Positions 1 to 29,371 of a stretch of 29,371 nt of DNA are shown one piece after another. The stretch is taken from IMG/VR virus record IMGVR_UViG_3300026522_000016; one strand, 5' to 3'. The notes under the pieces were generated by a model. That model worked only from the letters and a program-made list of their open reading frames with translations. It was not told the DNA's origin and ran no database searches. Position numbers and translations under genes: made by a program. Position 1 is the stretch's first letter; the number at the start of each line of letters is the position of its first letter. This DNA comes from a virus.

Positions 1-46
1 TTTCCTAAACCGTGCGTCGGGTGTTCGAATCGCCTCTGGGGCACCA
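1..46 (+). tRNA. Partial tRNA-Arg(CCU), cloverleaf positions 31-76 only (attP core), copy 1
   Basis: Anticodon loop TTCCTAA, 3' anticodon stem ACCGT, variable loop GCGTC, T-arm GGGTG/TTCGAAT/CGCCT, acceptor 3' strand CTGGGGC, discriminator A, CCA. The 5' half is absent. Confidence 0.6.
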
Positions 47-52
47 TTCTTA

Positions 53-101
53 AAAGCCTTGCAAACGCTGAAAATTCAACGTTCGTGCAAGGCTTTGTTT
101 T
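53..101 (+). terminator. Rho-independent terminator downstream of the tRNA fragment
   Basis: Perfect 11-bp stem AAAGCCTTGCA (53-63) / TGCAAGGCTTT (86-96), with inner AACG/CGTT pairing, followed by GTTTTAT. Confidence 0.7.
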
Positions 102-164
102 ATGCGTTCTGTGGTAATATCTTACATAAATTAGTGAAAAAGTGAGGAAAAGTGTGTATAAAGG

Positions 165-187
165 TGTCGTACCCTGCGTCGTACCCT
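165..187 (+). promoter_or_regulatory. Two tandem GTCGTACCCT repeats with 12-bp spacing; candidate integrase arm-type sites (P' arm)
   Basis: tGTCGTACCCTgcGTCGTACCCT. The same 8-mer occurs twice at 29185-29205 on the other side of the att core. Confidence 0.45.
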
Positions 188-205
188 TTTATTCTAATCG
201 TGAAA

Positions 206-246
206 TTAAAAAAATCCCGGAAGGTTGAGCCCTCCGGGATTTTTAT
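206..246 (-). terminator. Bidirectional rho-independent terminator ending the long minus-strand operon
   Basis: Stem ATCCCGGA (214-221) / TCCGGGAT (233-240) plus two further GC pairs. It is flanked by an A7 run (208-214) and a T5 run (240-244). Confidence 0.75.
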
Positions 247-643
247 TTACACTTCTTCGAGAATAAATTTTTTCCATTTCCCGAAGTCGAACTTTCCGGC
301 CTCTGAGCCGGAGCTGCAGGACTGCACGAAGAACTCGCCGGTGTACGTCACCATGATCCGAATCCTGTAACACCACTGCGGTGAGTCCTCTCACCTGCAC
401 ATATACTACGCCTGGATCAAGGGCCAGAGTGTCGCTTTGAGATAGATTGATCTCGATGCAGTTCTTTTCTACGGCCATCTCGTCTACGGCCGTCTCGGTC
501 AGTGTCTTCGTGATTTCCTTATCAGCCTGACGCATGGTCACCCAAATCTGCTTGCAGCGCCTCAGATCAATTTCTGATTCGATGCTTAATTTTAATGTCG
601 GTGTAGTTCCTCTAATCAAAGTTATCGCCTCGCTTTTATGCAT
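206..643 (-). CDS. Hypothetical protein, N-terminal part beta-sandwich/Ig-like (BppU-like pattern); the 3' end is doubtful (see findings)
   Basis: 145-aa ORF. The first ~90 aa look protein-like (RGTTPTLKLSIE...INLSQSDTLALDPGVVYVQVRGL). The last ~50 aa are Arg-rich and read through the terminator hairpin. Confidence 0.45.
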   Translation of the reverse strand: MHKSEAITLIRGTTPTLKLSIESEIDLRRCKQIWVTMRQADKEITKTLTETAVDEMAVEKNCIEINLSQSDTLALDPGVVYVQVRGLTAVVLQDSDHGDVHRRVLRAVLQLRLRGRKVRLREMEKIYSRRSVNKNPGGLNLPGFF

Positions 644-1166
644 TTATTTTCTTGATTAAGATCACGCCTTTATAAAATTTATTTCCACACTTTCTTTTGA
701 TCTCCTGCGTTGCCGTCACCGCACTGATCTTCCCGGAGCTGATCCGCCGGATGCGCGCTCCGTCCCATACGAGAACCACCGTGTGGATCGGATCGCCTTC
801 CTCAAAGATCACCAGCCATCCTTTCCGCAGCCAGTCCCCCAGCTGCTCCGCCGTCGTTGTCCGGCGGAATTTCACGAATTCCGGTCCGATCACTTTTTTC
901 AGCGCCCTGGCGATTTCCACGATCGGATATTTGCTGCGGCACTTCAGGTGCTTTCTCGCGTATTTCAGGCACTTTCCCATTGTCCACTTTTTCCCGCACC
1001 AGCGGAGCGCGATATACATGCCGACCAGCGAGCAGCCGTGTTCGCGGATAAAGGCTGTTTTAAATCGCTGCTGTTTCGGAATTGGAATCCGCCTGCCGTT
1101 TCCGCAGATGATTTCACATGGATATTTGTAGTTATCCGTCTTTCTTATCTTTCCAATACTTGTCAT
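636..1166 (-). CDS. Hypothetical Cys/His protein, possible papain-fold (NlpC/P60-, CHAP- or C39-like) hydrolase
   Basis: 176-aa ORF whose start overlaps the stop of the S subunit by 4 nt. The EHGCSLVGMY motif followed by GWLVIFEEGDPIHTVVLVWDG resembles the Cys and His boxes of papain-like hydrolases. No signal peptide. Confidence 0.35.
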   Translation of the reverse strand: MTSIGKIRKTDNYKYPCEIICGNGRRIPIPKQQRFKTAFIREHGCSLVGMYIALRWCGKKWTMGKCLKYARKHLKCRSKYPIVEIARALKKVIGPEFVKFRRTTTAEQLGDWLRKGWLVIFEEGDPIHTVVLVWDGARIRRISSGKISAVTATQEIKRKCGNKFYKGVILIKKINA

Positions 1167-1609
1167 TTTCTTTGCTCCACAAAAAGATTTCTCATATAAA
1201 AGGCTTTAACTGCCTTTAGCTTCTCAATTTCTCTTTCCTCCGCCTCAATCGCTTCCTGCACTTTTTGCTGCATTTCGACGATTTTGCGCTGCTCTTCGAC
1301 ATCTTCATGATATTCAATTTCAAAATGTCTCAAAGTGTCAATCTGCAGATTTATCGTAGTCAGATACTTGTGCACGAATTTCGGCAGCCCTCTTTCTATG
1401 ACCAGAAATAAGTATTCCGGAATAACTTCTTTTTTTGATGTGACAACGGCGTATCTCGTACTTACTTCGCCCTCAGAAGAATGAAATCTGACTGCGCCTT
1501 TCGTCGCAGACAACTCGATCAGCGTCTCCCCTCCCGGGTAGCGCTTCCCTTTCTTGGCTCTCTCGATCGTCGCCACCTGCGGCAATGTTGCTTCTATGAT
1601 TCTTTTCAT
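1163..1609 (-). CDS. hsdS: Half-size type I restriction-modification specificity subunit (single TRD plus one conserved coiled-coil region)
   Basis: 148 aa. The C-terminal EEQRKIVEMQQKVQEAIEAEEREIEKLKAVKAFYMRNLF matches the HsdS conserved-region pattern (EQ..I......L..LK..L...LF). Strong SD, AAGGAG, 6 nt before the ATG. Confidence 0.65.
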   Translation of the reverse strand: MKRIIEATLPQVATIERAKKGKRYPGGETLIELSATKGAVRFHSSEGEVSTRYAVVTSKKEVIPEYLFLVIERGLPKFVHKYLTTINLQIDTLRHFEIEYHEDVEEQRKIVEMQQKVQEAIEAEEREIEKLKAVKAFYMRNLFVEQRK

Positions 1610-2822
1610 TCAGGTACTCCTTATAAAATTCGTTCGCTTTATCGACAATCTCCTGTGCCTCCGGCGTCGTGCCGACTAACTGCGTCGCCATCGCGATCAA
1701 TTCCCTCTCGGTTTTATCGATCTCCATGTTGATCGCCTTCAGCTCTGCCAGCGTCTCCAGGAGATCGGGCACGGGCTCCGGCTCAAATGTGTCCACATAC
1801 CGCGGAATGTTCAGATTGTATCCATTCTCCTGAATTTCCTCCCGAGTGGCCACATGCGACAGCTTGTCCACATCCATTCTCAAATTCACTACACTTGCGA
1901 CGCGATCAACCTGCTCCTCAGTCATGATGTTCGTCTTTCCGCATTTGATAAACTCTCTCGACGCGTCCACCATCAAGACGTCCTCCCGATCGCGGTTCTT
2001 CTTCAAAATCATTATCAACACAGGGATTCCGGTGTTCAAAAAAAGGTTCTCCGGAAGGCCTATGACCGCATCAATTAAGTTTGCGTCAATCAGATTTTTC
2101 CGTATCGCTTCTTCCTTTTTTCCTCTGAAAAGTACTCCGTGTGGAAGAATTTCCACCAGTGTTCCATCGTCGTCAAGTCTCGAAATCCCATCTTGTATAA
2201 AAAGGTAGTCGCTGAATCCAGACGGCGTCAAGCCAAAAGAAAAACGCGGATCATCCGCGACCTTGTCTACGTCTTGAAATTTCAGTGAGTATGGCGGGTT
2301 GCTCACGATCCGCTTCCACTTACGCGGGGCGCCCTCCGGCTTCAGCACCGGCCGGGTAAACTCGCCGCACGGCTGCATCTCATAGATTGATTCTGTTTTC
2401 CCGGTCAGCACATCCCGAAGCGCCACTTCGCCGCAATATCCCCGGATCCCAAAATTTAAAAGCAGCACCGGAAGCGCCCTCGTGCTGACCTCTTCAGCTC
2501 TGTGGAATCCCCCAGGCTTGCATGCAATCGAAAGCGCACCGGTTCCTGCGCATATATCCAGAGTGTCTTCAGCATCGCCCGACAGTCTCCTGACCAGCTC
2601 GCAGACGCAATCCGGCGTATAATCCTGCTTCAGCTTCCCGCGGTCGCCATGCTCCTCCTGGAAGTAGTCCCGCAGAACGTCCTTTGACAAGTCAATATCC
2701 ATTGTTAACATTTTTTCGTAGAATTCACGCACGCTTTCTCCGGTCAGAATTTCCATTAACCTTTCCGGCATCTCATACGACTCTTTGATCCCGAGAATAT
2801 TGTTAAATTCTTCATTGGTCAT
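1473..2822 (-). CDS. hsdM: N6-adenine DNA methyltransferase, type I HsdM-like (gamma class)
   Basis: AdoMet motif LDICAGTGAL and catalytic motif IV SNPPYS. Helical C-terminus typical of HsdM. The start overlaps the endolysin stop by 4 nt. The last 45 codons overlap hsdS out of frame. Confidence 0.8.
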   Translation of the reverse strand: MTNEEFNNILGIKESYEMPERLMEILTGESVREFYEKMLTMDIDLSKDVLRDYFQEEHGDRGKLKQDYTPDCVCELVRRLSGDAEDTLDICAGTGALSIACKPGGFHRAEEVSTRALPVLLLNFGIRGYCGEVALRDVLTGKTESIYEMQPCGEFTRPVLKPEGAPRKWKRIVSNPPYSLKFQDVDKVADDPRFSFGLTPSGFSDYLFIQDGISRLDDDGTLVEILPHGVLFRGKKEEAIRKNLIDANLIDAVIGLPENLFLNTGIPVLIMILKKNRDREDVLMVDASREFIKCGKTNIMTEEQVDRVASVVNLRMDVDKLSHVATREEIQENGYNLNIPRYVDTFEPEPVPDLLETLAELKAINMEIDKTERELIAMATQLVGTTPEAQEIVDKANEFYKEYLNEKNHRSNIAAGGDDRESQEREALPGRGDADRVVCDERRSQISFF

Positions 2823-3382
2823 TTTTTCTTCCCTGTAAATTCCACTCCGATATAAGAGCAGATGGCTTTGGCCAACGCTTTTCCGTATGCTTCGTGCTGC
2901 GTCAGCTTCTTCATGTCGGCCTTGATCGCTCCGGTCTCAAAGATCACTGCCGGCATGTCAGTTGCGGTCAGTTCGTACAGATCGGGCCGTCGGCCGGCGC
3001 CTTTATACTTCATCTTCATCGCCTTCGCGACGGATTTTCCGACTTTTTTCGCAAAGGCTTTTCCAGATCCTGAGATATACAGCGGATACACGCCCGGACC
3101 GGCCAGCCGATAGTCGCAGTGTACGGACATATACAGTTTTGCCCTCTGGCGATTCGCCCACTTGACGCAGCTGATCATGTTCCTGTTGTTGTTCTTGTCC
3201 GCGTCAGTGAGGACGCGGACTCCGGATCCCCGCAGATATGCTACGGCCGCTTTGGTGATTTTGAGCATCTGGCCGGCTTCGGTGTATTTTCCGTAAGTGC
3301 ATCCCGGATCCCATGATCCGTCGATGCTTTTTCCGTGTCCGCACATCAGCGCCAGCACATCTTTCTTTTTATTCCACGCCAT
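2819..3382 (-). CDS. Endolysin, N-acetylmuramoyl-L-alanine amidase (Amidase_3-like), single domain
   Basis: Motifs CGHGKS...DPGC, SVHCDY and AVIFETG. Start chosen at 3382 (SD GAGGAGG), one nt after the upstream stop, rather than at the ORF-track Met at 3427. Confidence 0.8.
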   Translation of the reverse strand: MAWNKKKDVLALMCGHGKSIDGSWDPGCTYGKYTEAGQMLKITKAAVAYLRGSGVRVLTDADKNNNRNMISCVKWANRQRAKLYMSVHCDYRLAGPGVYPLYISGSGKAFAKKVGKSVAKAMKMKYKGAGRRPDLYELTATDMPAVIFETGAIKADMKKLTQHEAYGKALAKAICSYIGVEFTGKKK

Positions 3383-3383
3383 T

Positions 3384-3659
3384 TTATTTCGCCTCCTCTT
3401 CTGTCTCCTCTTCCGTGACGTCCTCATCTCCGCCTTCTGCTTCCTCCGCGGTCAGCTCGCTGGGGCCCGTCGCCTCCGGAAGTCCAGCCACAGAGGTAAG
3501 CAGCGAAAGAATCCCCGCCAGCACTGCCGCAGAGATCACCATCCTCCAATCCACCGATGACAGCACCGCCGCACTTCCGATCGTGGCGATTGCCGTCTGC
3601 GCCATAGTCTTCACGGCGCGCGTTCCGGCTGCCTTCATCCAAATTTTGTTAATCATCAT
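3384..3659 (-). CDS. Holin-like membrane protein (r1t-type pattern) with an acidic C-terminal tail
   Basis: 91 aa. The N-terminal RAVKTMAQTAIATIG motif and two hydrophobic segments sit next to the other holin and the endolysin. Confidence 0.55.
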   Translation of the reverse strand: MMINKIWMKAAGTRAVKTMAQTAIATIGSAAVLSSVDWRMVISAAVLAGILSLLTSVAGLPEATGPSELTAEEAEGGDEDVTEEETEEEAK

Positions 3660-4084
3660 CCTGCCTCCTTTTTTGTTTCCTGATTTGTGAGCATCTCAAT
3701 TCCGCGCTGGATCACCTTGGGGATCGGTATCCCCATGAGCCCCGCGTTTTCGATGATGCTCAACGTTTCGTTGGTGATAAATGCGATCACCGTGGCATCG
3801 CGTATGAAATGCGTATGCGCTTCAAAGTCCAGCCTGCATGCCACGATCACAATCATCATGATCACTCCCTTGCGACACAATCCTTTAAATCCCGCCCTCG
3901 ACTCCAGCTTTCCTGTACGCGATTTTTTTGACTTATGAAAAACACCGGCCACAATTAAGCCGGTGACGTAGTCAATTGCCATGAAAATTACGAGAGTCGT
4001 CATGGAGTCGCTCCAGCCGCCGAAAAATTCAGCGACCACCCCGCCTGCGATTCCGCAGCAGACCGCAAATGTTTTCTCTCCCAT
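3656..4084 (-). CDS. Holin, Phage_holin_4_1 (TcdE/toxin-secretion holin-like) family
   Basis: 142 aa with multiple TM segments. Motifs AIDYVTGLI, GFKGLCRKG and ITNETLSIIENAGLMGIPIP are typical of this holin family. Confidence 0.8.
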   Translation of the reverse strand: MGEKTFAVCCGIAGGVVAEFFGGWSDSMTTLVIFMAIDYVTGLIVAGVFHKSKKSRTGKLESRAGFKGLCRKGVIMMIVIVACRLDFEAHTHFIRDATVIAFITNETLSIIENAGLMGIPIPKVIQRGIEMLTNQETKKEAG

Positions 4085-4093
4085 GTCTACCTC

Positions 4094-5632
4094 CTATGCT
4101 GTCCTCTTCCACATATATACGGTCAAGTACGGAGGCATGTTGTTGTGCGGTTGTGTCCCGCCTGCACCGTCGGTAGTACCTGAGTGAGTGTGCGCTCCTG
4201 CGGAAGTTGTTCTTACCTCTCCTGCGTTGTAATTGCTCCAGTGCTGACCATCGATTGTCCCTTTTCCATACGCATCTTTTCGCTTGTAGCCTGCTCTGTG
4301 ATCGTGGCTGCCCGCAGAGTCCGTAGTGAAAGCATGCCGGTGATCCGGCAGTTCAGCTTCCGTCAGTGTGTGTGTCGCTTCACCGCCGAAACCACCGGCA
4401 GCATACGTTGAGCCTGCCGCAAGCAAAAATCTGTCCTGAATTCTTTCCCACGTTCCGCCAAACAGCGTGGCTGGTGATGTGGCGTTTGTCGACATATAGA
4501 TAGAGCCGACGGGGTAAATTAGATTGGCTATTCCGGTAATATCCGATGGTGTAATGTTCTCCGCCCTTAAATTTTTGAAGCCGCAATATATCTCGTCTTT
4601 GTTCGCAGCTGTTCCTCCAAACGCGATTCCTTTCCCATCTGTCCTAACGTCCATGATGTATGCCTTAGAAAATATCCTTACCTTCGCTGACTTTGCCGTT
4701 GTATAGTCGTCTGTGAGTTCTGCATAAATGTCCCATGTATAATCTTGCGACAATTCGACAGTGATAGATTGATCTGCGAATTTTGCTGTGGTTGGTGATA
4801 TTGTTTGCGTAAGTTTCTGCCATCCTGTCGCGCTCGTTTCTTTTATATAAAATGCAATCGTTCTTGACGTGCTACTTTCAGCGGATTCTCCGGAACAAGA
4901 TAATACAACATTGTTCATGTCGATTGCCAGTCTGTATGCCTTTACTGAGCATGAGCACGCCGTTTCCGTCACGGATACACTGTATAGTCTTTTTGCAAGC
5001 AGATTTCCATCTGCATATTCATCCACTATCAATGATGTTAAATTTCCGGCTCGTTTGAAAACACTTGCAGGAACGGCAAATTCAACTGTTTTTCCGTATA
5101 ATTCATATGTGTACTGCGTTCCGCCATTATTGCAAAAATTCAACTTGTATGATGAAGCCTTATCGAATGTATAAGTCCCAAGCTCTCCGTATTTAAGTTC
5201 TTCTGGCTTTGTTTCTAGATAGCCCGAGTCGAAAAGGATCGTATGCCGTCCATACTCATTCGTTGTAATTCCGTAGTTAAATATTTCTCCGCTGTCTTTG
5301 TATTCTATATATGCGTCTGCCCAAGTTGTAATGTTTCCATATTGTCCATCAATTGTTTCAGTCGCTGTTAAAACACAGTTCATCGATTTGCCAACACTAA
5401 CTGACTTCGATACTGTTGAGTTGTCGTTCTTTTCAATTCTCGCCGTAACTGTTATATTTTTTGAGGATTTTGCATATAGGCTGTATTTTATTTCAGCGTG
5501 TGTCATATTTATTTCCACATCAAGAGAAACAATTTCGATTAGCAAATAGCTATCTTTGGACAATTCGCCTGCACCTGCCGAAACATATGGGTCTTTATCT
5601 AACTTTATCGTTTTGCTTATTATCGCCATCAT
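4094..5632 (-). CDS. Receptor-binding tail fibre with a C-terminal phage tail-collar-like domain
   Basis: 512 aa. The C-terminus (YPVGSIYMS...LFGGTWERI, HxH-rich Gly stretch, PHNNMPPYLTVYMWKRTA) matches the tail-collar/MdpB-type pattern. It is the last structural gene before the lysis cassette. Confidence 0.7.
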   Translation of the reverse strand: MMAIISKTIKLDKDPYVSAGAGELSKDSYLLIEIVSLDVEINMTHAEIKYSLYAKSSKNITVTARIEKNDNSTVSKSVSVGKSMNCVLTATETIDGQYGNITTWADAYIEYKDSGEIFNYGITTNEYGRHTILFDSGYLETKPEELKYGELGTYTFDKASSYKLNFCNNGGTQYTYELYGKTVEFAVPASVFKRAGNLTSLIVDEYADGNLLAKRLYSVSVTETACSCSVKAYRLAIDMNNVVLSCSGESAESSTSRTIAFYIKETSATGWQKLTQTISPTTAKFADQSITVELSQDYTWDIYAELTDDYTTAKSAKVRIFSKAYIMDVRTDGKGIAFGGTAANKDEIYCGFKNLRAENITPSDITGIANLIYPVGSIYMSTNATSPATLFGGTWERIQDRFLLAAGSTYAAGGFGGEATHTLTEAELPDHRHAFTTDSAGSHDHRAGYKRKDAYGKGTIDGQHWSNYNAGEVRTTSAGAHTHSGTTDGAGGTQPHNNMPPYLTVYMWKRTA

Positions 5633-5642
5633 TTCACCTCTC

Positions 5643-7829
5643 TCAAATGATTTTTAATGTCAAATTCCCATTTTCACGATTGATAAAAACGAATTTACCG
5701 AGCTGTATCATCGGTGCTTCTCCGCCTAATGAGGCTGTAACATTCCCATCAGCATCTATTATGTCAAAACTATCAGGGTCAATTTCCGCATGAGTTTCGT
5801 CCTTTTTCCCGATAACCGCTCCTGTTGCCTTGAAGCTTGCCACCTCGGTTTCAGCGGTTGATACGTCTTTTATGCTCAGTCCATCCGAACCGATGTCAGT
5901 ACGATATCTTGCCGTATCTGATCGACTGCCCAGTATATGCGTGCCCGCCGCATCGTGCCAGAAAAATTCCTGTTGGTCGTCAATTTTTCCCTGCGCGGCT
6001 TCCGCAGCCGCTTGAGCCACCGCCGCCGCCTCTCCCGCAGAGTTTGCCGATTTTGTGGCATTTACTGCTGCATTTCCAGCTTCGTTTGCACTAGACTGTG
6101 CTTTTGATGCTGCCGTGCCGGCACTGTCTGCCTTGCTCTGGGCTGTGGCCGCTGCCTCGGATGCCTCGTTGGCTTTGGTCTGTGCGGCGCTCGCAGCGTT
6201 TGCCGCCGAGGATGCAGATGCTTTGGCCGCATCGGCTGTTGACTGTGCCGTAGCTGCCGCTTGTGCCGCCGTGTCCGCGCTGGATTGCGCGGAGGATGCG
6301 GCTGCGCTTGCTTCGTTAGCTTTTGTCTGGGCTGTAGCCGCCGCAGTAGATGCTTCGTCGGCTTTGCTCTGCGCCGTCGCCGCAGCTCTTGCGGCGGAAT
6401 CTGCTGCGCGTGAGGCCGCGGTTGCTGTTGATTGTGCCAGCGTTGCTTCTGCACGTGCGTCGTCTGCTGTTGACTGCGCTGTGGCTGTCTCCTCTGCCAG
6501 CTCCATCGCCGACTTTTTCCACGGCGATGTCATTTCGTTTTCTCTCGCGGTTTCGGCGGCGCGTGCGCTTTTTATTGTCGTTATCGCCTCGCCGGCAAAT
6601 TTGACCGTCTGTGTCCCTATCAGTATGATTTTCCCCTGTGTGGCCATCTCTGCCCGTATGCTGCTGTCATCTTCCGCAGATTCTGCAGCGTTCCGCATCC
6701 TGAGCCAGTTTTCATACTCAGCCTCCGACATTATCCGGATAAGATTACCCGCCTGAAGTGACAAGTCCCATTTGCATGACACGGCAGCTCCGATGTATCT
6801 CGTCCCTCTATACTGGCTAAAAATGTCTTCGAGTATATCTTCATCAACAAAGGGATTCGTCCATGACACGGACTGCCCTGCCCCGGTCTCAATCACGTCA
6901 GATGTGAGATTCGTTGTCCGGCTGCGGTTGCACGACATTCCGTCGATCACGATCTCTCCGGACGACTCTTCTCGATAGTCCATGAGTTCCTCTTTCAGCA
7001 GGATTGTATCATCTGTCAAATATAAAGATATCCCGATTTCTCCATTTTCATCCGCATGAGCAAATCCCCCTGCCAGTCCTGCGAAATATCCTATCGCGTC
7101 CCGGTATGAGCAGGAAAAGTCCCACGTGATCGTCTTGTTGTACACGCCGTCAAACGTAAATGGCTCAACCGGAATCCCTGTTTCCTCCTGGCATGCCGCC
7201 CGGAATGAATCAAAGTGATTTTGTACCGTGTCTGTGGCTTTTGCCGGCATATATGTTCCATGAAGGAATATCGTGCTGTCGAAGCACTCCAGCTGCAGCC
7301 CTTCGCTTGTCGATTTCTGACCATATACAAAAAAAGTGCCGACCTTCTTCCATGCATTTTCCGCAGCCTCGTCCGTCGTCACTTCTTCATTTTCCAGACT
7401 TTCACCTTCGACCTGCTCAACGATTTTCCCCCTCAGAGCAGCTTCTTCCGTCTCTGTTTCTGCGAGTTCCTCTTCACTCAGATCTTCTCCTTCTTCTTCC
7501 TCTTCCTCTTCATATGTGTCGCTGTCATTGTCATCAATACTTTCTTCTTCTGATTCGCTTCCGACCAGCGTCTCCAGCTCCCCGATCCGGTCAGTTCCAT
7601 CTCCATCCTCATTCGGAGCAATCCACAGCTCCACTGTGTCCCCGTCGAATGCGCTCTTATATGGATTGATCAGTGTGAGCGTCAGTTTGTCGATGGCCAC
7701 GCTCCCGATTTCCAGCGCGCCGCTGGACACGCTATTCATCAGCGCTACCCCTGTTATTGATGTTTTTCCCGGCTCTGCCTTGTCCATAATCTCAACGCCG
7801 TTTATGATTGTTTTGACATCGTATTTCAT
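5643..7829 (-). CDS. Tail-associated protein (Tal-position) with an acidic insert and a long Ala/Gln/Ser/Thr coiled-coil repeat region
   Basis: 728 aa, the second gene after the tape measure. It carries an E-rich segment and about 10 degenerate 14-aa repeats. Confidence 0.65.
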   Translation of the reverse strand: MKYDVKTIINGVEIMDKAEPGKTSITGVALMNSVSSGALEIGSVAIDKLTLTLINPYKSAFDGDTVELWIAPNEDGDGTDRIGELETLVGSESEEESIDDNDSDTYEEEEEEEGEDLSEEELAETETEEAALRGKIVEQVEGESLENEEVTTDEAAENAWKKVGTFFVYGQKSTSEGLQLECFDSTIFLHGTYMPAKATDTVQNHFDSFRAACQEETGIPVEPFTFDGVYNKTITWDFSCSYRDAIGYFAGLAGGFAHADENGEIGISLYLTDDTILLKEELMDYREESSGEIVIDGMSCNRSRTTNLTSDVIETGAGQSVSWTNPFVDEDILEDIFSQYRGTRYIGAAVSCKWDLSLQAGNLIRIMSEAEYENWLRMRNAAESAEDDSSIRAEMATQGKIILIGTQTVKFAGEAITTIKSARAAETARENEMTSPWKKSAMELAEETATAQSTADDARAEATLAQSTATAASRAADSAARAAATAQSKADEASTAAATAQTKANEASAAASSAQSSADTAAQAAATAQSTADAAKASASSAANAASAAQTKANEASEAAATAQSKADSAGTAASKAQSSANEAGNAAVNATKSANSAGEAAAVAQAAAEAAQGKIDDQQEFFWHDAAGTHILGSRSDTARYRTDIGSDGLSIKDVSTAETEVASFKATGAVIGKKDETHAEIDPDSFDIIDADGNVTASLGGEAPMIQLGKFVFINRENGNLTLKII
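5995..6490 (-). repeat. Degenerate ~42-bp (14-aa, two-heptad) tandem repeats inside the Tal gene
   Basis: Units such as AATAQSKADEASTA / AATAQTKANEASAA / AATAQSKADSAGTA recur about 10 times. Coordinates are approximate. Confidence 0.7.
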
Positions 7830-8702
7830 TTATACCTCCATCAGCGAAACGCTGATTTCCTTGAATAATCCGTTCGGATATTTCACAATGCCCCTCTCGT
7901 TGCTCGCGAAAAAAGTCCCGTTCTTCGGCTTTCCTGTCGCCGGATCTAGGTATTGCACCGTTATATAGTTGTACTCGCCTTTCGTGTTTTTCGACGGATT
8001 CAGAATCTGGAGGATTGCCTCTCCTTCTTCCGCCGTCACTCCGGCCCACTTCAGCGTCAGCGTGACCACGTTCGCTCTGACATTGCTCAGTACATATGAT
8101 CCTGAGTTGTCTCGACCATCTGAGTTATTTGCACTCGACTCAAAATTTCTCCGCACATCCGAGTATGTCAGCGAACACTCGCACGGATGAGGAAGGTGGC
8201 TCGGTGCGTTTGCACGATTTCCCGATCCGTCAAAATAGTGATCCGCGAAAAAGAAAATTGCTTCACTGTCAACATATGTCGAATACTCTTTGTCCACGAC
8301 CGCCTTATCTTCATACTGCAGTCTGTACTGATACGGCTTTTTCGTCGTATATGTGCTACGCTTCATTTTCTTTTTCTTTTTCAGCGCCGATGTTTTTGAG
8401 TATATCGTGTATCCTCTTACCTGATATCGTACGCGGCACGTCCTTTCTACCCCATCGATCGTCCGCTGTGCGGTGGCTGGTATGCTCGTGTCGCACACCG
8501 TCACGCCACCCGCCTTGAATTCCGATGCACTGCCCGGTTTATCCTTAGCGCTCTTGCTGTACTTTACCGATTTTGTCTTTGACGCCACCGGCTTTTTCAG
8601 TTTCGTCCATGGTCCATAGGACCCCCAAGTGAATGTTGTGGAGCCGCCTTTTCGGATTTCGAGGATCTTGGACGTTCCCATATAAAAAAGCTGTGCTTCC
8701 AT
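7830..8702 (-). CDS. Distal tail protein (Dit-position), called by synteny
   Basis: 290-aa ORF directly after the tape measure and abutting Tal. It contains an unusual Lys-rich insert (KKKKKMKRSTYTTKK). Confidence 0.5.
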   Translation of the reverse strand: MEAQLFYMGTSKILEIRKGGSTTFTWGSYGPWTKLKKPVASKTKSVKYSKSAKDKPGSASEFKAGGVTVCDTSIPATAQRTIDGVERTCRVRYQVRGYTIYSKTSALKKKKKMKRSTYTTKKPYQYRLQYEDKAVVDKEYSTYVDSEAIFFFADHYFDGSGNRANAPSHLPHPCECSLTYSDVRRNFESSANNSDGRDNSGSYVLSNVRANVVTLTLKWAGVTAEEGEAILQILNPSKNTKGEYNYITVQYLDPATGKPKNGTFFASNERGIVKYPNGLFKEISVSLMEV

Positions 8703-8710
8703 GTTTCCTC

Positions 8711-10741
8711 CTATACTTTCAGCGGGTTTGTGCCGAACACGATCGTCTGATCGTTGACATACTCGATCGTGTTTTCTGCGATTTTAGTTCCGTCAAGATT
8801 CATGATGACTGTGAGCGTGCCCCCTCCGGAGCCTGTCTGCATTGCCTTTGCGATATTATCCATCTTACGCCAGAACTCTGTCAGCGGAATGATTCCCTCC
8901 GGGCCTGCTTCTCCTGCGCCCTGCAGGATGGTCGGGCTGTCCACGATTCCGCCTTCCGCGTTCCAGTGCACGGCGAATTTCGGCAGCGAACCCTTACCGG
9001 CGATGCCAAACGGAGGTTTTCCTCCGGACACGCTTATATGCGGCAGTCTGATTCCGCTCATGATTTTTCCGATGTGCAGCGGGAAGAATCCTTTGATTCT
9101 TCTCACGATTCCACCTACGGCGTTTCTTGCGGCCGTGAGCGGCGATGTAATCGCGCTTTTTACCGCATCGAACGGCCCTTTTACCTTTGCGGCCAGACCC
9201 GCGAAATTCACCACAGACTTGATTTTTGATATGGCAGCGCCCACAAGTCCTCTTGCAATCCTAAATGGCGCTGTAATCAAATTTCCGACGCCTGCAAGGC
9301 TGGACTTGATCACCTGCGGAATCGCTTTGATTCCGTTCCATGCAGCTGTTTTCAGTTTTGCCATGATGGCCTTCATCAACTCCGGAAGCTTGCCTGCCAT
9401 CGCCTTTAATCCCGCCCCTGCTTTTGTGATCAGCGTCTTGCCAAGGTTCATCCAATTCACCGCGGCCCATACGTCGAAAATTGTCTTTGCAATTTTAGGG
9501 AAGTTCTTGATCAGAACCGGGATTGATTTAATCACGCCTTTGGCCAGCGCGATGATGATCTGCGCTCCGGCTTTAAGGATAATCGGCAGATTGTCGTTAA
9601 TTGTGTTCGCCAGGTTGTCAATTATCTCCGGGGCCATTGCAGCGAACTTCGGCATTGCTTCCGAGATTCCGTTAGCAAGATTCACCAGCATCTGCGCCCC
9701 GGATTTGATGATTCCGCCGGACTTTTCCCGGATGAGCCTTGACAGGTCCAGTGCGCCCTTCAGCGCTTCGATGATCACGCCTCCGCTTCCCTTCATGCCC
9801 TGCGCCAGTGAATCGAGCATCTGCTTTCCGGAATCCAAAAACATGGGAACGCCCTGCTTGATGAACGTTCCCATGGCCGCCGGAAGCGACTGAAAAATTC
9901 TGCCTATCGCCGGCATAAGATTTTTGAATAAAAATGTGCTGGTCGTGGTTACCAGCCCCTGCATCGCCGGACCCACATCCTTTCCCAGCGTCAGATTTCC
10001 CATGAAGTTCGTCGCTGCCGCTTTCATCGCGTTGAACGACCCGGACAGTGTTGTCTGTGCTTCTTTCGCAGATGTACCTGTCAATCCCATCTGCTTCTGG
10101 ATCACGTGGATCGCTTCATATACGTCCGCCAAGTTGCTTATATCGTACTTCTTCCCCGTCAGTTTTCCGGCGTCCTGAAGCAATCTTTGCATTTCGGTCT
10201 TCGTTCCGCCATATCCAAGTTTCAGGTTGTCCAGCATCGTGTAGTTCTGTTTAGCAAACCCCTGATAGGCATTCTGGATATCTCCGATGTTCGTTCCCAT
10301 TTTATTTGCATTGTCTGACATATCCGAGATCGCGATATCCGCAACTTTTGCCGCCTTTGCCGTGTTTCCATTCAACGACTGGAGCAGCGACGCCGAGAAG
10401 GACGTCGTCTGTTCCATATAATCGTTCGCGGAAATCTGAAGCGTCTTATATGCATTCTTCGCATTCTGCTTCACGATTTGCGCATCCTTCTTGCCGAATA
10501 TCGTCTCAATACCTCCGATGGACTGCTCCAGCTTCGCGCCCTCCTGAATGCTCTTTGTGATTGCCGCTCCGATTCCTGCGGCTGCGACCGCGCCCTTGAA
10601 CGCTGCGGAAAACTTGCCGCCGAATCCGCTTTTCCCACCTATGGCCGGAGCGTCCCCGTTGAGCTCACTAGTCAGCTTGCTTTTCAGGCCTCTTGTTGTC
10701 GGCAGAATCTGCACATATGCTTGTGCTAAAGTCGTTGCCAT
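8711..10741 (-). CDS. Tail tape measure protein
   Basis: 676 aa, Gly/Ala/Lys-rich and helical. It lies immediately downstream of the G/GT chaperone pair. The N-terminus (MATTLAQAYVQILPTT) is typical of TMPs. Confidence 0.85.
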   Translation of the reverse strand: MATTLAQAYVQILPTTRGLKSKLTSELNGDAPAIGGKSGFGGKFSAAFKGAVAAAGIGAAITKSIQEGAKLEQSIGGIETIFGKKDAQIVKQNAKNAYKTLQISANDYMEQTTSFSASLLQSLNGNTAKAAKVADIAISDMSDNANKMGTNIGDIQNAYQGFAKQNYTMLDNLKLGYGGTKTEMQRLLQDAGKLTGKKYDISNLADVYEAIHVIQKQMGLTGTSAKEAQTTLSGSFNAMKAAATNFMGNLTLGKDVGPAMQGLVTTTSTFLFKNLMPAIGRIFQSLPAAMGTFIKQGVPMFLDSGKQMLDSLAQGMKGSGGVIIEALKGALDLSRLIREKSGGIIKSGAQMLVNLANGISEAMPKFAAMAPEIIDNLANTINDNLPIILKAGAQIIIALAKGVIKSIPVLIKNFPKIAKTIFDVWAAVNWMNLGKTLITKAGAGLKAMAGKLPELMKAIMAKLKTAAWNGIKAIPQVIKSSLAGVGNLITAPFRIARGLVGAAISKIKSVVNFAGLAAKVKGPFDAVKSAITSPLTAARNAVGGIVRRIKGFFPLHIGKIMSGIRLPHISVSGGKPPFGIAGKGSLPKFAVHWNAEGGIVDSPTILQGAGEAGPEGIIPLTEFWRKMDNIAKAMQTGSGGGTLTVIMNLDGTKIAENTIEYVNDQTIVFGTNPLKV

Positions 10742-11112
10742 GTTTTTTCTCCGTATCGATATTCCATGAATTCTTCGACCGTGTCGAATGCCATCACCGG
10801 CTTCGCCTCTTCAGGTGGCGTCTGATTCATCAGCATCCCTGCGATCGAATCTCGTCTATCCGATCCGGTCAGCACAGTGAGAACTTCGTCGATCCTGTCC
10901 GCGATTACCGCCAGCAGAATGTCTGTTTTTCCGGCTAACCGGTTTTCATACTTTTCCCTTAGTCGCGCATCGTCCCTCAGTCCGGAAACCAGTGCGGCCA
11001 CCGTGCGCTTCGGCAGCCGCCTGTAATCGTAAATTCCGTATGTCTCTGCCAGATCGCAGATCAGCAGATCCTCATCATCACGAATTATTCCGCAGAGGGC
11101 TGTGAGTTTTTT
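10726..11112 (-). CDS. -1 frame extension of the tail assembly chaperone (gpGT-like fusion product: 11375 to 11106, slip, then on to 10726)
   Basis: The -1 frame is open without stops from the slip site (35 codons) into the listed ORF 10726-11001. It ends inside the TMP start region. Confidence 0.7.
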   Translation of the reverse strand, partial: KKLTALCGIIRDDEDLLICDLAETYGIYDYRRLPKRTVAALVSGLRDDARLREKYENRLAGKTDILLAVIADRIDEVLTVLTGSDRRDSIAGMLMNQTPPEEAKPVMAFDTVEEFMEYRYGEKTWQRL

Positions 11113-11375
11113 AATTCACCGTTGTTCAGCTCAAAGATTTCCTTCAGCGTCTCCGCCATCGCGGTCGTGGAAATTCTTCCGTTTTTCCCGCGCATGTATT
11201 CTTTGAGGCGGTTGTACTGCTTCACTCCGAGCAGTCTTTTGTATATGGCGATAAATTTCCCGATGTTTGAATCGTCCTCCTCAATTACCGCCATGTCCTC
11301 AAATATCTCGAAGTCGTCCAGCGCCTCATCGCTGATTTTGACGGCGAATCCGTTTTTCAGTTTCCCTTTAATCAT
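11085..11375 (-). CDS. Tail assembly chaperone (gpG-like)
   Basis: 96-aa acidic protein between the major tail protein and the TMP. It carries the slippery site near its 3' end. Confidence 0.75.
   Translation of the reverse strand: MIKGKLKNGFAVKISDEALDDFEIFEDMAVIEEDDSNIGKFIAIYKRLLGVKQYNRLKEYMRGKNGRISTTAMAETLKEIFELNNGELKNSQPSAE
11106..11112 (-). promoter_or_regulatory. Programmed -1 ribosomal frameshift heptamer A_AAA_AAC
   Basis: The zero frame reads TTA AAA AAC (L K N), seven sense codons (24 nt) before the chaperone stop. This is a canonical X_XXY_YYZ arrangement. Confidence 0.7.
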
Positions 11376-11385
11376 CGCCTGTCAC

Positions 11386-11967
11386 CTACGCATTCAGAGC
11401 CGCATCGGCCTTTTCTTTGTCCATCAGATACTCATAGTGGGTATTTCCTGATTCATCCGGATACGCGGTAATTGTGCTTTCGAACAGCACCGCCTCCCCG
11501 GACTTGTATGAGATTTCTCCAATCTCGGTGATTTTTCCTCTTGGAATCACAATTCTTTTGGGGTCCCCGTCCGTGGTGACCATGTCAATCACCCAGGCAT
11601 ATGTTTCAAGCTCCTTGGCGTTAACCTTCACTGTGATTCCTGTGTCAAGGGTCCCGCTGACGTTTTCGCTGTGGTAAATCGCCTGCAACACCTCCAGCTT
11701 CTTCGAGTCCATAAAGGACATCTTGAATGTGTCCTTCTTCTCCGTCTGCGGGGAAAGCACTGTGTTTCCTTCCCAGTCTTTAATATCTTCAACAGTTCGT
11801 GAGTTCTCGTTCGTCACTCCGTCCTCGTTGATCGTTCCCATGGACTTGAACGCCGGTTCCAGCGCCGCATATGCATTCACCGGAAGCGTCGTTCCAATCG
11901 CAGCTCTCGACACGGCTCCGCCTACTTTCGGTTTTCCGGTCGTTACAAAATTTTTCGTATCTGCCAT
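11386..11967 (-). CDS. Major tail protein
   Basis: 193 aa. Its position upstream of the chaperones and its N-terminus (MADTKNFVTTGKPKVGGAV) are typical of phi13/TP901-type major tail proteins. Confidence 0.75.
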   Translation of the reverse strand: MADTKNFVTTGKPKVGGAVSRAAIGTTLPVNAYAALEPAFKSMGTINEDGVTNENSRTVEDIKDWEGNTVLSPQTEKKDTFKMSFMDSKKLEVLQAIYHSENVSGTLDTGITVKVNAKELETYAWVIDMVTTDGDPKRIVIPRGKITEIGEISYKSGEAVLFESTITAYPDESGNTHYEYLMDKEKADAALNA

Positions 11968-11983
11968 TTTTCCCTCCTGTTAT

Positions 11984-12319
11984 TTAACAAAATTTGATAT
12001 CAAATATCGCCTGATAGCGATAGTGTCCGGTGCTGTCATCGGTGAAGTTGTAGTCCGTGTTCCGCTGAACGTCACAGATCACATCCTCTTCAATAAGGTG
12101 CTTCATCGCGGCCTTAACCTCTTCATTCAGCTCTGCGGCCTCCATAAGGTTCTTCCCGTGTGACTGGATGGCGATCTGCGCACTCTGGATGCCGTTTGAC
12201 TCTCCGGATCCCGTCTTTTCCATAACCACGAACTTCCGGATGTTTTCCTCCGGGTATTCCATCAATACCGGTACGGACAACTTTTTTTCCAGGTATCTGA
12301 GTAAAATAAGCTCGATCAT
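11984..12319 (-). CDS. Tail completion/terminator protein (neck module, DUF3168-like)
   Basis: 111 aa, immediately upstream of the major tail protein, with a 4-nt overlap to the preceding gene. Confidence 0.5.
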   Translation of the reverse strand: MIELILLRYLEKKLSVPVLMEYPEENIRKFVVMEKTGSGESNGIQSAQIAIQSHGKNLMEAAELNEEVKAAMKHLIEEDVICDVQRNTDYNFTDDSTGHYRYQAIFDIKFC

Positions 12320-12576
12320 TTCCCTCCACCTTTCGCCGATTGCAGCGCCTTCACAAGCGTGTTGTGTTTTAAGTTTGAGTAGTGTCCTTCTACATCATCC
12401 GGCCGGACCGCTGCTCCTGATCGTTTCGGATAATTCCTTTTCTCCGCAACAAAGTGTTCTCCGGCGGCGCGCTGGACCTGCTGCGCATACTCCATACATA
12501 TCCCCTGCGCTTCCGCGCTTTTCAGAAGCTCCCGCACTCCTGCGCTGTTCAGCCTGATCTTGACGTTACTGCTCAT
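12316..12576 (-). CDS. Small neck/head-tail joining protein (HK97 gp10-like position)
   Basis: 86-aa ORF in the neck module. Called by synteny only. Confidence 0.45.
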   Translation of the reverse strand: MSSNVKIRLNSAGVRELLKSAEAQGICMEYAQQVQRAAGEHFVAEKRNYPKRSGAAVRPDDVEGHYSNLKHNTLVKALQSAKGGGK

Positions 12577-12901
12577 AAGCTTCCACCTTCACCTTCTTGT
12601 TCCAGCTCAGTGGGATCATTTCCTCGATTCCCTGCACAGGCTCTCCGATCGTTTTGAAGGTCTTCCCGAAGAATTTCACTTCCGTGTCAGTCCACATATG
12701 CGCATCTCCTTTTGGGATCGCTAGCGTATACGCCAAATGTTTCCCCGTAAGATTCAGCGTGTTTGTCACGTCCTCAGTTGACGGCTCGCCAACGAGTACA
12801 TTTTCCACCTTCACCCATGATTCGTCGTATGTCGCGCGGTTAAATCCGTCCTTCCCCGTCTTTTCCCGCACCTTCAGTTCCACTGTGATTCCTTCGATCA
12901 T
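12566..12901 (-). CDS. Head closure / head-tail adaptor protein
   Basis: Start chosen at Met 12901 (ATGA overlap with the upstream stop), giving 111 aa (MIEGITVELKV...). The longer ORF-track version (to 13117) would overlap the connector gene out of frame. Confidence 0.6.
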   Translation of the reverse strand: MIEGITVELKVREKTGKDGFNRATYDESWVKVENVLVGEPSTEDVTNTLNLTGKHLAYTLAIPKGDAHMWTDTEVKFFGKTFKTIGEPVQGIEEMIPLSWNKKVKVEAYEQ

Positions 12902-13272
12902 TTTTCGACCATCTCCTCCACCGGGCTGTAAGATCCTATCCTGTTTCCGTATCCGAGCATCTGCTTTTCCAGACGTGCGAGATAAAGTTCTCCGCTCGAT
13001 CCGTTTGAGATCGTCCAGGACTGCGTATATCCGAGCGCCGACGCCGACCCCTGAGTCGCTCCCATCGGGAAAGAGACGTTCCCGCCGTCTCCAATCGCGC
13101 GCCTCACCATACGGCACGAGACGACCTTTTTCTTGTCCGCCGGCGCATCGGCCGCGAAGGCATCGATGATCACGGCTGCTTCCTCCAGAAGGGCCTCGCT
13201 CTTCGTTCGTTCCTCTTCATTCATCTGACGGAATCCGTCCTGCACATCGTCTGCCGTCGCGTACATACTCAT
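12898..13272 (-). CDS. Head-tail connector protein (gp6-like)
   Basis: 124 aa. The N-terminal YATADDVQDGF...EALLEEAAVIIDAF pattern is typical of gp6-like connectors. Confidence 0.65.
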   Translation of the reverse strand: MSMYATADDVQDGFRQMNEEERTKSEALLEEAAVIIDAFAADAPADKKKVVSCRMVRRAIGDGGNVSFPMGATQGSASALGYTQSWTISNGSSGELYLARLEKQMLGYGNRIGSYSPVEEMVEK

Positions 13273-13442
13273 TTTTTCTCCTGTTTCTCCTCTTTTTGTG
13301 CGTCATCTTCCTGCTCCGGCATGTCCTTTTCCGGAGTCTCCGCACCTTCGGCCAGCTTGTGGCCGGCCTTCAGGTACTCATCCTTCCGCGAATCCTCAAC
13401 CCACATAAGGTTGCCCATGTCGCGATTAATGAACTTAATCAT
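13269..13442 (-). CDS. Small hypothetical protein (57 aa), not in the ORF track
   Basis: ATG at 13442 lies 3 nt after the capsid stop, with GAAGG upstream. Translation is MIKFINRDMGNLMWVEDSRKDEYLKAGHKLAEGAETPEKDMPEQEDDAQKEEKQEKK. Its stop overlaps the next start (ATGA). It fills an otherwise empty 170-nt gap. Confidence 0.5.
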   Translation of the reverse strand: MIKFINRDMGNLMWVEDSRKDEYLKAGHKLAEGAETPEKDMPEQEDDAQKEEKQEKK

Positions 13443-13445
13443 CGG

Positions 13446-14297
13446 TTACGCCTTCGTCAGTCTGTTGAACACGTTGAGTTCTGCACGGAATCCGACTTCA
13501 ATCTCCGCTCTTACGGCGAACATGTTCTGCTGCCAGAGATTGATCGTCTCTGATCCGGCGGTCACGGTGGCCTGATCTGTCACCGCCACCTTCACGCCTT
13601 CCACAGTTCCATACATCGCCTGTGTCCAATCACCCGCGAATCCTACGGTTGCCGGAGTTCCCGCCACATAAGCTCCCTTGGACTGCTTCGTCGGCACTCC
13701 GAGTACCATCGGGATTGCTCCCTCTGCTGCGGAATTGATGAAAAGCGGCCGCTTGTTTCCGTCTACTGCAGACAGAAGCACGGCCTTTCCTGCCGGTGCA
13801 AGGACAATTCCGTTGGTGATGCCGTCATGATCAGCAATGTCCGCGTCTGCGGCCACCAGTCCTTTGTACGCATCAGTTCCGATTTCCTGCGCGGTGCAGT
13901 TTTTCAGCGTGTCGAAGTTCTCGCCCGGAACGTCGGTTGCTCCGAAAACGGTCGCATCGAACTCTTTCCCCAGTGCCAGCGGAAGGCGCGCCACCAGTGC
14001 GTCATACAGTGCCTTCAGGTCACGCTGGAATTCGTTGGAGAAGGTTTCGATTACAGCAAGCTTATATGCCTGCATTTCTTTCTTTGAGACCGTCGGGTTA
14101 CTTACGGGCTTCTTCTCCGTCTCAGCGACCCACTTCGCCTTCGGGTCTCCGGTGATCACCGGGATCACCACTCCACGTCCCGGCAACGTGATCTGGCGCG
14201 CCAGCTGCATTACCGCCGACTGCTCCTGCGTTTTCTGCAAAATTTCCGCGCTTACCTCTGCCGGAAGTGCAATTGTTTTTCTGTTTACGTCTGCCAT
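13446..14297 (-). CDS. Major capsid protein, HK97 fold
   Basis: 283 aa. Its sequence pattern (LPAEVSAEILQKTQEQSAVMQLAR...IPVITGDP) and its position after the scaffold gene support the call. Confidence 0.85.
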   Translation of the reverse strand: MADVNRKTIALPAEVSAEILQKTQEQSAVMQLARQITLPGRGVVIPVITGDPKAKWVAETEKKPVSNPTVSKKEMQAYKLAVIETFSNEFQRDLKALYDALVARLPLALGKEFDATVFGATDVPGENFDTLKNCTAQEIGTDAYKGLVAADADIADHDGITNGIVLAPAGKAVLLSAVDGNKRPLFINSAAEGAIPMVLGVPTKQSKGAYVAGTPATVGFAGDWTQAMYGTVEGVKVAVTDQATVTAGSETINLWQQNMFAVRAEIEVGFRAELNVFNRLTKA

Positions 14298-14309
14298 TTT
14301 TTCCTCCTG

Positions 14310-14795
14310 TTATTTTCTCATCGTTTCATCGAACCATGTGGCGAACTGGTCACGGGTTTTCCCTGCCGGCGGCTTGTTCGGCTCTCCACCGTCCGGAACG
14401 TTTGGGTATGACGGGCCTGCAAATTTTTTTATCGCATCTGCCTGCGCCTTACATGTCTCCTCGTCATTTCCGTTAAGCAGCTCCGCCGGAACTCCCGTTT
14501 CCTTCGCCACTTTATTTCTGATTTCGGTGATCGTTTTCTCGGCCTTCAGCTTGTTCAACTCCTTCTCAAGAGAAGACGCCTTCTCCTGTGCTTTCTGAAG
14601 CTCCGTTTTCTTCGCGTCTTCCTCTTCGTCAAACTTTGCAGCCTTTTTCTTCATTTCATCGTAATCAGCGTATTTTTCCCTTTCTCTCGCCAGGCGTTCG
14701 CCAATAATTGCGTCCATCTCGCCCTGAGTGAAGGTCTTTTCCGGCGCTCCGCCGTTTGGTTCCTGGCCTCCGCCAGTGGTTGGTTTGTTTTCCAT
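14310..14795 (-). CDS. Capsid scaffolding protein (DUF4355-like)
   Basis: Start chosen at 14795 (SD GAAGGAGG). The protein is charged and coiled-coil, and contains FTQGEMDAIIGERLAREREKY, typical of DUF4355 scaffolds. Confidence 0.7.
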   Translation of the reverse strand: MENKPTTGGGQEPNGGAPEKTFTQGEMDAIIGERLAREREKYADYDEMKKKAAKFDEEEDAKKTELQKAQEKASSLEKELNKLKAEKTITEIRNKVAKETGVPAELLNGNDEETCKAQADAIKKFAGPSYPNVPDGGEPNKPPAGKTRDQFATWFDETMRK

Positions 14796-14871
14796 GTTTC
14801 CTCCTTCGAGTGTTTCCTCGTTTAAGGCACGAGTTGCCAATAAAAAAGACGACCCTGATTGATCGCCTTCG

Positions 14872-15186
14872 TTATCGTTTCTTTACTACCAAAAGCTCCT
14901 GAGTGACTTCTATTCTGGGAATTTCCATTGAATTAAATCTCAGCCAGATGTTGAAGCCATCTTCCGCAAGGCGCGGCGCCTTGCAGACAAGATCCTCTGC
15001 ATTGTTTTCCAAATACTCACCCGCATTCCTTACATCCTGAATCAAATCAGATATAGTATCTTCATATGTCTTTCTTTTGTCTTCTTCCATGATATTTTCC
15101 TCCTTGACAAGCTCAATTCCGCACTTTGTACAGAAATTCTCTATGCTCCTATATTCGCGTTTGCATGTCGGGCATATCTTCTTCAT
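14872..15186 (-). CDS. Zinc-ribbon protein of unknown function (moron-like insert in the head module)
   Basis: 104 aa with an N-terminal CPTC...x12...CTKC ribbon. The gene is visibly more AT-rich than its neighbours. Its start overlaps the upstream stop (ATGA). Confidence 0.6.
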   Translation of the reverse strand: MKKICPTCKREYRSIENFCTKCGIELVKEENIMEEDKRKTYEDTISDLIQDVRNAGEYLENNAEDLVCKAPRLAEDGFNIWLRFNSMEIPRIEVTQELLVVKKR

Positions 15187-15941
15187 TCCGGGTTCTCCTT
15201 TGCTATGTATTCTTCGTTCGATATATCGCTTTGCCGCTTCGCATACGCCGCCCGTTTCTGCGCCCGGATTTTATCGCCGTTCACCCTGTACTGCTCGCGC
15301 CGCATGGAATTGACCTTCTGCTTCCAGGTGCTTCCTTCCGCATTATCGTACTGCTCGCGCAGAGCATCCGGATCATATCCTTCCACGGTACTCTTTCCAT
15401 CGAAGCGGATCACAAATTCACAATCACAGCTACTGTGGATATGATCTGCATGATCGCCCTTCATGGTCTTCCTGGAAGCTCTTCTCCATCCATTGGATGC
15501 AATTGTCATACACATCGGACATGTCTCCGATCCGTGCGGCACCCATGCGAATTCCGCTCCGTCCCTGGCGGCGTTTCTCAGCATGGTGTCGGCTCCGGCC
15601 TGCTTCACCAGTGTCTCGACCGCTCCCGGAATCAGATTCTGCCCGCGTCCTTTCGCGTAAGTCACCGCCTTTGCCGTGTCTTTATAAGATGCTGTCGGAG
15701 CCGGTTCGGCCGCCGGAACCTTCGCACCCTGGGCCCGTGCAATTCCGTCATACATCTCCGCAGCAACCGCAGACGTTCCTTCTCCATATTTCGTCGCTAG
15801 CCCGTATGCATAATCGATTACAGCGTCCATGTCGGAAATTCCATGCTGCGCAATGTAGGCATCCATTTTTTTCCTCGCCGTCCCTTTCAGCGCAGATGTC
15901 AATTTGATGTATCGATCCCACTGTGCCTTACTGATTTTCAT
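15183..15941 (-). CDS. Head morphogenesis / minor capsid protein (Mu gpF / SPP1 gp7-like)
   Basis: 252 aa, immediately after the portal gene. The WVPHGSETCPMCMTIASNGW motif resembles the conserved Cys-containing core of this family. Confidence 0.7.
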   Translation of the reverse strand: MKISKAQWDRYIKLTSALKGTARKKMDAYIAQHGISDMDAVIDYAYGLATKYGEGTSAVAAEMYDGIARAQGAKVPAAEPAPTASYKDTAKAVTYAKGRGQNLIPGAVETLVKQAGADTMLRNAARDGAEFAWVPHGSETCPMCMTIASNGWRRASRKTMKGDHADHIHSSCDCEFVIRFDGKSTVEGYDPDALREQYDNAEGSTWKQKVNSMRREQYRVNGDKIRAQKRAAYAKRQSDISNEEYIAKENPE

Positions 15942-17371
15942 TCTTCACCCTCTTCAGGCTCCTTCGGCTCGATTTCCTCCGCCTGCTCCATCAGCCTCAG
16001 TCCTCTCGTCCTCTGCTCCTGCGCCTTGATTCTGCGCACATCCGCCTGGTCGAAGCCGACCATTTCCAGATATACGTCCGTCTGTGCAAAGTCGCTCCGT
16101 GCCGATGCGATCTTTGTTGCCGCGTCTGCGGTTGCCGCCACTGACGGCATGGCCGGATTCCTGAAGTGCGCGATCACGTCCCTTTCCTCCTCGGTCAGCT
16201 CTTCGATCGTCACGTCTCTGCTGATCGCCTGTGCCATCAGTGCGATTGTCTTCAGCGCTTCGCCGTTGCCGGCGTTCAGCTGCTCCGCCAGTGTCACCAG
16301 CGTCTGCGTCTGCGCGATTATCGCGTCCGAGCTGGTCGGGTTCGCGTCATTGATCACTCCGGTGTCCGTCACCGGCAGCCCCGTAGCAGCGGAAAACTGT
16401 GTGGCAAGGATCCGGATCATCTGAACATGCGGCTCGATGCTTCCTTGTGTAAGCTGTCCGAATGTCGGATTTTCCCCAGTCTCCGGATTCCTTGTTGCCG
16501 CGATGATGTTTCCGACATACTGCTTGAATTTCTGGCCTACAAGCGCGTTGCACTGCTCATCCGTCACTCCCATCAGATACTTTTGCGGAGCTGTCGCAAA
16601 TTCCAGCCCGATCGTCGCATTTGCAATTGTCCTCACATATCCCTGAATCAATCGTCTTATAGGCTCTTTTATTCTCGACCTTCCGAACGGCTTGCTGTTC
16701 GTGGCATTCCAGATCATTGGCTCCATCAGAGGTCTTCCCATTTTGTGCGGGAATCTGCTTGCGATCCATTCGCTCCCAATCCTCTTCAGTACCCATATAT
16801 CCGTGTCGGTGTATAGATTCACAAGCGACGGCTTCCACAGCTTGTCCGACTCATCTTTCTTTGTATCGATAATCGCCATTCCACAGTCAATCCGTCCCTT
16901 TTCTCCGGACCATAACCCTGCAGCCGTCTGCGGAGAATGAAATCTTATCTTGCATCCGGCCGCACCTCCTGCGGACAGTGTGGCGAATGTGCATCCGAAT
17001 TTCAGTTCATCCCGGCACGCTTTCATATACTCAAAGCGGAGGCGATTCGCTTCCATGATCCCGTTCATTGTGTCCGCAGTCTCACCTGTTTTTCCGACGT
17101 ATCCGTCGAACATGCTCCTGGCTGCAAGTACATCAACACATTTTCCGCCCCACTCGCATCCGATTTCCAGGCCTTTCATCCCTTCCGGAAGCGCGATCCC
17201 AAGGTTCACCGATCTCAGTGATATGTGACCTTCGTAAAATTCATTTTTTAATTCATTCTTGCTAAGGTGATAGTTGTACGCGCTGATCAGCTTTTCCAGC
17301 TTCTCCGCTGCGTCCTTATCAAGTCCTTTCACGCTTCCTGCATTGAGTTCAAACAAATTGCAATCCATCAA
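15938..17371 (-). CDS. Portal protein
   Basis: 477 aa, directly after terL (ATGA overlap) and before the gpF-like gene. Confidence 0.85.
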   Translation of the reverse strand: MMDCNLFELNAGSVKGLDKDAAEKLEKLISAYNYHLSKNELKNEFYEGHISLRSVNLGIALPEGMKGLEIGCEWGGKCVDVLAARSMFDGYVGKTGETADTMNGIMEANRLRFEYMKACRDELKFGCTFATLSAGGAAGCKIRFHSPQTAAGLWSGEKGRIDCGMAIIDTKKDESDKLWKPSLVNLYTDTDIWVLKRIGSEWIASRFPHKMGRPLMEPMIWNATNSKPFGRSRIKEPIRRLIQGYVRTIANATIGLEFATAPQKYLMGVTDEQCNALVGQKFKQYVGNIIAATRNPETGENPTFGQLTQGSIEPHVQMIRILATQFSAATGLPVTDTGVINDANPTSSDAIIAQTQTLVTLAEQLNAGNGEALKTIALMAQAISRDVTIEELTEEERDVIAHFRNPAMPSVAATADAATKIASARSDFAQTDVYLEMVGFDQADVRRIKAQEQRTRGLRLMEQAEEIEPKEPEEGEE

Positions 17372-18798
17372 ACGATCCTCATCTTTCTTTTCGGGTCTCT
17401 TTTACTATTTCTTGCTCCCCAGAGCGCGAGCGCTGCCGCTTCGATCGGCGTCGGGTCCGGTCCTCCGAATCCCCAGCCTCCTCCAATTCTCCGCTTTACC
17501 GCTGTTCTGGCGCTCTCGTCCATTGTTTCCTGTTTTCTGTACCATGTGACGCTGCCTTCGCTGATTTCCGTGACCAGCAGGCTTGCCGCTGCGATCACGG
17601 TATTTGATGATGCTCGCACAATTGACCCCTTCGCTTTCCATGTTCCTGAAATTCTGTCGATCAGCAGGTCAACATTGTTTTTTCCATCGATTACTACACA
17701 TGACGCCTGGTTGTATCTCGGATTCAGCCAGTCCGCCAGCCATGCGATCCCGTGCTCCGTGGTTTTTTTTATGATAAAAGATATGCGCGCCTGGCCTTCC
17801 TCCGGGCATACTGCTCCGCACAAGCTCACTTCTGAGCCGTCAGCGGAGAATTTCACACCATACGCCGTTTTCCCTTCCGGCTTCAGCGCATCCGATCCGC
17901 ATTTCTCCCATGCGTCAGCATTAATTGCCGTGTCTGTCTCCTTCTCCAGCTCCGGAGGCCACCATCCAAGGCGCTCCCGTGCGAATCCGTCTTTGGTCAT
18001 CGTCCTCATTTCCTCTTCAGTGAACTCTTCCGTAAGGTGAAATCCCAGCGATGGATTAGTCATCAGCCACAGCTTCCTGTCGGTGACGTCAATCTCATCG
18101 ATGCTTTTCGCTTTCACTTCCCACTGATGCCATGCATCATGTTCGCCCGGAGACTCGATGCAAATCTTCCGCCTCCTCCGGAATACGGTTCCCGGACATC
18201 CCGGATACGGCGGCGTTCCGGCATATATAATCTGCCTCGTTCCCGTTGATGATGCCGCAAGTACTGCCATGATCGCCTCCAGTTGGTCATCCGTCAGCTC
18301 CTGCGCTTCGTCGAATACGATCAGCGATATCCCGTCAAGACCTCTTGCGGACTGTCTCGATCTGGCAGAGAACTTGATCACGCCGCCGTTGTGCAGCTCA
18401 ATCGTTTCTTCTCCGTTTGCGTATCTGATCTGTTTTACTTCTTTCGCAACCTCCGGATGCCGTTTATCGGTGAACATCTGCGCCAGCCGCCAAAATGAAT
18501 TTTTTGCCGTCCTCACCTGATGCGCCGTGTGAAGGATTTTCTCTGCACGTATCAGCAGCCCGTAGAATTCTCTTGCCTCGATGCAGATGTTTTTTCCGTT
18601 CTGCCTTGGAGTCGCAAGCCCCGCAGACGTTGTTGTGTATCGTCCCTCTTCATCGATCCCGAGCCAGCAATCTGTCACTGTCTCCTGCCACGGGTCCAGT
18701 CGAGAACCATACTCGGCCATGAGCATTGCAGCATCCGGACCATACGATCCGGCTCTTTTCGGCTCAACGCAAAATGTCGGTTTCTGCGACCCCTTCAT
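17368..18798 (-). CDS. terL: Terminase large subunit (Terminase_1-like)
   Basis: Start chosen at 18798 (ATGA overlap with the terS stop). Walker A-like TPRQNGKN and Walker B LIVFDEAQE are present. Confidence 0.9.
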   Translation of the reverse strand: MKGSQKPTFCVEPKRAGSYGPDAAMLMAEYGSRLDPWQETVTDCWLGIDEEGRYTTTSAGLATPRQNGKNICIEAREFYGLLIRAEKILHTAHQVRTAKNSFWRLAQMFTDKRHPEVAKEVKQIRYANGEETIELHNGGVIKFSARSRQSARGLDGISLIVFDEAQELTDDQLEAIMAVLAASSTGTRQIIYAGTPPYPGCPGTVFRRRRKICIESPGEHDAWHQWEVKAKSIDEIDVTDRKLWLMTNPSLGFHLTEEFTEEEMRTMTKDGFARERLGWWPPELEKETDTAINADAWEKCGSDALKPEGKTAYGVKFSADGSEVSLCGAVCPEEGQARISFIIKKTTEHGIAWLADWLNPRYNQASCVVIDGKNNVDLLIDRISGTWKAKGSIVRASSNTVIAAASLLVTEISEGSVTWYRKQETMDESARTAVKRRIGGGWGFGGPDPTPIEAAALALWGARNSKRDPKRKMRIV

Positions 18799-19193
18799 GC
18801 TTTCTTCCTGTCCTTTTCCCTTACCAGCTCCAGGACGCTCTTCGTTCCCTGCTTCTCTTCTCCTTCGCTTCCTGCGGCTTCCGGAATCGCCGCGATGATC
18901 TTCGCCATTCCTGCCATGTAGGCCTGCCACAGCGCCTTATATCCCTTAAACAGCGGGTTCTCACGAGTTCCTTTCTGCCCGCCGCCGTTGTCGTACTCCA
19001 CGATGAGATTTCCCTCGCCGATTTCCTCTCTGGCGTCTTCAAGTTTTGCCCTCATCCACGCCACATTTTCGATCGTCGGCATCAGAATATCGATCTGACA
19101 TTTAGCCGATCCGGCCTCCTTCAACTGTCTTTTTATTCGGTTTTTTTCTCGATTTACGCGTTTTTTCAGGTCATTTTCCTGCATTTCCTTCAC
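18795..19193 (-). CDS. terS: Terminase small subunit, P27 family
   Basis: 132 aa. Its position between HNH and terL and the sequence pattern (ENPLFKGYKALWQAY) fit the P27 family. Confidence 0.75.
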   Translation of the reverse strand: MKEMQENDLKKRVNREKNRIKRQLKEAGSAKCQIDILMPTIENVAWMRAKLEDAREEIGEGNLIVEYDNGGGQKGTRENPLFKGYKALWQAYMAGMAKIIAAIPEAAGSEGEEKQGTKSVLELVREKDRKKA

Positions 19194-19335
19194 GTCCTGC
19201 TTTTAGGTTATACTTATATGATTTTTCCTATTCGCGCGCGAACCACCCCCCTGTCCGGTTTTTCTTCGGGGGTAAATCGGCGCTTGACGGCGCTTGGTCG
19301 CCGTCCGTCGCGGCGGGGGTCCCTCCCCCGGGTCT
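19194..19335. other. GC-rich structured non-coding gap between HNH and terS; candidate cos/packaging site
   Basis: 142 nt with no ORF. It contains the tandem repeat CGGCGCTTG x2 (19278-19297), hairpins CGGGGG/CCCCCG (19314-19330) and ACCCCC/GGGGGT (19245-19273), and C6/G5 runs. Confidence 0.4.
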
Positions 19336-19701
19336 TCACCAATTTCCGTCCGGAAGATTTATTTTTTTCACAGTTTCTGATGTTCCCTTTGCTCCTACAG
19401 CCTTGTCAGCCCATTGAATCCTGTTGCTTTTCGCTGCATTGCAGCAGTAATGAGCTGCCTGAAGGTTGCTCCAGTCCTGCGCAACCGCTTCCGGTGAATC
19501 ATATCCGAACTCCTGCCACCTGCTCACCGGAATAATTTCATCAATCACGAACGACAGCGGATGCTGTGCATCGCTCGGCTCGTCGTAGTGGATCGGTCCC
19601 AGGCGGCCGCGGCATATCCCGCACTCTCCTCCCCGGGCTCTCAATCTGGCCCGGTGTTTTCTCCGTAGGGTACCATTTTTGCTCCGGGGGTTTGTTGCCA
19701 T
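19336..19701 (-). CDS. HNH endonuclease (terminase-associated)
   Basis: CGIC...IDEIIP...NLQAAHYCCNAAK pattern. Start chosen at 19701 (AAGGA 7 nt upstream). Alternative starts at 19716 or 19806 would place a 13-bp perfect hairpin inside the coding sequence. Confidence 0.8.
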   Translation of the reverse strand: MATNPRSKNGTLRRKHRARLRARGGECGICRGRLGPIHYDEPSDAQHPLSFVIDEIIPVSRWQEFGYDSPEAVAQDWSNLQAAHYCCNAAKSNRIQWADKAVGAKGTSETVKKINLPDGNW

Positions 19702-19716
19702 TTTCTTTTCCTTCAT

Positions 19717-19756
19717 GCAAAAGCGAAGACGCCGTCTCTGACATCTTCGCTTTTGC
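19717..19756 (-). promoter_or_regulatory. Perfect 13-bp stem-loop between the late activator gene and the first late gene
   Basis: GCAAAAGCGAAGA (19717-19729) pairs with TCTTCGCTTTTGC (19744-19756), with a 14-nt loop. Confidence 0.5.
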
Positions 19757-19852
19757 TTGCTTATCATCTTATGGTTTGGAGAGTCAATGTCGCTTTCCTG
19801 CAACACTTCCTGTTACCATAATAACACGGAAATTTTTCCCTGTTGCCCAAAG

Positions 19853-20242
19853 TTAGTCCAGGATGTATATTTTTTTCGCCACTTCATAGATGAACCGGCT
19901 TTTGTGGTTACCGTATGTATTTCTACTTGCATCGTCCGGATACGGCTCTCCGCTCATGATGTTTCGCCACACTCCTCTGCGGTACTCCTCGGGAATCTCT
20001 TCCAGCGCCTCATCCACGATCTTAACCATGCGCACATACTTTTCCCTCCTGATCGCCGCGCTTTCCACCGTGTTTCCGATCGCCGTTCCCCTGGGCTGTC
20101 CGTCCGGCGGCTCCGGCGACGCCGTCAGTGCAGCCTCAGCCTCCTGCTTCATTCTGTAGTAATCCCGTATCTGATACAGCGTTGCCATATACAAATTACG
20201 CGGCAGAACGTATCTGCTCTCTTTTCTCTGGTATTCGCTCAA
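19853..20242 (-). CDS. Late-gene transcriptional activator, RinA/ArpU-like (sigma-70 region-4-like)
   Basis: 129 aa, just upstream of HNH/terminase. The IPEEYRRGVWRNIM...YPDDASRNTY...KSRFIYEVAKKI pattern is typical of this family. Confidence 0.6.
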   Translation of the reverse strand: MSEYQRKESRYVLPRNLYMATLYQIRDYYRMKQEAEAALTASPEPPDGQPRGTAIGNTVESAAIRREKYVRMVKIVDEALEEIPEEYRRGVWRNIMSGEPYPDDASRNTYGNHKSRFIYEVAKKIYILD

Positions 20243-21045
20243 AGCTCAATCTCCTCCTGCTCCTCAATCTCTGTCGCACGGTAATACTCTTTGGTGCTGA
20301 CCACCTTCCCTCGCGGCCATGTCTTATATTTCCTCGGCTTGCCCAGCGCCACCTCAACATACTCAAGATGTTCCAGGCCTGTGACCGGATGCTCGTATCG
20401 TCTGACTCTGTCTTTAGGAATATAATATCCGCTGATCGGCTCCGGCTCGTCCGTCATTTCCTTCAGCGTGGTTTCGTCTCTCTTTGTCTGCGGCATGATC
20501 AGATTGCGGCTGCGAGAATATCTCTGTTTATGCTGGCTGTCCGATTCCCGGAAAGTCTTTTCCGTTTCCTTGATCAGATACTCCGCCAGGTCATGAAAGT
20601 CACCTTCTTCCCGAAGCGCCGTAAAGTGTACGCCGCCTTTCCCCCACAGCCTGGTGACCAGCTCCACATCCTGCGAGTTCATCACAATGTGGTGATGGAT
20701 CCTCTTATTCTTGTACTCAGTAACAATGACATACTTCAGGTCCTTCCCTTGCCGCTTAAATTCTTTCCGCAGCTTCGCGATCATCTTCTTGCGATCCGCG
20801 GCCGCCTGATCTTTCTCCGGCTCTTCCCCTGCGTATGTCAAAGTGACGTGGCTCCCGGTCGAGTCAAAATTATTCGCAAGCAGCATCCACAGTCTCCAGA
20901 TTGCGATGCGCATGTTATTCTTTTTCACCGCTTCACTCGTGATCCCGGTGCGTGCTCTTCTTTTCTGTCTGTGATTTCCGGAAGGCACCACCACTCTCCG
21001 ATGGATGATCCGGCCGGCAACCGTCGTCTCTCTCACTACTCTCAT
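20239..21045 (-). CDS. HUH-superfamily rolling-circle replication initiator (Rep)-like protein
   Basis: Motifs occur in Rep order: HVTLTY (motif 1), RIHHHIVMN (HUH), AEYLIKE (YxxK catalytic Tyr). Confidence 0.55.
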   Translation of the reverse strand: MRVVRETTVAGRIIHRRVVVPSGNHRQKRRARTGITSEAVKKNNMRIAIWRLWMLLANNFDSTGSHVTLTYAGEEPEKDQAAADRKKMIAKLRKEFKRQGKDLKYVIVTEYKNKRIHHHIVMNSQDVELVTRLWGKGGVHFTALREEGDFHDLAEYLIKETEKTFRESDSQHKQRYSRSRNLIMPQTKRDETTLKEMTDEPEPISGYYIPKDRVRRYEHPVTGLEHLEYVEVALGKPRKYKTWPRGKVVSTKEYYRATEIEEQEEIEL

Positions 21046-21079
21046 TTTTCTCTATCGTTAATACTCTAATCAAGTCCCA

Positions 21080-21102
21080 ACCGCTTGCCATCGGCAAGCG
21101 GT
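21080..21102. other. Perfect 10-bp hairpin with a 3-nt loop, immediately upstream of rep; candidate nick site/origin, or a terminator
   Basis: ACCGCTTGCC-atc-GGCAAGCGGT in the 75-nt intergenic gap, with a (TA)n tract (21108-21118) adjacent. Confidence 0.4.
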
Positions 21103-21120
21103 ATTTCTATATATATAATG

Positions 21121-21345
21121 TTATTTTTCTTTCCATTCGCTCAGTGCGGCGATCATCTTCTCCAGCTCTTCCTGCGTCAGCCCGCACCGTTTCTTTGGAA
21201 CTCCGTCCGGATCGAAGGTCCTCAACTCGTACACCGGCTTCCGGTCAAACCACTTCACAAGGACAAGTCTTTTCGTATATCCCTGATCGTTTTCGCTCAG
21301 GATGCTCAGGGTTTTGATCACTTCATATTTCATCTCCGTCATCAT
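21121..21345 (-). CDS. PC4/YdbC-like ssDNA-binding protein
   Basis: Start chosen at 21345 (SD GAGGAGGAG). The 74-aa product (MMTEMKYEVIKTLSILSENDQGYTKRLVLVKWFDRKPVYELRTFDPDG...GLTQEELEKM) matches the YdbC/PC4 pattern. Confidence 0.55.
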   Translation of the reverse strand: MMTEMKYEVIKTLSILSENDQGYTKRLVLVKWFDRKPVYELRTFDPDGVPKKRCGLTQEELEKMIAALSEWKEK

Positions 21346-21661
21346 CCGGCTCCTCCTCGTACTCCACTTCCAGGCCGCACATCTCAGCCACGTCCAGCTC
21401 CAGGTCAGCGCCCGGGCTCTCTTCGTATCCTTTGAGCATGTATATCTTGTCCGCACTCTGGAGCATCGTCATGATACCTTCTCTCAAGCACTCTTCATAT
21501 GTCATATCTTTCGTGCAGATCCCAAGCGGATTGATCGGCACCTCTCTGCGCTCTTCGATCATCTTCTCTGCCGTCCGGAATCTTCTTTCCGCTTCTTCCC
21601 GCTCCATCCCACTGATCGGGCCGGAAATATATGTTACCTTTATTCTCCTCTTCATGCTCAT
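21323..21661 (-). CDS. DUF4406 protein (nucleoside 2-deoxyribosyltransferase-like fold)
   Basis: YISGPISGM...INPL...ADKIYMLKGYEESPGADLELDVAEMCGLEV matches the DUF4406 signature (GWe.S.GA..E...A). Confidence 0.6.
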   Translation of the reverse strand: MSMKRRIKVTYISGPISGMEREEAERRFRTAEKMIEERREVPINPLGICTKDMTYEECLREGIMTMLQSADKIYMLKGYEESPGADLELDVAEMCGLEVEYEEEPDDDGDEI

Positions 21662-21951
21662 ATGATAAGCTCTCCTTTTAATCTTCTCGTCTGTACTTCT
21701 CCGTATGATATCCCCAGCAGCTTTCCTGCTTCTGCTGCAAGATCGATGCCCTTCTTTTTCTTCTTCCTCATCATTTCATATACCTCGGCCACGGCATCCA
21801 GCTCCCGGCGGATCGGCTCCCGCAGTCTTTCGCTCTTTCCCGGCAGCATGTCCAGAGGGAAGGACCATGCTTCACCGCCTCTCCTGATGCAGATGATGTC
21901 TCCAAGGCATTCATACTCCGTGGCATCGTCGATCTTACTTTTATATTTCAT
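21658..21951 (-). CDS. Hypothetical protein (97 aa)
   Basis: Start chosen at 21951 (SD AGGAGGAG). 4-nt overlap with the next gene. Confidence 0.55.
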   Translation of the reverse strand: MKYKSKIDDATEYECLGDIICIRRGGEAWSFPLDMLPGKSERLREPIRRELDAVAEVYEMMRKKKKKGIDLAAEAGKLLGISYGEVQTRRLKGELII

Positions 21952-21961
21952 CGCGCTCCTC

Positions 21962-22366
21962 CTAATCAATGTTTTTGAAGTTGTACGGGACAATCATCTT
22001 CGGGTTATAGTTGATTGTGTACTGATACTTGCTAACTCCGGTGCCGTTAATGTCTTCGACGACGTACATGGTCGTCGCCTTGTTCAATCCCACAATGTGC
22101 TTTTTATATTTTCCTTTGCTCGTCTCCACGATAATGTACAGTTTGTCTCCGGATGTTTTGATTGACATCCGTCCGGTCATCTCAAACACCGGTTTGTTGG
22201 ATATCGTGTTGAGTACTGCTACGCGTCGTACCACGTTGAAGTTGTCGGCCTCTTTCGATACGTTCTCCGACACTCGATCCGCTTCATTGCATCCGACGGC
22301 GATCAGTGCGATTGCCATAATCGATGTAATCAGTAAAATCATTTTCCAAGCTTTCTTCGTTTTCAT
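21962..22366 (-). CDS. Lipoprotein; superinfection-exclusion candidate
   Basis: The signal peptide MKTKKAWKMILLITSIMAIALIAVGC ends in a lipobox Cys. The gene is more AT-rich than its neighbours and sits in the early region. Confidence 0.6.
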   Translation of the reverse strand: MKTKKAWKMILLITSIMAIALIAVGCNEADRVSENVSKEADNFNVVRRVAVLNTISNKPVFEMTGRMSIKTSGDKLYIIVETSKGKYKKHIVGLNKATTMYVVEDINGTGVSKYQYTINYNPKMIVPYNFKNID

Positions 22367-22375
22367 TTTTTCCTC

Positions 22376-23392
22376 CTACTCCAGCTGGCCATCCATGATC
22401 CCGACCAGCTTCTTTAGTGCGGCTTTCATGGTCTTCTGCCTTTCTTCGTCCGGCTCGTCATCGATGCAGTTCCGGCACTTGTTGAAGCTTTCCTGGAGCG
22501 CATCGGCTCTGACCTTGAAGGCGGCCACCTGCGGATCCGCTGTCTTTTCGAGTCTCCGGCTCTCGGCCTTCGCCTCCTCCAGCTCGGCTGCAAGGCGCCT
22601 CTTTTCCTTTTCCGCCTCGGCGACGGCTTCCTTCTTCGCCGCTTCCACCGCGTCCTGTGTCTCTTTTTCCTTCGCCTTTTCCGCGTCGGCTTTCGCCTTG
22701 GCCCTCGCCTCCTCGATCTTCTGCTTCAGTTCCGCCTTCAGGCTGGCCAGCTCTTGCTTCTTCTTTTCCAGCGCGTCCTCTGCGGCTTTCCGCTTTTCCT
22801 CTGCTTCCGGATTCTCTTTCCCCTTTTCTGCGGCCTCTTCCACTTCCTTCAGCCTATTCCTCATTTCCGCAAGCTCCGCCTTCATGGCTTTCGCTTCCTC
22901 AAACTGCTCTCTGATCTCATCATTGGAGTCGCGCAGCTCCTCATTTTCCTCTTTGACTCTTTTCAGTTCCGCCTCCAGTTCCCTCGCGGTCATCTCGGCG
23001 ACATTTTCGTTTTCCACGACCTCTTCGGCCACTTCTTCCGGTGCGGCTAAAAGCTTCCAAACCCTTGAAATTCCCAAATCCGACAACGTTGTCGTTTTTG
23101 CAAACAGGCTGTCTTCGTCGGACATTTTTTCGGCCAGTTTCATCATCCGATTTGCCTTCTTGGCGCTGAATTTCAGATTCTTTTCCATCCAGTCTTCCCA
23201 CTCGCCGTGGCCTACTCGCGTCTTGATCACGGACAGCCGGCGGCCGGATTCTGCTACCAGCCGGAGACTGATCCCCGCCACGGCTTCCGCCTGCGCATAC
23301 AGGGCATTTGCCTCGGAAGTGAGATCCTCCGTGGTCTTCCTGGTGAGGTCCACTACCTCACGGTATTCTTTCACATCTATAATGTTTTCCAT
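22376..23392 (-). CDS. DUF3102 protein with a long C-terminal coiled coil
   Basis: The N-terminal GHGEWEDWMEKNLKFSAKKANRMMKLAE matches the DUF3102 signature. The C-terminal half is E/K/A-rich coiled coil. Confidence 0.6.
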   Translation of the reverse strand: MENIIDVKEYREVVDLTRKTTEDLTSEANALYAQAEAVAGISLRLVAESGRRLSVIKTRVGHGEWEDWMEKNLKFSAKKANRMMKLAEKMSDEDSLFAKTTTLSDLGISRVWKLLAAPEEVAEEVVENENVAEMTARELEAELKRVKEENEELRDSNDEIREQFEEAKAMKAELAEMRNRLKEVEEAAEKGKENPEAEEKRKAAEDALEKKKQELASLKAELKQKIEEARAKAKADAEKAKEKETQDAVEAAKKEAVAEAEKEKRRLAAELEEAKAESRRLEKTADPQVAAFKVRADALQESFNKCRNCIDDEPDEERQKTMKAALKKLVGIMDGQLE

Positions 23393-23401
23393 GCTCCCTC
23401 C

Positions 23402-25030
23402 TTATGCGGCCGGTGCTCCGGCTCCTTTTGCCGCCTTCTTTTCTGCTTTTACCATTTTCCTGATCCGCTTCAGCAGCCACTCGTGCCAGCTTTCTATAAA
23501 CTTCTGGACATCATCCGGATAGGCGCAGTTGTGCAGCCCCCGGCACTGTACGATACCGCAATACTTGTTCAATTCGAGTGTAAAATACGGCGTTTCCGGA
23601 TCCTCGACTTTTCGGATAAATAGGATCGCCGCATCCCCTCGCTCCACTTTCTTGTCGTATATCCTTACGCAATGGCCAAGCACCCGCGACTCCTTCCCCA
23701 GCTCCGCCGGAGACTTTGCCGGCCGGATCAGCAGGCGGCCATCCGTCCACGGTTCCGTCATTGTCGTGATCCTCTTTTCCGCAGCGGCGAATTTCTCCAC
23801 TGCGACCTTATCTTTGATCAATGCGTACTTTTCCATCGCCTCATCGTGCATCTGTAGGAAATTTCTCGGATAGACTGTTTTCTTGTCCATCCGCCACCCC
23901 AGGGCTTCGGCCGCTTCTAGGTAGTCGGCATAATCCCCGAAAGTGATGTCGTCGTCCGTCGCTCTCCGCTCTTCCAGCAGCCGCTTCGCAACCTTTGAGA
24001 TGTCCGCACGCTCTTTGATCAAGTCCATCCCTTGATTGCTGCAGCAGTCCATCTTCGTGAGTTCTCTTACATCTGACGGCCTCACCCACGGGGCGCGCTT
24101 CTTCCATCTGTTCCAGTTTTCCATGAAGTAAGCGTTCACCTTCTCCTGCCGCAGCTCCCGCAGTTCGCTACGGTCGCACTTAAGGATCTTTCTCAGATCC
24201 TTCGACCTCAAATTCACCGTCCGCGTCTTCGTCCCGTCAATCACACGCTCCATCACGAGTCTCTCGAAGCCGCTTTTTTCCAGGACTTCAATTCCCGGAT
24301 ATTTCACAAAATCCGACATGTATCGGATCGTCTGCCTTGCTATCTCACTCTCATCATCCGACATGTATCGGATCGTCTGCCTTGCTATCTCACTCTCATC
24401 AAACATGGCCACTCTGCGCCAGAATTTGTCCGGTTCTGCATATTGCAAATCAATCCCAACATCCATGTTCCTGATATCGTCATGATAAATATGATCGTGA
24501 TATTTTGACCATCCCCACATGTTCGACGGTTTAACCCTGAGATTGATGGTTTTAACGCAATACCAGTGCGTCCGCCCATGCCATTTTTCAAAATCCCAGC
24601 GTTCCTGAGATTTCCCCGATATTCTGATTTGCGAGTCCGGCCCGATGCGGACTTTGGGCGGGAGCACGGTATAATCGATTGTGAAGATGTCAACATTCAC
24701 GAATGTCACTGACTTGATCCCTCTCGTCCAGATGATCCGTCCGCGATCCGTCAGCTTCTTGCGACCATATCTCACGTCCTTCTGCGTCACTTCGGCGCCG
24801 CAGTTCGGGCACCAGGTCTTCACCTTCCTTTCTTCTCCCTGCGGCGTGTGCACCGGGATGATTTCGCTCCCGCGCAGTTTCCCCCGGTGGCCGCAGCGGG
24901 TGCACTCCCACCAGTCTTCCTTCTGGGAAAAGAAGATGTAATTGATGTCCTGGCAGTTCTCCAGGATATATTTTTCCAGGCCCTTCGGCCGCGGAATCTT
25001 ATATGGTCTCGTGTCTTCCATCACAGCCAC
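23402..25030 (-). CDS. PcfJ-like protein with N-terminal zinc ribbons
   Basis: 542 aa. The N-terminus has CTRCGH...CPNCG. The C-terminus (LGHCVRIYDKKVERGDAAILFIRKVEDPETPYFTLELNKYCGIVQCRGLHN) fits the PcfJ domain pattern. Confidence 0.55.
   Translation of the reverse strand: MAVMEDTRPYKIPRPKGLEKYILENCQDINYIFFSQKEDWWECTRCGHRGKLRGSEIIPVHTPQGEERKVKTWCPNCGAEVTQKDVRYGRKKLTDRGRIIWTRGIKSVTFVNVDIFTIDYTVLPPKVRIGPDSQIRISGKSQERWDFEKWHGRTHWYCVKTINLRVKPSNMWGWSKYHDHIYHDDIRNMDVGIDLQYAEPDKFWRRVAMFDESEIARQTIRYMSDDESEIARQTIRYMSDFVKYPGIEVLEKSGFERLVMERVIDGTKTRTVNLRSKDLRKILKCDRSELRELRQEKVNAYFMENWNRWKKRAPWVRPSDVRELTKMDCCSNQGMDLIKERADISKVAKRLLEERRATDDDITFGDYADYLEAAEALGWRMDKKTVYPRNFLQMHDEAMEKYALIKDKVAVEKFAAAEKRITTMTEPWTDGRLLIRPAKSPAELGKESRVLGHCVRIYDKKVERGDAAILFIRKVEDPETPYFTLELNKYCGIVQCRGLHNCAYPDDVQKFIESWHEWLLKRIRKMVKAEKKAAKGAGAPAA
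24311..24400. repeat. Perfect 45-bp tandem duplication (2 copies, in frame) inside the PcfJ-like gene
   Basis: 24311-24355 equals 24356-24400. It encodes DESEIARQTIRYMSD twice. Confidence 0.9.
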
Positions 25031-25033
25031 CTC

Positions 25034-25360
25034 CTACAGCAGATCCGTGATGTCGAGCACACTTCCGTCTCTCGGCCGTGCTTCCTTCAGGTCTGCATCG
25101 GTGATCTCGAAGTAGTCCCGGATGATCTCAAATCCTTCTTCCGGCGGGATATATGCACAGTTTCCCACTTTCCGCTTCATCGCCACCTTTTTCATGGCGT
25201 CGAATGCTCCCTGCAAGGTCTTTTTCTCTTCCAAAATCTTGTCTGCGACAGTATCTGTCGTGCAGATGCTGGTCAGATATTCTTCAAATGGCACAAGGTG
25301 CCCATGATTTTCACATTCTTTTGTCATCTTTTCGATGGCTTTATCTGTTTTCTGCGACAT
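25034..25360 (-). CDS. PcfK-like protein (the family also annotated as AcrIIA9-type Cas9 inhibitors); candidate only
   Basis: 108 aa, immediately upstream of the PcfJ-like gene (the pCF10-type pcfK-pcfJ pairing). The TLQGAFDAMKKVAMKRKVGNCAYIPPEEGFEIIRDYF segment resembles the PcfK core as I recall it. Confidence 0.4.
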   Translation of the reverse strand: MSQKTDKAIEKMTKECENHGHLVPFEEYLTSICTTDTVADKILEEKKTLQGAFDAMKKVAMKRKVGNCAYIPPEEGFEIIRDYFEITDADLKEARPRDGSVLDITDLL

Positions 25361-25374
25361 TGCTCTCTCCTTTC

Positions 25375-25488
25375 TTACAGTCCTGCGGCAACGCCGGCAA
25401 ACTCCACGGCGCTCACAGCCAGCAGGCTCCCGATGATGATTCCGGCCACGATCAGGCCGACCACGATATCTTCAATTTTCTGCTTCAT
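25375..25488 (-). CDS. Small single-pass membrane peptide (37 aa), not in the ORF track
   Basis: SD GGGAGGAG lies 6 nt before the ATG at 25488. Translation is MKQKIEDIVVGLIVAGIIIGSLLAVSAVEFAGVAAGL. It fills the gap between listed ORFs. Confidence 0.5.
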   Translation of the reverse strand: MKQKIEDIVVGLIVAGIIIGSLLAVSAVEFAGVAAGL

Positions 25489-25708
25489 CTTCTTCTCCTC
25501 CCAGCATCTCCCGGAGCTTCCGGATCATCGCCTGATCTCTTATCTCCCGTTTTTTGACCAACCAGTATCGGCAGGTGTATATGCTCCGTCCATCCGGATC
25601 ATAATACGGGCACGCTTCGCAGCAGTGCACACACACAGGCGCTCCGCCGTGCTCCGGGCACTGACGCCATTCCCTGGCGTCCGACTTTCCGCACTTTGGG
25701 CATCTCAT
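25472..25708 (-). CDS. Cys-rich zinc-finger protein (78 aa)
   Basis: CPKC...CPEH...CVHCCEACP. ATGA overlap with the upstream gene. Confidence 0.6.
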   Translation of the reverse strand: MRCPKCGKSDAREWRQCPEHGGAPVCVHCCEACPYYDPDGRSIYTCRYWLVKKREIRDQAMIRKLREMLGGEEDEAEN

Positions 25709-25968
25709 CTTGACAGCCTCCGGAGCACGTCCCGCAGGATGGCCAGCTTGCTGTCAGCAGTCACATCAATTTCCGTCCCGAAGCCGTTGCGGAAAGTCAC
25801 CGTGACTTTCTCACTGATCACTTCCATTTCTCCGGCCAGCACCGGCGCGTACTCCATCTTTTTCACGTTCATGATCTCTTCTTCACGGAAGAGATCGGAC
25901 AACTTTTCAACAAAGTGTCTCTTCCCCATGTAGGCCTTCATCGCCTCATTCGTCAGTTTTACACTCAA
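25705..25968 (-). CDS. Hypothetical protein (87 aa)
   Basis: An ORF in the coupled early array with no recognisable motif. Confidence 0.55.
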   Translation of the reverse strand: MSVKLTNEAMKAYMGKRHFVEKLSDLFREEEIMNVKKMEYAPVLAGEMEVISEKVTVTFRNGFGTEIDVTADSKLAILRDVLRRLSR

Positions 25969-26326
25969 TGGTGACCTCCAATCTCTTCTTGCGGCTGAAT
26001 TTCAATCCGCTTGCTGTTCTCTTGATTTCGATTTCCTGTTCTTCCCATGTGATGGTGGCCACATTGAGTCTGCCGGCGATCACGAGATCTGCCAGCTCCA
26101 GCACGATCCGGACGGTCTCATCGTCCAGAGGAGTAATTTCTTTTTCTTTGTATTCAGCCGCGCTGTCTCTGATCTTCCGCCGAAACTCCCACCGTATCCG
26201 CTCCGGCTTTCCCTCCGGGCACTTACAAGTTTCCGTGGCCTTGCGGTCCGCCTCCTCCTGCGTCTCTGCTTGCATCGTCTGCCCTGTTCCGCATACCGCG
26301 CAGAATCCTGTCATCATTCTCGCCAT
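25946..26326 (-). CDS. Hypothetical protein with an N-terminal CxxC...CxC motif (126 aa)
   Basis: Start chosen at 26326 (SD GGAGGA). Confidence 0.55.
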   Translation of the reverse strand: MARMMTGFCAVCGTGQTMQAETQEEADRKATETCKCPEGKPERIRWEFRRKIRDSAAEYKEKEITPLDDETVRIVLELADLVIAGRLNVATITWEEQEIEIKRTASGLKFSRKKRLEVTIECKTDE

Positions 26327-26481
26327 CTTTTTTCCTCCGTTCCAAACATCGTCTCGTGCAGCGTCCGGATCATCCACTTGATCGTGTCCTGATCCGTCTC
26401 ATGCGCGTACAGCTCCGTCAAGTCCGCCAGCTTGTCGTATTCCTCTCCTGTAAGGCCTACAAGCACATTTATTTCTCCCAT
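26314..26481 (-). CDS. Small hypothetical protein (55 aa), not in the ORF track
   Basis: ATG at 26481 with GAGGAA upstream. Translation is MGEINVLVGLTGEEYDKLADLTELYAHETDQDTIKWMIRTLHETMFGTEEKRWRE. It bridges an otherwise unassigned ~140-nt stretch. Confidence 0.45.
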   Translation of the reverse strand: MGEINVLVGLTGEEYDKLADLTELYAHETDQDTIKWMIRTLHETMFGTEEKRWRE

Positions 26482-26636
26482 GACTTCCTCGCTTTCTTTT
26501 TCTGTGTCTGGATCACCGCCGCCTCCGGCTGATGCTTTCTGCCAATGAGTGCGCGGTCTATCTTCGCGCAGATTCCTTCGTACTCCAGCCGCTCGTTTTC
26601 TTCCTCGGCGGCGGATTTTTTTCTCGGCCGCTTCAT
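26469..26636 (-). CDS. Small basic hypothetical protein (55 aa)
   Basis: Start chosen at 26636 (SD AGGAG 7 nt upstream, just after the upstream TAG) rather than at 26666. Confidence 0.45.
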   Translation of the reverse strand: MKRPRKKSAAEEENERLEYEGICAKIDRALIGRKHQPEAAVIQTQKKKARKSWEK

Positions 26637-26646
26637 CGCTTTTCTC

Positions 26647-26988
26647 CTATTCCGGCGTGATCTCATCGCAATAGTTGCGGCCGATCAGCGCCATCCACTC
26701 CCTGACAGCCTGCTGCAGGCTCACTCCGGCGTCCATCTGCTCCCGGATGTACTTTTTCTCGAAATGCTGCTTCCAGCGGGCATTCTCTCTTTTAGCCCAT
26801 TCCGTGCAGTTCGCCTGGATTTCCCGGTGATGCTCCGGGCACAAGTCGATTTGAAACTTGTTCCGGATACTGATCTGCCGGTTCGGACCGGGGAAAACCT
26901 CGTGCCTCTCGGCATACGGCCGTCCGCAGTAGTAGCAGAAACGCTCCGGCTTTTCCTTCCAGCCGTTGTATAAAAGTTTCTTCTTCAT
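26647..26988 (-). CDS. Zinc-binding HNH/NinG-like (DUF968-like) putative nuclease
   Basis: Start chosen at 26988 (ATGA overlap). The CYYCG...HEVF.G.NR...CPEHH arrangement resembles NinG/DUF968-type recombination nucleases. Confidence 0.45.
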   Translation of the reverse strand: MKKKLLYNGWKEKPERFCYYCGRPYAERHEVFPGPNRQISIRNKFQIDLCPEHHREIQANCTEWAKRENARWKQHFEKKYIREQMDAGVSLQQAVREWMALIGRNYCDEITPE

Positions 26989-27182
26989 CTCACTTCCTGC
27001 ATGATCCTTTCTGCCACATCTGGAATGTAATACCGATTCCCGATCCCGGTAATTCCATGTACGATTTCCCGTACTTTTGCTTTGTCGCTGTATCCCAGGC
27101 ACTGCCTGATTTCCTTTTGCGATATAAATTCCGCTCCTCCGGCGGCTTTTCTCAGTGCTGCCGTAACATCTGATTTAATCAT
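26985..27182 (-). CDS. Small early protein, possible DNA-binding (Cro/excisionase-like)
   Basis: 65 aa. Strong SD GGGAGGTG. The ISQKEIRQCLGYSDKAKVREIV segment is HTH-like. Confidence 0.45.
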   Translation of the reverse strand: MIKSDVTAALRKAAGGAEFISQKEIRQCLGYSDKAKVREIVHGITGIGNRYYIPDVAERIMQEVR

Positions 27183-27204
27183 CTTCTCACCTCCCTCTTT
27201 AGCG

Positions 27205-27213
27205 TGTTATAAT
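27205..27213 (+). promoter_or_regulatory. Extended -10 promoter element TGtTATAAT for the embedded + strand gene
   Basis: TGTTATAAT lies 50 nt upstream of the ATG at 27263. There is no good -35. Confidence 0.45.
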
Positions 27214-27262
27214 CTCCTTACAGGGCACTGCCATGCCCGAGTATTATGAAAGGAGATTTTTT

Positions 27263-27439
27263 ATGAAACTATCTGACGCAGAGCTCAGATCTCTAAATTT
27301 CGCGAAAGACATCACGATCGCCAAACTTTCTGCAGACGCCTCAACCGCCCCTAATGCCGCTTCCGGTAAAGAAATCGGTGAAATGTTTACCGAAATCTAC
27401 AAGGCTATTTTGGCTATTGCGGATAAAGAAGATTCGTAA
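27263..27439 (+). CDS. Small hypothetical protein (58 aa) encoded antisense within the early lytic operon
   Basis: Start chosen at 27263 (SD AAAGGAG). Its 3' end overlaps the convergent gene 27414-27581 by 26 nt. Confidence 0.5.
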   Translation: MKLSDAELRSLNFAKDITIAKLSADASTAPNAASGKEIGEMFTEIYKAILAIADKEDS

Positions 27440-27581
27440 TCGCTTTTGCAATCTCGGGCACGGTGCACACAGCCGCCTCACAGGCCGGATGCTCCGTGTC
27501 CGTTACTTCTTTTAGATAATTCATCAGCACCTCAATGAGTTCATCCTTGACTTCTTCGTTGCTGTTGTATCTTTTTTCCAT
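27414..27581 (-). CDS. First early (Cro-position) small acidic protein (55 aa)
   Basis: Start chosen at 27581 (SD GGGAGGTG). The Met at 27623 has no SD. Confidence 0.5.
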   Translation of the reverse strand: MEKRYNSNEEVKDELIEVLMNYLKEVTDTEHPACEAAVCTVPEIAKAITNLLYPQ

Positions 27582-27640
27582 CTTCTCACCTCCCTCTTCA
27601 GAGCGCTCGGCCCTCTTCAACATTGTTTAGTTAATTCTAA

Positions 27641-27669
27641 ATTCTATCATTCAACTCTGCCTCTGTCAA
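27641..27669 (-). promoter_or_regulatory. Early lytic promoter: TTGACA, 17-nt spacer, TAGAAT (minus strand)
   Basis: tgtcaa at 27664-27669 and attcta at 27641-27646 on the + strand are the reverse complements of consensus-like -35 and -10 elements. Confidence 0.6.
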
Positions 27670-27699
27670 TATGTTTTTTTAGTTTACTAAAATTATTAT

Positions 27700-27728
27700 T
27701 TGATTTTCTAAATACATTAAAGTATAAT
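27700..27728 (+). promoter_or_regulatory. Repressor/integrase promoter: TTGATT, 17-nt spacer, TATAAT
   Basis: TTGATT at 27700-27705 and TATAAT at 27723-27728, 27 nt before the repressor ATG (SD GGAGG). Confidence 0.65.
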
Positions 27729-27754
27729 TAACGCATTAGGAATGGAGGTACTTC

Positions 27755-28132
27755 ATGGATATAAGGACAATGCGATTACGCAAGTTATTTGAAAGCTCCG
27801 GACTCACTCAATCAGATATTTGTAAACAGACTAATATAAACAAAGGATCACTTAGCTCTTATCTTTCTGGTAGGTATTTCCCAAAACAAAAATCGCTAGA
27901 AAAATTGGCTAACATATTCGGTGTTCCCATTGAATACCTTATGGGCCTGTCTGACGACGCTGGCGCTCCCTCTTCAGACAGCTCGCTTACTGACGGTGAG
28001 CAGCAAATCGTCAGCAGCTTCCGCCAGCTCAACGAAGAAGGCCGCGAACGCCTTCTCACTTATGCCGACGACCTTGTCGCCTCCGGAAGATATATAAAAA
28101 CTAACGAGGATGCGCTGGTGGAAGGCGCGTAG
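27755..28132 (+). CDS. XRE-family HTH repressor (CI-like), without a peptidase S24 domain
   Basis: LTQSDICKQTNINKGSLSSYLSGRYFPKQKSLEKLANIFGVPIEYL is a canonical HTH_3 sequence. It is divergent from the early operon and upstream of int. Confidence 0.85.
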   Translation: MDIRTMRLRKLFESSGLTQSDICKQTNINKGSLSSYLSGRYFPKQKSLEKLANIFGVPIEYLMGLSDDAGAPSSDSSLTDGEQQIVSSFRQLNEEGRERLLTYADDLVASGRYIKTNEDALVEGA

Positions 28133-28156
28133 GTGATTGATTAAAGGATTCTTATT

Positions 28157-29230
28157 ATGTCTAAGAAATATAAACATGAAAAAACCTTTACATACAACGG
28201 CAAACGATATCACGTCTATGCCGATACGCAAATTGAACTTGGAAGGAAAATTCAGAAGAAGATCGCAGCCCTGGAGTCAGGCTCTCGTGTGGTCAGCGGC
28301 GACACCACTCTGGCCAACTGGGCAGAAAAGTGCATCGAAGCATATAAGTCTGATCAGAGCGATGTCACTCGAAAAAAATATATTAACCGAGTAAAAAGGT
28401 GCATCTTAACCGAACTCGGCGATCTTCCTTTAAAACGCATCACTCCTATGCACTGCCAGAGCATCATGAACAGTCAGGCCGGCAAAAGTCATACGCAAAT
28501 CAACGAGGTTTACCAGGCTTTGAAGTTCCTCTTCAAACATGCTTTGGCCAACGGTCTTATCGCATCCGATCCGACTGTCCATCTGGCCAAGCCTAAAGCA
28601 AAGCGCGTCAAGTCCCGCAGAGCGCTCACAGCATATGAGCGTGAGCAGGTAATTTCTCTCGCGTCTACTGATCGGCGGTGGTACCTTTACCTTCTGATGC
28701 TCGGATGTGGCTGCCGTCCTTCCGAAGCTGCTGAGTGCAAAGGTATGGACATCACTATATCCGAAGGCCATCCGATGCTGCATATACGAGGGACAAAAAC
28801 CCCGCTGTCCGATCGGCTCGTGCCTATTCCGGAATTCCTTTACGCGCTCATCAAAGACACTCCGCGGGTGGAGTATATCGCCCAGAACCGGAAAGGTAAC
28901 CGGATCACGAATATGGATAGACTGTGGAAAGGATTTAAGTACCATCTCAATATTCAAATGGGATGCAAAACTTACCGGAACCAATTAGTTCCACCATATC
29001 CCCTGGCTCCCGATCTGGTCCCGTACTGCTTTCGTCATGAGTTTTGCACCAATCTTGCCCGCGAGGGAATCGATATTCGCATAGCGCAAAGGCTCATGGG
29101 GCATTCAGACATTGCGCTTACCGCAAATATTTACACCAACTTCGATCAAAGTGACTTGATAAAAACCGCCGAAAAAATCGGTACTGTCGTACCTGGTGTC
29201 GTACCCACGGACGATATCGTTGAAAAATAG
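28157..29230 (+). CDS. int: Tyrosine integrase (phage integrase family)
   Basis: 357 aa with an N-terminal arm-binding-type domain. Box I is GCRPSEA. Box II is CFRHEFCTNLAREGIDIRIAQRLMGHSDIALTANIYTN (R, H-x-x-R, Y). Confidence 0.9.
   Translation: MSKKYKHEKTFTYNGKRYHVYADTQIELGRKIQKKIAALESGSRVVSGDTTLANWAEKCIEAYKSDQSDVTRKKYINRVKRCILTELGDLPLKRITPMHCQSIMNSQAGKSHTQINEVYQALKFLFKHALANGLIASDPTVHLAKPKAKRVKSRRALTAYEREQVISLASTDRRWYLYLLMLGCGCRPSEAAECKGMDITISEGHPMLHIRGTKTPLSDRLVPIPEFLYALIKDTPRVEYIAQNRKGNRITNMDRLWKGFKYHLNIQMGCKTYRNQLVPPYPLAPDLVPYCFRHEFCTNLAREGIDIRIAQRLMGHSDIALTANIYTNFDQSDLIKTAEKIGTVVPGVVPTDDIVEK
29185..29205 (+). promoter_or_regulatory. Two tandem TGTCGTACC repeats with 12-bp spacing; candidate integrase arm-type sites (P arm), inside the int 3' end
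   Basis: TGTCGTACCtggTGTCGTACC, 40 nt upstream of the att core. Same motif and same orientation as 165-187. Confidence 0.45.
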
Positions 29231-29244
29231 CGATTCTGCCGCGC

Positions 29245-29290
29245 TTTCCTAAACCGTGCGTCGGGTGTTCGAATCGCCTCTGGGGCACCA
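29245..29290 (+). tRNA. Partial tRNA-Arg(CCU) 3' segment (attP core), copy 2, 14 nt after the int stop
   Basis: Same parse as 1-46. The upstream sequence lacks a D-arm and the 5' acceptor strand GCCCCAG. Confidence 0.6.
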
Positions 29291-29296
29291 TTCTTA

Positions 29297-29345
29297 AAAG
29301 CCTTGCAAACGCTGAAAATTCAACGTTCGTGCAAGGCTTTGTTTT
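29297..29345 (+). terminator. Rho-independent terminator (copy of 53-101)
   Basis: Same 11-bp stem and T-rich tail, within the terminal repeat. Confidence 0.7.
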
Positions 29346-29371
29346 ATGCGTTCTGTGGTAATATCTTACAT

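Follow-up and report, generated by a model that had tools for sequence, protein, structure and literature searches.

Methylase pair, papain-like peptidase and deletion remnant at the attachment-site end of a Clostridia phage lysis operon

On our best explanation, a 29.2-kb temperate phage of Hornefia-like Clostridia carries, at the end of its late/lysis operon, a short accessory block beside the phage attachment site. This block probably consists of three separable modules, namely an orphan methylase serving anti-restriction, a spare lysin, and a gene remnant, and not of the parts of one system. We studied it in a 29,371-nt stretch of viral DNA (here, the window), a circular assembly whose 127-nt terminal repeat leaves a 29,244-bp unit. 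This unit represents a complete phage genome, circular and equipped with integrase, terminase, portal, and lysis genes; a nuclease partner of the methylase was not detected in it. The original prediction had described four coupled genes as a functional unit, possibly a methylase working with a small effector. Its gene order, methylase and specificity genes, papain fold, terminator, attP, and lack of HsdR all stand, but the 145-aa fourth gene is not a native gene, and outside the immediate lineage the genes separate in relatives. A false lead, that of a new R-less restriction or defense system with a protease effector, is thereby removed, and one of the four genes becomes a deletion scar. The locus is largely ordinary, and what it adds on the methylase pair and the peptidase family is incremental, not surprising.

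The end of the late operon

Along the minus strand, the genes run in the order holin, holin, Amidase_3 endolysin, HsdM-like methyltransferase (M), half-size HsdS (S), 176-aa protein, and last ORF, followed by a terminator and attP. The lysis cassette, which precedes the block, opens with a gene for a 142-aa holin of the Phage_holin_4_1 type (3656-4084, minus strand), and the near-identical gene of the intact prophage L008 matches PF05105. It is followed by a second, r1t-type holin of 91 aa (3384-3659, minus; PF16945 on the L008 ortholog) and by an N-acetylmuramoyl-L-alanine amidase endolysin (Amidase_3; 2819-3427, minus; Pfam, 1.5e-21, and PHROG endolysin families). The endolysin TGA overlaps the M start in an ATGA at 2819-2822, and a second ATGA at 1163-1166 joins S to the 176-aa gene. 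Both overlaps had been predicted and are in the sequence, and the first ties the block physically to the lysis cassette at its att-proximal end. Because of this overlap and the lack of intergenic space, M and S are likely to be cotranscribed with the lysis genes, and from the sequence we infer late expression of the block. Promoter-like sites occur across the region at the frequency expected by chance, a scan result that does not prove cotranscription and leaves room for an internal promoter working in the lysogen.

At the other end, an intrinsic terminator with a 15-bp stem and a T-run (244-210, minus strand), also conserved in L008, closes the late/lysis transcription unit. The predicted strong terminator beside attP is thus present, with the attP core at 1-45 (unstranded). 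By sequence and host-junction comparison, this core is the 3′ 45 nt of tRNA-Arg(CCT), which remains whole where a Hornefia butyriciproducens prophage joins its host. Bases 1-45 lie directly past the stop codon of the integrase and are therefore attP; the 127-nt terminal overlap of the circular assembly accounts for a second copy of the core at 29245-29289. The tyrosine integrase (28157-29230, plus strand; Phage_integrase, 6e-17) converges with the block across attP. We considered whether the block is compositionally foreign, but its GC content of 0.48-0.51 against about 0.52 for the genome is not informative. A blastn search of positions 1-4100 against GenBank phages gave no match.

The methylase and its half-size specificity subunit

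M is a 449-aa ORF (1473-2822, minus strand) for an HsdM-like, gamma-class N6-adenine DNA methyltransferase, as originally proposed. It matches N6_Mtase (2.4e-54), phrog_6380 (3e-96), and PADLOC MTase_I (1e-74), and it carries LDICAGTGAL as the SAM-binding motif I and NPPY as the catalytic motif IV. HsdM_N (PF12161) gave no match in M at E<=0.1, and the N-terminal 150 aa match only the phage family phrog_1071. S (148 aa; 1163-1609, minus strand) matches Methylase_S over residues 17-132 (2.2e-8), as well as phrog_2668 and PADLOC Specificity_I, and has its own ribosome-binding site, AAGGAG, 7 nt before the ATG. It consists of one TRD and a C-terminal coiled-coil helix, and a single TRD in a protein of 148 aa makes it a half-S. 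No HsdR, ResIII, helicase, or nuclease family was found among 20 further ORFs scanned, a set covering only part of the small ORFs, and no ORF exceeds the 728 aa of the largest, which lies in the tail module. The description of the genes as an R-less, type I-like M plus half-S pair therefore holds, together with the claimed absence of HsdR.

The M ORF also runs 137 nt into S in a different frame, with its last 43 codons, an arrangement that the original prediction had not mentioned. The same 17 nucleotide differences produce 12-14 amino acid changes in the M tail and 5-6 in S, and most of the M tail thus evolves faster than S. We did not fully accept that this tail is pure read-through junk, as the ORF end retains the conserved C-terminal motif of the family (SQISFF against EQLxL[LWF] in an alignment with phage homologs). 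Because M still ends in this motif, the overlap may be true dual coding. The half-S is called at 80 aa in relatives L009 and L010, as if truncated, but the full 148-aa ORF is intact in both, and the short call is an artifact of the gene caller, which the M overlap misled. In the close relative L001, M is split by a frameshift, as expected of a dispensable accessory gene.

M homologs occur in 234 phage records, with 26 near full length. In Streptococcus phages phiZJ20091101-4 (ORF36/ORF35), Pika (CDS0062/0063), and IPP16 (IPP16_00029/00030) and in Enterococcus phage 1_EfsPF36, an M of about 411-438 aa is directly followed by a 141-146-aa S homolog, in families phrog_6380 and phrog_2668; these genes are named in the phage records from homology only. 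Their M proteins are 36-42% identical to ours over the full length and their S proteins 26-35%, and HsdR is likewise absent. They differ in lying in the early/replication module, with the M stop abutting the S start and without the other accessory genes of the window, whereas in the window the pair is coupled to the endolysin where the late operon ends, and its two genes overlap by 137 nt. No experimental study of this Firmicutes-phage family was found in the literature searched. An M plus half-S without R had been thought undescribed, but the pair is frequent in annotated phages, and only its position after the endolysin is unusual. It is a recurrent, compact orphan pair of Firmicutes phages, placed here in a late operon.

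Half-HsdS dimers, together with M, methylate a bipartite site that is palindromic (PMC6158711). The natural and engineered half-HsdS type I enzymes, such as CC398-1 M plus half-S, have a single-TRD S like the window pair; it must dimerize into M2S2, with a palindromic bipartite m6A target, and the same is predicted for the window pair. In contrast, CC398-1-type enzymes belong to complete restriction-modification systems and restrict when HsdR is supplied (PMC6158711), while the window encodes no HsdR and its S is shorter (148 aa). By analogy, the C-terminal helices of two half-S subunits would join them into a dimer that binds two M subunits, and the resulting M2S2 would place N6-methyl groups on adenines of a bipartite, palindromic site. 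Since HsdR is absent, M.S cannot restrict. Phage orphan methylases, e.g., those of the lactococcal 936 type, are likewise phage borne, lack a cognate nuclease, and are expected to protect phage DNA; the characterized ones are single-subunit and type II-like (PMC4190342), whereas the window enzyme is two-subunit and type I-like. The most economical role would be methylation of phage DNA for anti-restriction. M.S would likely tag the replicated phage genomes ahead of packaging and thereby shield them from a host restriction system of matching specificity. The pair is usually early, not late, in other phages, which we counted against this explanation.

The papain-like protein and rival readings

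The 176-aa protein (636-1166, minus strand) is a divergent, C39-like cysteine peptidase of papain fold with predicted catalytic residues C45 and H128. The prediction of a Cys/His papain-like protein was borne out. HGC (C45) and H128 are invariant in 28 sequences of the family, and the AF2 model is papain-like and confident (pLDDT, 89.6), with the cysteine starting helix 45-56. Fold matches in the PDB include 3erv (a Bacillus anthracis C39-like peptidase), 6v9z, and 1pxv, among them the PCAT1 C39 domain and staphopain, and those in BFVD include a phage "Peptidase," a Gordonia phage endolysin, mycobacteriophage Lysin A, and the phi29 wall hydrolase. Searches with the protein against Pfam (E<=0.1), PHROG, and PADLOC gave no match, nor did a profile search of the family against PDB sequences. 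Distant members do reach Peptidase_C39_2 (PF13529), with 28.6 bits for P0053 (cutoff, 24) and 21.5 bits for P0046; the window protein is a divergent relative and, by the Pfam criterion, not a member. The family comprises about 65 clusters at 50% identity without a Pfam or PHROG name. A metagenome scan added only duplicates and a fragment, and single-protein scans with P0010 and P0014 found nothing.

We surveyed the gene neighborhood in only about 10 lineages, and in 6 of the 10 the family lies within or beside a lysis cassette. The gene stands between holin and lysozyme in L037/38, directly upstream of holins plus lysozyme or GH25 in L002/3, L025-28, and L030, and directly after Amidase_3 in L017-19; in the window it is set apart from the amidase by M and S. 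Relatives are fused to SH3_3 (P0046, 9e-10), CW_7 (P0021, P0024, P0027, and P0037), or CHAP (P0022), while the window protein is a bare catalytic domain without a cell wall-binding domain. C39-like cysteine protease domains are recognized modules of mycobacteriophage LysA (PMC3314691). The LysA N5 domain and Peptidase_C39_2 share the papain fold, the Cys/His dyad, and the lysis-module context with our protein, and 3erv, among its best PDB fold matches, is also the HHpred match listed for N5 (PMC3314691). Unlike N5, the window protein stands alone, has no wall-binding module, and is encoded apart from the main amidase endolysin. The protein is probably an auxiliary peptidoglycan hydrolase and not an effector of M.S. 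It would cleave peptidoglycan alongside the Amidase_3 endolysin after the holins have opened the membrane. Counting against the lysin reading are the early-gene regions and the methylase adjacency, each in 3 of the 10 lineages, the missing wall-binding domain, and the failure of the window protein to reach any Pfam threshold. The family is an unannotated C39-like group tied to lysis cassettes of gut Clostridia phages, and a candidate for endolysin catalogs.

How should the coupling of such a protein to a methylase be read? It was suggested that M.S is the targeting module of a noncanonical restriction or defense system, with the chained papain-like protein as its effector. The ATGA couples S and the 176-aa gene translationally, the order M, S, 176-aa gene is kept throughout the immediate lineage (L001 and L008-L012), and in three lineages the peptidase gene has a DNA methyltransferase gene as its neighbor, each time from another family (N6_Mtase plus S here, D12 in L017, and N6_N4 in L020). 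However, five other lineages have the peptidase family with lysis genes and without M/S, members are fused to the wall-binding CW_7 and SH3_3 and to CHAP, and the Streptococcus and Enterococcus phages carry M plus half-S without the 176-aa gene. PADLOC recognizes only the M and S components, with no match for the 176-aa or 145-aa protein, and we know of no DNA-cleaving precedent for the papain fold. Co-occurrence is lost outside the immediate lineage, largely the pattern that the original prediction had itself given for independent genes, and we consider an effector role extremely unlikely. A related thought is that the C39-like family and DNA methyltransferases are truly linked in function; pure chance explains the adjacency only moderately well. 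The protein might then be an intracellular counter-defense protease beside methylation, or a processing or regulatory partner, and the coupling of S to the 176-aa gene would not be accidental; we regard such a link as very unlikely. It is also doubtful that the protein works inside the cell, as a protease, amidase, or deubiquitinase-like enzyme that serves the conflict between phage and host, e.g., by inactivating a host defense protein; in that case it would cluster with methylases because both are counter-defense cargo. The weak fold similarity to deubiquitinases (TssM, Josephin, and USP) besides C39 peptidases fits this reading, as do the early-gene positions (L020, L021, and L023), the adjacency to three methylase families, and the occurrence of the domain near the C terminus of 3,400- to 3,700-aa proteins (P0055, P0060, and P0065). 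Against it, the domain fusions and the holin-endolysin position in most lineages point to the cell wall, and the best viral structural neighbors are lysins and virion wall hydrolases.

Another possibility concerns M and S alone. In lysogenic conversion, the prophage pair would recruit a host HsdR or add a methylation pattern, giving the host a new restriction specificity against other phages, or epigenetic regulation, as has been described for lactococcal plasmids with hsdS alone. The block occupies the classical moron slot between lysis genes and att, and a strong terminator of its own closes it. Orphan HsdS subunits are also documented to combine with chromosomal HsdM and HsdR, as discussed in PMC11318856. 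On the other hand, there is neither intergenic space nor a convincing promoter before M, and the overlap of its ATG with the endolysin stop favors late expression over expression in the lysogen. M is also compact, with HsdM_N not detected (E<=0.1), and is frameshifted in L001. Lysogenic conversion is therefore an unlikely account of the pair, and we prefer to see an anti-restriction methylase beside a spare lysin.

A deletion chimera before the terminator

The last ORF, at 206-643 on the minus strand, encodes 145 aa, but its native family measures only about 100-105 aa, and homologs cover just 56% of it. A DNA alignment with the intact prophage L008 shows that the window lacks exactly 445 nt, with the junction at a CGCAG microhomology (376-380). 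Upstream of the junction lie the 5′ 81 codons of a phrog_15594/BppU-N-like beta-sandwich gene (381-619, minus strand; intact, about 105 aa), identified by homolog comparison. Beyond it is the 3′ remnant of a 167-aa fiber-like gene (247-375, minus strand), about 42 codons plus a stop at 247-249, whose frame-0 translation, ending in WCYRIRIMVTYTGEFFVQSCSSGSEAGKFDFGKWKKFILEEV and the stop, matches the C terminus of the L008 167-aa gene. As a result of the deletion, the 145-aa ORF runs in the wrong frame across what is left of the next gene and on through the terminator hairpin. What had been taken for an intact fourth gene is thus a chimera of a BppU-N-like 5′ part and a fiber-like 3′ remnant. 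A simple frameshift of a normal C terminus does not account for the tail, as neither alternative frame encodes one; the cause is the 445-nt deletion.

The intact family of about 105 aa is predicted to be a beta-sandwich, with BFVD fold matches to BppU-N and baseplate proteins, so that the earlier beta-sandwich assignment fits the family and not the 145-aa ORF itself. The fiber-like partner carries the motifs GxPGKSAYEIA and AGLLSSDDKKSLD, and one variant has a collagen-like insert. The same two-gene cassette also occurs in an unrelated myovirus-like phage without M/S or the peptidase. The cassette resembles the BppU N-terminal Ig-like domain and small tail-fiber proteins in its beta-sandwich fold and fiber motifs, but it lies after the lysis genes instead of in the tail module, and here it is destroyed by the deletion. 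The microhomology deletion turned a mobile cassette of a BppU-N-like and a small fiber-like gene into a dead remnant.

The start of the last ORF is more likely the TTG at 619, with GAGG 8 nt upstream, because homologs begin MIRGTTP; the original prediction used the upstream ATG at 643. The 8-nt overlap it described at 636-643 holds for that ATG, whereas the likelier TTG would leave a 16-nt spacer after the 176-aa gene instead.

Cargo between the lysis genes and attP

The four genes that follow the endolysin were originally predicted to form a coupled unit beside attP, in which an HsdM-like methylase (M) and a half-size HsdS (S) might work with a novel small effector. The block is instead a mosaic of three modules in a cargo slot between lysis and att, and outside the immediate lineage its other two genes separate from M and S. 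All three parts are of known kinds: one is a phage orphan methylase with type I architecture, another a papain-fold lysin domain, and the third a tail-fiber-like cassette. The additions are modest: an M.S pair in a late operon and a C39-like family that has gone unannotated.

On the minus strand, a Phage_holin_4_1-type holin (3656-4084), an r1t-type holin (3384-3659), and the Amidase_3 endolysin (2819-3427) are followed by M (a 449-aa ORF matching N6_Mtase, 1473-2822), S (a 148-aa Methylase_S protein, 1163-1609), a 176-aa ORF (636-1166), a 145-aa ORF (206-643), and a terminator with a 15-bp stem (244-210). The predicted ATGA overlaps at 2819-2822 and 1163-1166 are present in the sequence. It is from gene overlap that we infer late co-expression of the block; a promoter scan of the region was uninformative.

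The ends of the window are an exact 127-nt repeat (1-127 = 29245-29371). The window therefore represents a circularly assembled phage genome with a unit length of 29,244 bp, which is why attP, a tRNA-Arg 3′ fragment, is seen twice. Bases 1-45 are identical to the 3′ part of a tRNA-Arg(CCT) gene, and the complete tRNA-Arg(CCT) lies at the host junction of L008, a near-identical intact prophage of Hornefia butyriciproducens (GCA_034183155.1). Because the tRNA-Arg(CCT) fragment comes after the integrase stop at 29230, attP is where it had been placed. The reported lack of HsdR also held: there was no helicase-nuclease among the 20 other window ORFs scanned with Pfam, and the longest window ORF is at most 728 aa. 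The same scan identified PcfJ, PcfK-like, DUF3102, Rep ORF2/G2P-type initiator, VG64, DUF4406, HTH repressor, terminase, SPP1-type portal, and integrase matches. The early/replication region (20239-25360), which carries a PcfJ-like protein (542 aa), a weak PcfK-like match, DUF3102, and the Rep ORF2/G2P rolling-circle-type initiator, is less reminiscent of a typical siphovirus than of a plasmid or conjugative element.

The M plus half-S pair

M has motif I LDICAGTGAL and motif IV NPPY, and it matches N6_Mtase (2.4e-54), phrog_6380 (3e-96), and PADLOC MTase_I (1e-74), while S, with a single TRD, matches Methylase_S and many PADLOC Specificity_I models. By tblastn, M homologs occur in 234 GenBank phage records, 26 of them near full length. 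We examined the context in four, namely Streptococcus phages phiZJ20091101-4, Pika, and IPP16 and Enterococcus phage 1_EfsPF36. In all four, the gene directly after M encodes a protein of 141-146 aa with 26-35% identity to the window S in alignment, and no HsdR accompanies the pair; R-less M plus half-S pairs are thus recurrent in phages. In those four phages the pair sits in the early/replication module; its place in the window, at the end of the late operon and chained to the endolysin, is unusual. Half-HsdS proteins, engineered and natural alike, form dimers that join M in methylating a palindromic bipartite sequence (PMC6158711); by analogy, this would be the expected mechanism for M with a half-S dimer here. 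A natural methylase-TRD fusion is found in Lactobacillus phage Lv-1, where the C-terminal segment of gp46 (L033 2715-3842), annotated "DNA methyltransferase," is homologous to the half-S TRD; its gene adjoins an HNH endonuclease gene.

M does not stop before S but overlaps it by 137 nt in another frame (1473-1609), and S has its own ATG and a strong RBS (AAGGAG, 7 nt upstream). Comparing the window with its closest IMG/VR relative (L001) and with L008/L009, we counted 17 nucleotide differences in the overlap, which cause 5-6 amino acid changes in S and 12-14 in the M tail. The constrained frame is therefore that of S. The M tail changes at roughly twice the rate of the S N-terminus, yet the M ORF still has SQISFF at its end (GQLSFF or GQISFF in relatives), and this ending lines up with EQLxL[LWF], the motif conserved at the C-terminus of the Streptococcus and Enterococcus homologs. 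Its retention may reflect either dual coding or chance. A +1 shift at GAAAAG just past the S start codon (~1603-1608) would yield an M-S fusion; in EcoKI, M-S fusions are known to work (PMC3510504). A terminator-like hairpin (CGCGGATGATCCGCG then a T-run) within the M coding sequence (2245-2259, minus strand) is probably a chance match. In L001 (4343-5694), a frameshift divides M into ORFs of 160 aa and 350 aa, which fits a dispensable accessory function.

A C39-like papain-fold family

The 176-aa protein has no match in Pfam, PHROG, or PADLOC. A word-based search recovers only 6 clusters of relatives; with an exhaustive profile search the number rises to 65 clusters at 50% identity. Across 28 diverse members, H43-G44-C45 and H128 never vary. 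The AlphaFold model of the 176-aa protein is confident (pLDDT 89.6, pTM 0.88) and resembles C39-like peptidases (3erv, the PCAT1 peptidase domain) and staphopain in the PDB and, more weakly, deubiquitinases. The 3erv structure is a Bacillus anthracis C39-like peptidase, and PMC3314691 gives it as the HHpred match for N5, the cysteine-protease domain of LysA. Among viral models, the top matches comprise phage "Peptidase" entries (E 2e-6, TM 0.64-0.69) along with a Gordonia phage endolysin, mycobacteriophage Lysin A, a phi29-type wall hydrolase, and tape-measure segments. Some family members join the catalytic domain to CW_7 (P0021, P0024, P0027, P0037), to a preceding SH3_3 (P0046 at 9e-10; weaker in P0052 and P0053), or to CHAP and a long C-terminal region (P0022). 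In the giant members P0055, P0060, and P0065 (3,445-3,737 aa), the domain lies near the C-terminus and Peptidase_C39_2 is also present. P0053 passes the Peptidase_C39_2 gathering score, which ties the family to that Pfam clan. Another member, P0023 (345 aa), has Ser in place of the catalytic Cys, has lost the His, and carries a further C-terminal domain; it is probably a pseudo-enzyme.

What, then, does the 176-aa protein do beside a methylase? We surveyed family neighborhoods in about 10 lineages. In the window lineage (window, L001, L008-L012), the lysis cassette is followed by M, S, and then the 176-aa gene. Elsewhere, the family gene follows a holin and Amidase_3 and precedes a D12-class methylase (5e-12; L017-19), lies between a recombinase and a holin with GH25 lysin (L002/L003), or is placed between a holin and a lysozyme with overlaps on both sides (L037/38). 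In L025-L028 and L030, the order is tail fiber, family gene, 1-TM protein, r1t holin, Phage_lysozyme + PG_binding_1, and then integrase. The gene is also found in early regions (L020, L021, L023), overlapping an N6_N4 methylase in L020. In total, 6 of 10 lineages have the family gene within or next to a lysis cassette, and 3 of 10 have it in early regions. These lysis-cassette contexts, together with the wall-binding fusions, make a putative auxiliary peptidoglycan hydrolase the best reading of the 176-aa protein.

The suggestion that M.S works with a protease effector finds little support. In the survey, a methylase is the neighbor in 3 of 10 lineages and belongs to another methylase family each time. 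Such adjacency seems more than one would expect by chance and is the main unexplained point; it can be explained if both genes are cargo of the same variable slots. For M.S itself, an orphan, anti-restriction methylase is the most economical reading, and lysogenic conversion through a host HsdR is a reasonable alternative. The methylase neighbors of the C39-like family are D12 (L017 5526-6044), N6_N4 (L020 3514-4356), and the type I-like M.S (window 1163-2822).

A fiber-like cassette broken by deletion

The 145-aa ORF proved not to be a native gene. Its match to PHROG family 15594 is confined to residues 9-88, and its homologs, all 100-109 aa, cover ~56% of it. Alignment with the intact L008 prophage shows that exactly 445 nt are missing from the window, with CGCAG microhomology at the deletion edges (376-380). 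Lost with it were the final 24 codons of a 105-aa gene and the bulk of the 167-aa gene that follows. The surviving 81 codons continue out of frame across the second-gene remnant and then the terminator hairpin, hence the odd tail "...KNPGGLNLPGFF" of the 145-aa ORF. In its own frame, the remnant still ends "...GKWKKFILEEV*", 2 nt ahead of the hairpin. The chimeric protein (P0071) is recorded in other assemblies too, so the deletion allele is real. Homologs begin MIRGTTP, matching a TTG at 619 that has GAGG 8 nt ahead of it, so what was read as an 8-nt overlap (636-643) is probably a 16-nt spacer.

The intact 105-aa protein is a predicted all-beta sandwich (pLDDT 74.6) whose viral fold neighbors include BppU-N and baseplate proteins, and its 167-aa partner has the fiber motifs GxPGKSAYEIA and AGLLSSDDKKSLD. 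The 167-aa protein is 93% identical to a 217-aa protein of an unrelated myovirus-like phage (L013-16; sheath initiator, Baseplate_J, Amidase_2 lysin), the difference being a collagen-like insert. There, the cassette likewise comes after the lysis genes, facing the integrase, and the phage has neither M/S nor the peptidase. The BppU-N-like and fiber-like pair is therefore an independent mobile cassette, broken in the window. In L001 the beta-sandwich gene is missing entirely, and its place is taken by a gene on the opposite strand. The two-gene cassette (BppU-N-like, ~100-105 aa; fiber-like, 167 or 217 aa) is common to L008 (7001-7818) and L013 (7001-7953) and thus shared by a siphovirus-like Hornefia prophage and a myovirus-like phage, in the same position and orientation in both.
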